This document shows, in pieces, positions 1-64,000 of a stretch of DNA of 64,000 nucleotides. The position numbers were made by a program, and so were the translations under genes. Source of the DNA: a virus; the UHGV virus genome UHGV-0033085; one strand, given 5' to 3'. How positions within the stretch are numbered: position 1 is the stretch's first letter; each line of letters begins with the position of its first letter. The notes under the pieces are model-generated. The model made no database searches. It was not told where the DNA came from and saw nothing but the letters and a program-made list of their open reading frames with translations.

Positions 1-2
1 AT

Positions 3-131
3 GCGTCAGATCGTGTTGCAGAAACCATAAAAAACATCATCAAAGAGCAGGCTATTAACACCGGTAATGAAATGGAGAACGCTGGTGAGGCTCTGGTGTG
101 GCTGGTCGACTACTACAAGGAGCGTATGTAA
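3..131 (+). CDS. 3' end of an upstream ORF (partial, function unknown)
   Basis: Open frame from window edge ending at TAA 129-131, overlapping next start (TAATG). Confidence 0.3.
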   Translation, partial: ASDRVAETIKNIIKEQAINTGNEMENAGEALVWLVDYYKERM

Positions 132-799
132 TGACCAAAAAGTTTGAAATCGTATATCGCGACCCGGCAGATCTTATTCCCTATGAGATGAATGCCAAAA
201 AGCATGATGAACAGCAGATCAGAGATCTGGCCGCAGCCATTAAAAAGCGTGGATTTGACCAGCCAATTACGGTCGATAAGAACGACGTAATTATTACTGG
301 CCACGGCCGCCGTGAGGCTGCAATTTTTGCTGGACTTGAGCGCGTACCGGTTATTGTTCGCGATGATCTCAGTGATGACGAGGTTCGTGCGAAGCGCCTT
401 GAAGATAACCGACTTGCCAGCATTGATTACGATGCAATTAAGCTACAGAAAGAGCTTGAGTCGCTTGTTCTGGACGATATCGAGGTTTTCGGCTTTGAAG
501 AGCGTGAGTTGAATGTTCTCGTTGGCAGTATGACAGAAGAAATGGACACCGACTCGCTAGTTATCGATCTTGGCGAAGAAACTAAACGACAGAAGGATGA
601 ACACACCGAGATCAGTCGTGAAGTTGCAGCGGAAGAAGTACGTGTTGTCGACGTATTGGGCTTTAAAACGCTCCCTGCTGGCTCTGCCATTGTTGTTGGT
701 GATTTGCTTGCCCACATGGAAGAAATGACAGGAGAAAGCGGGGTAGACGCATTTGTGGCATATGCGGAGAAGATCTCTTCCGGGGAGATGGCTGCATGA
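131..799 (+). CDS. ParB-like N-terminal (nuclease) domain protein
   Basis: ATG 131 with AAGGAG 8 nt upstream; motif VIITGHGRREAAIFAG resembles ParB GxRRxxA box; listed ORF 98..799 is an in-frame upstream extension. Confidence 0.6.
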   Translation: MTKKFEIVYRDPADLIPYEMNAKKHDEQQIRDLAAAIKKRGFDQPITVDKNDVIITGHGRREAAIFAGLERVPVIVRDDLSDDEVRAKRLEDNRLASIDYDAIKLQKELESLVLDDIEVFGFEERELNVLVGSMTEEMDTDSLVIDLGEETKRQKDEHTEISREVAAEEVRVVDVLGFKTLPAGSAIVVGDLLAHMEEMTGESGVDAFVAYAEKISSGEMAA

Positions 800-1434
800 G
801 CAAATACATCATCAACGTATCGTTTCAGACACGCGTAAATAAAACCACGCGCACGTTGGAAATCGCTGAGTCGTTCGGGCTTGGCCTGGACGAAAAAGAG
901 TGGACGCTTTACGACAATCTGGAGCTGGAAGTGAAGCAGGGCGATGTGGTGTACATCACCGGCCAATCCGGTTCCGGCAAATCCGTTGTGCTGCGCGAGT
1001 TGCAACGACAGATGAAGGATGAAGGGCTGTCTGTAGCCTCCATCGATGATTTTACCTTCGATAATGAGGTTAACGTCATCGATCAGTTGGGCAAAACGAC
1101 CAGTGATGCGCTTGGGTTGTTATCTATGGCTGGTCTGAACGATGCATATCTGTTTGTTCGCAAGCCTTCTGAAATGTCAGACGGTCAGAAATATCGTCTC
1201 AAGATTGCCAAACTGATTGAGTCAGGCGCTAAAGTGTGGGCTGCTGACGAGTTCGGTGCTGTTCTAGACCGTGTAACCGCTCAGGTTGTGGCATCTAACC
1301 TCCAGCGTGCCGCTCGAAAGGTTGGTGCGACGGTAATGGTGGCGACGACTCACGAAGACCTGAAGAACGCGCTGCGCCCGGATATGCAGATCACCAAGCA
1401 CTACAAAGAACGCGTGAAGGTGGAATATGCCTGA
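796..1434 (+). CDS. P-loop NTPase (ABC-like ATPase fold)
   Basis: Walker A GQSGSGKS, signature-like SDGQKYR, Walker B-like VWAADE; ATGA start/stop overlap with previous gene. Confidence 0.5.
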   Translation: MSKYIINVSFQTRVNKTTRTLEIAESFGLGLDEKEWTLYDNLELEVKQGDVVYITGQSGSGKSVVLRELQRQMKDEGLSVASIDDFTFDNEVNVIDQLGKTTSDALGLLSMAGLNDAYLFVRKPSEMSDGQKYRLKIAKLIESGAKVWAADEFGAVLDRVTAQVVASNLQRAARKVGATVMVATTHEDLKNALRPDMQITKHYKERVKVEYA

Positions 1435-1681
1435 TTTGAAAATTGTAGAGCTGAAGCCATCGAAAGAGGATGACAATAACAATGTTGAGGTCATCCGCTT
1501 GCTGGAAGAAGCACTCCAGTACGCCAGAGAAGGCAAATCCCAGAGTCTGGCGCTGCTGATGATCAATAGCGACGGCAGTGTTATGGATTGCTGGCATAAC
1601 GGTGGGCGTCCATACGTCATGGTTGGGGCGATGGAATCGCTTCGCCTGGACTTCATCAATGCCAATATAGAGCGCAGGTGA
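1427..1681 (+). CDS. hypothetical protein
   Basis: 84-aa ORF translationally coupled to flanking genes. Confidence 0.35.
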   Translation: MPDLKIVELKPSKEDDNNNVEVIRLLEEALQYAREGKSQSLALLMINSDGSVMDCWHNGGRPYVMVGAMESLRLDFINANIERR

Positions 1682-2577
1682 TCGACATGACAGACATCAT
1701 CATCAAACGCTACCGCCCGGAAGAGTTCCCGCGTCATCTGGACTTTCTGGAGCGTATGACCGTTGCCAAAGGTACGGTTGAAGACTGGCACGCTCTTAAG
1801 TCTCTTCACTACAAAACAGACGGCAAACCTTTCGCACCAACTTATTATCGCTGCGAACTGGATGGCCGTCTGGTGGGCGTCGTGGTAATGGCTTACCCGA
1901 AACTTTTGCTGGCACCTCGCCATCGCATGTTTCCTAAGTTGAAACCAACCACCAACACCACCGTGGCGAACCAGTACTGGGGGCGATACGTGAATAACAA
2001 CTTCGCGGTGATCAGTCGATCAGTTGTGGATACCCAGTACCGTGGCGTAGGCGTCTCTTATCGAATGATTAACCTGGTTAGCAGGATGCATGACCGGCCA
2101 ATCATTGAGATCCAGTCCTCGATGAGCAAATACAACCCCTTCGCCATGAAAGCAGGGTTCAGGTTCATCCGCCCTGAGCGACCGAAGAGCTATGAAAGTG
2201 CACTGCGTGTGTTCCAGCGCCATTTCCGCTCCGACCCGGGTGATAACGAAGCGATCGTCAAAGAGTTGTTCGCTATGAGCGATGCTCGTCGTCGCCGTGC
2301 ACTGCGTGATCTGGTGGCGGACTACCACAAGAACAGTTCTCTGGCAAAAGCTGGGCGGAATCGTGGCACGACGATTCAGGACATTGCCGACAGTCTGGTG
2401 GACGAGGCCAGCATTGTGAAGCTGCTCAAGGACATTCACAACCTGAGCTTTACGTCTCCGTTGTATGGCGTGTACCGAAACCCTGACTTTGGTCGTCGAC
2501 TGCCTGACACGCTGCCACTGCTGGCATTCGACAAACAACCTTTGGATAAACCGTTAGAAATTGCTTTACCGGCATAA
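1678..2577 (+). CDS. hypothetical protein (possible acetyltransferase-like motif)
   Basis: 299-aa ORF; segment VVDTQYRGVGVSYRMINL resembles GNAT motif A; weak. Confidence 0.35.
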   Translation: MIDMTDIIIKRYRPEEFPRHLDFLERMTVAKGTVEDWHALKSLHYKTDGKPFAPTYYRCELDGRLVGVVVMAYPKLLLAPRHRMFPKLKPTTNTTVANQYWGRYVNNNFAVISRSVVDTQYRGVGVSYRMINLVSRMHDRPIIEIQSSMSKYNPFAMKAGFRFIRPERPKSYESALRVFQRHFRSDPGDNEAIVKELFAMSDARRRRALRDLVADYHKNSSLAKAGRNRGTTIQDIADSLVDEASIVKLLKDIHNLSFTSPLYGVYRNPDFGRRLPDTLPLLAFDKQPLDKPLEIALPA

Positions 2578-2586
2578 GGATTTGCC

Positions 2587-2853
2587 ATGACGTTAACCGA
2601 TAAACAAAAGGACATCATCAAAACGCTCAATCTCGGTTATGAGCGAGGTCATCTACTTGATCTGGACGAATTGCTTGAAGTTTTGCCGTACAAGACAACC
2701 AAGCAAAGTATCCAGTTCTCAATTCGTGCTCTGATAAAAAAGGGGCTGGTGGAGAAAGGGCATACGCGCCAACGCAGTGACAATCGCTATCACCGCCGAA
2801 CTCTTGGGTTAACCACTTTAGGTCGAGCCAAAGCGAAGTTACTGGTGATGTAA
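2587..2853 (+). CDS. hypothetical small basic protein (possible DNA-binding)
   Basis: 88-aa ORF, lysine/arginine rich. Confidence 0.3.
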   Translation: MTLTDKQKDIIKTLNLGYERGHLLDLDELLEVLPYKTTKQSIQFSIRALIKKGLVEKGHTRQRSDNRYHRRTLGLTTLGRAKAKLLVM

Positions 2854-2877
2854 TCGGTCTGGGAGCTTATTTAAAGA

Positions 2878-2933
2878 CCTGCTTCTGTATATATAAATAA
2901 TAAGTAATTTATTAAATATATACGGAAGCAGGC
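2878..2933. repeat. 55-bp AT-rich palindromic element, copy 1 (near-identical copy at 35075-35129)
   Basis: CCTGCTTCTGTATATAT...ATATATACGGAAGCAGG inverted arms; 54/55 identical to second copy. Confidence 0.8.
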
Positions 2934-3049
2934 TTAATAAGACATGCCCAGACCTAATTAAACACCCCAGAAAACAAGTTGGTTAGCAGATGCAGTAAAC
3001 AAGTTGTTTTAGAGCGCATGGACGCGCTCTGTGTGTTTTAGAGGGATCT

Positions 3050-3682
3050 ATGACGGTCGAAAAAGACGAGGTAAAAACTCGCCTGACACCAGCGGAGTGG
3101 GCCGAAGCTGAAGCCAAATGGACGTCAGGCGAATATACACTCTCAAAGCTGGAGGAAGAGTACGGCATTCGTCGTGAAACACTCTCCAGACATTTCAAAA
3201 AGCGAGGATTAGAGAAAGGCGCGGACTCTGTTGGGAAGATGGTTCGTGAGTCTCTTAAATCTGACGCAGAGCTTCGCGCTAAAGCCCGTGCGGAAAAGAT
3301 AGAAGAACGTCGTACACGTTATGACGGCTGGGCGTATGCGTTGGGGCAGATGGTGATGGTCGAAGTCACTACGGCCAAACGTGATGGTAAGCCTTTAGGG
3401 GCGATTGAGGATTCTCTCAAGAGCTTACAGAGAGCCAGTAATACCCTTGCAAAATGCTTTGAAGTTTCGTCCAAAGCATTGGGCATGGATCATGCGGAAA
3501 ATGACGAGGAAGAAATTCCGAACCTGGTATTTGGTGAGCTTACGCCTTCCCAGGTGGCGAAATTACGTCAGGAAGACGACGAGCCTGAAATCATCGATGA
3601 CGAATTGCTTGAGACGTTGGAAGAAGAAGCTCTAAGCGAATTTGATGCGACAGATGATGGAAGTGAAGGGGAGGACGAATAA
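3050..3682 (+). CDS. terminase small subunit (putative)
   Basis: Immediately upstream of TerL with ATGA-type coupling; N-terminal helix-rich region, strongly acidic C-terminal tail. Confidence 0.55.
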   Translation: MTVEKDEVKTRLTPAEWAEAEAKWTSGEYTLSKLEEEYGIRRETLSRHFKKRGLEKGADSVGKMVRESLKSDAELRAKARAEKIEERRTRYDGWAYALGQMVMVEVTTAKRDGKPLGAIEDSLKSLQRASNTLAKCFEVSSKALGMDHAENDEEEIPNLVFGELTPSQVAKLRQEDDEPEIIDDELLETLEEEALSEFDATDDGSEGEDE

Positions 3683-4938
3683 TGGCAATCCCGTCCTCGC
3701 TCAGTCTTGTGCAACTGCATTCTGGACAGATGAAAGTCTTCCAGTCTCCGCATCGATTTAAAGTTGTTTGTGCTGGTCGACGCTGGGGAAAATCCCGGTT
3801 GTCGATCTCCACTATTATTCGTGCGGCGGCAAAGGAAAAAAAGCAAAGGGTCTGGTATGTCGCTCCTACTTACCAGATGGCTCGCCAGATTTTGTGGGAC
3901 GATCTACAGGAAGTTCTGCCTCGTAAGTGGGTTAGGAAAAAGAACGACACCACGATGACAATCGTGTTGAAGAACGGTTCGGAGATCGCCCTCAAAGGTG
4001 CTGATAAGCCTGACACTCTGCGCGGCGTAGCGTTGCATTTTGTAGTGCTTGATGAATTTCAGGATATGAAGGCTGACACCTGGTACAAGGTGTTACGACC
4101 TACTCTTTCATCGACACGCGGCGGTGCACTGATCATTGGTACGCCAAAAGGCTTCTCGGAATTTCACAAACTGTGGACTATAGGCCAGAACGTAGAGCTG
4201 CAAAGAAAGGGACAGTGGAAGAGCTGGCAGTTTGTAACTGCCGATTCTCCGTTTGTGCCTACGGCGGAAATTGAAGCTGCTAAGAACGATATGGACCCGA
4301 AATCGTTCGCTCAGGAGTACCTGGCGAGCTTTGAGAACATGTCCGGGCGCGTTTACTACCCGTTCGATCGTAACGTGCATGTAAAACCGCTTCAGTTCAA
4401 CCCTCGGTTGCCTATATGGGTAGGGCAGGACTTCAACATTGACCCGATGTCTTCAGTAATTTTGCAACCTCAGCCAAATGGTGAGCTATGGGCAATTGAT
4501 GAATTGGTGCTCTTTTCCTCTAACACGGCAGAGGTTTGTGATGAGCTTGAGAGACGCTTCTGGCGCTGGAAATCACAGATAACGGTATTTCCAGATCCGG
4601 CAGGTGCTTATCGCCAACATGCTCGCGGGGAGTCTGACGTCGACATTTTCAAAGAGAAGGGATTCTTACGTGTCGATTATTCGAAAAAGCACCCGCCAAT
4701 TGCGGATCGTGTTAATGCTGTTAACCGAATGCTGATGACCGCATCTGGAGATATCCGGTTGTATATCGATCCGAAGTGCAAGCATTTGATTGATTCACTG
4801 GAAAAAGTCATCTACAAGCCTGGAACACGAGATATGGATAAGACAGGTGGCATTGAGCATAGTGCAGACGCATTGGGCTATCCAGTACATCGTAGGTATC
4901 CAGTCAAAAACCGTGTTATTCTTGGTGGTTCTCGATAG
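3682..4938 (+). CDS. terminase large subunit
   Basis: Walker A CAGRRWGKS, Walker B VVLDEFQD, C-terminal nuclease-like region. Confidence 0.85.
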   Translation: MAIPSSLSLVQLHSGQMKVFQSPHRFKVVCAGRRWGKSRLSISTIIRAAAKEKKQRVWYVAPTYQMARQILWDDLQEVLPRKWVRKKNDTTMTIVLKNGSEIALKGADKPDTLRGVALHFVVLDEFQDMKADTWYKVLRPTLSSTRGGALIIGTPKGFSEFHKLWTIGQNVELQRKGQWKSWQFVTADSPFVPTAEIEAAKNDMDPKSFAQEYLASFENMSGRVYYPFDRNVHVKPLQFNPRLPIWVGQDFNIDPMSSVILQPQPNGELWAIDELVLFSSNTAEVCDELERRFWRWKSQITVFPDPAGAYRQHARGESDVDIFKEKGFLRVDYSKKHPPIADRVNAVNRMLMTASGDIRLYIDPKCKHLIDSLEKVIYKPGTRDMDKTGGIEHSADALGYPVHRRYPVKNRVILGGSR

Positions 4939-4964
4939 GTAGGTAATTATCTAAGGTTATTCAA

Positions 4965-6539
4965 ATGGAATTGAACGATAAACAAATTAAGGATCTGGTG
5001 GCGCGACGCCACCCGGAATACGAAAAGAAAAAAGAACATTGGGACTTCCTCGCCAGCACTTATGCTGGCGGGCGTGGTTGGTTTACAGACAATATCTTTC
5101 GTTACTTTAAAGAGGGAGATCAGGAGTTTAAGGAGCGAGTTGAGCGTGCTTATCGTTTCAACCACACTCGTGAGGTGGTAAACCTCATCAACAAATATCT
5201 CTTTAAAGAAGACATTCATAGAAATATCGAAGAGGCACCAGAGCAGATCCGCAATTTCTGGAAACGTGCGACTCGCCAGAATGCCTCTATTGACTCATTT
5301 ATGGCCGCTATTGATTTGCAGTCGTCTATTTACGGTCGCATATGGGTTGTTGTCGATAGCACGATGAGTGGTGATGTTGAGTCAGTAGCTGACGAGAAAA
5401 AGAAAGATGCTCGCGCCTACGCCTACTGGATTTCACCTCAGCAAATGCTGGATGTGGCATGGGACGACGACGGGAATATGTTGTGGGCGTTAATTGTGGA
5501 AGTCGCTCGTGATGACGCAGATCCTTTTACTTCTACAGGTCAGGAATACCAACGTTATCGTCTGTGGACACAAAACGAGTGGTATCTGTTCCGTGAGGAA
5601 GTGAAGAAGGGCGCTGGTGGAGCAGGTCGCCGTCAGGCAAAAGTTATTTTAGAGGATAGCGGTGAGCATAATCTCGGCGTAGTTCCTGTGTTTCCTGTTG
5701 ATTGTATTGGAGAAAGTGAATCACCGTATTTCAGCCCATCGTTGATCGATGATATCGCTTATCTTGATCGTGCGGTTGCAAACTATCTGTCAAACCTTGA
5801 TGCCATTATTCAGGATCAGACATTTAGCCAGTTGGCTATACCGGTACAGTCGCTTTTACCTGGTGATGAAAACCACACTAAAGTGCTTGAAATGGGCACA
5901 AAGCGAGTCTTCACCTACGATTCTGAAGGTGGAAACCAGCCGTTTTATCTGTCACCAGACCCGAAACAAGCTCAGATGATCATCACTACAATTAAGACGG
6001 TGATTAACGAAATCTACCATTCAGTTGGTGTAGCTGGTGAGCGAACGAAGCAGGACAACGCACAGGGAATCGATAATTCATCTGGTGCCGCAAAAATGTA
6101 TGACTTCCAGCGTGTAAATAGCTTGCTTGTCACAAAAGCAGAGCGTCTGGAAAGGGCTGAACGCCAAATCATGCTACTGGTTGCGAAATGGATGGGGGTA
6201 GATCTGGACGAAGACCACTCTTTAATTGCGTATCCAGAAAGTTTCGATATTCGTGGCCTTACTGATGAATTTTCTGTTGCCGAGAAACTGTCATTACTTC
6301 AGGCACCGGACTCTGTACGTCGTCACCAGATGGAAATGCTTATTGAGAAGATTTTCCCGAACATTACTGAGGCGATGAAAAAGGAATTTGATAAAGATCT
6401 CTTGAATTTTCCTCCAAAAAATGATCTAAATACCCTTGAAAATAAGTCAGTACTTACTTATGATCGTGGTGCAGCCCAAGAAAGCGGGCAAGATCAACCC
6501 CGAGGGAATGGGGACTCATCTACTCAAGAGAACGAGTGA
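4965..6539 (+). CDS. portal protein (putative)
   Basis: 524-aa ORF directly after TerL; position and size typical of portal. Confidence 0.6.
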   Translation: MELNDKQIKDLVARRHPEYEKKKEHWDFLASTYAGGRGWFTDNIFRYFKEGDQEFKERVERAYRFNHTREVVNLINKYLFKEDIHRNIEEAPEQIRNFWKRATRQNASIDSFMAAIDLQSSIYGRIWVVVDSTMSGDVESVADEKKKDARAYAYWISPQQMLDVAWDDDGNMLWALIVEVARDDADPFTSTGQEYQRYRLWTQNEWYLFREEVKKGAGGAGRRQAKVILEDSGEHNLGVVPVFPVDCIGESESPYFSPSLIDDIAYLDRAVANYLSNLDAIIQDQTFSQLAIPVQSLLPGDENHTKVLEMGTKRVFTYDSEGGNQPFYLSPDPKQAQMIITTIKTVINEIYHSVGVAGERTKQDNAQGIDNSSGAAKMYDFQRVNSLLVTKAERLERAERQIMLLVAKWMGVDLDEDHSLIAYPESFDIRGLTDEFSVAEKLSLLQAPDSVRRHQMEMLIEKIFPNITEAMKKEFDKDLLNFPPKNDLNTLENKSVLTYDRGAAQESGQDQPRGNGDSSTQENE

Positions 6540-6560
6540 TAAGTAACAAAAGGAATTTTT

Positions 6561-7448
6561 ATGAATCTGTGGCAAATGCTTTTGGCCCGTCGTGGTCTGA
6601 TGGATGTCGCTGAAGCGCATGAGCGTGGAGGCGCTGGCGGTGTAGCTGCTGATGATGAGCAGAGTACACAAGATCCTGACAAACAGGGTGAACAAAAAGA
6701 GCAGCCGAAGGGCGATGACGAATACGCTGGCATGACTCAGGAAGAGTTACTGGCCGAACTTCGTAAAACCAAGAAAGCTGGTGCTGAACTGCTGAAGGAG
6801 AACATGAAGCGCAAAGAGAAAGAGCGCACATTGGCCGATCAGCTTGCTCAGTACGGTGAAATCGACCCGGCGCGTGCTCGCCAGCTTTTAGAAGCTGAAC
6901 AGGCCGCAGAAAACGCACGTCGTGAGGCGGAGCAAGCTGAACTGGAGCGTCGTGGTGAGTTCGATGCTGTTAAAAAACAGATGATCGAAGCACACCAGGC
7001 AGAGCTGGCACAGCGTGACGAACGTTATGCAGCACTGGAAAGTGAAAACGCATCACTGAAATCTCAATTAGTCGAGATGACCGTGGGCGCTTCCTTCAGT
7101 AACTCTCTCTTCCTACGTGACAAAGTTCTGATGACTCCGGCAAAAGCCCGCGTGATCTACGGTTCTCATTTTGAAGTGGGTGAAGACGGTAGCGTAGTGG
7201 GTTATGACAAACCGGCAGGTCATAAAGAACGAGCTGTTCTGGTTGACGGTGAAGGTAAGCCGTTGCCGTTTGAATCCGCGATTGAACGCATTGTGCGGGC
7301 AGATCCGGAAGCTGACGCATTGATGCGTAGCGAAGCCAAGCAGGGTGTAGGCTCACATTCCAAATCGACCTACACAATATCCCGACCGAAGAACAAGTCG
7401 ACTATGGATAAGTTGGCCTCCGGTCTGGGGAAAATTGGACTTAAGTAA
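6561..7448 (+). CDS. scaffolding protein (putative)
   Basis: E/A/R/Q-rich predicted coiled coil between portal and capsid genes. Confidence 0.5.
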   Translation: MNLWQMLLARRGLMDVAEAHERGGAGGVAADDEQSTQDPDKQGEQKEQPKGDDEYAGMTQEELLAELRKTKKAGAELLKENMKRKEKERTLADQLAQYGEIDPARARQLLEAEQAAENARREAEQAELERRGEFDAVKKQMIEAHQAELAQRDERYAALESENASLKSQLVEMTVGASFSNSLFLRDKVLMTPAKARVIYGSHFEVGEDGSVVGYDKPAGHKERAVLVDGEGKPLPFESAIERIVRADPEADALMRSEAKQGVGSHSKSTYTISRPKNKSTMDKLASGLGKIGLK

Positions 7449-7473
7449 CATCTAAATCAAAGGGAATTGATAG

Positions 7474-8352
7474 ATGCCATTACTGCGTGAAGAAGCTGAA
7501 AAGCTGTCTAACAACGAACTCGAACAGGGTGTGATCGAAACCATCATTGATCGCGATGACCTGTTTGCCATCCTGCCTTTCATGAAGATCAATTCGAAGG
7601 CATATCTTTATAACCGCGAAAAAACCCTGAGCGAAGCTACTTTCATTGATGTGAACGACACCATCACCGAAGGTGCAGCAACCTTCGAAGAGAAAGTTGC
7701 GAAGCTGCGCATTCTGGCTGGCGACGTTGACGTCGACAAATTCCTGGCTACCACTATGGCTGATACCAACAACCAGCTGGCTATCCAGGTTCGTCAGAAA
7801 GTCAAAGGTCTGGCTCGTGCCTTCCGTCGCAATCTGATTGTTGGCGACTCCACCACTAACAACAAAGCCTTCGACGGTATTCCGAAGCTGATGCATGACG
7901 ATCAGAAGATCGACATCTCCGGCGCATCCATGACTTTCTCTATGTTCGACGAACTGGTCGACGCAGTTAAAGATCTGGGCGCAGACTGCATCATGATGCG
8001 TTCTGAGCATCTTCGCGCATATCGTGCGCTGCTGCGAACTGTAAACGTAGGCCCGTCCGAAATCATGATGGAAAACTTCGGTCGACCAATGCTGTGCCAT
8101 AACGGCGTTCCGTTTATCGTAAACGACTTCATTCCGGTTGCGGACTCCACCAAAGCGGATATCTACTGTCTGCACCTTTCTGAAGAAAACGGTGTAACTG
8201 GTCTGTACGGCGGCGAAAACGCCGGTATCGTTGTGGAAAACATCGGCACTGTTCAGAACAAAGACGCAGTACGTACTCGTGTGAAGTGGTACTGCTCTCT
8301 GGCCAATAAGCACGATAAGGCTATCGCTGCACTGACCAATGTAAAAATTTAA
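7474..8352 (+). CDS. major capsid protein (putative)
   Basis: 292-aa ORF after scaffold, followed by strong terminator; position and composition. Confidence 0.6.
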   Translation: MPLLREEAEKLSNNELEQGVIETIIDRDDLFAILPFMKINSKAYLYNREKTLSEATFIDVNDTITEGAATFEEKVAKLRILAGDVDVDKFLATTMADTNNQLAIQVRQKVKGLARAFRRNLIVGDSTTNNKAFDGIPKLMHDDQKIDISGASMTFSMFDELVDAVKDLGADCIMMRSEHLRAYRALLRTVNVGPSEIMMENFGRPMLCHNGVPFIVNDFIPVADSTKADIYCLHLSEENGVTGLYGGENAGIVVENIGTVQNKDAVRTRVKWYCSLANKHDKAIAALTNVKI

Positions 8353-8383
8353 TCAGTGCAGTAGATAAGTAATTATCTATGTT

Positions 8384-8414
8384 AAAGGGTGGGCTATACG
8401 CCCACCCTTTTTGT
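8384..8414 (+). terminator. rho-independent terminator after capsid gene
   Basis: AAAGGGTGGGC-loop-GCCCACCCTTT followed by TTTTG. Confidence 0.65.
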
Positions 8415-8425
8415 AGGAGCGAGAA

Positions 8426-9346
8426 ATGCCAGAACAAAAGATGAAGATTACGGAAGAGGCATTTTCGGATTTTACGGGGCATATGTGCCGTGCCGGATTT
8501 ACCAATTCTATCTCCGATGAACCTTTAACCGAGCGACAACAAAGTCAGCTATCTGCTTGTTTGCAGGCGGTTCCCTTCTCCCAATCCGTAAACATAACCC
8601 CGGCTTCACCGTCAGTTTTGGTTGGGAAAACTGTTCAACTTAGTGCAGGTATTACTATGGGTAAGAGTGCCAGTTCATTCACCTGGAAGTCAGCCAATGA
8701 TCAAATTGCAACCGTCAACGGCACTGGATTAGTAACTGGCGTAGCACCAGGCAAAGTGGAAATTACCGCAACTGATCAGGAAACCCAGCTTTCCGCATCA
8801 GTGGAAGTCACCGTAAATCCGGTAGCCGTTCAATCCGTAACGGTAACGCCAGACTCAACCTCTGTTGAGAAAGGGAAATCAGTCAGTCTGAAAGCGAATG
8901 TTCAGCCGTCAAATGCGACGAATAAGGCAGTTACCTGGTCTTCCAAAAATGAAGACAAGGCAACGGTAGACCAGAGCGGGAACGTTACTGGTGTAGAAGT
9001 TGGCACTGCGACGATTGAGATCGTTTCCCAAGATGGCAGCAAAAAGGCAACTGCAACGGTGGAAGTAACTGCGCCTGTTGTGGCTGTTACCGGCGTCGAA
9101 ATCGACCCAAATAGCACAACCGTTGAGGCAAACAAAACTGTTCAGCTGACCGCAAATGTCGAGCCGGCAGGAGCCACAAATAAAACCGTTACTTGGGAAT
9201 CCAAAAATACCGAGTTTGCAACGGTTGACAGCGAAACCGGTGTTGTAACTGGTGTTGCGGCTGGTACTGCCACAATCGAGGTTACTACCCAAGATGGTAG
9301 CCACAAAGCGACAGCAACTGTAGAAGTAACTGCCGCACAGGAATAA
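8426..9346 (+). CDS. Ig-like (Big_2-type) repeat protein, likely capsid decoration protein
   Basis: Three tandem repeats of the pattern VTxxP.S..V..GK.VQL.A.V.P..ATNK.VTW.S.N...ATVD..G.VTGV..G.ATI. Confidence 0.65.
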   Translation: MPEQKMKITEEAFSDFTGHMCRAGFTNSISDEPLTERQQSQLSACLQAVPFSQSVNITPASPSVLVGKTVQLSAGITMGKSASSFTWKSANDQIATVNGTGLVTGVAPGKVEITATDQETQLSASVEVTVNPVAVQSVTVTPDSTSVEKGKSVSLKANVQPSNATNKAVTWSSKNEDKATVDQSGNVTGVEVGTATIEIVSQDGSKKATATVEVTAPVVAVTGVEIDPNSTTVEANKTVQLTANVEPAGATNKTVTWESKNTEFATVDSETGVVTGVAAGTATIEVTTQDGSHKATATVEVTAAQE

Positions 9347-9390
9347 CCGATATTGGGCGGCTTTCGCCGCCCAAGTGGAGAGAAAGCGTT

Positions 9391-9825
9391 ATGAAACCAG
9401 CAAAAATTGTTTTATTAGAACCGCAATTTTCCGGTTATTCGGGAATGTTGTGCGGCGTTCAGTTCGAGAACGGGGTGTCCGTAGCGGAGTTGCCTTTTAT
9501 CGATCAGCAAAGGATTTGTGCCTCAATGCGAGCATCAACAGTCGAGGGCAAAAATGTTTCTCCGTCTGCCGCATACAGTGATCGTGGCGAGTTGACCGCA
9601 GACCTGATTACCGAGCCAGCAGCACCTAACATTGTACCAATGAAACGTGGGACACCAGATGAACCGGCCAAACAGATCCAGACTTTCACACGAGAAGAGC
9701 TGGAGTCAATTGCAGACAACGAAGGTATTGCCGGTCTACGAGTTATTGGTAATCAGGTTGGTGTCAAAGCGAAAGGAATTGTCGAAATGATTGACGGCAT
9801 CCTGAAAGCACAAGGCGGTGAGTAA
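9391..9825 (+). CDS. hypothetical protein (head module)
   Basis: 144-aa ORF with RBS. Confidence 0.35.
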   Translation: MKPAKIVLLEPQFSGYSGMLCGVQFENGVSVAELPFIDQQRICASMRASTVEGKNVSPSAAYSDRGELTADLITEPAAPNIVPMKRGTPDEPAKQIQTFTREELESIADNEGIAGLRVIGNQVGVKAKGIVEMIDGILKAQGGE

Positions 9826-10658
9826 TGGCGCAGATCGACTCGTATCGTAGCGGTGAAGCTGTTTCCCTTTCATTTGCCTTCAACGTGCTGGATATCGAAT
9901 CTGCTACCTACACAGTAAAGGACAGCACCGGGGCTATTCTCGTTGATGGCGAGCCGCTAGAAATTACCAGCGGTCAAATGTCGATTCCGGTTGTCGTGTC
10001 GGCTGAATATAACCAGCTCTCTGAGAAAGAACGCGATCTGCGGTACGTCATTGTGAAGGCTGTTGCATCGGGTCTGACGCATGAAGAGCGGCAAATGTAT
10101 GTTCTGCTGAATAGTTTTGAACTGTCGATACCAGAACAGTCGTTTGCAACTGTCGCTGATGCTCAAATGCAGGCGATCGATATGCTGAATGGGGACACTT
10201 TGCTGTCGGATGGTGAAGGCTTAATGCGCAAGCGTCTCATTGAGGCTACCAGACGAATTAAAACTTTACCGTTCTCAATCCGCAAAATTCTACGTATCGA
10301 CTTTGACCGATACGATCGCCCTCAAAATATGCTGAATGTGTATGACATTCCGTGGGGAGCAGATGGAGCGTACCGGCATGATTTAGTCGATTGGGAAAAG
10401 ATGACGCAGGAGAAGTTTGAAGAGTTCCCTGACTACTTCAAAGAAGCGTTGATGCTTGCCGTTGTCAACGAAGCGTGTGAGATCGCAAATGGCAATGATG
10501 TAGCCGCAGCACGAGAGGATGGCATTTTGTCAGAGTCCATCGGTGAAACAACCAACATGTACCGTACCGGTAAAGCTGCAAACGTGCATGTGGCTCGTAG
10601 TACCTGGCGCTTGCTGGTCAGTTACATCAACAACCGTATGATTGTTCGCCGTGCGTAA
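9825..10658 (+). CDS. hypothetical structural protein (head-tail region)
   Basis: 277-aa ORF, ATGA coupling to previous gene. Confidence 0.35.
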   Translation: MAQIDSYRSGEAVSLSFAFNVLDIESATYTVKDSTGAILVDGEPLEITSGQMSIPVVVSAEYNQLSEKERDLRYVIVKAVASGLTHEERQMYVLLNSFELSIPEQSFATVADAQMQAIDMLNGDTLLSDGEGLMRKRLIEATRRIKTLPFSIRKILRIDFDRYDRPQNMLNVYDIPWGADGAYRHDLVDWEKMTQEKFEEFPDYFKEALMLAVVNEACEIANGNDVAAAREDGILSESIGETTNMYRTGKAANVHVARSTWRLLVSYINNRMIVRRA

Positions 10659-10737
10659 CGCCAGTCGCATTATTTACTTTTGGTCTAAAGGGTTTTTGGC
10701 CAGTAATGAGAGCGACCGACAACAACAGGGAGAGAGC

Positions 10738-11082
10738 ATGAATATTTCATGGCAAACAGAAATTGCGATCTACCGCTTTGGCGCAAAGAATGTTTACGGC
10801 GAGGCGCAATTGCAATTCGTCAGGAAGACGAATGTCGGCGTGGTTAAGTTCGAACAGAGTAATGAGAAATCGTCAGTTCGTGCTGATAGCTCTGGTAGTC
10901 GTGGTAAGGCGAGCCTGGAACTGTTTGATGCTGTGTTAGTTGTCCCTTTGGAAGCGGCTGTACAACTTGATGATGTACTGATCCTTGAAGGTCAAAAATT
11001 AAAGGTGTCCAGTGTTCATCGCCGCTGGGGGCTACGAGGAAGACCAGGGCATCTTGAAGTGGGGGCGAATATATGGGTCTGA
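10738..11082 (+). CDS. hypothetical head-tail joining protein
   Basis: ATG 10738 after AGGGAGAGAG; listed ORF 10642 start would overlap previous gene. Confidence 0.35.
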   Translation: MNISWQTEIAIYRFGAKNVYGEAQLQFVRKTNVGVVKFEQSNEKSSVRADSSGSRGKASLELFDAVLVVPLEAAVQLDDVLILEGQKLKVSSVHRRWGLRGRPGHLEVGANIWV

Positions 11083-11546
11083 AATACGATGCGCATCAGT
11101 TCAAACGTGCGGGGAATAGACTCAACAACAGCCAGAAAGCATTTAAGCGATATCTTATTCGGGACATGGAAAAGCTGGCGCGTTTGGTTGAGCGCCTCAG
11201 CCGTGCAATGGCCCCGCTGGAAACCGGATCTCTGGAGACAGCCATCTTTGCCAGGGTGATTAAAGAAGGTTATTCAGGGCTGCGCATTGAGCTTTCTGTG
11301 TCTGGAGCAAAACCACGTCAGGGGCATCCGGGCGTAGAAGTAGGTGACTATGCTAAGTACATGGAGCTGGGTAAATACCGACTCGGTTATCTTTCTCGAA
11401 TGAAGAACGTGACAAACCCACCAATTGCCGGTGTTAAACCTCGTGTTGGGCCGCACTTTCTGGAAAGAGCGGTGGAAATTAGCGAGAAGCAGTTCTCAGA
11501 AGCGATTCTTGAGGCTGCAAGAAAAGCCGGTTTTACGAGAGGTTAA
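11073..11546 (+). CDS. hypothetical head/tail completion protein
   Basis: 157-aa ORF in conserved position before major tail gene. Confidence 0.35.
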   Translation: MGLKYDAHQFKRAGNRLNNSQKAFKRYLIRDMEKLARLVERLSRAMAPLETGSLETAIFARVIKEGYSGLRIELSVSGAKPRQGHPGVEVGDYAKYMELGKYRLGYLSRMKNVTNPPIAGVKPRVGPHFLERAVEISEKQFSEAILEAARKAGFTRG

Positions 11547-11547
11547 T

Positions 11548-11931
11548 GTGTTTATTGAAGCGTTTGCAAGTTTGATGCAGAAGGCAAAGATTGGCACGGT
11601 CGGGACTGACATTTTCTGTCACTACTTGCCTGCCAATGTGAAATCTGGCGTCCTGCTTATTAACCCAAATACCGGTATCAGCATCGATCATGAGCTACAG
11701 GGCTTTTACCACGAATCATTCACAATAATTGTGCGTGGTTCGTCAATTACTACGACGGTTGAGAAAGCCAATAAAATCATTGAGATGTTTCCAGTAGAGG
11801 AAACGGAATCTGGTGGTGTTTATTTTCGACTGGTACGACCGATTGCGATGCCAATCATTTATCCCAAAAATGATGGAGCATTAATAGAAGCAGGCATTCC
11901 TGTTGAATTTGCTGGCTATTTATTGAATTAA
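11548..11931 (+). CDS. hypothetical tail completion protein
   Basis: GTG 11548 directly after previous stop; listed ORF start 11425 is an overlap artefact. Confidence 0.35.
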   Translation: MFIEAFASLMQKAKIGTVGTDIFCHYLPANVKSGVLLINPNTGISIDHELQGFYHESFTIIVRGSSITTTVEKANKIIEMFPVEETESGGVYFRLVRPIAMPIIYPKNDGALIEAGIPVEFAGYLLN

Positions 11932-11939
11932 GTTAATTG

Positions 11940-11955
11940 GTAAGTATATACTTAC
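11940..11955. promoter_or_regulatory. perfect 16-bp palindrome GTAAGTATATACTTAC (member of dispersed motif family)
   Basis: Self-complementary 16-mer 50 bp upstream of major tail gene. Confidence 0.45.
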
Positions 11956-12005
11956 TATTAGCGCAATGAATGCGTAGAATTAACGGAAAAAGGAGTTTTC
12001 CATCA

Positions 12006-12752
12006 ATGTCTAATACCCATGTAAAAAACATCAAACTTGGTGCCTGTAAGGTGTCGTTTGGTGGTGTGGATTTGGGTTACACCAAAGGTGGTGTTCAGGT
12101 TGAAGTAGCCACTGAAACGCTGAAAGTCACTGTCGACCAGCACGGCCAGACAATTATGTCCGAGCTGGTGCAGGGTCGTAACATTACCATTACTGCGCCG
12201 CTGGCCGAGTCTGTGTTGAAAAATATGGTTGATCTGATGCCGGGGTCTACTCTGAACGAAGACGACAACGCTGTGACCATCACTTCCGCACAGGGTGTCA
12301 ACCTGATCGACGTAGCCAAAGAGCTGGTTCTGACTCCGCAGGACACTACCGACTACGTTCTGACCATCCCGAAAGCTGCGACCGCAGGTAACTTCACCAT
12401 GACTTACCAGTCTGATGATGTTCGTGTGTTCTCTGTTCAGTTCAGTGCGTACCCTGATGACGAAGGCGTTCTGGGAAGAATGAGCGGCCCTAAACCGGTA
12501 AAAACCGTGTCGATCAAACCGGAATCTCCAACTGTAAAAGCAGGGGAGACTGTGCAACTGACAGCAGAAATCACTCCAGATGATGCCGCAGATAAAACCG
12601 GTGTTTGGGAATCCGAAGACCAGGAAAAGGCCACGGTAGATCAAACGGGTCTGGTACGTGGTGTGGCGCAGGGTACTGCAAACATCTCCTTCACCAGCAA
12701 TAGCGGCGCTAAGAAGGCAACTAAGTCAGTAACGATTAACTCCGCAGATTAA
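12006..12752 (+). CDS. major tail protein with C-terminal Ig-like (Big_2) domain
   Basis: ATG 12006 after AAAAGGAG; C-terminal Big_2-like segment as in lambda gpV; position before chaperone/tape-measure genes. Confidence 0.6.
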   Translation: MSNTHVKNIKLGACKVSFGGVDLGYTKGGVQVEVATETLKVTVDQHGQTIMSELVQGRNITITAPLAESVLKNMVDLMPGSTLNEDDNAVTITSAQGVNLIDVAKELVLTPQDTTDYVLTIPKAATAGNFTMTYQSDDVRVFSVQFSAYPDDEGVLGRMSGPKPVKTVSIKPESPTVKAGETVQLTAEITPDDAADKTGVWESEDQEKATVDQTGLVRGVAQGTANISFTSNSGAKKATKSVTINSAD

Positions 12753-12764
12753 TCAGTAACTAAG

Positions 12765-12795
12765 CAGAGGCTCAGGATGAGCCTCTCTTTTAAAA
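12765..12795 (+). terminator. rho-independent terminator after major tail gene
   Basis: CAGAGGCTC-AGGA-TGAGCCTCT followed by CTTTTAAAA. Confidence 0.55.
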
Positions 12796-12807
12796 GGATT
12801 TAAACCA

Positions 12808-13125
12808 ATGACCAAATTACTCGATCTCGACTCCATTCTGCCGCCGAAAAAAAGCATCAAATTTGGCGGTCAGGAATATCCCATCGTTGAAATGACGGTA
12901 GGTTTGTTCGTTTCCATCAAGCAGATGGAAGGCAAAGATCTCATGAACATGTCTCCTGTTGAGCAAGTGACAGCTTATGCAGATCTGGTTCGTAAGGTTA
13001 TCCCTTCAGTACCTGACGAAGTTCTTGAAAAACTGACTGTTCCGCAACTCCAGCAGATCTTCACCTTCGCTATGGAAGTGATTGATGAAGAAAACGAAAA
13101 AGCGGCTGGCGAAGGGGCAAAGTAA
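12808..13125 (+). CDS. tail assembly chaperone (gpG-like)
   Basis: 105-aa acidic ORF between major tail and tape-measure genes. Confidence 0.5.
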   Translation: MTKLLDLDSILPPKKSIKFGGQEYPIVEMTVGLFVSIKQMEGKDLMNMSPVEQVTAYADLVRKVIPSVPDEVLEKLTVPQLQQIFTFAMEVIDEENEKAAGEGAK

Positions 13126-13205
13126 TTTCCCGCGATGAATCCGGGACAAGGACCGTCTCAATAGATCTCGGATTCTATTTCAGTCGTGTAGTTGCTCACT
13201 ACGCC

Positions 13206-13475
13206 GTGTCGCCATTAGAGCTACTGAACGTTCCTCTCACGATGTTCTGGATGCTCAGTCGCAATATAGACCGTCTGCGTGCGGAAGAGGATGTCCGCAA
13301 CTTACAAGTCGCTCGTGCGTCCCAGGCGGATGGCGAGGCTGTGAAGGCGTTCATGGAGGGTTTGCAACTCAGGATTGGAAGACCAGTCGTAACAGATAAA
13401 GTCTACGATCCAAGCCAGGATAAGGCAGACCCTGACGCCAAAGAGCAACTGATGCAAATATTTGGCAGAGGATGA
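13206..13475 (+). CDS. tail assembly chaperone frameshift-extension segment (gpGT-like, putative)
   Basis: -1 frame relative to G ORF is open from 13089 to 13475, overlapping the 3' end of the G ORF. Confidence 0.4.
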   Translation: MSPLELLNVPLTMFWMLSRNIDRLRAEEDVRNLQVARASQADGEAVKAFMEGLQLRIGRPVVTDKVYDPSQDKADPDAKEQLMQIFGRG

Positions 13476-13482
13476 CAAGGGA

Positions 13483-16400
13483 ATGTCACAAAACGTAGAG
13501 TTTATCCTGTCGCTGGAAGACAAACAGTTTACAGCGTCAATCGATCGTGCGGGGAAACTGCTTACTCGATTTGGTGAGCAGGTAACAAAGCCTGCTCAAA
13601 AAATCCAAACCTTTGAACGCTCTTTGGGTTCGGTCGCCCGTATCATTGGCGTTCTGGAAAGCAAGCTCGATTCTACGGCAGATAAACTACAGGATGTAGC
13701 TGCCGGTTTTGAGCTTGCTTCAGATGCTACGCGTAAAATGCGTGGCAACATCACCAGCCTCAATTCTGGTCTTAAAGCCCTGATTGAGCGCGTCGATACG
13801 ACAACTTCTTCAGTAGATAAACTCACCGCGTCATTACGTAAAGTGCAATCAGAGCTAAATGATTTCTCTGATTGGGCGACCTATGCAAGCAAAAGCGCAA
13901 GCCGCTTTGGTACGGAGGTCAAAGAAGCCTCTGCGTCCGTGAGTGGCATGAATACGCGCCTTAATACCACGACGAAGCGACTCAGTAATTGGGGTGTCAC
14001 AACGAGTCAGGCTGCCGAGGGACTGAAAAAGGTTCGTGAGCAGATGGACGAAGTTATCGGACGTCAGCAACTGATTAGCAAGCCGGTACGCGTTCGTACA
14101 TCTGGAAGTGGCGATGGTGGCAGCGGGCGGCGTAGCGGCTCTGGCCATAGCGGTAAAAGTAACGAAGGAGGTATGTTCTCTGGCCTTCGTGGCAACATTT
14201 TCCTGCTTGGCGAGATCGGAGATGCAGCCAGAACGGTTACTGACATCATGTTTGGGTGGCAGAAGCCTATTGTTGAAGCTGCGGCCGAAATGGAACGTAT
14301 GCGGGTGATGCTTCGAGGGTTGAATAAGGAGAAGTCCAACCCGGGCCAGGCTGCCGCTGATGATATGAAGTACATCGTGGATATGGCTAAGAGCGCCCCA
14401 TTTGCGATGAAAGCTCTAACCGATTCGTTCGTTAAATTCCGCTCAGCAGGATTAGATCCAACAGATGGCTCTTTAAAGACTCTTGTCGATTCCGTTGCTC
14501 GTTTTGGTGGGGATAGCGAACTTCTGAAGCGTGCATCCATTGCTGTTCAGCAGATGTCTGGTAAGGGTGTTGTATCGATGGAAGAGCTTCGCCAGCAATT
14601 AGGTGAAGCCGTTCCTAACGCGATGCAGGCAATGGCAGACGCCGCAGGCATCACTATGGGGGAACTGACTAAAGCCGTTACCAGCGGTACGGTTGAGGCA
14701 AAACAGGCGTTGTCTCTGATGTTTGTTGGTCTGCGTGCGGAGAATGAGAACGCAGCGAAAGACATGATGCAAACCTACACAGGTGCGCTGGCGCAACTTC
14801 AGACGTCATTCACGTTATTTGCTGATCGGGTTGGTCAGGCCGGATATCTGGATTCTCTATCGAAGGGGATGAAAGAACTGGCTTCAATCATGAATAGCGC
14901 CGAAGGGATTTCGTTTGCCAATTCTTTAGGTTCGGGGTTAACAACGGCAATCGATGGGTTGCGTCAGCTTGCTCAATGGTTAGCAAAGAACCAAGAGCTG
15001 GTAATTAATCTCGGTAAGGTCGTGGCCGCGATGGTTGCGTTCAAACTGATGCGAGCAGGGATCATGGGGGTAGTTGGCGCTGGGAGCCAGATGGTTAGCA
15101 CCTTTGCCACGATGGCGACCGCCATACAGACTCCATTTAACCTCGGCGCTACAGCAGTAACTCGATTCAATCGTGCGGCACGTATGGGGCTGGCTCCGAT
15201 CCCCTCTCTTATTTTCGCCATCCGTGGGGCGATTACGGGGCTTAAAGGCGCTTTTGCTGGCCTGACTGCGTTTATTGCGGCGAATCCGATAGGTTTTGTT
15301 TTCACTGCTGCAATGACCGCTGTTGCTGGCTTAATCACGTATATGACCATGCTTCGTAGCGAAACTTCAAAGGTCGTTGACGAGATTAGGAAAATACCAG
15401 AAGCGATGACGGCGGCTAAACGTGCACAGATGGCCGAGTATAAAGCGCGTCTTGAGCAACAAATCACGCAAAAGGAACAAGAGTTAAAATCTGGCGAAAA
15501 GGTGGTTTATGGGCCGGGTATGGCCGGAACTACAGTAAAGATTAATCAGGATGAACGTAAGCGTATAGAAAATGAGCTAAATGACCTTCGTAAGAAACGC
15601 GATAAAACTACTGGGGCAATTGAACGCGGAGACATTGCTGTAGCCAAACGTCTTGCAAAAGATGCGGCAGAATCACAGATAGAGAAAATACTCGAAGAGA
15701 ATAGAGACTTTGCGGCAACGTTCGTGAAAGCTCGTCAGGAGGCTCTGGAGAAAATCCAGAAAATCAAGGATGACGGTTCACTTTCGGATGACGAAAAGAA
15801 CAAGCTATTGGCACCGTTACGTGAAACGGTAAACAAAAGCTATCTGGAGCCTGCGCAAAAACTGGTTGATTCACTTTCTTCTCGTAAGAATGCGACCGAG
15901 AAGCAAATCGCGACTCTTAATGATCAGCTTGAAAAAGCGAAAAAGGAAGGAAATACCGAGCAGATTCAGAAACTGCAAGGAAGTATTCGTGGCTATCAGG
16001 AGCATTTGGAAGTCGTTGCTCAGGAACTGACTCAGGCAGAGTTTAAGAGGGATAACGCGGCCAAAAGTGGTAATGGCTTAGTGTCAATCAATGGAGATGT
16101 TCTTGGGTTAGGTACAACTGATAAAGCTGCTCAGAAGGCGCTGGCGCAATATATGCGAAACCAGATGGATTCTGCGACTTATCAGCGTACTCTGCCTGAC
16201 GGCACTCCGATGATGGACTTCGAAGGTAAGCCGATTATTGGGCCTAAACAACTCAAGACGCAGCTTAATTTGCAGAAAGCATCCAGCGCCAGCTCTCTGG
16301 AGAAAATGAGCGATGAAGAGCGTGCCGCAGCCATTGCTGCACTAACTAAAGCTCGTGAACAGGATGCAGCAGCTGCCGAGAAAGCAGCCCAACGATCAGC

Positions 16401-18039
16401 TAACGCCTCGCAGCGTGCGGCCAAGAAGGAACAGGCAGCGCAACAGAAACTGGCAGCCGGATACCAGAAGGCTCTGGACAAAGCCGATCAGCTTATGGGG
16501 CAAATGGGTGAAAGCTCTAAGGCTACGGTATCGTTTGATCAGTCTCTTCGCGATACAACGAAATCGCTGTCAGATTTGGCTAATGCGGTTCCTAACGAGT
16601 TCATCACTCAAGAGATGATCGACAAGGCGAAAAAACGTCTTGAAGACCTCAAAAATGCGACACCTGAATATCGCGAGATGTTTAATCGCCGCAATGTTGA
16701 GCAGATGATCTCCACTTGGGCACCGGAGGCGGATTCCATTATTAGTGCTGGCTATACGCCGTCTCGCGAAGAGAAAGTTGCTGATTTCGAAGACACCTAC
16801 AACCGCAATCTCAAAGCGTTGATAGAACTTCGTGATAAGGCGTCTGATCCTAAAGTTGTGGCGCTTTATACAAAGAAAATCAATCAACTGATTGCTGCTG
16901 GCAATACCGCGCTCATTAAAGAGACGGGGACTGCGACGCAGAAGTTGGCACTGGAATACGAAAACTTGGCAGAGCAGATCGAAAGCACCTGGACTGATTT
17001 GTTTAGTGGCTTAACTGATGTCCTGACTGATTTCGTTATTAACGGGAAGATGAGCTTCTCCAGCCTATCTCAGTCCATTTTGAAAGATATCACCAATATG
17101 GTCGTGAAGTCGCAGATCACGCTGCCTCTAATGAACATGTTGGGGATGGGAACCACCGCAGCTGGTAGTTCACAGAGTGGTAATTTGCTGACCGGGGTTG
17201 CTTCCGCCGTTGCCAATCAAGGGGTACGAATGGGCAACACTGTTAACGGCGACAAGTCGGTAGGAGAAGCCACGAAGGAGACGTCCAGTTCGGTAACTGG
17301 ATTGGGGCAAACAACACAGCAGACCACCAGCGCAATTGGCACTGCAACAAATGCGATTGGTAGCTGGGTATCAGGGCTATTTGATAGCACTGAAGCCAAA
17401 GATGCCGAGACAAAAGCCGTGAAGGACTCCATCTTTTCGATGCAGAACCTCAGCTCTGTTACCGGCGCGTTGTCTGCCGCGTTTGCAATGCTTGGAGCTA
17501 ATGCTTCTGGCTCTGGTAATAAGTGGTTGAGTTTTGGAGCAACGGTTGCATCTGGTCTTGTTTCAGCTTGGGCTGGCGGTGGTTTCGACAGCGTGACATC
17601 AAGCTCTGCTAAAACCGCAACCAGCAGTGTGGCTGACGGAACTAAAGGCATTCCTGCAATCCCGAAGTTTGCAAATGGAGGAATATTCGGAAAAGACGGC
17701 GTGATCCCACTCCGGGCATACCAGAAAGGCGGTATTGCTAACTCGCCTCAATTAGCGTTATTTGGGGAAGGTTCTATGAATGAGGCGTATGTTCCATTGC
17801 CTGATGGTCGAACAATCCCTGTAACGCTCAGTACCGATGGTATGAGTGGAGGAGGAAATGTTCTTTCTCCGGTATCAATTGAGATCAACGTCCATAGTGA
17901 CGGTAGCACAACTGAATCCGGCGATACAGAAAGCATATGGAACAATGCCGCTCAACGGATGAAAGCAATCGTGCTTGAGACTATCGCTCAAGAAAAACGC
18001 CCTGGCGGATCACTCAACCCAAACACTCAACGTAACTAA
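13483..18039 (+). CDS. tail tape measure protein
   Basis: about 1520 aa, coiled-coil and Gly-rich transmembrane-like segments, position in tail module. Confidence 0.85.
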   Translation: MSQNVEFILSLEDKQFTASIDRAGKLLTRFGEQVTKPAQKIQTFERSLGSVARIIGVLESKLDSTADKLQDVAAGFELASDATRKMRGNITSLNSGLKALIERVDTTTSSVDKLTASLRKVQSELNDFSDWATYASKSASRFGTEVKEASASVSGMNTRLNTTTKRLSNWGVTTSQAAEGLKKVREQMDEVIGRQQLISKPVRVRTSGSGDGGSGRRSGSGHSGKSNEGGMFSGLRGNIFLLGEIGDAARTVTDIMFGWQKPIVEAAAEMERMRVMLRGLNKEKSNPGQAAADDMKYIVDMAKSAPFAMKALTDSFVKFRSAGLDPTDGSLKTLVDSVARFGGDSELLKRASIAVQQMSGKGVVSMEELRQQLGEAVPNAMQAMADAAGITMGELTKAVTSGTVEAKQALSLMFVGLRAENENAAKDMMQTYTGALAQLQTSFTLFADRVGQAGYLDSLSKGMKELASIMNSAEGISFANSLGSGLTTAIDGLRQLAQWLAKNQELVINLGKVVAAMVAFKLMRAGIMGVVGAGSQMVSTFATMATAIQTPFNLGATAVTRFNRAARMGLAPIPSLIFAIRGAITGLKGAFAGLTAFIAANPIGFVFTAAMTAVAGLITYMTMLRSETSKVVDEIRKIPEAMTAAKRAQMAEYKARLEQQITQKEQELKSGEKVVYGPGMAGTTVKINQDERKRIENELNDLRKKRDKTTGAIERGDIAVAKRLAKDAAESQIEKILEENRDFAATFVKARQEALEKIQKIKDDGSLSDDEKNKLLAPLRETVNKSYLEPAQKLVDSLSSRKNATEKQIATLNDQLEKAKKEGNTEQIQKLQGSIRGYQEHLEVVAQELTQAEFKRDNAAKSGNGLVSINGDVLGLGTTDKAAQKALAQYMRNQMDSATYQRTLPDGTPMMDFEGKPIIGPKQLKTQLNLQKASSASSLEKMSDEERAAAIAALTKAREQDAAAAEKAAQRSANASQRAAKKEQAAQQKLAAGYQKALDKADQLMGQMGESSKATVSFDQSLRDTTKSLSDLANAVPNEFITQEMIDKAKKRLEDLKNATPEYREMFNRRNVEQMISTWAPEADSIISAGYTPSREEKVADFEDTYNRNLKALIELRDKASDPKVVALYTKKINQLIAAGNTALIKETGTATQKLALEYENLAEQIESTWTDLFSGLTDVLTDFVINGKMSFSSLSQSILKDITNMVVKSQITLPLMNMLGMGTTAAGSSQSGNLLTGVASAVANQGVRMGNTVNGDKSVGEATKETSSSVTGLGQTTQQTTSAIGTATNAIGSWVSGLFDSTEAKDAETKAVKDSIFSMQNLSSVTGALSAAFAMLGANASGSGNKWLSFGATVASGLVSAWAGGGFDSVTSSSAKTATSSVADGTKGIPAIPKFANGGIFGKDGVIPLRAYQKGGIANSPQLALFGEGSMNEAYVPLPDGRTIPVTLSTDGMSGGGNVLSPVSIEINVHSDGSTTESGDTESIWNNAAQRMKAIVLETIAQEKRPGGSLNPNTQRN

Positions 18040-18081
18040 CTATCGACTGCCCCGGTCGGGGCAGTCTCACAAGGATGTGAG

Positions 18082-18417
18082 ATGGAAAGACAAACGTTTA
18101 ATTGGTATCCAGATTACGAATCTGAGAAAAGCGTAAAACCGAATGTAACGGTACTTAATTTTGGTGATGACTACGAGCAACGACAGGCTCAAGGTCTTAA
18201 TCGTATTAAAGAAGAATGGTCGTTAACCTTTACCAGATCATACAACGAAATTAATGCAATCGATGACTTCCTGACTGAGCGAGCAGGTGTTGAGTCGTTC
18301 TATTGGGTTAATCCAAGAGGAAAACGGATTGTAGTTGTATGCGACAGTCATACGGTCAAGCGATATCAAGGGTACGCAGTATTAACCGCTCCATTCAGAC
18401 AAGTATTTGAGGCTTAA
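18082..18417 (+). CDS. minor tail protein (lambda gpM-like)
   Basis: 111-aa ORF directly after tape measure. Confidence 0.55.
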   Translation: MERQTFNWYPDYESEKSVKPNVTVLNFGDDYEQRQAQGLNRIKEEWSLTFTRSYNEINAIDDFLTERAGVESFYWVNPRGKRIVVVCDSHTVKRYQGYAVLTAPFRQVFEA

Positions 18418-18499
18418 GCATCTGGATAAGTAAGTACTAATTTACTATTATTGTGGCGCTGACAGGATGTTAGCGCCTACTTATTTCAAGGATGAAACA

Positions 18500-19198
18500 A
18501 TGGGAATTAAAGCTGATATTCAGAGCTTATCTCCCTCTGCACTCATTGAGTTGTTCGTACTGGATATGTCGAACACAACTTCAGGGGGGAAGCTATTCTT
18601 CCACGCCGGAACAAACGAACTGATGCAACCGGTCGTCTGGCAAGGAGTGACATATGAGCCGTGGCCAATCAAAGCATCAGGTTTTGACAAAACGGGCCAG
18701 GGAACGTTGCCACGTCCAAAAATTCAGGTGTCGAACTTTGCCGGAACCGTCTCTGCGGAAGTTCAGGCAAACGACGATCTTGTTGGCTGCCGCATTATTC
18801 GCAAGATGACGCTGGCTCGCTTCCTCGATGCCGTTAATTTTAAAGACGGCAACCCAACAGCAGATCCAAACCAACATTTCCCGGATGAAATGTGGTTTAT
18901 CGAACAGAAAACTCTCGAAACTCATCAGGTTGTCGAGTTTGAATTGTCTAGTGTGTTCGATTTGATGGGGGTGCAACTGCCGTATCGTCAGATCATTAAA
19001 AACACCTGCCCGTGGAAATACCGAGGGCCAGAATGCGGCTATACCGGTCCATATTTCGACAAAAATAACCAGCAGACGTCTATGTCTGGTGCGGATTACT
19101 GCACAAAACGTTATGACGCCTGTAATGCGCGTCGGAATTATTTTGCCGACGGTGTGATCCATTTTGGCGGATTTATTGGAGCTACGCGGTATGGGTAA
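18500..19198 (+). CDS. minor tail protein (lambda gpL-like)
   Basis: ATG 18500; C-terminal Cys cluster CPWKYRGPECGY...C...C as in Fe-S containing gpL. Confidence 0.6.
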   Translation: MGIKADIQSLSPSALIELFVLDMSNTTSGGKLFFHAGTNELMQPVVWQGVTYEPWPIKASGFDKTGQGTLPRPKIQVSNFAGTVSAEVQANDDLVGCRIIRKMTLARFLDAVNFKDGNPTADPNQHFPDEMWFIEQKTLETHQVVEFELSSVFDLMGVQLPYRQIIKNTCPWKYRGPECGYTGPYFDKNNQQTSMSGADYCTKRYDACNARRNYFADGVIHFGGFIGATRYG

Positions 19199-19988
19199 TA
19201 AAGCAATCCCTGAGCTTGGCTCTGACGTTATGCAGCAAATCTATCTCTGCGCCATAAATCGCTACCCTAATGAAGCGTGTGGCTTTCTGGTGAGAACTAA
19301 TGGCGACAAATATCGCTTTATGGAAGCGCGAAATGTTTCGGAGAACCCGCAGAGCACTTTTGTAATGCATGTTGACGACATTATGGCGGCAGAGGATGCA
19401 GGTGACGTAATCGCAATCTGGCATTCACATACTGATGAATCAGCAGAAGCATCTGATGCCGATCGTGCAGGCTGTGAAGCGACGGAAGTTCCGTGGATGA
19501 TTCTGGCTATTCGCAAGAATGTTGAGGGAGATGCCCCTTTCCATTTTAGCGAGATGAATGTGATCACACCTGATGGTTTCGAAATGCCATACCTGGGCAG
19601 ACCGTATGTATTTGGCGTATTCGATTGCTGGATGTTGTGTCGGGACTATTTGAAGCGTGAGTTTAACGTCGAACTAAACTCGAACGCACACCTGCATATT
19701 CCATCGTGGTACACCGGCGATAACGACATTCTCGATCAGAACTACCGTAACGAGGGATTGGTGCGTCTTGCGCCCGGAACAGAGCCTCAACGTGGGGACG
19801 TATTCTTTATCCAATACGGGAAAATGCCTGACCACTGCGCGGTTTATATCGGCGATGGAATGATTCTTCATCACCAGATCGACCGCCTAAGTTGTCGTGC
19901 TTATTACGGCGGAATGTATCAGAAACATACGACGCATCACTTGCGTCACAGAGACTTGCTCAAGGGAGATGAGACGTGTCTGAGTTAG
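19191..19988 (+). CDS. tail assembly protein (lambda gpK-like; MPN/JAMM + NlpC/P60 domains)
   Basis: JAMM-like motif IWHSHTDESAEASDAD; Cys/His of NlpC/P60-like C-terminal half (FDCWMLCRDY ... H). Confidence 0.65.
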   Translation: MGNKAIPELGSDVMQQIYLCAINRYPNEACGFLVRTNGDKYRFMEARNVSENPQSTFVMHVDDIMAAEDAGDVIAIWHSHTDESAEASDADRAGCEATEVPWMILAIRKNVEGDAPFHFSEMNVITPDGFEMPYLGRPYVFGVFDCWMLCRDYLKREFNVELNSNAHLHIPSWYTGDNDILDQNYRNEGLVRLAPGTEPQRGDVFFIQYGKMPDHCAVYIGDGMILHHQIDRLSCRAYYGGMYQKHTTHHLRHRDLLKGDETCLS

Positions 19989-20569
19989 TTCATGTGCAGC
20001 TTGGCGGCCCTATGGCTAAACATTTTGGCCGCCACTGGCATCTAAAGGTGCGCAATACAAAACAGGCTCTGGATTTAATTGAGGCCAACAAGCCTGGGTT
20101 TAAAGCATGGATGAAGCGCAACATCAAAACCTATGACAGATACCACATCCAGATCACCAATAAACAGGGCCACAAGTGGTCTGTGGACGAGAGTGAATAT
20201 CAGATGATGGGGCAGTCTGACAACATAGCCAAAATCCGCATTACCCCTGTTCCGCGAGGAAGCGGCGGTTCTGCTTTTGGGTGGTTTCAGACGGTAGTAG
20301 GAGCCGCTTTGTTGGTTGTATCGGCGGTAATGATGCCCGCTCTTGCGCCTCTCGGTTTGTCACTGATGATGGGCGGTATAGCGCAAATCATATCTCCGCA
20401 AGCCACTAACGAAAGTGTGAGGCAGGCGGATAACTCGAACTCTTATTACTTTGATGGACCTCAAAACACAACAAACCAGGGGAACCCTGTACAGCTTATC
20501 TATGGCGAGGAAATTTTAGTTGGCTCACAGGTCGTGAGTTCTTCTATCACCATCGACCAGCTTATGTAA
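19976..20569 (+). CDS. tail assembly protein (lambda gpI-like)
   Basis: 197-aa ORF with hydrophobic C-terminal segment, position between K-like and J-like genes. Confidence 0.55.
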   Translation: MSELVHVQLGGPMAKHFGRHWHLKVRNTKQALDLIEANKPGFKAWMKRNIKTYDRYHIQITNKQGHKWSVDESEYQMMGQSDNIAKIRITPVPRGSGGSAFGWFQTVVGAALLVVSAVMMPALAPLGLSLMMGGIAQIISPQATNESVRQADNSNSYYFDGPQNTTNQGNPVQLIYGEEILVGSQVVSSSITIDQLM

Positions 20570-20586
20570 TCAAGGATTTTTTGGAC

Positions 20587-23500
20587 ATGGAACAGTTCAA
20601 GAAGAAAAAATTACCGCTTCTTATTGCCGGTGCTGGTGGCAAGAAAAGTAAAAGCTCCAGCCGTACCCCGGTTGAAGCTGATGATACTGTCAATTCTCGT
20701 GCTATGGCAGCCATCCTCGACCTTCTTGGCGAGGGGGTTATCGGTGGCCTGGTAAATGGCGCAAAGTCGATCTTCATCGACGATTTACCGATCTTGAATG
20801 AAGATGGCTCTTCCAACTTCAGCGGTATTACATGGGATTTTCGTGACGGCTCACAAGACCAGACGCCAATGGCTGGTTTTGATTTTGTTGAAACGCCTAA
20901 GTCCGTAAATATTCAGCTTAAAAAAACACACGACGTTACGGTTTCAATCGATAACGATGAATCTGATCGCGTTCGTGTCATCATGAAATTCCCCTCTTTA
21001 CGTAGCGTTGATAAAAGCTCTGGCGATACAAATGGCACTACGGTGAAGTACAAATTCCAGATCGCCAACGGAGACGCAACATTTTCTGATGTGGTTGCAG
21101 AAGGTGAGAAAAGCGTTGATATCACGCTAACGGCAAAGAAAACAGGCGTGTATTACCGTAGCTATGAGCTGAAACTACCTAAGCCTGGTCGTGCATACAA
21201 GGTTAGGGTGATTCGCCTTACAGATGATAACAGTAGCCAGTACCTCTACAACGACACATGGGTTGATTCCATCGGTGAGATTGTCGACACGCCAATGAAC
21301 TACCCTAACTCTGCTCTTGTTGGCTTGAAGGTCAATTCAGAGCAGTTTGGTAGCACAATGCCTTCCCGTTCGTATTTGGTGCGCGGTATCAAAATCCGAG
21401 TACCGTCAAACTACAACGAATACACCAATACTTATGTCGGCGTATGGGACGGTACTTTTAAGCTGTTGTCTTCTTCAAACCCTGCGTGGATTCTCTACGA
21501 TTTGCTTACCAATACTCGGTATGGTCTTGGGCAATTTGTGTCGGAATCCATGATTGACCTCGGCCAGCTCTACCAGATTGGTCGATATTGTGACGAAGAG
21601 GTCGATGATGGCTTTGGGGGTAAAGAGAAACGCTTTGCAATCAATACGCAGATCACCAGTCGACAAGACGCATACCGATTAATTCAGGATATTGCCGGTG
21701 CATTCCGCGGCATGGTGTTTTGGGCTGGTGGCATGGTTAACATCATGCAGGATAGCCCATCAGATCCGGTAATGATGTTTACCAACTCCAACGTCAAAGA
21801 TGGACTGTTTACCTATAAAGGTTCTGCGCGTAAAGATCGCCCATCCGTTGCGCTCGTAACCTACAACAACAAGGAGGACGGTTATAAGCAAAATATCGAG
21901 TACGTTGAAGATCAGGACGCAATGCGCCGTTATGGTGAGCGTAAAACAGAAGTCGTAGCATTTGGATGTACAAGCCGAGGCCAGGCTCACCGAGTTGGTT
22001 TGTGGCTTTTGTATACCGCCAGAATGGAGTCGGATGTAATTACATTTACTGCCGGCTTAGACGCCTCATTTCTGATGCCCGGTGAAACCGTTCTGATTCA
22101 GAACAAATATCGTGCAGGTAAACGTAACTCCGGTCGAATTGTGGAGTTTACCAAAAACAGCATCACTCTCGATGCGCCTGTGTCGTTAGCTAAAAGCGGC
22201 AGCTTTATTCGGATATTGAATCAGGAAGGCAAAATCGTTGAACGCGATGTTCTTGAAACTGGCGAAAACATAACAAAGGTTACGTTTTCAAAAGCCCTGT
22301 CGTCAGCGGAAACGCCTGTTTTGAACGGTGTCTGGACAATTACAGAACCAGATCTCGAACCTATGCGCGTTCGCATCGTTAACATCGCGCAGGGGGAAAC
22401 GCCGGGTAGCTTTGACATCACCGCTGTTGAGAACAATCCGTCTAAATATGAGGCAATCGACAATGGTGCAACGCTGATCCCGCAGAATACGACGGTATTG
22501 GACCCAACTTACTCCAAGCCATCTAATCTGCAAATCACTGAAGGGACTTATCTCTCAAGCCCGGGCAACCTGTCAGTAAAACTGACTGCAACATGGGAAG
22601 GAAAATCTCCAGAGTATTGGATCAGTTGGCGACGTTCTGATGAAAACAATGTATCGAACTGGCAATCGGCGCGTGTAACCGAAGAGCAATACGAAATCGT
22701 TAATGTCGCGGAGAATGGACGCTACGACTTCCAGCTGTATGCGGTTTCATTCAACGGTAAAAAAACAGAGATTATCAGTACCGTTTATCAGGTGTTGGGC
22801 ACAATGACACCGCCGGATGCCCCAACGTCATTAACGGCCGTTGGAGACTATCGTAATGTGATACTGAATTGGGTTAATCCAGATTCGGTAGACCTTGATC
22901 ACATTAATGTTTACGCATCCCAGACCAACAATCTGGATACGGCGAAACTGATCGCAGAGTCTGCAAGCACCACCTTTACACATGCTGGTCTTGGGGATAG
23001 CGAAACGTGGTATTACTGGGTTCGAGCATCGAACAAGCGAGGTATGTTAAGCCCTCCGAACTCAAACTTGGGTACAGAGGCGACAACTCGCGATGTACTG
23101 TCGTTCCTGGCTGGCAAAATTACATCTTCCGAGCTTGGTCAGGCTCTGCTTGAGGACATCAACAGTAAAGCCTCTCAAGAAGCAGTTGACGAGTTAAATG
23201 AGCATATCAACCAGAGCGTCGAATCTTTGGAGGGGTCGGTAAACGACGTTAAGGAAGATATAGCTGAATTAGATAAGCAGTTCAGCGATAACCTCGCGAA
23301 TTTTGAAATAAAATTCAACGAGCGTAGCGATGCTTTGGAGAACGCACAAACCGAGCTTAAAGGTGAGGTTTCGGCAACGATCGACAAGGTCAATGAAGCG
23401 TTTGAAAAAATTGATGCTACTGATGCTGCAATTGTTGAAATCGAAAACACCGTATCTGAACACGATAAAGCTCTCGCTAATACAGTCGAGGCAATAAAGG

Positions 23501-25311
23501 CTGCAAGAGATGAAGCGGCGGCTCTTATTGCTAAGGAAAGCGAGGCTCGTGTAGAAGGTGATGCCGCAAACGCTAAACAACTGGAAGTGTTGCAGTCGAC
23601 GGTAGAGGAAAGTTCCGCAGCTGTTGAAGAAATGAAAAAGACGGTTGCAGAGGTCGATCGTGCCAGTGCAGAACTGACTACGAACATTGAGGCGTTAGCC
23701 AAAACAAATATTGACCTGGCTCTTCGTCAAGATGAAGACCAGCACAAGCAGATGGTCAATAACGCGAAGATCGCAACAACACAGAAAACCTTTGCTGATG
23801 ATATGTCTGCAATGGCCACGAAGGTTGAGGAAATTCGCGTAGAAATTGGCGAAGACATTAAGGCCAGTATTCTGGAAGAGTCCACCGCTCGTGCCGATGG
23901 CGATGAAGCGTTGGCAAAGCGTGTCACTCAGCTGCAATCTAAGTTTGAAGGAGATATCAGCGCGGCGATTAGTACAGAACAGGAGGCTCGTACATCTGCC
24001 GATGAAGCTTTGACGAAACAAATAACTCAGCTTGAGTCGAAAGTAAGCAACGATATTGTCGCAGCCATTAAGGAAGAGCAAGAAGCCCGAGCAACGGAAG
24101 ATTCGGCTCTGGCAAGCCAGATCACCCAACTTCAGGCAAAAGTTGATGATGATATTTCTGCTGCAATACGCAGTGAGCAGGAGGCGCGTGCGAGCGGAGA
24201 CTCTGCGTTAGCTAAACAAATAAACCAGCTTCAAGCAAAAGTTGACGGTGATATATCCGCCGCCATCACTCAGGAGCAGGAGGCCAGAGCAAGTGCTGAC
24301 GAGGCGCTCTCACGAGAAATTAACAGCCTGCGAGCACAGACCGGAACTGATATTGCCGCAGCGGTTGCTGTAGAGACAAAGGCAAGGACTGATGCCGATA
24401 GTGCATTGTCCACTCAGATTACGTCTCTTACAGCAAAAGCTAATGATCTCGAGGCATCTCTTGCCAGAGAAACAACGGCTCGTGCTGATGGTGATACCGC
24501 TTTAACAAAAGAGGTTTCAAGTTTAAAAGCACAGACTGCGAAAGATATTAGTGCGGCCGTTGCAGTTGAAACGCAGGCTCGAACTGATGCTGACTCGGCG
24601 TTATCATCTCAGATCACCAAACTGACCTCTCAATACAAAGAGGATATTAAAGCGGCTGTAGCAACCGAAACGAAAACGCGTACAGAGCAAGATGCGGCAC
24701 TGGCGACTCAAATCACAAACTTAGAGTCTCAAACAGCAGCCAACATTTCTGCGGCGGTCACAACTGAAACGACAGCGAGAACGCAGGCAGATAATGCTCT
24801 AAGTGGGCGAATCGACACTCTGAAAGCAGAGGTGGATGGAAATACCGCGACAATTCAACAGCAGGCAACAGCTATTGCTGATACCAACAAAAAAGTGTCA
24901 ACCGCGTGGACGTTGAAAATGGAGACTTCAACGAGCGGAGGGCAGAAGTATGTTGCTGGTATTGCGCTTGGTATCGACACCACTGGCCTTTCTCAGTTTT
25001 TGGTGCAGGCTGACAGGTTTGGTTTGGTCAACTCTGTTAACGGGAAGATCACCACGCCATTTGTTATCGAAAACAGTATCGCCTATATGAATGGTGCGTA
25101 TATCAAGGATGGCACAATCACCAATGCAAAAGTAGGCGATCTGCAATCTACCAATTTTGTTAGCGGTAGATCTGGATGGCGGTTCGGCAAAAATGGAACG
25201 CTTGAGATCAACGGTAATAGCGGGGGTAATGGGCGACTGGTCATAAATGGTCAGCGGATTGACGTTTATGACGATAACAACGTCCTACGAGTAAGAATTG
25301 GCCTTCTGTAA
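20587..25311 (+). CDS. central tail fibre / host specificity protein (lambda gpJ-like)
   Basis: about 1575 aa; conserved tip-attachment order; internal tandem repeats. Confidence 0.8.
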   Translation: MEQFKKKKLPLLIAGAGGKKSKSSSRTPVEADDTVNSRAMAAILDLLGEGVIGGLVNGAKSIFIDDLPILNEDGSSNFSGITWDFRDGSQDQTPMAGFDFVETPKSVNIQLKKTHDVTVSIDNDESDRVRVIMKFPSLRSVDKSSGDTNGTTVKYKFQIANGDATFSDVVAEGEKSVDITLTAKKTGVYYRSYELKLPKPGRAYKVRVIRLTDDNSSQYLYNDTWVDSIGEIVDTPMNYPNSALVGLKVNSEQFGSTMPSRSYLVRGIKIRVPSNYNEYTNTYVGVWDGTFKLLSSSNPAWILYDLLTNTRYGLGQFVSESMIDLGQLYQIGRYCDEEVDDGFGGKEKRFAINTQITSRQDAYRLIQDIAGAFRGMVFWAGGMVNIMQDSPSDPVMMFTNSNVKDGLFTYKGSARKDRPSVALVTYNNKEDGYKQNIEYVEDQDAMRRYGERKTEVVAFGCTSRGQAHRVGLWLLYTARMESDVITFTAGLDASFLMPGETVLIQNKYRAGKRNSGRIVEFTKNSITLDAPVSLAKSGSFIRILNQEGKIVERDVLETGENITKVTFSKALSSAETPVLNGVWTITEPDLEPMRVRIVNIAQGETPGSFDITAVENNPSKYEAIDNGATLIPQNTTVLDPTYSKPSNLQITEGTYLSSPGNLSVKLTATWEGKSPEYWISWRRSDENNVSNWQSARVTEEQYEIVNVAENGRYDFQLYAVSFNGKKTEIISTVYQVLGTMTPPDAPTSLTAVGDYRNVILNWVNPDSVDLDHINVYASQTNNLDTAKLIAESASTTFTHAGLGDSETWYYWVRASNKRGMLSPPNSNLGTEATTRDVLSFLAGKITSSELGQALLEDINSKASQEAVDELNEHINQSVESLEGSVNDVKEDIAELDKQFSDNLANFEIKFNERSDALENAQTELKGEVSATIDKVNEAFEKIDATDAAIVEIENTVSEHDKALANTVEAIKAARDEAAALIAKESEARVEGDAANAKQLEVLQSTVEESSAAVEEMKKTVAEVDRASAELTTNIEALAKTNIDLALRQDEDQHKQMVNNAKIATTQKTFADDMSAMATKVEEIRVEIGEDIKASILEESTARADGDEALAKRVTQLQSKFEGDISAAISTEQEARTSADEALTKQITQLESKVSNDIVAAIKEEQEARATEDSALASQITQLQAKVDDDISAAIRSEQEARASGDSALAKQINQLQAKVDGDISAAITQEQEARASADEALSREINSLRAQTGTDIAAAVAVETKARTDADSALSTQITSLTAKANDLEASLARETTARADGDTALTKEVSSLKAQTAKDISAAVAVETQARTDADSALSSQITKLTSQYKEDIKAAVATETKTRTEQDAALATQITNLESQTAANISAAVTTETTARTQADNALSGRIDTLKAEVDGNTATIQQQATAIADTNKKVSTAWTLKMETSTSGGQKYVAGIALGIDTTGLSQFLVQADRFGLVNSVNGKITTPFVIENSIAYMNGAYIKDGTITNAKVGDLQSTNFVSGRSGWRFGKNGTLEINGNSGGNGRLVINGQRIDVYDDNNVLRVRIGLL
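23860..24860 (+). repeat. degenerate tandem coding repeats (about 78 bp / 26 aa) inside J-like gene
   Basis: About 12 consecutive units of pattern D.AL..QIT.L..K...DI.AA...EQEAR. Confidence 0.6.
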
Positions 25312-25403
25312 TGTAGAAAAAAATATTTATATCGGTAAAAATAAGTAGGTACATACTTAATGGTGGGCAAGGATAGCCCACCAAATCAAGGAGCATATTC
25401 AAC

Positions 25404-28400
25404 ATGTGGTACAGGGAAGGTACTATCACATTTACACAGGGCAGCAATACTCTGGTTGGGGCAGGGACAGCCTGGAACGTAACAGCTAATGGTGTGTTGC
25501 CGGGGATGATCGTCATTGGCCCCGACAACAAGCTGTATGAGATCAAGCGCGTAACCAGTGATACGAACATTGTTCTCTCAGAACCTTATACCGGCGAAAC
25601 TCAGTCTGAAGTTCCGTGCCGAATCATTACGACCTATGAAGGCGACTTAACACAGTTTAGCGCGCGCTTTACTGCACTAATGTCGCGTATGTCGGCTGAT
25701 TCAAAGTCCATGCGCAGTTGGTTGACTGCTCTGGATGAGGTGACAATCGAGCGTGAAGACGGTACAGAAGTGACCGTTAAGCCGCTAATGCAGATCGTCA
25801 ACGAGCACAACGAAAACGTTGAGTGGTATAAAAATAACACTGACGCGATTAATGCTGCTGGCGACAAAGCTCGTGAGGCGGCGGCCAGTGCTGCCGCAGC
25901 AGCCGAAAGCGCCAATACCGCTGGAGAAAAAGCCTCTCAAGCGTCTCAAAGTGCATCCGCTGCGGCATCTTCACAAAGTGCTGCAAGTGCGAGTGCAACT
26001 GCTGCGAAAAAATCTGAAACGAACGCAGAATCAGCACATCTAGCGGCAGCAGAATCAGCGTCTGTAGCGTCGACCAAAGCATCGGAGGCAGCAACATCTG
26101 CGTCCAGTGCCTCTGCATCTAAGGATGCAGCCAAAGCATCAGAGACTAACGCTTCATCGAGTGCAAACGCGGCTGCATCATTTGCAACAGAAGCTGAAAA
26201 TTCGTCTAAGGCAGCAAAAGCGTCAGAGACAAACGCAAAAGCATCTGAAACGGCAGCCGGGCAGAGTGCATCGTCTGCAAACAGTTCGAAATCTGCGGCA
26301 GAAGCGTCAGCAAGCGCAGCCTCAGCAAGTGCGGATAGTGCTTCATCAAGTGCAACTGCGGCAGGAAAATCTGCGGATAGTGCATCGTCATCAGCGACAA
26401 TAGCTACCACAAAAGCGACAGAGGCGACAAGTCAGGCTACAGCTGCTAAAAATTCAGCATCGGCAGCAAAAACCTCTGAAACAAATGCAAAGGTCTCAGA
26501 AGACAATGCGGCTTCCTCTAAGGCGGCAGCTGCTGAATCTGCAAGTTCTGCGTCTGCATCAGCCACCTCAGCATCCGCTTCAAAAGATGAGGCGACCAAG
26601 CAGGCATCAGCAGCGAAGGGTAGTGCTTCAACGGCATCCACGAAAGCAACAGAGGCGGCAGGTAGTGCGACGGCTGCATCTCAGAGCAAAGCTGCTGCTG
26701 AATCCGCTGCGACCCGTGCAGAAGCTGCCGCTGATCGTGCTGAAGAGATCGCCGGTGCAGTTGCGATGGAAGACGCAAGCCTTACCACCAAAGGTGTTGT
26801 GAAACTTAGCAGTGCTGTCGATAGCACCAGTGAATCGCTGGCCGCAACGCCAAAGGCAGTTAAAGCAGTCAATGACAATGCGAACAGCAGGGTGCCATCT
26901 AACCGAAAAATTAACGGGAAAGCACTGACTGCGGATATCACATTAACGCCGAAAGATATTGGTACTTTAAATTCAATAACGATGTCTTTCTCTGGCGGGG
27001 CCGGGTGGTTCAAACTGGCTACTGTTACAATGCCACAAGCGAGTTCCATCGTTTACATCGCATTGATTGGTGGCGCTGGTTACAACGTCGGCTCCCCACA
27101 TCAGGCAGGCATTTCAGAACTGGTTCTACGAGCAGGCAATGGAAACCCCAAAGGGATTACAGGTGCTTTGTGGAAGCGTACAGCTGTCGGATTAACGAAT
27201 TTCGCCTGGATCAACACATCCGGCGATACATATGATATTTACGTTGAAATTGGCAATTATGCGACGAGTGTAAATATCCATTGGGATTGTACTGCAGATG
27301 CGTCAGTTTCTATTTATACATCGCCAACATATTCAGCGAGTAAGCCTTCCAGCGTTACCGATGGTGTTGTTTATACGATGTATAGCACACATCAGAAACC
27401 TACACCATCAGATATTGGAGCACTGCCAACAACCGGAGGAACAGTTTCAGGTCCGTTGTCTGTTACAGGTGGATTAACTGGTTCATTGAATGGTAATGCA
27501 AGTACAGCCACGAAATTGCAGACGGCAAGATCTATCGGTGGAGTTGTTTTCGACGGTTCTGCAAATATTAACCTTCCAGGTGTAAACACTACGGGTAATC
27601 AGAACACTACTGGTAATGCTGCAACTGCTACAAAACTTCAGACTGCAAGAAAAATATCCGGTGTTCCATTTGATGGTTCTACTGATATCACTTTAACCGC
27701 TGCGCATGTTGCCGCTTTCGCAAGAAGGGCAACAGGGTCATATGCGGATGCTGATGGTGGCGTTCCCTGGAATGCCGAATCAGGCGCTTACAATGTCACC
27801 AGCTCTGGCGAAAGCTATATTCTGGTTAACTTCTATACCGGAGTCGGAAGTTGCCGCACCCTGCAGATGAAGGCACATTACAGAAATAGAGGTCTGTTCT
27901 ACCGTTCTTCAAGAGACGGTTATGGTTTTGAAAGTGGTTGGGAGCAGGTTTACACGACTGGATTTATGCCTCAGCCGGCTGATATAAACGCACCAACCGC
28001 TGCCGCTGGATGGTTAAATAGTGGTAACGGAACGGCATTTACGACTGCTCAATTTATAACTTGGCTAAATAATCAGGGGGCATTTACAAACAAACATTGG
28101 ATCGCACGGTGCTCATGGACTTACGCCAACAATAATTATATAGACGACACTGGTTGCGGTAGGATCGATCTATCTGGTTCCGTGATTGAGGTGTTTAGTA
28201 ATAAGGCAACAAGCCACTACACTATTCGTGTTACAACGACAACAACATCAGGTCATGGTGGTGTTAATAATGCGGAATTTATTTATGTGTACAATGGGAG
28301 TGATTATGCGCCAGGCTGGCGTCGTTCTTATAACACTAGAAACAAACCAACAGCTTCTGATGTAGGAGCATTACCGCTTTCAGGTGGCACATTATCTGGA

Positions 28401-29303
28401 GGGTTGACGTCTTCTGGTGAGATCGTTTCAAAATATGCAAATGGTTTCCGCATTGCTTACGGTAACTATGGGTTCTTTATCCGTAATGACGGCGGAAGCA
28501 CATATTTCATGCTAACAGCATCAGGAGACACATTAGGTTCATGGAACGGTTTGCGACCTATTACAATTAATAATACCAGCGGTGCTGTATCAATTGGTAA
28601 TGGACTAAATGTTACTGGTGGCGTAAATGGTAGTTTGAACGGTAATGCTTCAACAGCCACAAAATTGCAGACAGCAAGGAAAATTGCTGGTGTGGCGTTT
28701 GATGGCTCTGCCGATATTACTTTGACTGCGGCTAACCTTAATGCTTATACGAAAACAGAGGTAACAAACCTTCTAAGTTCCTATGCAAGCAGATCATCAC
28801 TGACAGGCTATAGTGGCAACCTGGATATTATTGCTGAAACACTGGTTGTCAAATCAGGCGGTAGTGGAGGGTTTGCTATATGGGATATTGGCACAACTAC
28901 TAGCGGTGCCAATATGTACATTGATCCAAACCCAGGTATCAATACAGTTTGGCGTTCAACATCTTCAAGGCGCTATAAAAAGGAAATTGAAACATTACAA
29001 GATCGATATGCTGATGAACTTTTGTCATTAAGACCTGTTTGGTATCGTTCAATTTGTCGAGGTGACCGAAAGGATTGGGGGTATTACGGCCTTATTGCTG
29101 AAGAGGTTGGTGAGATTGCCCCGCAATATGTCCATTGGCGTGAACCAACAAATAATGATTCTCCAGAAGATATTTCCTCAAATGGTATGGTCGCTGAAGG
29201 GGTGATGTATGAGCGTTTGGTTGTACCACTCATTCATCATATTCAGCAATTGACCAAAAGGGTTGAGGAGCTTGAAACGAAGTTAAATTCACCTAAAGAA
29301 TAA
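25404..29303 (+). CDS. long tail fibre protein with C-terminal intramolecular chaperone (S74-like) domain
   Basis: Ala/Ser-rich low-complexity shaft; three copies of NGNASTATKLQTAR-type motif; C-terminal YGLIAEEV...P auto-chaperone-like block. Confidence 0.75.
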   Translation: MWYREGTITFTQGSNTLVGAGTAWNVTANGVLPGMIVIGPDNKLYEIKRVTSDTNIVLSEPYTGETQSEVPCRIITTYEGDLTQFSARFTALMSRMSADSKSMRSWLTALDEVTIEREDGTEVTVKPLMQIVNEHNENVEWYKNNTDAINAAGDKAREAAASAAAAAESANTAGEKASQASQSASAAASSQSAASASATAAKKSETNAESAHLAAAESASVASTKASEAATSASSASASKDAAKASETNASSSANAAASFATEAENSSKAAKASETNAKASETAAGQSASSANSSKSAAEASASAASASADSASSSATAAGKSADSASSSATIATTKATEATSQATAAKNSASAAKTSETNAKVSEDNAASSKAAAAESASSASASATSASASKDEATKQASAAKGSASTASTKATEAAGSATAASQSKAAAESAATRAEAAADRAEEIAGAVAMEDASLTTKGVVKLSSAVDSTSESLAATPKAVKAVNDNANSRVPSNRKINGKALTADITLTPKDIGTLNSITMSFSGGAGWFKLATVTMPQASSIVYIALIGGAGYNVGSPHQAGISELVLRAGNGNPKGITGALWKRTAVGLTNFAWINTSGDTYDIYVEIGNYATSVNIHWDCTADASVSIYTSPTYSASKPSSVTDGVVYTMYSTHQKPTPSDIGALPTTGGTVSGPLSVTGGLTGSLNGNASTATKLQTARSIGGVVFDGSANINLPGVNTTGNQNTTGNAATATKLQTARKISGVPFDGSTDITLTAAHVAAFARRATGSYADADGGVPWNAESGAYNVTSSGESYILVNFYTGVGSCRTLQMKAHYRNRGLFYRSSRDGYGFESGWEQVYTTGFMPQPADINAPTAAAGWLNSGNGTAFTTAQFITWLNNQGAFTNKHWIARCSWTYANNNYIDDTGCGRIDLSGSVIEVFSNKATSHYTIRVTTTTTSGHGGVNNAEFIYVYNGSDYAPGWRRSYNTRNKPTASDVGALPLSGGTLSGGLTSSGEIVSKYANGFRIAYGNYGFFIRNDGGSTYFMLTASGDTLGSWNGLRPITINNTSGAVSIGNGLNVTGGVNGSLNGNASTATKLQTARKIAGVAFDGSADITLTAANLNAYTKTEVTNLLSSYASRSSLTGYSGNLDIIAETLVVKSGGSGGFAIWDIGTTTSGANMYIDPNPGINTVWRSTSSRRYKKEIETLQDRYADELLSLRPVWYRSICRGDRKDWGYYGLIAEEVGEIAPQYVHWREPTNNDSPEDISSNGMVAEGVMYERLVVPLIHHIQQLTKRVEELETKLNSPKE

Positions 29304-29363
29304 ACAACTTCAATCGGGGCTGGAACTAAACCAGCCCCTGCTTAAAAGTATAAGGATATATTT

Positions 29364-29618
29364 ATGAGCTATGGTGCACAGGTATGGTCGCCATCAAGAC
29401 AGGAGATGGTCGATGCGTTGGCCCCTGTTTATTACCTCGATTATTTTACTCCCTCTGGTTCTGGAAGTAGAACATATGAGGTTGAGGCGGGATTGGGAAT
29501 CGACTATTACATAATGGACGTAACCAATGGGAAATACACAAGTCTTACGGTTTCTGGAAATACCATTTCATGGTCTGGAGCTAGTGGCAATTTAAACATA
29601 TTGGTTTTTCAAAAATAA
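29364..29618 (+). CDS. hypothetical protein (tail fibre-associated cluster)
   Basis: 84-aa ORF with RBS, TAATG-coupled to next ORF. Confidence 0.35.
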   Translation: MSYGAQVWSPSRQEMVDALAPVYYLDYFTPSGSGSRTYEVEAGLGIDYYIMDVTNGKYTSLTVSGNTISWSGASGNLNILVFQK

Positions 29619-29920
29619 TGTACGGAAGCAAGATATATCGATCTGACGGGAAGGTCTGGATGTCTCCTTCTTTGTCTCCTATCGTTTTTCAGAGAAAGCA
29701 GGTTGTTTCTTTGTCTGGCGGGACAGAGTTTAACACCCAAATATCTCCAGATCGTTCACCGATGATTTTTGTTGCCTATTCGAAAGCTGTTTCATTAATA
29801 GCCAACAGAATAGTGCGTAACAACCAGGTGATTTACAGTTTCGGAGGTCAGGGTAGCGACTCTAGTGCCACGATATACGTATTTTCGAAAGGTATAGCCA
29901 AAAAGAAACTTGGGGCATGA
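29618..29920 (+). CDS. hypothetical protein (tail fibre-associated cluster)
   Basis: 100-aa ORF, translationally coupled. Confidence 0.35.
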   Translation: MYGSKIYRSDGKVWMSPSLSPIVFQRKQVVSLSGGTEFNTQISPDRSPMIFVAYSKAVSLIANRIVRNNQVIYSFGGQGSDSSATIYVFSKGIAKKKLGA

Positions 29921-30225
29921 GTTTTTTCAATGCGCGAGGAGAGGAGATCTATAATACGGCAAATATCCCACTTTCATTTACCTTTCTTAATAATACGGAG
30001 TGGAACAGTTCTGGAGGGCATGTTTTTGATTACCCGCCAGCGATAATCCCAACATATGCAAATGTGTTCGCGGTTCCAGTACCGGGCGGGGCCATGACAA
30101 TGGTTTATGGATATGCGGCATATGGAAATACTGTTAGTTCCATATTCGTAAACCAACTTAATGGCGGCCATAGTTTTAGCGTAAATGGCAGAGTACCGGT
30201 AATAAATAGAAATCTGTATAACTGA
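29917..30225 (+). CDS. hypothetical protein (tail fibre-associated cluster)
   Basis: 102-aa ORF, ATGA-coupled. Confidence 0.35.
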   Translation: MSFFNARGEEIYNTANIPLSFTFLNNTEWNSSGGHVFDYPPAIIPTYANVFAVPVPGGAMTMVYGYAAYGNTVSSIFVNQLNGGHSFSVNGRVPVINRNLYN

Positions 30226-30235
30226 TGAGTAAACG

Positions 30236-30466
30236 ATGAAAAGATTATTTCTAACAATAGCTGTTGTTCTCTCTCTTACTGGCTGTCAGAAATTGCCGAC
30301 ACCCATATGTTATGGTGAGGCTATCATTGGTGGACAGGAGACAGTCATACCTATATATGCTGTTAAAAAGGTTAACGGCTATACCTTATACAAAGCGGGT
30401 AGCATCTATAACTGGCGATGGGTTGGAGTAGGTGCTTTCTCATCAGTGCGTTGCAATGCTGAATGA
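30236..30466 (+). CDS. small lipoprotein
   Basis: Signal peptide MKRLFLTIAVVLSLTGC with lipobox LTGC. Confidence 0.5.
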   Translation: MKRLFLTIAVVLSLTGCQKLPTPICYGEAIIGGQETVIPIYAVKKVNGYTLYKAGSIYNWRWVGVGAFSSVRCNAE

Positions 30467-30547
30467 TAAGTAAGTACACACCTACAACAAAAGGGTGAAA
30501 TGTGATATAAATCCGCCATCCCGATTTGACTTTTCATGGAGGAAAAC

Positions 30548-30871
30548 ATGTCGAACGAGATGGCGGGCGTTACAACAGAGCAAGTTGAGCGTATTGCCGC
30601 GATCGTTGCTCGGGAGGTTGTTGGCAAATTAGGTAAAGAGCTACGTGAAGAAATTGGCCAGGAGGTCAACGACCAGCTCAAAACCTACTTTGGCGATATG
30701 ACGCCTTCGCAACACAGCATTCAGCACTCCAACCTGGACAAACTACTTAATCGGCTAGACGCCATCTCCAGCGGGTTCTTTGGCGGCATTATCTCAAAGA
30801 TAACGTCGTTCCTGATTACCGCGCTGCTGCTGGGTCTGGCCGCTTATGGCGTGAAGAATGGACTGCAATAA
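30548..30871 (+). CDS. holin-like membrane protein (putative)
   Basis: ATG 30548 after GGAGGA; single C-terminal TM segment; first gene of lysis cassette. Confidence 0.4.
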   Translation: MSNEMAGVTTEQVERIAAIVAREVVGKLGKELREEIGQEVNDQLKTYFGDMTPSQHSIQHSNLDKLLNRLDAISSGFFGGIISKITSFLITALLLGLAAYGVKNGLQ

Positions 30872-30884
30872 CAGGAGATCAAGG

Positions 30885-31577
30885 ATGAAAACTCCGAGAG
30901 GCATTCGTAATAACAACCCTGGCAACCTCGACAAAGGTTCGCCGTGGCAGGGGCTAATCGACAACCCTGCCGAACCGCGCTTTTGCACGTTTAAAGACCC
31001 TGTTTGGGGGATTCGTGCGCTGGCGGTGACTCTAATTACCTACCACGATAAACGTCGCGCAAAAGACGGCACAAGTATCGATACCATTCGTGAAGTTATT
31101 GAACGCTGGGCACCGCCGAATGAAAACAATACTGACGCCTACATTAATGAGGTGTCTAAAGCCGTTGGTGTAACCGCAGACATGATCATCGATCTGCATG
31201 ATTACGACATCCTTCGACCTTTGGTTGAGGCAATCATTCGCCACGAGAATGGCCGAGGCCCGCTAAAAACGCTGAACACCTGGTATGCGGCAGAAGTTAT
31301 TGAGGAAGGTCTGCGTCGAGCTGGCGTTGTTAAGCCGGTGAAAACCGTGAAGGCTGTTCCTGTAACTAAAGAAACCGCAGGCGCAACTGTTACAGCAGGT
31401 ATTGGTCTGGCGCAGCTGGCCGATGTTATGCCGCAGGTTTCCGCTGCTATGGATAAAGCACAAGGTCATATCTCTAGCGGGGATACAGTACGCATCATCT
31501 TCGGTATTGCCACTATTGTTGTGGCAGGATTCATTGCCTGGTCGCAGGTAAGAAAACACCAGAAAGGGATGGTCTAA
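30885..31577 (+). CDS. endolysin candidate (positional) with C-terminal hydrophobic segment
   Basis: Lies between holin-like gene and spanin pair; no catalytic motif recognised. Confidence 0.35.
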   Translation: MKTPRGIRNNNPGNLDKGSPWQGLIDNPAEPRFCTFKDPVWGIRALAVTLITYHDKRRAKDGTSIDTIREVIERWAPPNENNTDAYINEVSKAVGVTADMIIDLHDYDILRPLVEAIIRHENGRGPLKTLNTWYAAEVIEEGLRRAGVVKPVKTVKAVPVTKETAGATVTAGIGLAQLADVMPQVSAAMDKAQGHISSGDTVRIIFGIATIVVAGFIAWSQVRKHQKGMV

Positions 31578-31578
31578 T

Positions 31579-31830
31579 ATGCTAGGCAGCCTGATGACAA
31601 AGCTAAAAGTTGCTTTGATTACGCTGGCTGCCGTTCTTTTCGTTCTTGTCGGCGCTTACACGATGGGCGGGAATGCGGCGCGACGAGCAATGGAAGAGAA
31701 GGCAAAACAGGAAGACAGAAAACGACTTCAAAGCACAGTGGAAGTGGTGAATGAGACGAGCAATAAAATACGTCAGAAAGATGCTTCTGCCGTTCATCGT
31801 GAGTTGTATGATAAGTGGGTGCGTCATTAA
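31579..31830 (+). CDS. i-spanin (Rz-like)
   Basis: N-terminal TM segment then charged helical region; o-spanin ORF embedded in its 3' end. Confidence 0.5.
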   Translation: MLGSLMTKLKVALITLAAVLFVLVGAYTMGGNAARRAMEEKAKQEDRKRLQSTVEVVNETSNKIRQKDASAVHRELYDKWVRH

Positions 31831-31966
31831 ACCACAAACAGCCAGCGTGTTGTTCTGCGATGGGGCTGAGCCTATCTATATCAGCAATAATGATGTAATG
31901 ACTGAAGAAACCGAACGCCAAATCCTTTTTCACAATACGATGGGAGAGAGGGTTTGTGGTTGGTGA
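31751..31966 (+). CDS. o-spanin (Rz1-like lipoprotein)
   Basis: Starts inside i-spanin in a different frame; lipobox-like ISGC after hydrophobic signal. Confidence 0.5.
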   Translation: MRRAIKYVRKMLLPFIVSCMISGCVIKPQTASVLFCDGAEPIYISNNDVMTEETERQILFHNTMGERVCGW

Positions 31967-31998
31967 TGTCGAAGTTCCCCTCAAATGAGGGGAACACA

Positions 31999-32520
31999 TT
32001 ATTCTTCGAACAATTTTTCGATAGATTTTGTAGGATAGAACAAAGAACGCTCGTTGTTACCAACCAGCTGGATAAAGTCTAAACTTTTATAAAACGCCTT
32101 GGCTTTGTCATTTAACGCCTCAACGAAAAGTCCATGAATGCCTACAGCAAGAGATGCATTGTACACAACGCGCATTGCATGTGTTACAAGCATTGAGCCA
32201 AATCCTTGACCTTGAAGGGACTTGTCCAAAGCCAGCCTACCCAAAGTAACACTTGGAACATTCCGATAAGGTACCTTCTTTTGCTGGCTTCTTGAAGGTA
32301 AGGACTCCTTTTCAAAGCAGCTACCTGACAAAGTGTAATACCCTAACACTTTTGGTCTGCCTTCTTTCGTGCAGAGCACATAAGCGCGAAGAATTTTTCC
32401 CTCATGCTGCCTTTTTAAGTGGTTGGTTAAAAAGGCATTTAGTGATTCTTCACCGCAATCAAAACCATTCAAATCATAATCTTTCTCTCCAGAGAAAATT
32501 TCTATCTTTATATTATCCAC
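31999..32520 (-). CDS. GNAT-family acetyltransferase toxin (TacT/AtaT-like)
   Basis: GNAT motif LQGQGFGSMLV; GTG start 8 nt after antitoxin stop. Confidence 0.7.
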   Translation of the reverse strand: MDNIKIEIFSGEKDYDLNGFDCGEESLNAFLTNHLKRQHEGKILRAYVLCTKEGRPKVLGYYTLSGSCFEKESLPSRSQQKKVPYRNVPSVTLGRLALDKSLQGQGFGSMLVTHAMRVVYNASLAVGIHGLFVEALNDKAKAFYKSLDFIQLVGNNERSLFYPTKSIEKLFEE

Positions 32521-32527
32521 GAGTAAA

Positions 32528-32797
32528 CTACTCCATGCTTTTCAGACGATCAGCAGCTCGTTTCAGCTTGTCGTTCGGTGCCGGAGGATTGCTTATAGCG
32601 TCCATAACCAGATTCCAGGATTCTTCATTCAGAACTAGTCTACGGTGTTGCTCTATAACTTTCACGGCACGTTCAGATGCACTGCTAACCATAAACTGAG
32701 TAATGCTCTGGTTAGACATTGCGGCAGCTTCCTCGATGATGCTTTTATCGTCATCGGTTAATCTCAAATCGATGCGCTGCTTTTTTAGTGCTGACAT
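32528..32797 (-). CDS. DUF1778/RHH-type antitoxin (TacA/AtaR-like)
   Basis: Start MSALKKQRIDLRLTDDDK with AGGAGG 6 nt upstream; listed ORF has 13-aa spurious N-extension. Confidence 0.65.
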   Translation of the reverse strand: MSALKKQRIDLRLTDDDKSIIEEAAAMSNQSITQFMVSSASERAVKVIEQHRRLVLNEESWNLVMDAISNPPAPNDKLKRAADRLKSME

Positions 32798-33115
32798 GTA
32801 TTCCTCCTGATGGCCGTGATGTAGGAAGGCCATCAATCTCCTCTGTTCAAACTGAGTTTTCGACTCAAAAATTACTTTAAAAGGCTATAGCCCATTACGT
32901 GTGCATTATCAAATTGTGTACGGCATATCACCGTACTTGTAATATAGAGGTCATTGTTACTTTTTTCAACAGACAAATACAAGCTATGTTTGCCAATTGT
33001 TAATCACAACCTACCATTTAACCTTTACACCGCAGCCGTAGGCATTTAGGCTATATCACATATAAGAAAACAAATTGTTTCAGACGATAATTATATACGC
33101 AAAGGGAACTCTCCA

Positions 33116-33784
33116 ATGACCAAGATCTTTGTGGTTGGCGGCACAAAGGGCGGGCCTGGCAAATCCACCGTTGCCCAGCAAATTGCCGTTTGCCTGAAAG
33201 TCAAAAAGAAGAAGAAGGTTTATATCACTGATATAGATATTCAGCGCACGACAACGAGCTGGTGTGAAGACCGTCGACAGAACGAATACCTTGAGCTGAT
33301 TCCTTTTGCATACGTTCAGGATGACATCATTAAGCACCTAAAATCGCTTCAGGGTAGAGCTGAGTTTGTAGTGGTAGATGCTGGTGGCTTCGACTCCGAA
33401 ATTCAGCGACAAGCGATGCTGATGGCCGACGTTATCATTATCCCGCTTCGTCCTAAGCGTCGTGATTTGAAATCTCTGCGTGACATCGATCCTATTATCG
33501 ACAATGTTCGCAATGTAAACGATAAAGTGAAGGTCCGCGCGGTCATGAACCAGTGCCCGGCTTTGCCATCACAAGTGTCTCGCATTCTGGCGGCTAAAGA
33601 GATTGTTGAGACGTTTGGAATCGAGTCTGCGCCAGTCAATCTATATAACCGCAACGTCTATGATGATGCGGAAGAGTCTGGTCGTTCTATCTTTGAAATG
33701 ACCGGTAGCGAGCGCGACAAAAAGGCGGAAGCCGAGTTTGAAGAATTTGTAGATTATCTGTTGAGTCTGGAGGAAGAAGAATAA
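33116..33784 (+). CDS. parA: ParA-type partition ATPase
   Basis: Deviant Walker A GGTKGGPGKST; TAATG coupling to downstream gene. Confidence 0.8.
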   Translation: MTKIFVVGGTKGGPGKSTVAQQIAVCLKVKKKKKVYITDIDIQRTTTSWCEDRRQNEYLELIPFAYVQDDIIKHLKSLQGRAEFVVVDAGGFDSEIQRQAMLMADVIIIPLRPKRRDLKSLRDIDPIIDNVRNVNDKVKVRAVMNQCPALPSQVSRILAAKEIVETFGIESAPVNLYNRNVYDDAEESGRSIFEMTGSERDKKAEAEFEEFVDYLLSLEEEE

Positions 33785-34143
33785 TGTCCATGAAAATGGG
33801 TGACCTAGCAAAGCGCAAAGAGCCTGATGCACCGGCTAAGAACACAACTCCTTTGCGCCAACCAGTCAGACCACAGGGACGCCCGACTCGTGGCAAAGAG
33901 AAAATTAAAAGCCGCACAATGTCACTGGAGGACGAATACTTCGAACTGCTGGAGATGATGAAGTTCATCCCTCGCTTCGAGAAGTTCACTCGTTCTGACG
34001 TGATTCGAGCAGCCATTTTCCATCTGGCAGAGAAGTCACCGCAGGAAATCGAGGACATCGTGAAATTGAATGAGGCGATCACCGCTGCCGATGTCACGAT
34101 GCGTACCGATGAAATCAAACGAGAGTTGATGAAGAAAGGTTAA
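33784..34143 (+). CDS. small partition/centromere-binding protein (ParG/ParB-like, putative)
   Basis: 119-aa ORF coupled to parA, basic N-terminus. Confidence 0.45.
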   Translation: MSMKMGDLAKRKEPDAPAKNTTPLRQPVRPQGRPTRGKEKIKSRTMSLEDEYFELLEMMKFIPRFEKFTRSDVIRAAIFHLAEKSPQEIEDIVKLNEAITAADVTMRTDEIKRELMKKG

Positions 34144-34147
34144 AAAT

Positions 34148-34180
34148 TATGCATTGGCGCAATGTACGCGCCAATGCATA
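34148..34180. terminator. perfect 13-bp inverted repeat between convergent genes (bidirectional terminator candidate)
   Basis: TATGCATTGGCGC-AATGTAC-GCGCCAATGCATA. Confidence 0.45.
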
Positions 34181-34195
34181 ACTACAGTGTCAGCT

Positions 34196-34963
34196 TTATG
34201 CCGCGCTAACACTATGTTCAGTCCTAACCACCCCAACCTTCACAAAAGGGCTACCGTAGCTTGGTGGCTTCTTGATTAATTTGCCTACATACAGTTTTCT
34301 AATATGCTCATCGGCTATTCTGCCAACAAATTCATAACGTTTTGTGTCGGGGCCAAGAGCTATATCCCTTGTAAAGTACTGCTGAGAACCGGCTTTGACC
34401 CAGCATTCAATCTGATAAACTTCCATTATCAGCCCACCATATGTAGCGTAGGCATATTTGAGATTCTCGTCTCTTGGAACCTTTGCCCATACGCCACGCG
34501 TAGCTTCATATAATGCCAGAGCGGACATTCCTGACTTGTAGGTGCTGTTTAGCAGGAAGGCAAGACCGGCGTGCTCAGGAGCAATTTCAGTTTCCTCTTG
34601 CAGCACTAAGTGATGGTAGGCGTCCAGTGATATTCTGCCCATCATGGAACCACTTCCTCGTACCTTATTCGTAAGCTCTCCGACCCCCATAAGGTCGATG
34701 CATGTCGCCTCAACAAGTTTGGCTGTGGTTTCATCCATACCATGACGAAGTATATCTATGCCTAATTTTTTATTAGCCAAAAGTTCTTTGATCCGCATGG
34801 ATTTGGGAGAGTCATCGGGATACTTGATGTGATCGAGACAACGAGTCGATTTGCCTTTTCCTATGTAAAACGGTCTTTTCATCTTGTCTTCTGTATCATA
34901 GAGACAGTAAACATAGTATTTAGCCTTATCCAATGATCTCGCGTATACCGATAAATCGTCCAT
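34196..34963 (-). CDS. GIY-YIG nuclease domain protein (possible freestanding homing endonuclease)
   Basis: N-terminal YYVYCLYD...KRPFYIGKGK...R...H pattern typical of GIY-YIG. Confidence 0.55.
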   Translation of the reverse strand: MDDLSVYARSLDKAKYYVYCLYDTEDKMKRPFYIGKGKSTRCLDHIKYPDDSPKSMRIKELLANKKLGIDILRHGMDETTAKLVEATCIDLMGVGELTNKVRGSGSMMGRISLDAYHHLVLQEETEIAPEHAGLAFLLNSTYKSGMSALALYEATRGVWAKVPRDENLKYAYATYGGLIMEVYQIECWVKAGSQQYFTRDIALGPDTKRYEFVGRIADEHIRKLYVGKLIKKPPSYGSPFVKVGVVRTEHSVSAA

Positions 34964-35074
34964 TATTGCATCTCTTAGCTACTGACTAATGCGTTCTATT
35001 TTACACATAAGTTTTTAATCAATTTAACAGGCTCAAAGTGTAGAGCTTCTGGGCGTCTAAGACGACAAGTTATG

Positions 35075-35129
35075 CCTGCTTCTGTATATATAAATAATAA
35101 GTAACTTATTAAATATATACGGAAGCAGG
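35075..35129. repeat. 55-bp AT-rich palindromic element, copy 2
   Basis: 54/55 identical to 2878-2933; inner palindrome TAATAAGT-A-ACTTATTA. Confidence 0.8.
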
Positions 35130-35245
35130 TCTTTTAAAAGACACCACCAGAACAACTCCCTTCCGTTTCCACTTCCAAAAACTGCCACCAGTCGCTATCA
35201 TCCGCTCATTGTGATAAGTAAGTAACTACCTACTAGGTGAGCCAC

Positions 35246-35986
35246 ATGAGCCAAATCTTTTTCGATACCATCGACAACGACCAGTACGACTTCATGACAG
35301 AGTGGAATACCGCTGTTATGGACAAGTGGGTCGCTGAAAACATTGGTTTGTCGCGCTGTAAAGACGAGGCTGAACTCTTCGAGACGAAGTGGTTTGATTA
35401 CCGCGACATGCATCCTCTCATGGCCACCTGTCTTTTTACGGAGGCATACAAACGTCAGTACTCAAATATCATGCTGACGCACGGTCGCGAACACTTTGAA
35501 ACAGCTCCGTTCACCACCGGGTTAAAACGCCTGCCTTATCAGGAGTTGTCGACTGCCAATAAAACGTCGCTATGGAAAGCACGCCAGTTTGCGGATCGCT
35601 ATTGCTGCTCATACGACTACTTTATCTCCACCGTTCTTTCCGCAGCTGCACGACGGCTGTGGGACAAGCTGCCGCGCCCACAGCATTTGTGGCAGCCAGA
35701 ACTGATTGAGATATTTGAAGAGAAATTAGCCAGACGCGCAACAACCCGTCTGGATGACTCTCTTGTTAGCTTTAAGCATATGGGAGACATGCAGTTCAAC
35801 CCGATTCAGGAAAGCTATTTTGAGTGGATTCTGGAGCGTTTGCGCACCATCCCTCGCAGCAAGCGCATACGCGCAATTTTCTCCGCTATCTGGCTAATGG
35901 AAATCGTTCCAGAGCGCCTTATTTCCGCCCACTTTCCAGAAGAACTGGAAGAAGCACGGCGGTTTATTGATCCCCTATCTAATTAA
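35246..35986 (+). CDS. hypothetical protein
   Basis: ATG 35246 in CACATG context; 246 aa. Confidence 0.35.
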   Translation: MSQIFFDTIDNDQYDFMTEWNTAVMDKWVAENIGLSRCKDEAELFETKWFDYRDMHPLMATCLFTEAYKRQYSNIMLTHGREHFETAPFTTGLKRLPYQELSTANKTSLWKARQFADRYCCSYDYFISTVLSAAARRLWDKLPRPQHLWQPELIEIFEEKLARRATTRLDDSLVSFKHMGDMQFNPIQESYFEWILERLRTIPRSKRIRAIFSAIWLMEIVPERLISAHFPEELEEARRFIDPLSN

Positions 35987-36029
35987 CTAATACTAGAAAA
36001 CAATTTGTTTAAAAAACAAAGGAAAGCAC

Positions 36030-37370
36030 ATGACCGAACTTTGCCATACAGGACGCGGGCTGTCCGAAGAGTTTGATGAAGATTTCCAGAACAGACTGAC
36101 GGCATATTTTTGTCGTGATCACGAGTTTCTTACTCGTGCGGGAGATCTGGTTGTGCCTAGCCAATTTGCCAATGCGGCCAATGCCATATTGGTTAATATG
36201 GTTTCGGGCTATTACCGTATGTACAAGAGCGCGCCCTCTTCATCTGCAATTCTTGATATGCTTAAGCGTGCGAAACGCGATAAGACTATCCGTGAGGAAC
36301 TATTCGCCGATGTTGTTGCTGCGTTTAAGCGCATTCTTGCAGAAAAATTGTCCGATACCTCGTACATGGTTGACCAGGTATCAACCTTCGCAAAAAGTGT
36401 AGCGTTTGATGATGCTCTGATTAAGGCTGCTGAACTGAAAGAGAAAGGCGACTTTCAGGGGGCGATGGCAATCATGGCCAAGGTTCAGCAGATTGGATCG
36501 AACGAAGCGACCGGAATCTATGACTACTACACCTCCGCAAGTGAGCGATTGAAAGCGCGTGAATATGAGGCTTCAGAGGAGTATGTGCCAAACAGCATTA
36601 CAACTGGACTCCCTCTGCTCGATAGGTTGCTGTACCAAAAAGGCTGGGCGAAGCGTGAAATGGTGCTCTTCATGGGGTTCGCTAAATCCGGTAAATCGAC
36701 TGCAATGGGTGAATTTTCCATAAACGCAACGCTTGCTGGCTACAATGTTCTGTATCTCTCGCTGGAGGTTCACACCACCATTTTATCCGACCGTTTTGAT
36801 GCAAGATTGTCGGAGACAGAAATGTCCAAGCTGGTGGAACGGCGCGATGAGGTTCATCGTAAGTTGGCAGAGTTGGGAGCCACGAAGGGGATTGGTAGTT
36901 TGTGGGTGGTTGAGCGTCCGTCAGGAAGTATGTCACCGGCAGATCTGGACCGTATGCTTAACAGCATGAAAGCCAACGGCATGGTGCCTGACATGGTTGT
37001 TGTCGACTACGCAGATTTGATGCGTGCCAGTTATGACCTTCGTGATGATCGCGCCAACATTCGTAGTATCTACACCGATTTACGTGCTCTTTATGACAAG
37101 CATAACGTTGCTGGGATCACGGCATCGCAGACAAACCGTGAAGGTGGCGCGTCAGAAGTTGCCACAATGATGCACGCCGCCGACAACATCGAAAAAGTAC
37201 GTATTGCTGACCTGGTAATAACGATCAACAAAACCGAAGAAGAAGAAGCGAAAGGAGAGGCTCGTCTCTACTTTGCCGGTTCACGTAACCAGCAGGGAGG
37301 GATCAGCATTCGCGTTAAACAAAACCTCGAACAAATGCGCTTCATTGAGCGAATCTTAGACGTTACCTAA
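36030..37370 (+). CDS. DnaB-like replicative helicase
   Basis: C-terminal RecA-like domain with Walker A GFAKSGKST and Walker B VVVDYADL. Confidence 0.7.
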   Translation: MTELCHTGRGLSEEFDEDFQNRLTAYFCRDHEFLTRAGDLVVPSQFANAANAILVNMVSGYYRMYKSAPSSSAILDMLKRAKRDKTIREELFADVVAAFKRILAEKLSDTSYMVDQVSTFAKSVAFDDALIKAAELKEKGDFQGAMAIMAKVQQIGSNEATGIYDYYTSASERLKAREYEASEEYVPNSITTGLPLLDRLLYQKGWAKREMVLFMGFAKSGKSTAMGEFSINATLAGYNVLYLSLEVHTTILSDRFDARLSETEMSKLVERRDEVHRKLAELGATKGIGSLWVVERPSGSMSPADLDRMLNSMKANGMVPDMVVVDYADLMRASYDLRDDRANIRSIYTDLRALYDKHNVAGITASQTNREGGASEVATMMHAADNIEKVRIADLVITINKTEEEEAKGEARLYFAGSRNQQGGISIRVKQNLEQMRFIERILDVT

Positions 37371-37451
37371 AAAATAAGCGTGGAGAACACCTCCACGCTT
37401 GATTCATTGGTGAAACAACTTTTCTTTTGCCAAACCACAAAAGAAAAACAC

Positions 37452-38633
37452 ATGAGCCTTTATGTTATATCAACATTTAGGTTGGTCACAATATTGCCTG
37501 TTAAAAGTGGAATTATCGTGAGCGAGCTGAAAGAGCTAATTACCGAATTAGATTTTGAACAATGGTTGGATACTGAAGGTATCGTTTATCGACGTGGAGG
37601 CGTGAGTACTCGCGGTCGTGAAGTGAATATCAAGGAGTGTCCGGTATGCGGCAGCTCCAACTGGAAGGTATATTTCAATCTGACCAGTGGCGTCGGTAAA
37701 TGCTTCGCTGGTGATCATCCCGAAGAGATTCAGTTCAATAAGCTGGTCTTCCTCAAGCACTACAGCGGCAAATCACGACGACAGTTCGAGGAATATGTGC
37801 AGAACGCCCTTCTTTCCCAGGGGTGGGCACCAAAGAAAGAAGAGCTAGTGCTTGCAAGCACAGTCGAGTTAGAGGGGCCAGTTGCACTCCCTCGTCATTA
37901 CGAGCTTCCTATAGATGGCCGTCTTCCAGACTATCTGGTTGAACGAAACATATCGCCTGAAATGGCAAAGTATTTTGACCTACGATACTGCGTCGAAGGC
38001 AAGCACGCCTATGTAGATCCGTATACAGATCAGGTTAAAGGACAGATATTCGATATGCGAATACTGATACCGGTTTACGATCTGGATGGGGTAATGAAGA
38101 CATTTCAGGGACGAGACATTACCGGTACAGCTGAACGTCGCTACCTCTTTCCTATGCAGCTTCCAGCTTCAGGTAAGTTTCTCTACAACGGCCATAATGC
38201 GGTCGGCAAACAGACTGTAGTTGTCTGTGAGGGGGCGTTCGATGTTATGGGGGTTAAACGAGCTATTTTTGATGAAGAAACATTACGTGATTACGTGGAA
38301 CCGATAGGAACGTTCGGGATGCATCTATCTGGTAACACCACTCAGGATGCAGAAGATCAGTTAGGCGCGTTCCTGACGCTCAAGGCGCGTGGGTTACGTA
38401 ATGTGATCATGATGTGGGATAGTGAAAAGCAAGCTATACGCAACACTATGGCCGCAGCCAGGCGACTGACCAGTATCGGTCTTAATGTCAAAGTTGCGTG
38501 TTTGGGGGAGGAAGGACTCGACCCGGGCGGTGCAACGCCAGAACAAATTATCAAAGCCTATTATCGGGCAAAACCGTATACCAAACAGTTGGAGTTGCAA
38601 AGCAAGGTTTTGGGCATTAAGGCTATATCGTAA
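37452..38633 (+). CDS. DNA primase (zinc-finger + TOPRIM)
   Basis: CPVCGSSNW...GKCF zinc motif, TOPRIM-like VVVCEGAFDVMG; ATG 37452 in CACATG context; listed start 37380 lies inside a hairpin. Confidence 0.65.
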   Translation: MSLYVISTFRLVTILPVKSGIIVSELKELITELDFEQWLDTEGIVYRRGGVSTRGREVNIKECPVCGSSNWKVYFNLTSGVGKCFAGDHPEEIQFNKLVFLKHYSGKSRRQFEEYVQNALLSQGWAPKKEELVLASTVELEGPVALPRHYELPIDGRLPDYLVERNISPEMAKYFDLRYCVEGKHAYVDPYTDQVKGQIFDMRILIPVYDLDGVMKTFQGRDITGTAERRYLFPMQLPASGKFLYNGHNAVGKQTVVVCEGAFDVMGVKRAIFDEETLRDYVEPIGTFGMHLSGNTTQDAEDQLGAFLTLKARGLRNVIMMWDSEKQAIRNTMAAARRLTSIGLNVKVACLGEEGLDPGGATPEQIIKAYYRAKPYTKQLELQSKVLGIKAIS

Positions 38634-38708
38634 CAAGTGCCGCCAAAATAAGTAGATGATTACTTATCTTTCTGTAAGAATACTTTCATCTGTTAGCTAG
38701 GAGTTGGT

Positions 38709-39485
38709 ATGAAAGACGAAATTCACAAATTAGCCTGCGACATCATTGATAAAACTGGTTTAGAAATCAGCGAGAGCAATCGACTAGACATCATTGAAAA
38801 AGCGGTAAAAACAGCAATGGATCATATCGCCACTCGTTTGGTTGAGATCCCGCTACCAGGGCTACCTTATCTGAAAGTTGAGTTACACGTATGGGGTGAA
38901 CCTTCTTGTGCACGACGTTCTGCATTAGTTGTTTTTATTAGCAAAGAAAACCCGCTCAGTCTTAAAGTGCAGGTTGGAGCATGGCTTGATGGCAGAGTGA
39001 TCTACACAAATACCGTTTTTTGTCTTTCAAACGACGAAACTATTGAAGCGGCCATTCAAGAAGCAGTTCTAGCAATGCGCAGCAGCGGTTTGATGAAGAA
39101 TAACTACGAAGAGTACTTGCGTTCGATAAGTGGTGAAAAGACATTATCTCTGAAAGCAGATTTCGTTACCCCGAAAAATCTGTTGGAAGTCTTGCTTAAT
39201 AAAGGGGCTAATGATGCCGTAAATGTAATCAGAGAGAGTGAGTATGCGTCTCTTTGCGACATGTGCAAAAGCCAGTTGGATCTGGTGCATATCGTTATTG
39301 ATGCTGGGAAGGCATGTGATGGCGTAATGGCGGAATTTGCTTGGAAGGTGGTCAGGATTGCTAACGAATTACCGATGATAGAGCAAGAGGCTAAATCATA
39401 CGCCACCAATCATATCACAGAGCTTCTTGCCCCCTATCGCTTAGAAAGCAATCAGCGCAAGATGATTAGCTGGGGAAGTTGGTAA
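38709..39485 (+). CDS. hypothetical protein
   Basis: 258-aa ORF with RBS. Confidence 0.35.
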   Translation: MKDEIHKLACDIIDKTGLEISESNRLDIIEKAVKTAMDHIATRLVEIPLPGLPYLKVELHVWGEPSCARRSALVVFISKENPLSLKVQVGAWLDGRVIYTNTVFCLSNDETIEAAIQEAVLAMRSSGLMKNNYEEYLRSISGEKTLSLKADFVTPKNLLEVLLNKGANDAVNVIRESEYASLCDMCKSQLDLVHIVIDAGKACDGVMAEFAWKVVRIANELPMIEQEAKSYATNHITELLAPYRLESNQRKMISWGSW

Positions 39486-39540
39486 TCTCTCCGCGCGTCG
39501 TTTTTTACGCAAATAACGATAGGTAAGTACAAGATTATTT

Positions 39541-40023
39541 ATGGCGGTAGTTGTGAAAGCTGATTTGTCAAAAATCCCCTCTATTTCAGGAAATAATGGT
39601 TATTCACTTCGTTGTGAGGAAGTAAAGATAAACGGTGAGTCGGCATATTGCAGCTACTCCGTTTGCCAGCACACCATTCTTGCCTTCAAAGAAAACCGTC
39701 TTCCTCGAACTTCATTCCAGTCGTGCGCAACCGCTATCAAAGCAGGCAAATGCAAGGCGTTAAAAATGATGGTTGAAGAGATTCGTAAAGGAGAATCTCT
39801 GTATTTCGAAGATATGACCGCGCTCATTAAGGAGGTTGAAGAACAGAATAAACAAGCCAGAACTTTAAAACGAAAACGTGACAGTGTAACGATTAATAGC
39901 ATGGTTAAGAAGAGCACCACATCACAAACAGCGATCACTGACGTGTATGCGGCGTTGCTTGAAGAAACAACAAAAGAAACACATGAGCAAATCGATCAAC
40001 ATATGGAGGTAAAACAACAATGA
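39541..40023 (+). CDS. hypothetical protein
   Basis: 160-aa ORF. Confidence 0.35.
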   Translation: MAVVVKADLSKIPSISGNNGYSLRCEEVKINGESAYCSYSVCQHTILAFKENRLPRTSFQSCATAIKAGKCKALKMMVEEIRKGESLYFEDMTALIKEVEEQNKQARTLKRKRDSVTINSMVKKSTTSQTAITDVYAALLEETTKETHEQIDQHMEVKQQ

Positions 40024-41342
40024 AAAAGTTGATCGCACTTAAGCATAAGCTGGACGAAATGAAAGCTATGGGCACCAATGCAAAAAAAGAGGCATTGGCC
40101 AACATGGATGACTTTGAACAAAGCATGGTTTCATTGATGCTCAACCCTTTCATCCGTTTTGGGGTAAAGAAATACAAAGTGGCAGAGCCGCTTAGTGAGT
40201 CCATCCCAAGTGACGAAAAAGCCATTGATGTACTGAATAAGCTGGCCTCTCGCGAGCTAACGGGGAACGCAGCAATAGCAGCTGTTGAGTCTATCGTGGC
40301 GTCAATGTGCGCCGATGGGCAGGACGTGTTCCGTCGTTTCCTCTTAAAAGACCCGAAAGCTGGCGTTGGGATTAGCCTATGCAACAAGGTTTTTGAAAAT
40401 CCCATTCCGAAATTCGAGGTGCAGCTGGCGTCACCGTATAAAGAAAAAGGCGACAAATACCCCTTCAAGCCAAATCCTAAAGCAAAATGGCCGATGATTG
40501 GCAGTCTTAAGCTCGATGGTTTGCGAGTAATTTGCGAGGTTATTGTTGACGAGGAAGAGGTTAACTTCCTTTCTCGTACTGGTAATCCAATCACGTCTCT
40601 CGATCACCTAAAGCCAGCCATGCTCGAATTAGGCAAACTTTCAGGCCACAAACACATCTTCTTCGATGGTGAAGGAACTGCCGGTTCATTTAACCAGTCC
40701 GTATCTGCATTGCGCAAAAAGAACGTGCAGGCAATTGGCGCTATTTATCATGTTTTCGACTTCTTCCTACCGGAATGGCGAGCACAGGCTAAATCCAAAG
40801 AGTATGCAAAGACAGGTATGAAGCTGAAAGAGCGCCTGGCTATGCTGGTGGCGTTGTTCAAAAACGATCGCAGTGAAGGCTACACACAAGACATTCACCT
40901 GCATCCGTTCTATATCATCCATAGCCACGAAGACTTCATCGAACGCTTCATGAAACGCCTGGACGATAACGAAGAAGGGGAGATGGGCAAAGATCCGAAC
41001 TCTGTTTACGAGTTTAAACGTACCCGCAGCTGGTGGAAGTTAAAAGACGAAGATTCAGAAGATGGTGAAATTATCGACTTTGAGCCGGGCGACCCGGACT
41101 CTGGTTTTGCCAACACACTTGGAAAAATTGTTATTCGTCTTGAAAACGGCGTCATCGTTCGTGCGAGCGGCATTAAGCATAAATATCTGGATGAGATCTG
41201 GAACAACAAAGAGAAGTACCGTGGTCGTATTGTCGAGGTTCATTGTCACGAGAAAACACCGGACGGCAGCTTACGCCACCCACGACTGAAATGGCCGCGT
41301 TGCTTACGCGATACAGAAGATCGAATCGGAGATAAAGAATGA
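40020..41342 (+). CDS. ATP-dependent DNA ligase
   Basis: Adenylation motif I KLDGLR. Confidence 0.65.
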   Translation: MKKLIALKHKLDEMKAMGTNAKKEALANMDDFEQSMVSLMLNPFIRFGVKKYKVAEPLSESIPSDEKAIDVLNKLASRELTGNAAIAAVESIVASMCADGQDVFRRFLLKDPKAGVGISLCNKVFENPIPKFEVQLASPYKEKGDKYPFKPNPKAKWPMIGSLKLDGLRVICEVIVDEEEVNFLSRTGNPITSLDHLKPAMLELGKLSGHKHIFFDGEGTAGSFNQSVSALRKKNVQAIGAIYHVFDFFLPEWRAQAKSKEYAKTGMKLKERLAMLVALFKNDRSEGYTQDIHLHPFYIIHSHEDFIERFMKRLDDNEEGEMGKDPNSVYEFKRTRSWWKLKDEDSEDGEIIDFEPGDPDSGFANTLGKIVIRLENGVIVRASGIKHKYLDEIWNNKEKYRGRIVEVHCHEKTPDGSLRHPRLKWPRCLRDTEDRIGDKE

Positions 41343-41518
41343 TGCTCGGCTGGATGATTGCATTTTTAGCAGTTGGTTTTTTCATAGGTATTGTGGTGAT
41401 GTCCAGTTGCATCAATGACTACATTAAAAGCGGTGTTATAGAAAGACGCGGTCGTATTTATCGCATTGTAGAAATAACCAACACCCTGAAGGAGATTAAG
41501 GATGATCGTATTAAGTAA
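41339..41518 (+). CDS. small membrane protein (59 aa, not in ORF track)
   Basis: ATGA-coupled to ligase stop; hydrophobic N-terminus. Confidence 0.3.
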   Translation: MMLGWMIAFLAVGFFIGIVVMSSCINDYIKSGVIERRGRIYRIVEITNTLKEIKDDRIK

Positions 41519-41717
41519 ACGGGAGAAGGAAACGCTTCATGAAATCAGTAAGTGGCCGGAGTTCCCTGAGTACTGGAAGCCTAAAACGCGAGCTAAGTTA
41601 GAGCGTTTAGGGTTGGTTGCAAACGTTTCTGAAACGTGGTGTTCGGCCAACTACCAGTTAACTGATAAAGGGAAAGTATTGCTACAGCAATTAGTAGAAT
41701 CAGGAGCGTTAAAATGA
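41502..41717 (+). CDS. hypothetical protein
   Basis: 71-aa ORF. Confidence 0.3.
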   Translation: MIVLSKREKETLHEISKWPEFPEYWKPKTRAKLERLGLVANVSETWCSANYQLTDKGKVLLQQLVESGALK

Positions 41718-41866
41718 TTCCATACATCTCATTAGCTTTTATGGGTGGCTTCCTTATCGGCTTCGGCATCTGTCGTGATTTAATTAAGCAGGAACTTAAA
41801 ACCAAAACACTGTGCATCGGAAAGCGTGTGTATCGGGTAGTTCATGAAACAAAGGTGAAAAAATGA
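41714..41866 (+). CDS. small membrane protein (50 aa, not in ORF track)
   Basis: ATGA-coupled on both sides; start is a copy of the ATGATTCCATAC half-site. Confidence 0.3.
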   Translation: MIPYISLAFMGGFLIGFGICRDLIKQELKTKTLCIGKRVYRVVHETKVKK

Positions 41867-42153
41867 GCAATTTAACTTCTTGGGAATGGTGGTTGGCCAC
41901 CTATTTCTTAGCGGCCGGAGTCGCATTCGCCTTTTACGTAGGTCAGTTAGTCGTAAAACTGTTGCTGATTAAATTTGCTAGTCATAAACGTATCGATGAT
42001 GGTCTGTGGCGTCTTGGCACCCTGGTGGAAACTCGCTACGGGCAACTTAAGGAGAACGAAACCATTACTATCCAAGCGAAACGATTCACTGCCACCATTA
42101 CAAGAACACCTAGTCGTAGAGTGGCCTTGATCAAAAAAGTCACAACCGAATAA
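41863..42153 (+). CDS. hypothetical membrane protein
   Basis: 96-aa ORF, N-terminal TM segment. Confidence 0.35.
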   Translation: MSNLTSWEWWLATYFLAAGVAFAFYVGQLVVKLLLIKFASHKRIDDGLWRLGTLVETRYGQLKENETITIQAKRFTATITRTPSRRVALIKKVTTE

Positions 42154-42163
42154 AAACATATTG

Positions 42164-42185
42164 ATAAGTATTTACTTACTTATCT
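42164..42185. promoter_or_regulatory. palindromic motif GATAAGTATTTACTTACTTATC (dispersed motif family)
   Basis: Arms GATAAGTA / TACTTATC at start of tRNA/noncoding island. Confidence 0.4.
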
Positions 42186-42931
42186 TTTGTGTATAAGATG
42201 ACTTTGTTTTCGTTGAGACGCGACTGTTTGAACTTAAATACAAGTGCAAACGAAGAAGTCTATCTGGCAGTAGCCTAATAAGCCAAACACCAGCGAGGTC
42301 AGTTTCCAGCCTCGTTACCGAAATGGGACACACTGAGCGAGTGTGATTGCAGAACGCAGGAGGGAACATTCATGTTCCCTCCGATGAAGTAACAGAATGG
42401 GCGGTTGGTATATTTTCAACTCCATATGACTCCCGGATTCTTAGCCACTGACCGCCCATCCTGTTACGTCATTTTGTTCAATTATGTCGTTTATACTGGG
42501 TTAAAAAGCGGCGACGTAGCCCGGCTGGTATGGTTAGCCAGCACACAACGTTGAGGCCATTACATTTTTATCAATTCTAAGGTTCTATTCACAGAGATAC
42601 CGGCGAGCGTTGATATGTAACATGTTGGGCAAACATTCAATCGGAGTAGTGGCCTCAACGTTGTGAAGACAGGATTGTTGTGTAGGTTTAACCACTGTTG
42701 CCATTGGTGCCTGTTTTCACAACAAATGATTCCATACATCACATTGTATAAATTACAAAGTAGGTGCTGTCCTCAGAAACATCATCTACTTAAAGATTTT
42801 GCCTTCTACTATTGAGCGAAGTCGAAAGCGTCTGGCACTAACGAAAAGTGCAAGTAGCGGTGCGTTTCCTGGCAGAAACTAAACCGTCGCGATTGGCACT
42901 GTTGAGTAATAAATACTGGCAGTGCTGAATT

Positions 42932-43006
42932 GATGGTGTAGCTCAGCGGTAGAGCAGTTGGCTGTTAACCAACTGGTCGGTGGTTCGAATCCACCCACCA
43001 TCGCCA
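42932..43006 (+). tRNA. tRNA-Asn (anticodon GTT)
   Basis: Cloverleaf by hand: acceptor GATGGTG/CACCATC, anticodon loop CTGTTAA, T-loop GGTTCGAATCC, encoded CCA. Confidence 0.8.
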
Positions 43007-43011
43007 ATTTA

Positions 43012-43098
43012 GGGGAGTTAGTCCGTAGAGGTAGCGGTGTAGACTGTAAATCTACTGTCATGGCGACTCGGGTGGTTCGACTCCATCACTCCCCACCA
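43012..43098 (+). tRNA. tRNA-Tyr (anticodon GTA), long variable arm
   Basis: Acceptor GGGGAGT/ACTCCCC, anticodon arm GTAGA-CTGTAAA-TCTAC, T-loop GGTTCGACTCC, CCA. Confidence 0.75.
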
Positions 43099-43102
43099 AA
43101 TT

Positions 43103-43178
43103 GCCGGTTTAGCTCAGTTGGTAGAGCGCCTGCCTTGTAAGCAGGATGTCAGCGGTTCGAGTCCGTTAACCGGCACCA
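43103..43178 (+). tRNA. tRNA-Thr (anticodon TGT)
   Basis: Acceptor GCCGGTT/AACCGGC, anticodon arm CCTGC-CTTGTAA-GCAGG, T-loop GGTTCGAGTCC, CCA. Confidence 0.8.
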
Positions 43179-43541
43179 ACACAACAGGTAAGTGCATTGG
43201 GCGAATCGGCGATACTGACCCACAAGCCCGTAAATCGATAGAGTCAGACCAGTGCTCTTACCGTTGTGAGGAAGTGCAGCTCTTTGAGGCAACCAGAAGA
43301 TAAGCATCTGGCTTCACAACACAACGATAAGATCATTACGGTTAATCGTCGTTCATGTGCACAATGACTGGTCGAAAGGTAGTGATCTTACCGTTGTGGT
43401 GGATTCGCAGACTGATGCGATAGCTTTCTTGGATGTTAGGGAAATGCGGCCGCAAATCTTCCCTTTCGCGAGCGGTGATCGTCCGTAGTCCTAATTGGCT
43501 GCACCGTATGCCGGAGATTCAGTACCGGCCACCACAACGGC

Positions 43542-43628
43542 CGGAGAGTAGGGAGCATGGTGCTCAAGCGGTCTTGAAAACCGTCCCATTGCGCAAGCGA
43601 TGATGGTTCGATTCCATTACTCTCCGCC
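43542..43628 (+). tRNA. tRNA-Ser (anticodon TGA), long variable arm
   Basis: Acceptor GGAGAGT/ACTCTCC, anticodon arm GCGGT-CTTGAAA-ACCGT, T-loop GGTTCGATTCC, CCA. Confidence 0.7.
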
Positions 43629-43851
43629 AGACACAGCGTTGAGCGGTTTGGCCTTTTAATCACCCAGATTAAGACTCCGCTAACATAAACCAGACCGCTC
43701 AACGCTGTGATAGACAATTACGGCAGACGTTCTTAACCATAGCTTGCTAACATCCTAGCAACACTTTTTTTCAGCGCAAAATTCAAAGGGGCTTCGGCCA
43801 CTTTTTTTGCAACTGAAAGAGTCAAGTCTACGAACTTTGTAGGAAGAAATA

Positions 43852-44202
43852 ATGACCAGCAAAGAGAACACACCACTAAAAGTCACCCCTGAACACATTG
43901 AACAACTCATTCAAAGTGAACATTATTTCACTGCATATGATGCCAGCCACGGGGATAACTTCATCTCTGTTTACAATTCAAAAACAGATATCGACAAAGG
44001 TCATGAGTCGTTAAAACTCTTAACGTTCTGCGTTATGGTTCTCAAAAATGGATATACCGTAACGGGAAAATCTGCGTGCGTAAGACCAGAAATCTTCAAT
44101 TTTGATGTTGGTCGCGAGTACGCTCGAAAAGATGCTATCGATCAAATCTGGCCCCTGGAAGGCTATCTCCTGAAGCAAAAGTGGCATGAGGCAAAGCAAT
44201 GA
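43852..44202 (+). CDS. hypothetical protein
   Basis: 116-aa ORF, ATGA-coupled to downstream glutaredoxin-like frame. Confidence 0.4.
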   Translation: MTSKENTPLKVTPEHIEQLIQSEHYFTAYDASHGDNFISVYNSKTDIDKGHESLKLLTFCVMVLKNGYTVTGKSACVRPEIFNFDVGREYARKDAIDQIWPLEGYLLKQKWHEAKQ

Positions 44203-44444
44203 CGATCACTATCTACGGATGAGATAACTGCTCATACTGCAAACGTGCGGTCGAGCTGGCGAAGCAACTAAAGGGACATGGCTACGGTGATTATGAGTAC
44301 ATCGACATCACCACTGCCGGTATCAACAAGGAAAAACTAAGTGAAATTGTTGGTAAACCGGTAGAGACTATCCCCCAAGTGCTGATCGATGGCCAACCGA
44401 TTGGCGGATACACAGAACTGGCTGCATACGTCAGCACCCTCTGA
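44199..44444 (+). pseudogene. glutaredoxin-like gene (T4 NrdC-type CxxC) with in-frame TGA at codon 8
   Basis: Frame reads MTITIYG-TGA-DNCSYCKRAVELAK...IDGQPIGGYTELAAY; TGA at 44220-44222; no ATG downstream. Confidence 0.5.
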
Positions 44445-44448
44445 TTTT

Positions 44449-44475
44449 AACGGCTCACAGGAGCCGTTTTTATTC
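44449..44475 (+). terminator. rho-independent terminator
   Basis: CGGCTC-ACAG-GAGCCG followed by TTTTTATT. Confidence 0.6.
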
Positions 44476-44524
44476 CCACCAAACTCACTCCCGTTTCCCT
44501 TAAAATTCAAAAAACAACGTCAAA

Positions 44525-44555
44525 ATGATTCCATACCTACTATGTATGGAATCAT
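44525..44555. other. 31-bp perfect inverted-repeat site (12-7-12), candidate recombinase target
   Basis: ATGATTCCATAC-CTACTAT-GTATGGAATCAT, 100 bp upstream of tyrosine recombinase gene. Confidence 0.45.
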
Positions 44556-44654
44556 TACTGAAAATGAGTTACTTTTACTCTTGATCCTATAAGAATCTAT
44601 GCCTAATATACTGTTTACTTATACAGTGCATCGGCGTAACTCGGTGATTGTCAT

Positions 44655-45758
44655 ATGAAAAATAGCTTTGACAGAGCACGCGCTGCGGAGAACACCTCAA
44701 AAGAGGCGATTGAGTATCTCGAAAGAGCATCTCAAATGCAGGCCGTTATGATCTCCCAGGTCAGCAATGACATGAGATTCTCGGACGCATTCATGTTATT
44801 CACTCGCTTATCTCTGCTGATAACAAGACGTCGGCCAGAGATCGCTGTTCATTGTATTTTGATACATGTTTTGCCGCACATTGCCGATGTAAAAGTAAGT
44901 GACATTAATAGGTTCATGGTGAACCAACTGGTCAACCCACTAATACTGGATGGCAAAATTGTTATGGGCCGCCGCGTTTTCTCTCTGATGAAGCAGTTCC
45001 TTAGCTGGTGCGCCTTCCAGGGGATGATAGACGTGTCACCGTTAAACGATATGTCACTTAACAAAGTTGCCGGTGGCGCAAAGCCCACACCTCGCGAGCG
45101 GAAGCTGACCGACGCAGAGGTATGGGTGTTCTGGAATATATGGGACTACTTCAATGTGTGCGCTGGTACAAAATGGGCGGCCAGGCTGTGTCTTGTATCC
45201 GCAAGACGACCTGACGAAGTACTGCGTGCTAAAAAAAGTGAGTTCAATCTTAAGCGTGGGGTTTGGAATCAAGGCAAGAGGAACAAATCTGCCCGTGAGC
45301 ATTCGCTGCCTTTAAGCACATTAATGCGCACATGTATTGAAGAGTTGTTCGAATACGGTAAAGGCAGCCAGTGGCTCGTGCCTTCGAATAAAAAAATCGG
45401 GAAAGACCTTCCTATGTCTAAAGTGGCAATAGCCCAGGCATTACGTCGTATTCTGGAACGACCAGAACTGATGGAGCTTGAGCCATTTACACCCCGAGAC
45501 TTGCGCCGTACTGCGCGTAGTTACTTCCCAGCATTAGACATAAGCCAGGAGGTATCACGCAAAATCATGAACCACAGTCTTGAGGGGATAGATCGAGTCT
45601 ACGACCGGCACGATTATATGGACGAGATGCGAGACGCCTTAGAAAGTTTCTCGACGTACATCGCATCAATCGTAGAGCAACCGGATTTAGACGAAATTGA
45701 CCACAAATTCAAGGGAGATCGTCTATCAACAGAGCTTATTCGTGTAAATTTTTCATAG
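44655..45758 (+). CDS. tyrosine site-specific recombinase (integrase/resolvase family)
   Basis: C-terminal catalytic pattern: R in LRRTARSY, H in MNHS, Y in RVYDRHDY. Confidence 0.75.
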   Translation: MKNSFDRARAAENTSKEAIEYLERASQMQAVMISQVSNDMRFSDAFMLFTRLSLLITRRRPEIAVHCILIHVLPHIADVKVSDINRFMVNQLVNPLILDGKIVMGRRVFSLMKQFLSWCAFQGMIDVSPLNDMSLNKVAGGAKPTPRERKLTDAEVWVFWNIWDYFNVCAGTKWAARLCLVSARRPDEVLRAKKSEFNLKRGVWNQGKRNKSAREHSLPLSTLMRTCIEELFEYGKGSQWLVPSNKKIGKDLPMSKVAIAQALRRILERPELMELEPFTPRDLRRTARSYFPALDISQEVSRKIMNHSLEGIDRVYDRHDYMDEMRDALESFSTYIASIVEQPDLDEIDHKFKGDRLSTELIRVNFS

Positions 45759-46139
45759 AGACTTTATGGCCTCAACAACCTTTTGTGATGCGCCTTTCTC
45801 TTTACCGAATCGCTCGTTATATGCAGCAAGAACCTGTTTTTCGTCCTCGTTAAGAGGAGCGGTGCCTTCTTTGTATAAAAATGCTGCGAGTTCAGGTTGG
45901 CGTTCTTCCAGCACCATCATCATAAGACGACTTGGCTCAATACCCAGCGCCAGCGCCAACGGACGAACCTTATCGATAGGCAAAGGAATTTTGCCACTTT
46001 TAATTAAAGAAAGGTTGTTGGCATTTTTATAACCAATAAGTCTGGCTATTTGGGCCTGACTCATAGGTGAGGATTCAATCAGCCCTGCGATAAAAGCAGC
46101 ATAGCGACTTTCTATAAATTCAATCTTGTTGTCAGACAT
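45753..46139 (-). CDS. XRE-family HTH transcriptional regulator (candidate repressor)
   Basis: HTH segment MSQAQIARLIGYKNANNLSLIKSGK; convergent with recombinase. Confidence 0.6.
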   Translation of the reverse strand: MSDNKIEFIESRYAAFIAGLIESSPMSQAQIARLIGYKNANNLSLIKSGKIPLPIDKVRPLALALGIEPSRLMMMVLEERQPELAAFLYKEGTAPLNEDEKQVLAAYNERFGKEKGASQKVVEAIKSL

Positions 46140-46170
46140 TGTTACAACCTTTGCGCGTTCAATTCTCTCT

Positions 46171-46184
46171 GGTAAGTGCTTACC
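46171..46184. promoter_or_regulatory. palindrome GGTAAGTGCTTACC in regulator upstream region
   Basis: Perfect 6-bp arms; same core as dispersed GTAAGTA motif family. Confidence 0.4.
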
Positions 46185-46389
46185 GATATTACATCAAAGG
46201 TTAGGGTTGTAAAGCTATTATCATTTTTTCGATAGGCACTTAAAAGACCGGTTAAAGGCCATTGCACGGAGAAAAATTAGCCCAAAACAGGTAAGAAAAT
46301 TAACTTGCATATGATATGAATGTATTCAGTATTGATATAAATTTTAGTAGTATTCCTTACCATAGTATAAGTTAGAATGGATTGATTGA

Positions 46390-46602
46390 ATGAACACCAC
46401 TATTTCCAGCCTAATCGCTCTTGAGATCGGACACGTACAGAAATTAGCTGATGAGTGTGTAGCTGACATCCTCACCGATCTACCGAATGAGCAGATTCAG
46501 GTTGGTGTGAATGACACAACTGGCTTTATATTCGAACTTAACAACAAACGCTTCACGCTTCTCAATATCGGCTCCGGGTCTTTAGCCGTCAGAATCTGTT
46601 AA
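46390..46602 (+). CDS. hypothetical protein
   Basis: 70-aa ORF followed by 9-bp stem hairpin CTGCGCGAA...TTCGCGCAG. Confidence 0.3.
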   Translation: MNTTISSLIALEIGHVQKLADECVADILTDLPNEQIQVGVNDTTGFIFELNNKRFTLLNIGSGSLAVRIC

Positions 46603-46700
46603 CCCCTCTTCTCCCTGCGCGAATGGCTTAGTTCCCTGTTCGCGCAGTGCTACATTAAACACAGTAGTAAATAATTTGTTTTCATAACAAAGGATTAGCC

Positions 46701-48809
46701 ATGTCTAAAAAACGTTCCATCAAAGAGGTTCAGGACTTCCGTGACAGTGTAAAACGAGTAGTCGCTCTCCTTTCAGGTAAAAACATCCCTGTTGCAGAAC
46801 GAGGGGACGACGCTTATGTACGCTATAACGATGATGGAGAGCCAATTCTCGTAAACATCCCATCAATCCCGGATAACGCAACACCGGCATTGATGAATGC
46901 TGTGCGCGGATTTCTCGATCATGAGGTTGCTCACATTTTGTTTACCGATATTCGTGTGTCCAACAAAATGAGAGAAAAAGGACGCGTTCCTTCCTGGTCG
47001 CTATGGAATGCCTTAGAAGACGTGTTCATCGAGCGAAAAATGGGTCAGGTCTTTAACGGAACAAGACGTAATCTGATGGCAACTCAGCGCCTTATAATCG
47101 AAAAAGTCTTTAAACCAAAGGCTTCAGAGGCTATTGCTTATTGTGGCAAAGATCAGCGCGCGCTTTTTCTAAACTTCTTTCTCTGTCCGGTTGTAAGAGC
47201 CTGGGATGGCCAAGCACCGTTCGTAGATTTCATGGATGAACATTGGCCTGTCATTGAGAAACCAATTTCATTATTAAAAGAACATGGTATCGATGTGGCC
47301 GTGCGTAACATGTCTTGCACCGAGGATTGTGTAAAGGTGGCTGCGACCATAGCTAAGATCCTCAAAGACACTGAAAGTGAAAGCAAAGGTAAGGAGTCAG
47401 CTCCGGGAAAAACTTCCGATCCTTCAGACGCTGACCAGACGGATGCCTCTGGAGAAAACAATGAAGACAACGAAGATCATGAGACACCCTCAGCGTTAGA
47501 TAATCACAAATCTATCAAATCAGAATCACATAGTAAGTACAAACATGATAATAACGACAGTGATGATTCAGATAATTCTGAATCATCAGAAACAATATTC
47601 GATGATACAGAAAATGATAAAGAGGTATCAGATTCTGATGCTTCTGATAACGCGGCGTCAGAATCATTAACCGCTGACCACGAAAAAAGAAAAACGACAG
47701 AAGACGGCTCTTCAGATATCCCAACTCCGTCAAAAATGAGTCTGGAAGAGGCTTTAGAGGAGTTGGATAGCATGGAAGATGAAGTCGGAGGCATGACAGA
47801 AGATGCGCTATCCGAAACGATTAAAAGCGAGTTAACAGAAAGCTCGAAAAGCGAATACAGGCCATACAATCGCTCATACGACTTCATCGGCTCGATTGAT
47901 CAGGCAGAAGCCCATATCAAACGGCTTATTAAAACATTCTCCGATATTGATTTGGGAGGATATCCAATCAGCCGCTATCGCATCGTTCCTGAAGGCAACC
48001 AGCTCTTCGACAAATATATTGAAAAGCATCTTTCGTCAGGTGTTTCGTCGACGCTGGCAAAAGACCTGGAGCGAGCAATAGCAAGCAGAAACAGAGTTCA
48101 GTTTATACCGGGCCAGCGTCGGGGGCGCATTCATGGTTCTAGTATCTACAGATTAGCAATGAATGATGCTCGCGTGTTTCGTAAAAAAGAAGAATCTAAA
48201 GCCGTTAACGCCTGTGTTCAACAAGTGATTGATTTATCAGGTTCAATGAGTGGTATAACGATTAAACTGGCTCTTGCAAGTGCATATACCATCGCCGATG
48301 CCCTTGATCGAATAAATGTTCCCAACATTATCACCGGCTTCACTACATTTGGTAGTCATATGGCGGCAGGAGAACTTAAGGCTGTCAAGTATGAGTTCTC
48401 TCGCTTTGAATCTTTAATGCTACCTATCATCAAAAATTGGAATGAAAAGGTAAATTCTCGCGAAGTTCGCTCACGTATGGGGTGCGTAGGCTACACATTC
48501 CCACTTCTTAATAACGTGGATGGTGAAAGCATAGCCAGCCTTGCATCGTTATTTTCCGGTCGCTTGGAGGACAGGAAGATCATGCTTGTTCTGAGTGATG
48601 GCGCGCCGTGGGCTGTTGGGAGAGGTTTTGACGCTCATTTGCGTTCAGTTGCGAAGCAAATTGAAACGCAGACTGATATTGATTTGATGGCAATTGGCAT
48701 CATGACTGACGCACCGGAGAGATTTTACTCAAATCATGCCCTGGTAACGAGCGTTGATAGTCTTGGTTCATCTGTAGTTACTGAACTATCTCGTATCATT
48801 TTAAAGTGA
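46701..48809 (+). CDS. CobT-like protein with C-terminal vWA domain
   Basis: MIDAS motif DLSGSMSG; long Asp/Ser/Glu-rich acidic middle region; adjacent to AAA+ partner. Confidence 0.6.
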   Translation: MSKKRSIKEVQDFRDSVKRVVALLSGKNIPVAERGDDAYVRYNDDGEPILVNIPSIPDNATPALMNAVRGFLDHEVAHILFTDIRVSNKMREKGRVPSWSLWNALEDVFIERKMGQVFNGTRRNLMATQRLIIEKVFKPKASEAIAYCGKDQRALFLNFFLCPVVRAWDGQAPFVDFMDEHWPVIEKPISLLKEHGIDVAVRNMSCTEDCVKVAATIAKILKDTESESKGKESAPGKTSDPSDADQTDASGENNEDNEDHETPSALDNHKSIKSESHSKYKHDNNDSDDSDNSESSETIFDDTENDKEVSDSDASDNAASESLTADHEKRKTTEDGSSDIPTPSKMSLEEALEELDSMEDEVGGMTEDALSETIKSELTESSKSEYRPYNRSYDFIGSIDQAEAHIKRLIKTFSDIDLGGYPISRYRIVPEGNQLFDKYIEKHLSSGVSSTLAKDLERAIASRNRVQFIPGQRRGRIHGSSIYRLAMNDARVFRKKEESKAVNACVQQVIDLSGSMSGITIKLALASAYTIADALDRINVPNIITGFTTFGSHMAAGELKAVKYEFSRFESLMLPIIKNWNEKVNSREVRSRMGCVGYTFPLLNNVDGESIASLASLFSGRLEDRKIMLVLSDGAPWAVGRGFDAHLRSVAKQIETQTDIDLMAIGIMTDAPERFYSNHALVTSVDSLGSSVVTELSRIILK

Positions 48810-48904
48810 ACAAAACAGCCTTAACGATAAGTAACCACTTACGATATATAATGATATATTTATATAAGAAGTTGAACGCTCATTAGAGAACAAAGGAAAA
48901 ACGC

Positions 48905-50140
48905 ATGACGACTACTGCACTGCAAAATGAAAAAAATCCTTCTGATTACCTTGTTTGCAAGTGGTGCGGCAAATCATTTCACTATTTTAAGTCCCATGTA
49001 GCCAATGGTAATTGCGAGGGCATTCCTGAGTCAGTAAAAGATGCCGATCCTGACACCGTACTGAAAATGTACACAACGCAGTTTCCAGATGAACCAACGC
49101 TATCGAAAAAGGCACTTGATGCAATTCAAGCTAAACGTGCCGAGCAAAAAAGCGAAATGGCCAAATCTTCTGGCTTGACCAGTAGCCCTGGCTACACAGG
49201 CACAGTTGAGTACAAGACAGATCTGGTCGCAGCTCACGAACTGCTAAACGTAACAGTGGAAGAACTCGGAACAAAACGTGGGACGCCGCTCATGGTTAGC
49301 GTCAACGTCAATACGCCGTATCCAGAGTTCGTTCCCGAAGTGAAGAAAGGCTACGTATATGGCGACTTCGAACTGATCAAAGATATTTTCATGATGCTTG
49401 AACTTGGCATACCTGGCTATTTGTGGGGTCATGCAGGAACAGGCAAATCGTCATTGCCTACACAGCTATGTGCTTTGCTCAATCGTCCGTTGATCCGTGC
49501 CCAACATACAGCATCAATGGAAGAGGCACATGTTACGGGGCAAATTCTGGCGCGTGATGGCTCTACGTATTTCGAACCTGGCTTGCTTGCGCTCGCAATG
49601 AAGCATGGCTGGGTTTACCTCGCGGATGAATACGACTTTGCGTTTCCACAAATTCTTGGCGTGTATCAGCCAGTGCTGGAAGGTGAAGCGTTGGTCATCA
49701 AAGAGGCAACTCCAGAATGGCGTCGCATTACTCCGCATGAACGGTTTGCTTTCATTGGCACTGGCAACACGAACGGATCTGGTGATGAAACCGGCTTGTA
49801 CCAGGGTACAAACATCCAGAACGCCGCGAACTTTTCGCGTTTTGGCATCGTTTCGAATGTGAAATACATGAGCAAAGACGCAGAGATCAACATGTTGACA
49901 AATGCAGGCATCGTGGATGAATACGCTGAAAAGATGGTTAAGTTTGCCGGTATCGTTCGCGATGGATACGAAGAACACCTCATTAGTCAGCCAATTGGCC
50001 CTCGTGAACTTTTGTTGTCGGCCAAGATTGGAATGATGCGAGGCGACTTTGTGACAGGTATTGAGCGTTCTTTCATTAACAAACTCCCTTCAGCTTCTGC
50101 ACAAGCGGCTCGTGAAGTTGTTCAAAAAATATTTGGTTAA
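48905..50140 (+). CDS. CobS/MoxR-like AAA+ ATPase
   Basis: Walker A GHAGTGKSS, Walker B YLADEYD; N-terminal Cys/His cluster CKWCGKSFHYFKSH. Confidence 0.6.
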   Translation: MTTTALQNEKNPSDYLVCKWCGKSFHYFKSHVANGNCEGIPESVKDADPDTVLKMYTTQFPDEPTLSKKALDAIQAKRAEQKSEMAKSSGLTSSPGYTGTVEYKTDLVAAHELLNVTVEELGTKRGTPLMVSVNVNTPYPEFVPEVKKGYVYGDFELIKDIFMMLELGIPGYLWGHAGTGKSSLPTQLCALLNRPLIRAQHTASMEEAHVTGQILARDGSTYFEPGLLALAMKHGWVYLADEYDFAFPQILGVYQPVLEGEALVIKEATPEWRRITPHERFAFIGTGNTNGSGDETGLYQGTNIQNAANFSRFGIVSNVKYMSKDAEINMLTNAGIVDEYAEKMVKFAGIVRDGYEEHLISQPIGPRELLLSAKIGMMRGDFVTGIERSFINKLPSASAQAAREVVQKIFG

Positions 50141-50192
50141 TCGTGCGTAAAGGATGTTTCGGCTCTCTTATCGCTGCTTCTGAAACTGGTAA

Positions 50193-50219
50193 GGCTTGTC
50201 TGGTGTGTCCAGACAAGCC
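50193..50219. promoter_or_regulatory. perfect 11-bp stem hairpin in gap before polymerase gene
   Basis: GGCTTGTCTGG-TGTGT-CCAGACAAGCC, no U-tract. Confidence 0.35.
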
Positions 50220-50320
50220 CGATTGTCACCAATCAGCAAAAGAAGTTGCGATTTCGATGCATGGGAAGTTCGTAGGCTTCCACAATGACAAAATCAAAAA
50301 AACCAGAAAGGTAAAAACAC

Positions 50321-52684
50321 ATGAAGGCACTGATGGTTCGAACTGACTTCTCACTTGGGGAGTCGGCTCTAAAAGCAGAAAACGCGGTGAAGATTGCCAG
50401 AGAAGCTGGCTACACCGCTGTAATTTCAGCAGATAGCATGAATATTGCGAGCGTTATTCCACTACAACGTGCCGCTGGTGACGACATGGCGGTTATTTGT
50501 GGTGTGAAACTAAACATTGTTGATGATCCCACATACGAGCACCGGGCTAAACTTGCTAAAGAATCTATGAGATGTATGGAATCATTAGAGCGAGGACGTA
50601 ACTACTCGTTTACCGCTCTAATTAAAAATGAGAAAGGATATCGCGACATCTGCGAACTAATGACGGCGGCCAACACACGAGAACAGTTCTACTTTGTACC
50701 GCGTCTCTCGCTCGAACAGTTGGTTTCTACATATGCCAAAGGCAACATCATCCTGCTTACTTCCGACATCGGTAGCGTGTTCCAACGCAACGATTTTGCA
50801 AAAATCATAAGCACACTGATTACAGCGGGTGGAAAAGACAACTTCTATAGTGTGGTTTATCCGCACCCTACCCCATTCTACGACCAGATTAACGTCCGGG
50901 CGATGAAAGTCGCCAGCGCATTGAAAATAGAGCCAGTGGCGTTCTATCCCGCTTATTACGAATCGATCGACGATGCAGACATTAAAGACATTGCGCACAT
51001 GGTTACGAACAACATCAAAATCGACCAGCCGCATCGTCTGCGTATCCCCCACCAGCGAGATAACGCCGTCAATGGTCGCCGCCATCTCCTTGAGGCGCTT
51101 AAAGCCTTCTCCGTTCGCATGGATGTGCCGGTAACAGCTGCAATGGCCTCAACAACGCAGGATACCATTATCGATGCCTGCACATGGCGCTGGCATGAAT
51201 TGCCGCCAGCACTGCCAAAGATGGCAGACGACGAGCCTGCAACGCTGATGAAACTGGCTGTTGCAGGGCTGCGTAAACGTCTTACCACAAAAGAGTTTGG
51301 CTACACACCACCTGCTTCTGAGAACAGGGTTTATGTTGAGCGGCTAAAGTACGAAATGGACACGCTGACTCGCCTGGGATTCTGTGGTTACTTCCTGATG
51401 GTGCGCGATCTGATGAATCATAGTCGTGAAACTGGCATTCCCGTTGGGCCTGGTCGTGGTTCCTCTGCCGGTTCTCTGGTGGCGTGGTGCATAGGCATAA
51501 CCAACGTCGACCCAATCCGTCACGGTCTTCTGTTTGAGCGTTTCATCAACCCTGAGCGTCTCGACTTGCCGGATGCGGACTTGGACTTCAGCCAGGCACG
51601 TCGCCATGAGGTGATCGAGTATCTGAATGAACGCTACGGCGAAGATTACGTTGCAGGCATTCCGAACTTCACCTACCTGGGCGCAGCCTCTGCACTACGT
51701 GATACCGCTCGTATTTATGGTGTGGAGTCCGCAGATATGGCGGTATCAAAAGAGCTGAAGAACGTCGAGGATGATAGCCTTCCATTGGAGGAGCTGCGCG
51801 AACAACTGGCAAGTCTCGACAAATACGCAACAAAATATCCTGATGCATTCAATGCAGCCTGCAAGTTACAAAGCCTTATGCGTGGCTTTGGTAGACATGC
51901 GGCAGGGATGATCGTAGCAGGTGTTCCTCTGACAGAACGTACACCGGTTGAACGCCGTGGTGACGCGCGTTGTATCGCATTTGACAAGCGTTACTGCGAG
52001 GCTATGGGCCTAATTAAGCTGGACGTACTCGGTCTGGCAACTCTCGATTTGCTCGATAGTGCAAAACGCTACATAAAAGAGAACACAGGTGAAGATATCA
52101 ATCTTGATGCCATTTCTCTTGAAGATCGCAAGGTGCTGGATGGTTTTGCTGCAGGGTATACACAGGGCGTATTCCAGCTTGAATCAGGCCCAATGCGCAA
52201 GCTGCTTAAAGATTTAGGTGGTGGAATTGAGCCAATGAGCTTTAAAACGGTCGTCGCTACAACTGCGCTCTTCCGACCTGGCCCGATTCAATCCGGCATG
52301 TTGGACGATTATGTGTCCGTGGCCAAAGGCTTCATGGCCCCACATTCCTTACACCCAATGCTGGACGACATCTCTCGCGACACAAACGGAGTTCTGATTT
52401 ATCAGGAACAGATCATGGCTGCTACGCGAATCTTGGCGGGGTTCTCAATGGCGGAAGCAGACTCGGTCAGGAAAGCGATCGGGAAAAAAGATATGGAGAA
52501 AATGAAATCCATTGGCGGCGACTTCATTAAGCGAGCGGAGGAAGGCTGGGTGACAGTGTCACTGGATGATGGTTCTACGAGAAAAATCCATAAAGCAGCA
52601 CGCCTACTTTGTGCTGATGGTGAGCGTCGCACTTATGCCGAAGCAATGGCAATAAATGCCGACATAACGAGCTTCGATATTTGA
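50321..52684 (+). CDS. dnaE: DNA polymerase III alpha (DnaE-type), N-terminal fragment; last about 45 codons non-homologous
   Basis: PHP-like N-terminus; core motif GPGRGSSAGSLVAWCIGITNVDP, LLFERFINPER, DADLDF; homology ends near 52546. Confidence 0.8.
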   Translation: MKALMVRTDFSLGESALKAENAVKIAREAGYTAVISADSMNIASVIPLQRAAGDDMAVICGVKLNIVDDPTYEHRAKLAKESMRCMESLERGRNYSFTALIKNEKGYRDICELMTAANTREQFYFVPRLSLEQLVSTYAKGNIILLTSDIGSVFQRNDFAKIISTLITAGGKDNFYSVVYPHPTPFYDQINVRAMKVASALKIEPVAFYPAYYESIDDADIKDIAHMVTNNIKIDQPHRLRIPHQRDNAVNGRRHLLEALKAFSVRMDVPVTAAMASTTQDTIIDACTWRWHELPPALPKMADDEPATLMKLAVAGLRKRLTTKEFGYTPPASENRVYVERLKYEMDTLTRLGFCGYFLMVRDLMNHSRETGIPVGPGRGSSAGSLVAWCIGITNVDPIRHGLLFERFINPERLDLPDADLDFSQARRHEVIEYLNERYGEDYVAGIPNFTYLGAASALRDTARIYGVESADMAVSKELKNVEDDSLPLEELREQLASLDKYATKYPDAFNAACKLQSLMRGFGRHAAGMIVAGVPLTERTPVERRGDARCIAFDKRYCEAMGLIKLDVLGLATLDLLDSAKRYIKENTGEDINLDAISLEDRKVLDGFAAGYTQGVFQLESGPMRKLLKDLGGGIEPMSFKTVVATTALFRPGPIQSGMLDDYVSVAKGFMAPHSLHPMLDDISRDTNGVLIYQEQIMAATRILAGFSMAEADSVRKAIGKKDMEKMKSIGGDFIKRAEEGWVTVSLDDGSTRKIHKAARLLCADGERRTYAEAMAINADITSFDI

Positions 52685-52732
52685 GAATTAATTTATAAGA
52701 TAAGAAAACAATTTGTTTAGTGAGTCTTAGAA

Positions 52733-53467
52733 ATGCCGAGTACGAAGTACAAAATCACAGAAGAATGGTTACGTCAGCGTTACATGGTTGACCTGATGAG
52801 AAAAGAAGACATTGCCGCCGAAGCTGGTTGCAGCAAGGCAAATATTGACCGCTTATTAGCCAAATGGGGGATCAGGCGCGGAAGCGCGCGGATCTCCGCT
52901 ACCCCAGCCTGGAATCGTGGCAAAAACAAAAATAATGACGAACGTATGAAGCGTCTCTCCGAAGCCCGGACTGGCACTGGCAACCCTATGTATGGGAAAA
53001 CCTCGTGGAATGCCGGTCTGCGTGCTGATATCGATGAGCGAGTGGCCACCGTTTCGAAAAAGCTAACCGGCAGAACAATCCGCGCGGAGACGAAGGAAAA
53101 GCTGGCGGCTGCCAAACGTGGAAAGATCGGAGAAGAAGCGAACAACTACAAAGGTGGCATCATCGTAAAAACCAACGGCTACATGATGCAGCTGGTTGGT
53201 AACAATGGCGTTTCGCAATACGAATACGTTCATCGATTGATAGCGAAAGAACGTCTCGGTCGGGAGCTACGTGACGATGAACATGTCCACCATATTAACC
53301 GCGATACGATAGATAACGCCCCTGGGAATCTTGTAGCACTTCCAGAAGACGCCCACATTCGCCTGCATAGTGAAATGCGTGAAGAGATATGGAGCTGGGA
53401 GCGCCAACGGAACTGGCTGGCCTCCAATGGGTATGAGTTCGTGAAGATTGATGAGGTGACTGCATGA
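52733..53467 (+). CDS. HNH homing endonuclease (NUMOD-like repeats + HNH)
   Basis: HNH motif HHINRDTIDNAPGNLVALPEDAHIRLH; repeated GKxxWNxG / KRLSEARTG-type motifs. Confidence 0.8.
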   Translation: MPSTKYKITEEWLRQRYMVDLMRKEDIAAEAGCSKANIDRLLAKWGIRRGSARISATPAWNRGKNKNNDERMKRLSEARTGTGNPMYGKTSWNAGLRADIDERVATVSKKLTGRTIRAETKEKLAAAKRGKIGEEANNYKGGIIVKTNGYMMQLVGNNGVSQYEYVHRLIAKERLGRELRDDEHVHHINRDTIDNAPGNLVALPEDAHIRLHSEMREEIWSWERQRNWLASNGYEFVKIDEVTA

Positions 53468-54633
53468 AAATTACCGGTGTTGTCGAAGAGAGCAATGGCC
53501 TGACGCACGAACGAGCCGAAGAAATCTGGAATATGTTTGAGAAATCCGGCGCGTATGCCTTCAACAAATCACACTCTGTTGCTTACTCCTTAATCAGTTA
53601 TCAATCTATGTGGTTGAAAACTCATTATCCCGCGGAGTTCTTCGCTGCTGCTCTCACTATTCTTGGCGAAGATAAACACCAGGGGCTGGTTAAAGATGCG
53701 CTGACCTATGGTATTCGCGTATTGCCACCAGACGTTAACGTGTCATCTAACCGAATCGAGATCCGCACGCTTGAAGATGGCAGCCAGGTGCTGTATGCGC
53801 CCTTCTCTGCTGTGAAAGGGTGTTCTGAGAATGGCTGCCAAGCCATCATGAGAGCGCGAGAAAAAGTTGGCGGCAAATTCGAGTCACTGGCGCAATTCGA
53901 AGAAGCTGTCGAGAAACGTGCCTGTAATAGTCGAGTGCGCGAATCGCTGCAAAAAGTAGGGGCGTTTGCATCCATCGAGCCAGGTAGTCTGCCAGCAACT
54001 GATCCAGAGCGCCTACGCGACCAGGCTGAATTGATGGGAAACCTTGTCATAGACGCAGTTAAAGCCTCACGTCCGTTTGAGATGAACCCCAAACGTTCGG
54101 CTGAGATTAACGTACTCATGACGCGGATGGCGGCTGAAATGGGCTTAGGTGATGAACTAATCCGCCCCAGCATTGGTATTAAGCCGAAAATCATGATCAT
54201 TCTGGACAATGCGAACGGCAATGATGCTCGAACCGGTTACTTTATGGAGAACGGATACGACGATTTTAAGGCCAAGCTGTTGACGGCTGGGGATTTGCGC
54301 ATGGGCGATCTCTATGTCACAGGCGTTTGCAAAAAGGTGAAAGACAAAGAAAAGGACTACACCAAAGACGAGATCGGCCAGTTCACCGACTTTATGCGTG
54401 AAGAGATCAATCTGGTGCGCCCGACCTATGTGCTGACGTGTGGTAGCCGGGCAACGGCATTGTTTAACAACAAAAACAAGCCATCCGATTTGGTCGGCAG
54501 GAAGGAGTATCTTCCAGACCTTGACGTTACTGTCTTTTACGGGTTTAACCCCAACATTCTTTACTTCAGACCTGAAGAGGGAGAACGACTAGAAGCGATA
54601 TTAGCCGACGTAGCAGAAACTATTAAGTCGTGA
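53464..54633 (+). CDS. dnaE: DNA polymerase III alpha (DnaE-type), C-terminal fragment
   Basis: Motif YAFNKSHSVAYSLISYQSMWLKTHYPAEFFAA; own ATG with GAGGTG upstream. Confidence 0.8.
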   Translation: MKITGVVEESNGLTHERAEEIWNMFEKSGAYAFNKSHSVAYSLISYQSMWLKTHYPAEFFAAALTILGEDKHQGLVKDALTYGIRVLPPDVNVSSNRIEIRTLEDGSQVLYAPFSAVKGCSENGCQAIMRAREKVGGKFESLAQFEEAVEKRACNSRVRESLQKVGAFASIEPGSLPATDPERLRDQAELMGNLVIDAVKASRPFEMNPKRSAEINVLMTRMAAEMGLGDELIRPSIGIKPKIMIILDNANGNDARTGYFMENGYDDFKAKLLTAGDLRMGDLYVTGVCKKVKDKEKDYTKDEIGQFTDFMREEINLVRPTYVLTCGSRATALFNNKNKPSDLVGRKEYLPDLDVTVFYGFNPNILYFRPEEGERLEAILADVAETIKS

Positions 54634-54640
54634 TCCAATA

Positions 54641-54670
54641 AACATGGCCTCTATGGCCATGTTTTCTCTT
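54641..54670 (+). terminator. rho-independent terminator after polymerase
   Basis: AACATGGCC-TCTA-TGGCCATGTT followed by TTCTCTT. Confidence 0.6.
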
Positions 54671-54758
54671 ATCCCCTCATATCCCCTATCCTCGAACTCC
54701 TTGCCTTATCATCACAATGATATAATCAATATAAGATGATAAGTAAAAAGGAAAGCAC

Positions 54759-55190
54759 ATGATCACCGATATTTACGAGAAAATAATGTCTGATCTCGAG
54801 TTTGACCGAGACAATCTGGAGGAAGTCTGGCGTAGACAACCCCGCCTTTTAATGGAGTATGGCTCAAAACTCGCTCATGCAGAAAGAAGTGTCGCAGAGG
54901 CAAAACTTAACCTTGAAGCTGTTGAAGCAAAGCTATACGACACAGAGCGTAAGAACTTGAGTATGAACGGCATTAAGTTCAACGAATCTGTACTGGACGC
55001 TAAGGTTAAAACAAACCCACAGTATCTGTCTAAAAGGCAGAAGTTGGATGAAGCACGGCACATCGCAGACATATACAAACATGCTGTCGCCGCCTTTTCG
55101 CATCGCCGAGACATGATCGTTCAGGCGTCAAAGATGGCCATCGTTGAATTAGAGCGATTAGGCTCTGAACGCTTTATTACTCCCCGTTGA
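54759..55190 (+). CDS. hypothetical protein (weak UvsY-like resemblance)
   Basis: 143-aa helical ORF between polymerase and SSB; CACATG start context. Confidence 0.35.
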   Translation: MITDIYEKIMSDLEFDRDNLEEVWRRQPRLLMEYGSKLAHAERSVAEAKLNLEAVEAKLYDTERKNLSMNGIKFNESVLDAKVKTNPQYLSKRQKLDEARHIADIYKHAVAAFSHRRDMIVQASKMAIVELERLGSERFITPR

Positions 55191-55307
55191 TTTTTGATAG
55201 ATAATAAGTAAGTACTGATCTATCATTTAACAGCTCGAAAGAGCCACGAATGAACGAAAGCCCAACGCGCATAGCGCCATCGGCCAAATCACAACAAGGA
55301 GAAACAC

Positions 55308-56336
55308 ATGTCTAAGACATTACTTGATTTGCTTAACAAAACTCGTGAAGACATTGCCGCCAAACGTGGTAACAACGTTGATCTGACTCGCTTAAAAGAC
55401 GGCGTCAACTATATCCGCATCTTCCCGAATAAAGACGACCCAAACGGTAAGTTCTTCCAGACTTTCGGTATGCACTACGTTAAGTATCAGAACGAGGAAG
55501 GTAAAGAAGCAACCAACGCTTATATTTGTGAGCAACATACTCACGGTCGCGCTTGTCAGCTATGCGAAATGGTGATGGAAGGTCGCGCTCGTCACAAGGG
55601 TAACAAAGCAATGGAAGAACGCATCGGTCAAATGCGTGCCACTCCTCGCTACCTGGTCAACGGCATTCTTTCTGCTCGTGAGGATTTCGCAGATGCTGAG
55701 AAATGCCAGTTAATCGAGCTGCCGTCTACTGTATTCGATGATATCTGCAAAGCAATCACCGAAGACATCGCTGATGATATCGGCAATCCACTGAGCAAAG
55801 AGGAAGGCTACGCATTCCTGATTAAACGTACTGGCTCTGGTCGCGATACCAAATATGACGTCTCGCCTAAGCGTAAAGTCTACAAAGGCGATATCGAAGA
55901 TAAATTCTGGAATACCCAGCATGATCTGATCGCATACGCAAATCAGGCTGATGAAACTCGTCTTCTGTCGACAGTTCGCACTATGGGTCGTCTGATTGGC
56001 ATCGCTGCACCAACTGCCGCAGCATCTGCACCAGCAATTTCCTCAACCGCGAAAACATCGGCTGCGGCACTACCTGGATTTGGCTCTGTCACTGGTCATA
56101 CGGAGGGTGCGACTGCTGTAGCTACCGCTCATACCCCAGCTTCTGAACCAACCAGTCTGGTTGATGAAGAAATCCTCCGTGCCGTTGAAACTGAATTTAA
56201 ACCAGAAGCAAGTTCCGCTGCCGTTGCAGTATCAGTCAAAGAGTCTGAAGCAGTCGCAGCGACATCTGTAGCAGCCGCATCTGCGACGGAAGATGAAGGT
56301 CTGGATGACCTACTGAGAGAGCTGGACTCTCTGTAA
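55308..56336 (+). CDS. ssDNA-binding protein (T4 gp32-like, putative)
   Basis: Zinc-type motif CEQHTHGRACQLC, segment YIRIFPNKDDPNG, Ala/Ser-rich linker, acidic C-terminus. Confidence 0.5.
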   Translation: MSKTLLDLLNKTREDIAAKRGNNVDLTRLKDGVNYIRIFPNKDDPNGKFFQTFGMHYVKYQNEEGKEATNAYICEQHTHGRACQLCEMVMEGRARHKGNKAMEERIGQMRATPRYLVNGILSAREDFADAEKCQLIELPSTVFDDICKAITEDIADDIGNPLSKEEGYAFLIKRTGSGRDTKYDVSPKRKVYKGDIEDKFWNTQHDLIAYANQADETRLLSTVRTMGRLIGIAAPTAAASAPAISSTAKTSAAALPGFGSVTGHTEGATAVATAHTPASEPTSLVDEEILRAVETEFKPEASSAAVAVSVKESEAVAATSVAAASATEDEGLDDLLRELDSL

Positions 56337-56352
56337 TCCCATTACGTGACCA

Positions 56353-56383
56353 GTAAGGCGTCTACGGACGCCTTACTTTTTGG
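56353..56383 (+). terminator. rho-independent terminator
   Basis: GTAAGGCGTC-TACG-GACGCCTTAC followed by TTTTTGG. Confidence 0.7.
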
Positions 56384-56396
56384 AAGGAATGTACCG

Positions 56397-57341
56397 GTGA
56401 ATTATCTCTTCGTAGATGGCAATAGCCTGGGTTATTACCACCAACAATCTGACAAATTGCACAACGGCGAAATGGAAGTACAGGCTGCTTTCGGCTTTGT
56501 TAAGAACGTCCGTCGTTATGCCTCCATCCTCCATGCCCGACCTATGATTCTTTGGGATGGATTTAGTGACAAGCGTCGCGACTTTTACCCGGACTACAAA
56601 GCAAATCGCGACGACGATCCTGATATGAAAAAGATGAAGGAAGGCTTTGCTATCCAGAAGCCATACATCCTCAAAATGATGACCGCGCTTGGAGTTACCC
56701 AACTCATTGCAAAAGATGCAGAAGCGGATGATCTGGCCGGGCTGCTGGTAGCCAGCATTGCACCGCAGCCAATCGTTGAACACATCTATCTGTTAACAGG
56801 CGATAGCGACTGGCTTCAGTTAGTTCGCGAAAACGTAAGCTGGGTAAGCCTGCGCGAAGACGCCAAAAACAAGCAGGTTAATTTTGAGCAATTTGCGGAG
56901 CTGACAGGATTCGCTACTCCTCGCGCATTTTTGGAAGCAAAAGCATTACAAGGCGATAAATCGGACAACATTAGCGGTGTTGGTGGCATTGGTGCTGGCG
57001 GTGCGAAAGAGCTGCTGCATGAATGGGGAAGTGTCGCAACGATGGTGCGCGGCATCAACGACGGCTCAATCGTGGTTGACAAAGGACGCCATAAGACCGC
57101 CTTCAACAAACTAGCGAAGAATGCCTTCAACGAGAAAACAGGCTGTCGAATGCTCGAAGCGTTCAAGAGAAACATCACGCTAATGAACCTGATTGAGACG
57201 AAGTTTCCGCCTACCGAAATCGAAACAATCAAAGGCAATCGTGACGTGAAAGCATTCGAGCAACTGTGCTACGAGCTGAATTTCCGTTCGTTCCTTGAAG
57301 ACCTTGAAGTGTTTGTTCTTCCATTCGAAAGGTATTGCTAA
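56397..57341 (+). CDS. 5'-3' exonuclease / flap endonuclease (FEN family)
   Basis: GTG 56397 after GGAAGGA; motifs YLFVDGNSLGYY and AEADDLAG. Confidence 0.65.
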   Translation: MNYLFVDGNSLGYYHQQSDKLHNGEMEVQAAFGFVKNVRRYASILHARPMILWDGFSDKRRDFYPDYKANRDDDPDMKKMKEGFAIQKPYILKMMTALGVTQLIAKDAEADDLAGLLVASIAPQPIVEHIYLLTGDSDWLQLVRENVSWVSLREDAKNKQVNFEQFAELTGFATPRAFLEAKALQGDKSDNISGVGGIGAGGAKELLHEWGSVATMVRGINDGSIVVDKGRHKTAFNKLAKNAFNEKTGCRMLEAFKRNITLMNLIETKFPPTEIETIKGNRDVKAFEQLCYELNFRSFLEDLEVFVLPFERYC

Positions 57342-57607
57342 TGCTTAAATCGATTATTAATGGCGCTACAACCACCCCTGCCCAACTGGCAAAAGAGATT
57401 GTCTTTTATCACGGTGAGTACGCTGTCATCGCACTGCCGTCAATTCTAGGCGCTGCCGGAATGAAAGCGACAGATCGCGAGTTTGGATTAGTCAGCGAGC
57501 AGGTCGTAAAAATCCTCGCTCGTGTATCCAGACTCCTTAACCACGATGCGATTGTATTCGACGAATCCGCCGCTTTAAAACGAATCAACGAAACAAAAGG
57601 AGCCTGA
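57335..57607 (+). CDS. hypothetical protein
   Basis: 90-aa ORF coupled to flanking genes. Confidence 0.3.
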   Translation: MLMLKSIINGATTTPAQLAKEIVFYHGEYAVIALPSILGAAGMKATDREFGLVSEQVVKILARVSRLLNHDAIVFDESAALKRINETKGA

Positions 57608-57609
57608 TC

Positions 57610-58683
57610 ATGGCAAAAGGAAAATCCGCACTGGCACTTGCTCTGAAAAAGAAAATCGGTAGCAACGACGAAATTCAGAAAGTAACTCATTGGATTGACA
57701 CAGGCTTTCCTCCGTTAAACAAAGCGATTTCCGGTCGTTACGATGGCGGTTTCCCATGTGGTCGTATCGTAGAAGTATTCGGGCCACCAAGCGCGGGGAA
57801 AACCTTTTTGGCAACGGCAGCAATGATCTCCGCACAGAAACAAGATGGTCTGGCGGTATTCCTCGATCATGAGAACAGTTTTGACGTTGGCCTGGCTGTA
57901 GCCAATGGTTTGAATGCAGATGAGGATGACGGTCAGTGGGTATACAAGCAGCCTGATACCTTCGAAGACTCTGTAGAGTTGATCGGCACAATTCTTAAAT
58001 TGGTACGTGATGAAGAGCTTATTCCTGAATCAGCACCTATCTGTATCGTGGCTGACTCACTTGCGTCTATGGTTCCGAACTCCAAAGCCGAGAAGTTCGA
58101 AAAGATGGCTGAAGGCACTGCCAAAGACAAAGATCAGCTAAACATGAACGACAATACGGCACTGGCTCGTGCGACAAGTGCGAACTTCCCTACTCTGGCT
58201 TTGTGGGCACGCAAATACAACGCCTGCATCATCTTCTTGAATCAGGTTCGCACAAAAATCGGTGTAATGTTTGGCGACCCTACTACGTCTCCAGGTGGAG
58301 ATTCACCGAAGTTCTACGCTTCTGTACGTATCCGTCTTGGTGCATCGGTGATGAAGGATGGTAAAGAGAAGATCGGCCAGGACGTAGGCGCAGAATGCAT
58401 CAAAAACAAAGTTGCACCACCGTATGGCAAATGCACCTGGAAATTCTACTTCGATCCTACTCGTGGCCTCGACGTTATCGAATCGCTCGTCGAGTACATG
58501 CTGGAAGAAGGATACCTGCCAAAGAACGCCAGCGGGCGAGTTGAAATTGGTGACAAGAAATACACCAAATCGCAGATCGTCGAGATGTATCGGGAGAAGC
58601 CACTGGCTGAAATCATTGCGGCTTTGCAGGCAATCGACGACCGAAGAGCAAAAGACAACCCCACCGAGTCAGTAGAAGAGTAA
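57610..58683 (+). CDS. RecA/UvsX-family recombinase
   Basis: Walker A GPPSAGKT; RecA-like core. Confidence 0.7.
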   Translation: MAKGKSALALALKKKIGSNDEIQKVTHWIDTGFPPLNKAISGRYDGGFPCGRIVEVFGPPSAGKTFLATAAMISAQKQDGLAVFLDHENSFDVGLAVANGLNADEDDGQWVYKQPDTFEDSVELIGTILKLVRDEELIPESAPICIVADSLASMVPNSKAEKFEKMAEGTAKDKDQLNMNDNTALARATSANFPTLALWARKYNACIIFLNQVRTKIGVMFGDPTTSPGGDSPKFYASVRIRLGASVMKDGKEKIGQDVGAECIKNKVAPPYGKCTWKFYFDPTRGLDVIESLVEYMLEEGYLPKNASGRVEIGDKKYTKSQIVEMYREKPLAEIIAALQAIDDRRAKDNPTESVEE

Positions 58684-58687
58684 ACAC

Positions 58688-58714
58688 AAGGCGTCCACAG
58701 GACGCCTTTTTTAT
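58688..58714 (+). terminator. rho-independent terminator
   Basis: AAGGCGTCC-ACAG-GACGCCTT followed by TTTTTATC. Confidence 0.7.
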
Positions 58715-58775
58715 CTCTTGAAAATATATAAGTACTTACTTATTATTTTCGCATAACAACCACATAGGAAAACAC

Positions 58776-58976
58776 ATGATCAAAATCTATCTATTGGCAG
58801 TAGCCACAGGCGTTTCAGTGGCTCTCATCTACGGTTTACTGGTTCCGTCGCTGATTTCTACCAAGAGTGATTTAGCCGTCATGTTTGGAGTTATCGTTGG
58901 TTTTGGTGCTCCTGTAATCGGTCTTATTGCTGGTCGTAAGTTTATCAACTCATTAATCAAAGCAAAGGGGAAATAA
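58776..58976 (+). CDS. small two-TM membrane protein
   Basis: 66 aa, two hydrophobic helices; precedes SPFH gene by 3 nt. Confidence 0.4.
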   Translation: MIKIYLLAVATGVSVALIYGLLVPSLISTKSDLAVMFGVIVGFGAPVIGLIAGRKFINSLIKAKGK

Positions 58977-58979
58977 GTA

Positions 58980-59810
58980 ATGAAGAAAGGTTTACTTGCA
59001 GTTGCTCTGGCGGCTATTTGCACAATGGGTCTTACTGGCTGTGATCGCGTGGAGCCTGGATACGTTGGCATCAAAGTAAACAAATTAGGTGAAGACAAAG
59101 GGATCGGTGAAGTGGTTGGCGTTGGTCGCCAATGGACAGGTCTTAACACCGAACTTTACGTATTCCCGACCTTCAAACAAATGAAGACCTACGACGAGCC
59201 GTTCACATTCCAGATGAGTGACGGTACTGCTATTGGTCACAAAATTGGCGTTGCGTATCTGGTTAATCGTGACAAGGTAACGACGGTGTTCCAGACCTAT
59301 CGCAAAGGCGTAGACGATATCACCGAATCAGATCTGCGTCAGAAAATTGCCGACTCTCTAAACCGTTTGGCCAGCCGTATGACCACTGACTCATTTATCG
59401 ACGGTGGTAAGGCGCAATTGCTGGACAACGCACTGAAAGATATTCAGAAAGAGATGTCTCCGGTTGGTATTGAGGTACTGAGCCTGTCATGGGTTGGAAA
59501 GCCTGATTACCCAAAAACCGTCATTGAATCTATCAACGCCAAAGTAACGGCTAACCAGCGTACTCTGCAACGTCAGCAGGAAGTTGAACAGCGTAAAGCT
59601 GAGGCGAATATGCTACGTGAACAGGCTAATGGTGAAGCTGATGCTATCCGTGCTCGTGCGCAAGCAGAAGCCGACGCCATTCGTCTGCGCGGTGAAGCTC
59701 TGCGTCAAAACCCGAACGTTATGGAGCTGGAAGTCATCAATAAATGGAATGGCCAGTTACCGCAGTACATGACTCAAGGGGCTAACACTCCTTTCATTAC
59801 AGTGAAATAA
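58980..59810 (+). CDS. SPFH/band-7 domain lipoprotein
   Basis: Lipobox LTGC after signal peptide; SPFH-like core; C-terminal Ala/Glu/Arg-rich coiled coil. Confidence 0.6.
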   Translation: MKKGLLAVALAAICTMGLTGCDRVEPGYVGIKVNKLGEDKGIGEVVGVGRQWTGLNTELYVFPTFKQMKTYDEPFTFQMSDGTAIGHKIGVAYLVNRDKVTTVFQTYRKGVDDITESDLRQKIADSLNRLASRMTTDSFIDGGKAQLLDNALKDIQKEMSPVGIEVLSLSWVGKPDYPKTVIESINAKVTANQRTLQRQQEVEQRKAEANMLREQANGEADAIRARAQAEADAIRLRGEALRQNPNVMELEVINKWNGQLPQYMTQGANTPFITVK

Positions 59811-59825
59811 CTCCCCTAAAAAGTT

Positions 59826-59853
59826 CAGGCGTCCAGTTGGACGCCTTTTTTAT
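59826..59853 (+). terminator. rho-independent terminator
   Basis: AGGCGTCC-AGTT-GGACGCCT followed by TTTTTATC. Confidence 0.7.
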
Positions 59854-59901
59854 CGCAATTATCTTATTAAGAAAACAATTTGTTTAAAAGGATAAGAAAA
59901 C

Positions 59902-60327
59902 ATGACAGTTATTAAGAAACTCTACGATGCCGCAAACGTGGCTCTGGATGTTATTGATGATGAAGTAGCAAAAGGCTTTCCTGAACCTGATTGGGCGCAT
60001 CAGCTACGAAACGCTATCGCCGAAATGAATCCACCAGATCCGACCACCGACGAGACAGACTGGCAGCGATTTATCCGTATGTACGCTCAGGAAATAGGTC
60101 CAACGCCAACGGCAGAGCAAGCAATGCTGCTGAAATACTTCAAAGAGGCGGGAGAGGATTTACCAATTGATGACTCAGCATATTGGTTCCACTGCACATG
60201 GCGTAAGTATGACGTGATATTCACACAAGGCATGGGGAGCAAAGATATGGTTGTGTGGCATCTACTCCATATAGACACAGCCGTTGACAGAGTTATTGAA
60301 CAGTTTTTCCCTAAACAAGAAGATTGA
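59902..60327 (+). CDS. hypothetical protein
   Basis: 141-aa ORF. Confidence 0.35.
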   Translation: MTVIKKLYDAANVALDVIDDEVAKGFPEPDWAHQLRNAIAEMNPPDPTTDETDWQRFIRMYAQEIGPTPTAEQAMLLKYFKEAGEDLPIDDSAYWFHCTWRKYDVIFTQGMGSKDMVVWHLLHIDTAVDRVIEQFFPKQED

Positions 60328-60382
60328 TCGCCTATTCATAACTAACAAAATAAGTAAACACTAACCACAAAAGGAAAAACAC

Positions 60383-60658
60383 ATGAGAGTTTTAGTTCGA
60401 ATCGTTACCAGCACTGTCTATGACGTGTTTCCGCTTTTTATGGTCAAAGCCGATGGCCTTAACGACGAAGAAACTGACGCGCTGATCCAGCGTATTCTCG
60501 TTGAATATACAGGTCATGACGCTGATTCAGTGATGGTTGATGATGATGGTGTTTGTTGGCATAACGGCAACTGTTGGTACGTAGAAGAGACTCAACAAAT
60601 CAGTGATGAAGATGCCGCACATCTTGAGCGTATTTTAAGCATCAGCACTTTTGAGTGA
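60383..60658 (+). CDS. hypothetical protein
   Basis: 91-aa ORF, CACATG start context. Confidence 0.35.
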   Translation: MRVLVRIVTSTVYDVFPLFMVKADGLNDEETDALIQRILVEYTGHDADSVMVDDDGVCWHNGNCWYVEETQQISDEDAAHLERILSISTFE

Positions 60659-60697
60659 GTTTACAGTAAAATTTATATAAGTTAGTATCTACCTATC

Positions 60698-60877
60698 ATG
60701 AAGATTTTTATTGAATACTTGTTACTCATCGTTTCAATAGCTTTTGTCATCGACTGCATTTTCACCGGTGTCATTCGTAAAGTCTTTTCCCCGGTGAACG
60801 ACGTAGTCATAAACGCTTTGGCTATCGTGCTCGTATTTAATTCAGCATTTGATGTAATCAAAGAGGTGGCAGCATGA
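60698..60877 (+). CDS. small membrane protein (59 aa, not in ORF track)
   Basis: Two hydrophobic segments; ATGA-coupled to next ORF. Confidence 0.3.
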   Translation: MKIFIEYLLLIVSIAFVIDCIFTGVIRKVFSPVNDVVINALAIVLVFNSAFDVIKEVAA

Positions 60878-61209
60878 AGGCCATCCCATTCGCGCTGTTG
60901 TTCCTTTCTTCGATCGTTGTGGCCGACACCACTGTTTATCAGTGTGAAATGTCTGTAGCCGACGTTAAGAATGGCGCTCTTACCGACGTCATAAAAGCAC
61001 CATATGGAGCGATGGTCGTAGACAGCGGCGACCAGTTCTATGTTGTGCGTGACGATCGAGTGTTGTCATCCCCATATCTCACAAATCGTAATGGCAAATT
61101 AACCGGCGTCGGAGAAGACCACTTCGTATACAACAAATACAAGGGCTTCTATGGTGTTCACGCTTCTCAGCAAAGCTACCTTTTCGATGACTGCAAGGAG
61201 GTTGGATAA
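60874..61209 (+). CDS. secreted/periplasmic hypothetical protein
   Basis: N-terminal signal peptide MKAIPFALLFLSSIVVA. Confidence 0.4.
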   Translation: MKAIPFALLFLSSIVVADTTVYQCEMSVADVKNGALTDVIKAPYGAMVVDSGDQFYVVRDDRVLSSPYLTNRNGKLTGVGEDHFVYNKYKGFYGVHASQQSYLFDDCKEVG

Positions 61210-61421
61210 TGGCATTAACACTGGCAGGTCTGGAAATCGAGAAAACAAGCGGCTACTGGCGTGCTAAGGGTTTCAAGCAGCCTGGCATTCTTGAGCGTCT
61301 GGAACGTGAAGATGGGTATATCGTCCACCAGCGGCGTGAATGGCGTATGTACGATCCAGAAACAGGAAAACTGACTACAAAAGCCGGAACACTTTGGGGT
61401 CTGTTAAAGAAAATACACTAA
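61209..61421 (+). CDS. hypothetical protein
   Basis: 70-aa ORF. Confidence 0.3.
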   Translation: MALTLAGLEIEKTSGYWRAKGFKQPGILERLEREDGYIVHQRREWRMYDPETGKLTTKAGTLWGLLKKIH

Positions 61422-61466
61422 ATGCAAACTGACTGCGGCACGTTCCGCAGTCATATTTCATAGTCG

Positions 61467-61951
61467 TCACCGCTGACAGCATACACAATCAACTACCGCT
61501 GATAGCATATCGAGAGTCTATCTCACCGCTCACAGCATACTTTACTCGATTTTTTACCGCTGACAGCATACTTAAGACATTGCATGAATAATGTGTACCG
61601 GTATGGGTATAACCAGAACAAAATTACCGCTGGCAGCATACGAAGGTCTGACATATACCATTAATTACCGCTGATAGCATATCCAAACAAAAATTCCTCA
61701 ATAAAACACCGCTGACAGCATACGTTCTATCAGGGAGCAGCAGGCAATAAATGCCTTTCACTACAAGCAATCAGCGCAATAGCAATAGAATGTTAGTGAG
61801 CGCAAACCTATATGGAATGCACTCTTCGAGGTTAGTAACCACTGGGGAGGTATGACAGAGCATTGAGTGGTGATAGATGATTTACCGCCCACAGCATACG
61901 TTCATCTCACTATACCGCTGGTAGCATACATTTCACCGCTGACAGCATATC
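61467..61951. repeat. iteron array downstream of repA (about 10 copies of YACCGCTGACAGCATAC; incA-like)
   Basis: Direct repeats at about 61467, 61493, 61521, 61554, 61624, 61674, 61707, 61882, 61912, 61932. Confidence 0.8.
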
Positions 61952-63044
61952 AAAGCAGTTTGAGACTATTGGAAAGGATCTCAATCATCTTGATATTTTC
62001 AGGCGTCAAATTCTGCGAAAGTTCGGTTATCTTGTTGATAATGTTCTGTTTGGCATCAATTTCCCCAGCTTTCTCATCTAGTTTTTTGGGTTCGATGTCT
62101 TCAGGTTTTGGCGGTGCGACTTTGAGTTTTGGATTGCGGCTGTGAATCTGGATATAGATCGACCGCCCTCGCTTAATCTCGCTGTATTCGAGATAACCCA
62201 AATCTTGGAGAGCTTTTAAGCCGTTGCGTATAGTCTGATTCTGCGAGCTGACATTCCTGCTACTCAAATTGAGTCGCGCACGCAATCGAGCAAGCGATAC
62301 CGGCGCAGGCTTGGTTGGAAGACTTTCGATGAAGGTGTACAGAGCCTGTGCTGTTTCTTTGCGTGGTAGCTTATTGATAACCTTTAACTGCAAAAGAACC
62401 TTATGGTCAAAGCGATATAGTTCGGCCAGCTTCGGTTCTGCATAGAACACCACCGTATCTTTCTGCTCGTTGTAGTCCACGCTATTGATGAGGTGCACCA
62501 TCAGAAGCGAGATCTTGTTAGAGCCGTCGACGTTCTTTTCTTCATACGTTCTCTGGAAAGACAGAGTTGTACGCATGATCTTCAAAAGACTGTTTGTAAG
62601 CCGGTCGCGGAGTGTTTTGCGGATCTGTGACGATGGATAGCCACAAAACTTCGCAAATTTCGTGATGCTTAACTCGACACGACCGTTAGGTTCGCCGTAT
62701 TCTGCCAGCGAACGCACAACGCCCACCCACGTTTTGAAATCATGATCCATGTCGAGACGAGGACCGGTTATCTTGATATCGGAATAGCCTTCAGAACGGG
62801 CTACTTCGAGCTGAACAAGCTCCTTTGAAGCATCGATCTCATTTGGCTTGTTACGCTTGCTGTATTTTGTCCCCTTGAGCGTGGGCACGAACAATCCCAG
62901 CCGCATCAACGCAATTGGTTGGACTGTATTGTTGCTATTAGGGACAAGTTCCCCTGTGTACAATTCAAGGGAACCTTCTTCAAAGTTGTCGATGTTATCT
63001 TCTACTTCTTTGTTATTTTTACCTTTTTTATTTTTTGTGGACAT
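61950..63044 (-). CDS. repA: RepA plasmid replication initiator (P1 RepA-like)
   Basis: Segments NSNNTVQPIALMRLG and DIKITGPRLDMDHDFKTW match P1 RepA from memory; ATG 63044 with AAGGTG upstream; listed N-extension lies over iterons. Confidence 0.75.
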   Translation of the reverse strand: MSTKNKKGKNNKEVEDNIDNFEEGSLELYTGELVPNSNNTVQPIALMRLGLFVPTLKGTKYSKRNKPNEIDASKELVQLEVARSEGYSDIKITGPRLDMDHDFKTWVGVVRSLAEYGEPNGRVELSITKFAKFCGYPSSQIRKTLRDRLTNSLLKIMRTTLSFQRTYEEKNVDGSNKISLLMVHLINSVDYNEQKDTVVFYAEPKLAELYRFDHKVLLQLKVINKLPRKETAQALYTFIESLPTKPAPVSLARLRARLNLSSRNVSSQNQTIRNGLKALQDLGYLEYSEIKRGRSIYIQIHSRNPKLKVAPPKPEDIEPKKLDEKAGEIDAKQNIINKITELSQNLTPENIKMIEILSNSLKLL

Positions 63045-63063
63045 GTGGACACCTTTGTCATTC

Positions 63064-63168
63064 AACCGCTGACAGCATACTTGATTTGCCGCTGACAGAA
63101 TACCAAAAACAGTTGGCAGCATACGGTGAACCGCTGACAGACTATCAATTACCGCTGACAGCATACAT
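63064..63168. repeat. iteron array upstream of repA (4-5 copies; incC/origin-like)
   Basis: ACCGCTGACAGCATAC-type repeats at 63064, 63087, 63129, 63149 plus partial at 63112. Confidence 0.75.
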
Positions 63169-63206
63169 GAACATGACTTCAGACCAGTCGTGGCGCGGCT
63201 TACAGC

Positions 63207-63280
63207 GATCGGGGATCTTATTTGATCTATATAAGGATCTATCTATGGATCTCTTTATTAGGATCTATCCTGTGGATATG
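63207..63280. other. origin-like region: GATC cluster plus DnaA-box-like site
   Basis: Six GATC within 60 bp (63207-63266) and TGTGGATAT (8/9 match to DnaA box complement) at 63271. Confidence 0.55.
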
Positions 63281-63365
63281 TGAATAATTAAAACAGGCAT
63301 TTACTACCTTCGGCGCACCTGGTGGGTTATCGTTGCCTCGGCTAACAATCACAGAAAAATGACAT

Positions 63366-63965
63366 ATGGATCTAAAACGCACGCGCTGGGTTCGTCGTCT
63401 TGAAGACGGCTCCTACACTATCGAATCAAATTCCAACCTGAATAAGCAGAAGTTGCTTTGTGACATCTGCGGTATAGCGGCGAAGTGCCCGATCTACGAA
63501 ACCAGAATTAAACTTGATAAGGCTGGTGTGAATTTTCATTTAAACAGTTGCATCAGGTACGTTCCATTACTCGCATTTCGTAAACCGATCATCGGATTGG
63601 ATGCTCCCTACTTCAACACACTCCGTTCAGGTGTGACGTGGCGAGATCGTTTATCACCAGACAAGCTGATTTGCCTCGTATCCGCAGACACAGGGAAAAT
63701 CATCCGTTTTGGGAAAGTAGACAAGGTTTACTCAGGCCCAGTAGACGAAATGTTGCGGAAACACAGCCGGTTTAATCATCTCTGTATGGGTGGTGAGAAA
63801 ATCGAGAAGGTAGAAGAAGTGATCCGCAAATCCTACGGACACTTTCTGACCAAAGATAGCCTGCTCACCGCAATCTACATCAGACATGTAAAACGTGAGT
63901 TCGACCTCGAATACCACAGCGAAGAAGAGCCTGGCTTTTCGCAGATCGTATACAGAAGGTCGTAA
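63366..63965 (+). CDS. hypothetical protein
   Basis: 199-aa ORF adjacent to origin. Confidence 0.35.
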   Translation: MDLKRTRWVRRLEDGSYTIESNSNLNKQKLLCDICGIAAKCPIYETRIKLDKAGVNFHLNSCIRYVPLLAFRKPIIGLDAPYFNTLRSGVTWRDRLSPDKLICLVSADTGKIIRFGKVDKVYSGPVDEMLRKHSRFNHLCMGGEKIEKVEEVIRKSYGHFLTKDSLLTAIYIRHVKREFDLEYHSEEEPGFSQIVYRRS

Positions 63966-64000
63966 TGGATTACCGGATTGGGATCACTGGTGCTCAGGGC

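Follow-up and report, generated by a model that had tools for sequence, protein, structure and literature searches.

Organisation of the locus

The window analysed here is a 64,000-nucleotide stretch of the viral genome UHGV-0033085, and the carrier of the cassette within it is a phage-plasmid of E. coli. Two open reading frames (ORFs) on the plus strand, encoding proteins of 66 and 276 amino acids, share one reading frame and are separated by a gap of 3 nt (TAA GTA ATG), with the Shine-Dalgarno sequence of the second gene (AAGGGG) placed inside the 3' end of the first (Table 1). Among the loci with the pair, translational coupling takes the form of such a 3-nt gap or of ATGA and longer overlaps. 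A single promoter and a single terminator serve both genes, and the genes that surround the cassette in this phage belong to recombination and replication (DNA metabolism).

Table 1 Features of the two-gene cassette and its borders, in window coordinates.
Feature	Position	Strand	Basis
Left copy of the repeated terminator, serving the upstream recA-like gene	58688..58715	+	Hairpin and T-run
Whole insertable cassette (promoter, two genes, terminator)	58716..59854 (~1,139 bp)	+	Empty-site comparison
Sigma-70-type promoter-like site	58718..58746	+	TTGAAA, 17-nt spacer, TATTAT; 10/12 consensus positions
Perfect palindrome ATAAGTA-CT-TACTTAT within the promoter spacer	58728..58743	+	Motif count in the window
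Shine-Dalgarno-like AGGA of the small gene	58766..58769	+	Sequence; 6 nt before ATG
Gene for the 66-aa two-helix inner-membrane partner (PHROG 1130)	58776..58976	+	ORF list, PHROG match, AlphaFold helices
Gene for the 276-aa SPFH lipoprotein (PHROG 200)	58980..59810	+	ORF list, Pfam, PHROG, AlphaFold, Foldseek
Lipoprotein signal sequence (residues 1–20), lipobox LTGC, Cys21 and Asp22	58980..59045	+	Sequence
SPFH / Band 7 domain, residues 23–209	59046..59606	+	Pfam PF01145, AlphaFold, Foldseek
Single 65-residue helix, residues 179–243, counterpart of the wall helix (CC1) in SPFH cages	59514..59708	+	AlphaFold, Foldseek
Short helix and conserved C-terminal tail	59712..59807	+	Homologue alignment, AlphaFold
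Right terminator, of the cassette; right copy of the repeated terminator	59827..59854	+	Hairpin and T-run

Phage Cyrano and Y. pestis pMT1 have almost the same promoter block, although the coding sequence beside it diverges. When up to two mismatches are allowed, the palindrome in the promoter spacer recurs at 12 sites in the window against 0.09 expected, and all but one of the 11 distinct sites are intergenic and lie 14–120 nt upstream of a plus-strand ORF. The palindrome, a genome-wide element of this phage that the cassette's own promoter carries, is a candidate operator common to other promoters of the same phage.

The left hairpin (58688–58708), with a 9-bp stem containing 6 GC pairs and then a T-run, reads GGCGTCC-ACA-GGACGCC followed by TTTTTTATC and has a free energy of −14.7 kcal/mol (z = −6.1 vs shuffles). 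The right hairpin (59827–59846), likewise followed by a T-run, has a free energy of −15.1 kcal/mol (z = −5.0 vs shuffles) and is kept in phage Cyrano and pMT1. The terminator arm sequence occurs in only two copies in the 64-kb window, where none is expected by chance. In the SSU5-like E. coli plasmid CP056788 the site is empty: the recA-like and DUF7238 genes adjoin at an exact junction with one terminator, and the breakpoint of the cassette is ambiguous within the common 16-nt GGACGCCTTTTTTATC. Among complete E. coli genomes, 195 of 5,426 (3.6%) carry the cassette. With its own promoter and terminator, and its presence or absence between conserved flanking genes, the module is a textbook moron. 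A preliminary description of this DNA had reported an ORF pair at 58776–59810 with a 3-nt gap, enclosed by terminators at 58688–58714 and 59826–59853, and had taken it for an autonomous two-gene unit; both ORFs, the gap and the two hairpins with T-runs are present as described, and the empty-site comparison agrees with the autonomy of the unit.

Fold and predicted topology of the two proteins

The larger protein is a genuine member of the SPFH superfamily. Its residues 23–209 score 106.2 bits with Pfam Band_7 (PF01145), against a cut-off of 23.6 (E = 2.6e-30), and the AlphaFold model has a pLDDT of 85.5, with values mostly >85 within the SPFH domain. The best Foldseek match of this model is HflK (7vhq_E, E = 3.9e-14); HflK, HflC, prohibitin, erlin, stomatin, flotillin and QmcA are all matched with a probability of 1.00, and the leading matches are all cage formers. 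The family profile also picks up QmcA, HflK, HflC and prohibitin by sequence, with QmcA the best (E = 1.5e-6), and a weak Flotillin Pfam match covers residues 208–266. Beyond the long helix, the C-terminal tail carries the motif I-N-K-W-N-G-x-L-P ... P-F-I-x-V-K, in which all of 77 homologues share W256, G258 and P261. The monomer model shows this tail as disordered; in an oligomer it may serve as the cap or closure element.

The N-terminal sequence follows the layout MKKGLLAVALAAICTMG-LTG-C21, in which the charged n-region, the hydrophobic h-region and the lipobox [LVI][ASTVI][GAS]C are all present. The predicted acylated Cys21 is encoded by TGT at 59040–59042 and is followed by Asp22. A regular expression for the lipobox matched 97 of the 119 close and 85 of the 91 distant homologues, as well as 103 of the 142 cluster representatives, and Asp occupies position +2 in 92 of 97 enterobacterial homologues. 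In Enterobacterales, an Asp at this position follows the Lol-avoidance rule, by which a lipoprotein is kept at the inner membrane. Asp22 after Cys21 therefore predicts a lipoprotein retained at the inner membrane and facing the periplasm, in the orientation of HflK/C, so that the SPFH domain is predicted to lie on the periplasmic side of this membrane. The +2 residue is Ser or Thr in most distant homologues, the sorting rule being valid for Enterobacterales only, and the versions from Gram-positive phages have an N-terminal signal-anchor in place of the lipobox, with the same outside orientation.

The 66-residue partner contains two hydrophobic stretches at about residues 1–29 and 31–57 (Kyte-Doolittle), and its AlphaFold model (pLDDT 72) consists of helices only, spanning residues 2–28 and 32–65. 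The charges of its N-terminus, loop and C-terminus are +1, 0 and +5, respectively, which points to an N-in, C-in hairpin with a periplasmic turn. The predicted periplasmic tip contains the conserved motif P24-S-L-I-S-x-K-S-D32, encoded at 58845–58871, and homologues keep this motif as P-x-L-I-S-x-x-S-D while the helices vary. The partner is 61% identical to its pMT1 counterpart and 25% identical to that of P88, vs 93% and 76% for the SPFH protein, identities which indicate that the partner evolves much faster. It matches PHROG 1130 (E = 9e-26), which is placed in the category 'moron, auxiliary metabolic gene and host takeover', and has no Pfam or NCBIfam match at E ≤ 0.1.

The preliminary description had assigned to these proteins an SPFH-like core with a C-terminal coiled coil, an LTGC lipobox and a small two-TM partner upstream, each of which is recovered here (the coiled coil as the single long helix), and had named structure prediction as a check on the core; the predicted structure has the SPFH fold, so that this claim stands. 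A spanin pair was also considered for the two genes and rejected, given a large SPFH lipoprotein with an inner-membrane Asp at +2, a partner without a periplasmic domain, and recombination and replication neighbours.

Distribution and linkage of the pair

The SPFH family is present in ~420 of 50,697 phage records and ranges from Proteobacteria to Bacteroidota, with a modified form in Firmicutes. Temperate and strictly virulent phages are both included, and the many strictly virulent carriers argue against a purely lysogeny-related role. Annotated homologues of the cassette from the SSU5-like group (Cyrano CYRAN_56/57, pMT1 YPMT1.49c and pHCM2 HCM2.0006c) are 93–99% identical to the genes studied here and those from P2-like and Stx phages (P88 'putative SPFH domain protein' and phiP27 L05) are 76–79% identical, while identity of the SPFH protein among SSU5-like, P2-like, Stx and N4-like phages is 62–79%. 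Besides E. coli, the cassette resides on Y. pestis pMT1 and on plasmids of Salmonella that belong to the same phage-plasmid family. P88 carries the pair in its early lytic operon, and in virulent phages it is found among early or DNA-metabolism genes (S6, SSE121, Pistou and B4; the early region of Ab22).

The partner is located directly upstream of the SPFH gene in 133 of 134 related viral loci, a recurrence that makes a chance pairing untenable. Most of the phages of other families that were inspected one by one also have it upstream, among them P88, phiP27, the Erwinia N4-like phage S6, the rV5-like phages SSE121 and 18-1-2, Burkholderia phiE125, Agrobacterium OLIVR5, Stenotrophomonas ANB28, P. 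putida Meara and a crAss-like phage. Since no partner lies beside the SPFH gene of the FelixO1-like phage Pistou, and unrelated membrane proteins replace it in phiCbK, Bacillus B4, Staphylococcus CF7 and Bruynoghevirus Ab22, the partner is not strictly required. Natural in-frame fusions of the two TM helices, the signal and lipobox, and the SPFH domain are seen in at least 13 of the top 150 cluster representatives, and P0021 is a further example. These fusions favour a 1:1 stoichiometry and physical contact between the two proteins, and joining to a 2-TM inner-membrane hairpin would place the SPFH protein at the inner membrane.

Homologues are already annotated as SPFH, stomatin-like or lipoprotein, or wrongly as 'serine protease' or 'transposase'; the last two labels look like propagated mis-annotations and were rejected, as no such Pfam or NCBIfam domain is found. 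No function is assigned in the Cyrano, pMT1, pHCM2, phiP27 and P88 records, and the small partner is often without annotation, as in phiP27 (L142 2816–3004). Publications of 2021 and 2026 term the role of the SPFH family unclear, and the literature searched for a functional study of a phage SPFH protein yielded annotation remarks only. The 'band 7' of the phiCbK paper denotes gel bands, not the SPFH domain, and the N4 lysis-inhibition preprint does not concern this family.

Proposed role, alternatives and related systems

SPFH scaffolds, including HflK/C, prohibitins, stomatins and flotillins, are structurally membrane cages, and their functions in bacteria are still debated. We propose that the two products of the cassette form a phage-borne analogue of the HflK/C-type SPFH scaffold that cages an inner-membrane client, a reading to which we give a probability of roughly one in three. 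The larger protein would be exported by Sec and then lipidated at Cys21, and Asp22 would keep it in the outer leaflet of the inner membrane. Its SPFH domain, which starts 2–3 residues past the predicted lipid anchor, would lie flat on the periplasmic face, and the N-in/C-in partner would hold its conserved tip in the periplasm directly beneath that domain. We regard this architecture and topology as very likely. By analogy with the HflK/C 24-mer, QmcA-YbbJ, prohibitin, erlin and stomatin, the lipoprotein would oligomerise through its 65-residue helix and C-terminal tail to form a closed ring or dome. The partner would bind 1:1, giving in trans the TM palisade that HflK/C has in cis, and the two proteins would jointly fence off a patch of the inner membrane. 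A 1:1 cage of this kind is, on the same analogy, probable.

The most speculative step is the nature of the fenced client, which would be some inner-membrane machine of the host. FtsH leads the candidates, since the best fold match, HflK/C, is also the only SPFH system of the host that faces the periplasm. HflK/C cages enclose FtsH (PMC12048511; titles of PDB entries). Caging of FtsH early in infection, or after induction, would alter the set of membrane and regulatory proteins that is degraded. The link to FtsH is drawn from topology and fold class, since the SPFH protein is only 16–18% identical to HflK/C and lies far from the equivalog cut-offs, and modulation of FtsH-type quality control is offered as a tentative physiological role. 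The complete proposition, in which the pair is a split, portable substitute for HflK/C that would build an extracytoplasmic cage round a universal inner-membrane machine, most plausibly FtsH, should be considered doubtful.

The accessory, patchy distribution of the module fits a competition or defence gene equally well. In superinfection exclusion or inter-phage competition, the cage and its partner would occupy or mask an inner-membrane component required by incoming phages for DNA translocation, or would keep tail tips or tape measures from inserting into the inner membrane, and the infected cell or lysogen would thereby be protected from competitors. The moron architecture and the presence or absence of the cassette among close relatives are consistent with such a role, as is its patchiness within genera, where LUZ24 and PaP3 lack it and Ab22 and Delta carry it (PMC8540360). 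The occurrence of the module in temperate and virulent phages alike, the PHROG category of the partner, and the early expression and predicted envelope location of the products, which recall T4 Imm and Sp, point in the same direction. However, exclusion proteins aimed at rival phages usually diversify fast, whereas the SPFH protein is unusually conserved across hosts. Moreover, the PADLOC-DB defence models contain no families matching either protein at E ≤ 1, on which ground a known anti-phage defence system was rejected, and an SPFH-fold exclusion protein was not found in the literature searched. Exclusion is an unlikely role for the pair.

Less likely still is control of lysis timing or membrane integrity, in which the scaffold would stabilise the energised inner membrane or corral holins or SAR-type endolysins and so prevent premature lysis, or alternatively would aid the export of envelope proteins. 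This role is suggested by the Kayvirus genes mbpV-mbpS, which lie between those for the endolysin (lysK) and a secreted transglycosylase (tgl) and for which a role in Tgl export was proposed (PMC7150955), and by the ties of bacterial SPFH proteins to membrane-stress responses, such as those of B. subtilis YdjI with PspA (PMC8581546). Outside Kayviruses, however, the pair is not beside lysis genes but in early or DNA-metabolism surroundings, both in this phage and in P88, S6, SSE121, Pistou, B4 and Ab22.

A lysogenic-conversion surface factor, with the lipoprotein acting from vesicles or the outer membrane to alter host virulence or the envelope, perhaps as a TLR2 ligand, and benefiting the phage only indirectly, is very improbable, because although a Pasteurella multocida prophage 'HflK/C-like' SPFH protein (PM0222) of 25–35 kDa is found in outer-membrane vesicles, contrary to the inner-membrane model, acts in TLR1/2 signalling and aids virulence, capsule and biofilm (PMC9872710), and although the cassette is carried on the Y. 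pestis and Salmonella plasmids, PM0222 is only possibly related to the SPFH family, Asp at +2 and the natural fusions both predict an inner-membrane location, and host virulence is irrelevant to the strictly virulent carriers.

The proposed scaffold is a compact, two-gene one, predicted to face the periplasm, with a lipid anchor in place of a TM helix and a 66-aa partner in place of NfeD, and the pair is spread across hundreds of phages, virulent ones included, and plasmids of E. coli, Salmonella and Yersinia pestis. Naming the client of the cage would assign a role to PHROG 200, which ranks among the largest phage protein families without one, and would also provide a minimal model of SPFH cage assembly. 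If FtsH caging is true, more than 400 sequenced phages would reprogram membrane-protein turnover, a host-takeover strategy not yet described. If the scaffold is redundant, the value lies in annotation only, through correction of the 'serine protease' and 'transposase' labels and addition of the missed partner ORF.

Among known systems, HflK/HflC provides the closest structural match (7vhq_E/G) and the top, weak NCBIfam match; it shares the SPFH fold, the subsequent long wall helix and, as predicted for the phage protein, a C-terminal closure segment and an SPFH domain at the inner membrane on its periplasmic side. The phage module differs in having one SPFH gene rather than two paralogues, and a lipid anchor rather than an N-terminal TM helix. 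Orthology was rejected on the single SPFH gene and on scores of 30.2 vs 134.4 bits for TIGR01932 and 18.9 vs 159.4 bits for TIGR01933. The HflK-type pair envisaged in the preliminary description does not hold, as the gene beside the SPFH gene encodes a 66-aa hairpin unrelated to SPFH and the scores fall >100 bits short of the equivalog cut-offs.

The SPFH-NfeD pairs (QmcA-YbbJ, PDB 8z5g; YqiK-YqiJ; archaeal PH1511-PH1510) resemble the cassette in that an SPFH gene is co-transcribed with the gene for a small membrane protein, and 26 heterodimers of SPFH protein and partner, at a 1:1 ratio, make up the QmcA-YbbJ cage (PMC13086221). The likeness to NfeD-stomatin pairs noted previously does not extend to membership: the partner, with no match to the NfeD OB-fold domain (PF01957) and ~14 non-membrane residues left in its 66, was rejected as an NfeD protein, and the exported phage assembly would face the periplasm, in contrast to the cytoplasm-facing QmcA-YbbJ. 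In B. subtilis YdjG/YdjH-YdjI (SamG/H-SamI), small membrane proteins from the same operon recruit a TM-less SPFH protein to the membrane (bioRxiv 10.64898/2026.02.06.704340; PMC8581546); YdjI is cytosolic and works with PspA, whereas the phage SPFH protein is predicted to be exported and lipid-anchored. The Kayvirus MbpV-MbpS pair (Staphylococcus phage K group) places an extracytoplasmic SPFH protein directly downstream of a small membrane protein (PMC7150955), and this SPFH protein is a remote family member (tblastn E about 7e-6, 25–27% identity). The Kayvirus pair differs from the one described here in having a signal-anchor and no lipobox, a 102-aa single-TM partner with a charged tail, and a location in the lysis region.

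Layout and mobility of the two-gene cassette

The DNA derives from an E. coli SSU5-like phage-plasmid of ~108 kb. Over the region, identity is 99.5% with 'Escherichia phage CMS-2020a' and 93% with phage Cyrano, and gene order and content are the same in the Yersinia pestis pMT1 plasmid family. The RecA/UvsX-like recombinase is a 357-aa, intein-free allele; that of Cyrano and many related plasmids has 779 aa and carries a LAGLIDADG homing-endonuclease intein.

Both ORFs of the preliminary description were recovered, as were the terminators that it placed on either side of the module, each a hairpin followed by a T-run. The ORFs share one frame with the spacer TAA-GTA between them, and the Shine-Dalgarno sequence of the SPFH gene sits within the 3' end of the small gene. 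The terminators have in common the sequence GGCGTCC...GGACGCCTTTTTTATC, which occurs only twice within the 64-kb window. In CP056788, an E. coli plasmid that is likewise SSU5-like, the recA-like gene adjoins the DUF7238 gene with one terminator between them. Because this junction is a base-exact empty site with a single terminator, the cassette is a moron (an autonomous promoter-gene-terminator insert) of ~1,139 bp, in agreement with the autonomous module proposed earlier; it was either gained beside a terminator or lost through recombination between terminator copies. The DUF7238 gene is kept in this empty-site relative. The cassette was found in 195 of the 5,426 complete E. coli genomes.

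Features of the cassette, its flanks and the SPFH protein
Feature	Position	Strand	Basis or score
RecA/UvsX-like recombinase gene	57610-58683		
Left hairpin-plus-T-run terminator	58688-58708		-14.7 kcal/mol, z = -6.1
Cassette	58716-59854		
Sigma-70 promoter-like site, near-consensus TTGAAA-17-TATTAT	58718-58746		sequence match
Perfect palindrome ATAAGTA-CT-TACTTAT in promoter spacer	58728-58743		
Small gene (66 aa)	58776-58976	+	ORF call
SPFH gene (276 aa)	58980-59810	+	ORF call
Right hairpin-plus-T-run terminator	59827-59846		-15.1 kcal/mol, z = -5.0
DUF7238 protein gene, directly 3' of cassette	59902-60327		PF23885, E=7e-38; PHROG 1451
SPFH protein, signal helix	residues 2-20		AlphaFold model
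SPFH protein, alpha/beta core	residues 21-176		AlphaFold model
SPFH protein, single 65-residue helix	residues 179-243		AlphaFold model
SPFH protein, short helix, then tail disordered in monomer	after residue 243		AlphaFold model

The promoter block is nearly invariant among the window, Cyrano and pMT1. At up to two mismatches, the palindrome ATAAGTA-NN-TACTTAT has 12 sites in the window against 0.09 expected, the others lying at 4935, 6442/6446, 8365, 11940, 18426, 25341, 29350, 42164, 48827 and 55204. Of the 11 distinct sites, 10 fall between genes, 14-120 nt 5' of a + strand ORF and often within a -35/-10-like frame, and the palindrome looks like a candidate genome-wide promoter/operator family of the phage-plasmid. 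Since its promoter spacer carries this recurrent, mostly intergenic element, the cassette appears to be wired into the phage's own putative promoter/operator family.

Fold and predicted topology of the SPFH lipoprotein

The SPFH fold proposed for the larger product was borne out by a Pfam Band_7 match (residues 23-209, E=2.6e-30) and by an AlphaFold model built from 77 homologues (pLDDT 85.5). The helix gave a weak Flotillin Pfam match, and the C-terminal tail holds the invariant residues W256, G258 and P261. Foldseek comparison of the model with the PDB returned HflK (7vhq_E, E=3.9e-14), HflC, prohibitin, erlin, stomatin, flotillin, QmcA and major vault protein, all of which are cage formers. 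The family profile is equally distant from QmcA, HflK, HflC and prohibitin (E 1e-6 to 1e-4), and the HflK/HflC equivalog cut-offs were missed by more than 100 bits. On these profile distances the phage proteins form a separate SPFH subfamily, and the suggested likeness to HflK-type pairs did not extend to membership.

The protein matches PHROG 200 ('lipoprotein', E=3e-107), and its lipobox L-T-G-C21, which closes the signal sequence, agrees with the earlier assignment as a lipoprotein. Asp follows, as at +2 in 92 of 97 enterobacterial homologues. Asp at this position is an established Lol-avoidance signal in Enterobacterales, and retention in the inner membrane's outer leaflet is accordingly predicted for the mature protein, whose SPFH domain begins just 2-3 residues past the lipid anchor. 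The predicted topology is that of HflK/C, whereas QmcA and YqiK face the cytoplasm.

A conserved two-helix companion

The 66-aa product matched PHROG 1130 (E=9e-26) and had no match in Pfam, NCBIfam or PADLOC. Structure prediction gave a helical hairpin (helices 2-28 and 32-65), and because the C-terminal tail is strongly basic, an N-in/C-in topology with a short periplasmic turn is predicted. An NfeD protein is ruled out, as there is no room for an OB-fold domain, and the NfeD-stomatin resemblance noted previously was not sustained.

Of 134 related viral loci, 133 have a small two-TM ORF directly 5' of the SPFH gene; the remaining one is cut by a contig end. Inspection of single phages from unrelated families located such an adjoining partner in P2-like P88, Stx-type phiP27, N4-like Erwinia S6, rV5-like SSE121 and 18-1-2, Burkholderia phiE125, Agrobacterium OLIVR5, Stenotrophomonas ANB28, P. 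putida Meara and a crAss-like phage. The phiP27 ORF (NC_003356, 2816-3004; 62 aa, motif LLVPFLISMKD), directly 5' of lipoprotein L05, is without annotation in its GenBank record. FelixO1-like Pistou has no membrane partner adjoining its SPFH gene, and different small membrane proteins occupy the position in phiCbK, Bacillus B4, Staphylococcus CF7 and Bruynoghevirus Ab22. The partner diverges far faster than the SPFH protein (61% against 93% identity with pMT1; 25% against 76% with P88); its helices vary and its tip is conserved (~Y...G...P-x-L-[IV]-S-[AS]-x-[SD]...V..G).

At least 13 of the best 150 cluster representatives, homologues of the SPFH protein, are natural in-frame fusions of two TM helices, signal/lipobox and SPFH domain, and the E. 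coli variant P0021 is a further one; other fusions include P0153, P0162, P0165, P0176, P0177 and P0182. The predicted topology of the fusions fits no other arrangement than an SPFH domain held in the periplasm at the inner membrane. If Lgt and LspA process the internal lipobox, the products would be the same two as in the two-gene form. The small protein is a genuine, conserved companion of the SPFH protein.

Distribution and candidate roles

The family was found by tblastn in 423 of 50,697 phage records (415 at >=80% coverage), and an all-against-library search returned 2,770 cluster representatives at E<=1e-3, of which 191 reached E<=1e-30. Existing records already name the genes SPFH, stomatin-like or lipoprotein. 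The labels 'serine protease' and 'transposase' on homologues (KP063541, LC567838, HQ728266, OQ818705; NCBI proteins P0301 and P0330) look like propagated mis-annotations, since the SPFH protein has no recognisable protease or transposase domain. The literature searched offered no functional study of a phage SPFH protein, and a 2026 paper states that the reason for such a gene's presence in a phage 'remains unclear' (PMC13239085).

In P88 the pair belongs to the early lytic operon, and its neighbours in virulent phages are early and DNA-metabolism genes. Twort-like and Kay-like phages, unlike Gram-negative phages, have the membrane-protein and SPFH pair inside the lysis region, flanked by the endolysin on one side and a secreted transglycosylase on the other (CF7 locus, 560-1662); the Kayvirus authors named it mbpV-mbpS and speculated only on a secretion role (PMC7150955). 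The phiCbK SPFH gene (locus 2495-4887) is two genes away from rtcB, and a 2026 paper reports that PaFlo8, an SPFH gene of P. aeruginosa PA14, lies within the rtc RNA-repair locus (PMC13086221); this may be coincidence.

The mobile promoter-to-terminator cassette encodes an exported, lipobox-bearing SPFH protein, of cage-type architecture as predicted from sequence and model, and a tightly linked, at times naturally fused, two-TM partner with a conserved periplasmic tip. We infer that the SPFH protein would assemble into a dome or ring against the inner membrane's periplasmic face, and that the partner would bind 1:1 and supply the transmembrane fence that HflK/C has in cis. QmcA-YbbJ, with 26 heterodimers, is a precedent for such a 1:1 cage (PMC13086221). 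A purely lysogeny-decision function is argued against by strictly virulent carriers (Schitoviridae, Vequintavirinae, Ounavirinae, Bruynoghevirus, phiCbK-like and crAss-like phages, Lak megaphages and Herelleviridae).

SPFH scaffolds generally pair with membrane proteases. This pairing, the compartment and fold class shared with HflK/C and the high cross-host conservation make modulation of FtsH-type quality control the leading, still tentative, role (probability about 0.3). Superinfection exclusion ranks second and seems rather unlikely, and control of lysis or membrane integrity is more doubtful again. A surface or virulence role is improbable, and the rest of the probability is given to no named role. 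A Pasteurella prophage protein described as 'HflK/C-like' is reported to be a vesicle-borne virulence factor (PMC9872710) and may belong to the family.

In architecture the cassette is a distinct variant of known SPFH-partner systems, set apart by its predicted lipid anchor and periplasmic orientation, its mini-partner of non-NfeD type and its mobility as a moron. As a target for experiments it is attractive and inexpensive; it is not a surprise.

Follow-up and report, generated by a model that had tools for sequence, protein, structure and literature searches.

An SSU5-like Escherichia coli phage-plasmid carries a probable plasmid-mode origin of the P1 RepA/RepFIB iteron family

We analyzed a 64,000-nucleotide stretch of viral DNA (hereafter the window) and conclude, with a probability of about 0.9, that a region near its right end is the plasmid-mode replication origin of an SSU5-like ~110-kb E. 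coli phage-plasmid, belonging to the family of P1 RepA / RepFIB iteron replicons. An initiator gene, repA, lies between two arrays of direct repeats (iterons), and a cluster of GATC sites and two DnaA boxes stand beyond the upstream array. These elements are not randomly distributed, their order and spacing recur across relatives, and both RepA and the origin core are homologous to those of phage P1. This class of replicon is already known, typed as IncFIB-like, and nothing here is new in kind.

The element carrying the replicon

At least 118 plasmids in PLSDB, ~110 kb each, contain the region at 95–99.5% identity, and phage PhiR41_1 (recorded host E. coli K-12 MG1655) matches the replicon region at 98.3% identity. 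The annotation of a near-identical plasmid, read except for ~4 kb, contains no second plasmid-type initiator. The element codes for its own DnaB-like helicase, primase and Pol III alpha, so its host-factor needs may differ from those of P1; it also has an N6-adenine methyltransferase gene. The first-pass annotation, made from the letters of the window, had mentioned a ParA locus and a toxin–antitoxin elsewhere in the window, and a ParA-like ATPase gene (33116–33784) and a GNAT-type toxin gene (31999–32520) are indeed there. The ParA-like gene is ~28 kb from the replicon, whereas P1 parA starts about 270 bp from incA; directly downstream of the control array there is no parA-parB-parS operon, and convergent small genes are found instead.

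The initiator gene and its product

61950–63044, minus strand: repA, predicted iteron-binding replication initiator, 364 aa (open reading frame, homology, fold)
63050–63056, minus strand: Shine-Dalgarno-like AAAGGTG, 5 nt before the repA ATG at 63044

The minus-strand repA called in the first pass is an intact open reading frame, 99.7% identical to the copy in a reference plasmid, and its Shine-Dalgarno-like sequence has the counterpart AAAGGTA in Klebsiella phage pJN2-26. RepA aligns with P1 RepA over residues 32–309 at 43.5% identity (tblastn, E 3e-64), with SSU5 RepA at 48% and with RepA of IncFIB-typed plasmids at 47–50%; an alignment of the family has about 80 invariant columns. By sequence, RepA is slightly closer to classical IncFIB RepA than to P1 RepA, and 'P1/RepFIB family' is the more exact label. 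Pfam Rep3_N (WH1) was matched by RepA (E 3.9e-9; 37.4 bits against a cut-off of 22.4) and by all six family members tested, and Rep3_C by four of the six, though not by RepA of the window at E ≤ 0.01. None of the NCBIfam models matches RepA of the window or of P1.

In the AlphaFold model, residues ~33–309 form the conserved WH1–WH2 core (pLDDT about 80–92), flanked by a Lys-rich N-terminus (residues 1–32) and a linker (309–329), both modeled with low confidence; residues 329–363 form two helices, a RepFIB-like tail. Searching the PDB with this model (Foldseek) returned RctB domains 2–3 (5.9e-8), RepE (1e-4) and RepE54 (1.9e-3), as well as pi, pPS10 RepA and TrfA. The probability was 1.00 for RctB domains 2–3 and RepE, and the matches to pi and pPS10 RepA were weaker. 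When RepA and a six-member profile were searched against the sequences of solved structures, nothing relevant was found, so only the fold reveals the relation to RepE and pi. F RepE, R6K pi, pPS10 RepA and Vibrio RctB share with RepA the WH1–WH2 fold and, as predicted here, iteron binding, whereas their origin layouts differ. The supposed kinship of RepA to iteron-plasmid initiators is borne out by identity to P1 RepA and by the fold matches to RepE and pi.

Iterons on both sides of repA

63065–63166, minus strand: origin (incC-like) array of five direct iterons (iteron pattern search), with cores at 63065–80, 63088–103, 63109–24, 63130–45 and 63151–66
61469–61950, minus strand: control (incA-like) array of ten direct iterons (iteron pattern search), with cores, in plus-strand coordinates, at 61469–84, 61495–510, 61525–40, 61556–71, 61626–41, 61667–82, 61708–23, 61884–99, 61914–29 and 61935–50
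61430–61453, both strands: bidirectional terminator-like hairpin with a 9-bp stem containing six G–C pairs (terminator scan; also found as an inverted repeat)

Information content delimits an iteron core of 16 nt, which reads RTATGCTGTCAGCGGT on the repA strand, with a weak, A-rich extension after it; the earlier figure of roughly 17 bp is thus a fair one. The pattern ACCGCTGACAGCATA, allowing up to three mismatches, matches 16 times in 64 kb against 1.5 expected, a number reached in none of 100 shuffles, and 15 of the 16 matches sit at the repA locus, every one on the plus strand. Where four to five upstream and about ten downstream copies in one orientation had been estimated, we count five and ten, all direct. 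An inverted iteron-like 16-mer inside repA (62696–62711; four mismatches) has a chance expectation of ~8% and was taken as chance.

Origin iterons are spaced 23, 21, 21 and 21 bp center to center, or about two helical turns. Thirty IMG/VR relatives with the same iteron have up to five upstream copies (three to four in some of them at ≤ three mismatches) and 8–12 downstream copies, all direct. Even where RepA is only 85% identical, lineages keep all five origin iterons along with the GATC run and DnaA boxes.

Control iterons run in the same orientation as the origin iterons, and the last of them shares one base with the repA stop codon. The array is broken by iteron-free stretches of 55 bp and 160 bp; with all of its iterons direct and the array interrupted, control geometry may differ from that of P1. 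Among relatives more than 98% identical, the number of control iterons varies from 9 to 12 (12 in NZ_CP027358, 9 in PhiR41_1). Beyond the array, the hairpin separates the repA/iteron unit from a convergent 70-aa gene (61209–61421, plus strand) and is likely to form the 3' end of repA transcripts that have crossed the control array. No Rfam family was matched over 61200–63450 at E ≤ 1, and hence no known antisense or leader RNA is present there.

The origin core

63167–63206, minus strand: G+C-rich spacer that separates the iterons from the GATC run, reading ...GCTGTAAGCCGCGCCACGACTGGTCTGAAG... on the repA strand
63207–63265, no strand assigned: A+T-rich (64–68%) run of AGATCC-type heptamers with six GATC (Dam) sites
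63271–63287, minus strand: two overlapping DnaA boxes, TTATTCACA at 63279–63287 and ATATCCACA at 63271–63279

Alignment shows that P1, pJN2-26 and RCS47 share the conserved spacer block GCCGCGCCACG..CTGG with the window. The GATC sites, starting at 63207, 63214, 63224, 63236, 63248 and 63262, fall within 59 bp, in agreement with the six in 60 bp previously noted beyond the upstream array. Nowhere else in the window do GATC sites lie as close together (three per 80 bp in the runner-up), and 3 of 2000 random placements were as dense. The run is presumed to be the unwinding region and the target of Dam methylation and SeqA sequestration. The DnaA-box-like sequence described together with the cluster is present at 63271–63279 (reading TGTGGATAT), and it overlaps a second box missed in that description, at 63279–63287 (TGTGAATAA), which fits TTATNCACA exactly. 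There are only two exact matches to TTATNCACA in the whole window, so a single DnaA box alone would be weak evidence; support for the boxes comes from their position, which is homologous to that of the annotated P1 DnaA site. The iteron-free core of the origin (121 nt) has 67% identity with P1 oriR and 77% with Klebsiella pJN2-26.

The repA leader is about 20 nt long, with no good DnaA box between the iterons and repA (only TGTCCACA), whereas the P1 leader is about 70 nt and has a good DnaA box between incC and repA. On the repA strand, the region upstream of repA, origin iterons included, gave no hit in a standard sigma-70 consensus scan, and a relaxed scan gave one weak candidate, an extended -10 (TGgTATTCT, 63097–63105) in the fourth iteron. 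In P1, PrepA lies inside the incC iterons, and the repA promoter is presumed to lie within the origin iterons here as well.

Comparison with P1, RepFIB and SSU5

The resemblance to the P1 oriR/incC/incA organization suggested by the first-pass annotation extends to every part: none is missing, their order is that of the annotated P1 record, and the distances between them are almost unchanged; sequence comparison shows that the two replicons are related by homology and not only by analogy. Both have tandem DnaA boxes, GATC heptamers, a G+C-rich spacer, five iterons, repA and a second array. Origin iterons are spaced 22, 21, 21 and 21 bp in P1, the last of them lies ~40 bp from the first GATC (~42 bp in the window), and the last GATC is 9 bp from the DnaA boxes in both (an 18-bp tandem in P1). 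The window heptamers align one to one with the annotated Dam sites of P1, which has five GATC sites to the window's six because it reads AGGTCC where the window reads AGATCC. Both downstream arrays abut the repA stop codon, the ninth and last incA iteron of P1 ending on the last base of repA. Other features differ: six of the nine P1 control iterons are inverted, whereas all ten in the window are direct; the P1 control array spans 285 bp, compared with 482 bp, two iteron-free gaps included, in the window; and P1 RepA (286 aa) lacks the C-terminal two-helix tail. The iterons themselves also differ (GATGTGTGCTGGAGGGA in P1, GTATGCTGTCAGCGGT in the window), so cross-incompatibility would not be expected.

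RepFIB loci, such as those of pSEN and of APEC plasmids typed IncFIB, have a single DnaA box and five GATC sites, with iterons both before and after repA, and their RepA shares with that of the window the C-terminal tail motif (consensus LTxExxxLLEKL). Their iteron is of the ATAAGCTGTA type, unlike that of the window, their downstream iterons occur in both orientations, and they are conjugative or virulence plasmids rather than phages. RepA genes at 47–49% identity sit on plasmids typed IncFIB, and PlasmidFinder assigns the SSU5 supergroup to IncFIB (PMC7969092; bioRxiv 10.1101/2025.09.12.675607); MOB-suite, via PLSDB, places a 99.5%-identical plasmid in rep_cluster_488, not IncFIB. The layout of DnaA box, GATC run, iterons, repA and iterons recurs in P1, JK004, SSU5, pJN2-26 and RepFIB plasmids; the iteron sequence is particular to each.

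Elements of the SSU5 / pKPHS1 type have the same neighbors as the window: a 214-aa gene that diverges from the origin and, past the control array, a 70-aa 'Cre-associated' gene. SSU5 itself has a different iteron, a control array of mixed orientation and a duplicated origin core. Klebsiella pKPHS1-like elements, with RepA at 85% identity, have an iteron identical to that of the window and 8–9 control iterons in 247–268 bp. The only published description of this Klebsiella replicon type that we found, that of IncpKPHS1, gives four downstream iterons only and no recognised domain (PMC6735626), and is less complete than the features seen in the window. A related phage-plasmid, Cyrano, is kept at about 5.5 copies per chromosome (PMC9928086).

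A conserved island within the control array

61790–61848, minus strand: conserved non-iteron island in the control array, with two YACTAAC boxes 46 nt apart

On the repA strand the island reads CCCCAGTGGTTACTAACC, 28 nt, AGGTTTGCGCTCACTAAC, and the two boxes double as an imperfect inverted repeat. Of 30 relatives, 27 carry its 16-mer CCAGTGGTYACTAACC without mismatch; SSU5, which shares the island with the window and whose iterons are unrelated, has it with two mismatches. The spacer around the island has diverged among relatives. The island occurs once in the window, with no repeat near parA, and the P1-like and RepFIB loci compared do not have it. Elsewhere in the element the palindrome GGTTANTAACC is seen at two more sites, which show no clear pattern. 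No promoter was found in the island by scan, and comparison by eye with the IHF, Fis, LexA, CRP and XerCD consensus sites gave no match. RNAalifold folds the island into a 13-pair stem with one compensatory change only and a positive covariation term, which is weak support for a conserved RNA hairpin. The island might be a cis site for a non-RepA factor, phage or host, that links copy number to phage state, a suggestion that we regard as speculative. If true, such a factor could modulate the pairing of iteron arrays ('handcuffing') or the processing of the repA 3' end, and the natural 9–12 control-iteron polymorphism could tune copy number in the same system.

Alternative readings of the locus

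Database records read this locus differently, with a 404-aa 'RepB' starting at ATG 63164 and the upstream repeats as coding sequence, or with the repeats as attL/attR. The frame is open from 63164, PGAP annotates 1215 nt in a near-identical plasmid, a 404-aa sequence represents a cluster of 667 members, and record MZ779062 (pJN2-26) labels two repeats attR and attL. However, the N-terminal extension consists of five iterons only, and with a 21-bp period (seven codons) and an ATG in each, such repeats would by their very structure be expected to keep a frame open. Residue ~30 of the 364-aa form is where homology to P1 and SSU5 RepA sets in, the Shine-Dalgarno-like sequence precedes ATG 63044, and relatives are called at 364–366 aa as well as at 393–407 aa. 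In P1, experiments have defined the homologous repeats as non-coding RepA sites with the promoter among them, and fifteen phased copies flanking a Rep gene on both sides, on an element maintained as a circular plasmid, are not a pair of attachment sites. On array layout, homology start, Shine-Dalgarno sequence and P1 precedent, we reject both coding repeats and att sites, and consider this the least credible of the alternatives. The widespread 404-aa 'RepB' model, which crosses the origin iterons, almost certainly has some 40 codons too many, and related records are also mistaken in their 'attL/attR' and 'replication helicase' labels.

If the repeats are iterons, they could still be a fossil, the element being maintained through another origin by its own replisome and the repA–iteron module being inactive or dispensable. 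The full set of phage replication genes and the failure to find a strong repA promoter would fit this, but repA is intact and the region is carried on more than a hundred near-identical plasmids, the near-identical plasmid has no second annotated initiator in the part read, and the origin elements are retained at 85% RepA identity. Moreover, iterons and RepA have co-diverged, with SSU5, P1 and the window each having a different iteron, which is the signature of a working protein–site pair. We therefore think a fossil very improbable. It is easier to imagine, although still unlikely, that the replicon works under control materially unlike that of P1, with a YACTAAC-binding factor or the phage helicase/primase modulating initiation. 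The island is kept across lineages with different iterons while its flanking spacer diverged, it is confined to loci other than the P1-like and RepFIB ones, and the element has replisome genes and an N6-adenine methyltransferase of its own. Against this, no binding protein for the island was identified, the island has neither a promoter nor an Rfam match, its covariation is weak, and in Klebsiella relatives it lies just outside the array, so that it may belong to the neighboring region. If control did differ in this way, copy number could be coupled to the lysis–lysogeny state.

Proposed mechanism and implications

The reading we prefer, a working iteron replicon of the P1/RepFIB family, can be extrapolated from P1 as follows. 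RepA monomers would bind the origin array, whose five iterons recur every two helical turns, and initiation would depend on DnaA. The GATC sites would tie initiation to Dam methylation, SeqA sequestering the hemimethylated sites after firing. With its promoter inside the origin iterons, RepA would repress its own synthesis, while the ten downstream iterons would serve as the copy-control and incompatibility locus, titrating RepA and handcuffing with the origin iterons, and so hold the copy number down. On this model, we infer autonomous replication at a low copy number and dependence on Dam and SeqA; the helicase used may be that of the host or one encoded by the phage.

The general picture of how iteron replicons work is unchanged by these findings. 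Since E. coli and Klebsiella (pKPHS1-type) elements have the same iteron, they are predicted to be mutually incompatible. The stretch described here most probably provides the plasmid-mode origin, together with its initiator, for a non-conjugative phage-plasmid of ~110 kb that is widespread in E. coli, Shigella and Salmonella.

Iteron arrays and origin core

The initiator gene repA (placed from the ORF listing and a reading of 61000-64000), with an SD-like sequence, AAAGGTG, 5 nt ahead of its start codon ATG, lies between two arrays of a short repeat, and the locus is laid out as follows.

61430-61453, both strands: predicted bidirectional hairpin terminator (terminator scan)
61469, 61495, 61525, 61556, 61626, 61667, 61708, 61884, 61914, 61935: starts of the ten downstream (control, incA-like) iterons
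61950-63044, - strand: repA, 364 aa
63065, 63088, 63109, 63130, 63151: starts of the five upstream (origin, incC-like) iterons
63207-63265: six GATC sites
63271-63279: DnaA box 1, ATATCCACA, starting 9 bp past the GATC run
63279-63287: DnaA box 2, TTATTCACA, an exact match to TTATNCACA, overlapping box 1

A search of the 64-kb window with the 15-mer ACCGCTGACAGCATA, allowing up to three mismatches, returned 16 matches against 1.5 expected (0 of 100 shuffles reached 16), and 15 of the 16 fall at the repA locus, identically oriented throughout. By column information content, the iteron core is 16 nt long, RTATGCTGTCAGCGGT on the repA strand, with a weakly A-rich tail behind it. Upstream, the copies keep phase at intervals of 23, 21, 21 and 21 bp; downstream the spacing is an irregular 21-41 bp, broken by two gaps that measure 70 and 176 bp from one start to the next. 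Within the repA coding sequence, an inverted iteron-like 16-mer at 62696-62711 (GTATTCTGCCAGCGAA, four mismatches to the consensus) is probably a chance occurrence, the expectation within the gene being about 8%.

The GATC sites beyond the upstream array, where local A+T is 64-68%, form the densest such cluster in the window (the runner-up has three per 80 bp), and random placement matched this density 3 times in 2000. The first-pass annotation had reported repA between two single-orientation arrays, six clustered GATC sites and a DnaA-box-like site; all are confirmed, the arrays now counted as 5 and 10 iterons and the DnaA site resolved into two overlapping boxes.

A consensus scan of the repA strand found no promoter, and a relaxed scan gave a single candidate within the fourth iteron, an extended -10 at 63097-63105 (TGgTATTCT); the promoter is the weakest link of a P1-type mechanism here. 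Transcripts of repA probably cross the control array and end at the 61430-61453 hairpin.

Comparison with P1 and other replicons

The P1 GenBank record lists, in order, nine incA iterons, the array reaching to the final base of repA, then repA itself and five incC iterons spaced 22, 21, 21 and 21 bp with PrepA annotated within them; five Dam sites start 40 bp past the last iteron, and an 18-bp DnaA site lies 9 bp past the last Dam site. This order recurs exactly in the window, with distances of 23, 21, 21 and 21 bp, then 42, then 9 bp, so that the P1 oriR/incC/incA organization proposed at first pass stands. On the repA strand, the origin cores of P1 and the window align by eye, and MAFFT aligns their DnaA boxes, AGATCC heptamers, GATCCC-GATCG and a G+C-rich spacer, GCCGCGCCACG..CTGG; the window owes its sixth GATC to an AGATCC standing where P1 has a degenerate AGGTCC. 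Over the 121-nt iteron-free core, identity to the window is 67% for P1, 66% for JK004, 71% for RCS47, 67% for Salmonella phage SSU5 and 77% for Klebsiella phage pJN2-26. On these sequences, the window origin is homologous to P1 oriR, beyond mere similarity. SSU5 itself apparently carries two tandem origin-core copies upstream of repA (L004:780-850 and 1155-1300, SSU5 coordinates), each a DnaA box and GATC run followed by iterons; the window has one.

RepFIB loci also share the window's layout. Unlike P1 and JK004, where 5-6 control iterons are inverted, the window has ten that are all direct. Its control array also differs from that of P1 in spanning 482 bp with two iteron-free inserts, its repA leader, of about 20 nt, is without a good DnaA box, its RepA bears a RepFIB-like tail, and its partition genes lie about 28 kb away, whereas those of P1 are adjacent. 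The element further differs in encoding its own helicase, primase, Pol III alpha and N6-adenine methyltransferase, and its use of host factors could therefore differ from that of P1.

RepA

Alignment bears out the kinship of RepA to iteron-plasmid initiators: its tblastn identity is 43.5% to RepA of P1 and P7 (residues 32-309, E 3e-64), 48% to that of SSU5 and Cyrano, 85-87% to Klebsiella pKPHS1-like phage-plasmid copies and 99.5-99.7% to E. coli phage-plasmid copies. Homologues occur on at least 5000 PLSDB plasmids, mostly at 47-50% identity; two that we checked, pSEN and an APEC plasmid, are both typed IncFIB. RepA exceeds the gathering score of Pfam Rep3_N (WH1); six of six aligned family members also hit Rep3_N, and four of them Rep3_C as well.

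Sequence search from RepA detected no solved structure. An AlphaFold model built on 36 homologues (core pLDDT about 80-92) gave Foldseek matches to RctB domains 2-3 (5.9e-8) and RepE (1e-4; RepE54 1.9e-3), and also to a WH1 Rep domain, pi, pPS10 RepA and TrfA; the fold matches of the predicted structure are thus winged-helix iteron initiators. Relative to P1 RepA (286 aa), the protein has about 30 additional N-terminal residues, modeled with low confidence, and a C-terminal extension comprising a low-confidence linker (309-329) and two confident helices (329-363). This tail, with alignment consensus LTxExxxLLEKL, is common to SSU5 RepA and RepFIB-type homologues, making P1 the truncated outlier and the tail not specific to phage-plasmids.

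Proposed mechanism

By homology, initiation and control of the P1 type are the best explanation. The A+T-rich GATC heptamers would be opened by RepA monomers bound to the five phased iterons of the origin, together with DnaA at the tandem boxes; re-initiation would be gated by Dam methylation and SeqA sequestration; RepA would repress its own synthesis from a promoter located in the origin iterons; and the downstream array would titrate RepA and handcuff origins, resulting in low copy number and incompatibility. In P1 these steps are the established work of the Chattoraj, Abeles and Austin laboratories. Cyrano (pLF82), a related but distinct SSU5-group element, was measured at about 5.5 copies per chromosome (PMC9928086).

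Element carrying the replicon

At 80% or more of its length, the 2-kb region matched at least 118 PLSDB plasmids at 95-99.5% identity, nearly all about 110 kb and non-mobilizable, from E. coli, Shigella and Salmonella, including one from E. coli O104:H4 2009EL-2050. Escherichia phage PhiR41_1 (recorded host E. coli K-12 MG1655) is 98.3% identical to the region. Since the best-matching plasmid combines phage tail and terminase genes with replisome genes (dnaE, DnaB-like helicase, primase, ligase), nucleotide-metabolism genes and a tyrosine recombinase, the window is part of an SSU5-like phage-plasmid. The ParA locus and toxin-antitoxin noted at first pass correspond to a ParA/MinD-type ATPase (33116-33784) and a GNAT-type toxin (31999-32520).

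Phage-plasmid NZ_CP027358 (99.5% identical) encodes an N6-adenine methyltransferase at L041:32443-33036 (its own coordinates), outside the window, and P1 likewise encodes a Dam-type enzyme; the methyltransferase could be relevant to how the GATC run in the origin is methylated. In the window, dnaE (Pol III alpha) is split across 50321-54633:

50321-52684: dnaE part 1, 787 aa (PHP, NTPase and finger domains)
52733-53467: homing-endonuclease ORF, 244 aa (HNH_3 + NUMOD3)
53464-54633: dnaE part 2, 389 aa (HHH_6)

Rfam had no match to an intron there, and dnaE of NZ_CP027358 is single and uninterrupted (3519 nt). A 779-aa gene of relatives, labeled 'LAGLIDADG family homing endonuclease' or 'RecA-like protein' (L001:945-3284 in NZ_CP027358), corresponds to two window ORFs, 56346-57341 and 57610-58683, and the gene at 56346-58683 may be disrupted or intein-bearing. 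Divergent from the origin is a 199-aa gene (63366-63965) that resembles its 214-aa NZ_CP027358 counterpart only as far as about 63930, and the sequence from there to 64000 looks like a mosaic junction just short of the window end.

Earlier typing and annotation

Most SSU5-supergroup phage-plasmids are typed IncFIB in PlasmidFinder-based studies (PMC7969092; bioRxiv 10.1101/2025.09.12.675607). Klebsiella relatives are named 'IncpKPHS1', with four iterons downstream of repA and no recognized domain reported (PMC6735626), a description that is incomplete relative to the anatomy seen here. MOB-suite assigns the nearest plasmid to rep_cluster_488. The replicon is thus already catalogued: the first-pass observation was real, its interpretation correct, and the replicon known in kind. 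The family is among the best-studied plasmid replicons; we found no dissection of this particular origin in the literature, but homology directly accounts for its anatomy.

A PGAP 'RepB family' model of 404 aa, whose sequence represents a cluster of 667 members, adds 63045-63164 by starting at ATG 63164 in the outermost origin iteron. With an ATG in every iteron and a repeat period of 21 bp, or 7 codons, the frame remains open across all five. Homology, the SD sequence and P1 precedent speak for the shorter, 364-aa form that begins at 63044. We reject two existing labels. The attR and attL repeats of pJN2-26 (MZ779062; L005:1378-1397 and 2648-2667 within it) are RepA iterons, and the 'replication helicase' of RefSeq (P1, P7, SSU5) and PHROG 775 is a winged-helix initiator family with no helicase domain.

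Variation among relatives

In 30 IMG/VR contigs retrieved via the iteron sequence, RepA is 85-93% identical, the GATC run is present, and iterons number 5 upstream (in some contigs 3-4 at up to three mismatches) and 8-12 downstream, direct without exception. Control-array copy number varies even among relatives more than 98% identical: 10 in the window (61469-61950), 12 in NZ_CP027358 (L001:6070-6615) and 9 in PhiR41_1 (L002:5070-5530). NZ_CP027358 has two additional iterons in a 51-bp segment adjoining repA; PhiR41_1 shares these and has lost three distal copies through an 87-bp deletion. The deletions start and stop within iterons, as expected if direct repeats had recombined unequally.

A conserved island (61790-61848), single-copy in the window, lies within the 160-bp gap of the control array, reading CCCCAGTGGTTACTAACC, 28 nt, AGGTTTGCGCTCACTAAC on the repA strand, its halves forming an imperfect inverted repeat with two YACTAAC boxes. 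Of 30 relatives, 27 have the 16-mer CCAGTGGTYACTAACC intact, and SSU5, despite its unrelated iterons, has it at two mismatches; the spacer around the island has diverged. The island is absent from the P1-like and RepFIB loci and gave no Rfam match and no promoter, and RNAalifold predicted 13 pairs, with a single compensatory change and no net support from covariation. Lineages sharing the island differ in their iterons, which makes a RepA site improbable here. The island is the sole part of the locus that P1 homology leaves unexplained.

The iterons themselves are lineage-specific: GATGTGTGCTGGAGGGA in P1, TATCCACTGTAGTGA in SSU5, ATAAGCTGTA-type in RepFIB, and GTATGCTGTCAGCGGT common to the window element and the Klebsiella pKPHS1-type. 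Initiator and sites have thus co-diverged around a conserved host-factor core, as would be expected of a working replicon family.
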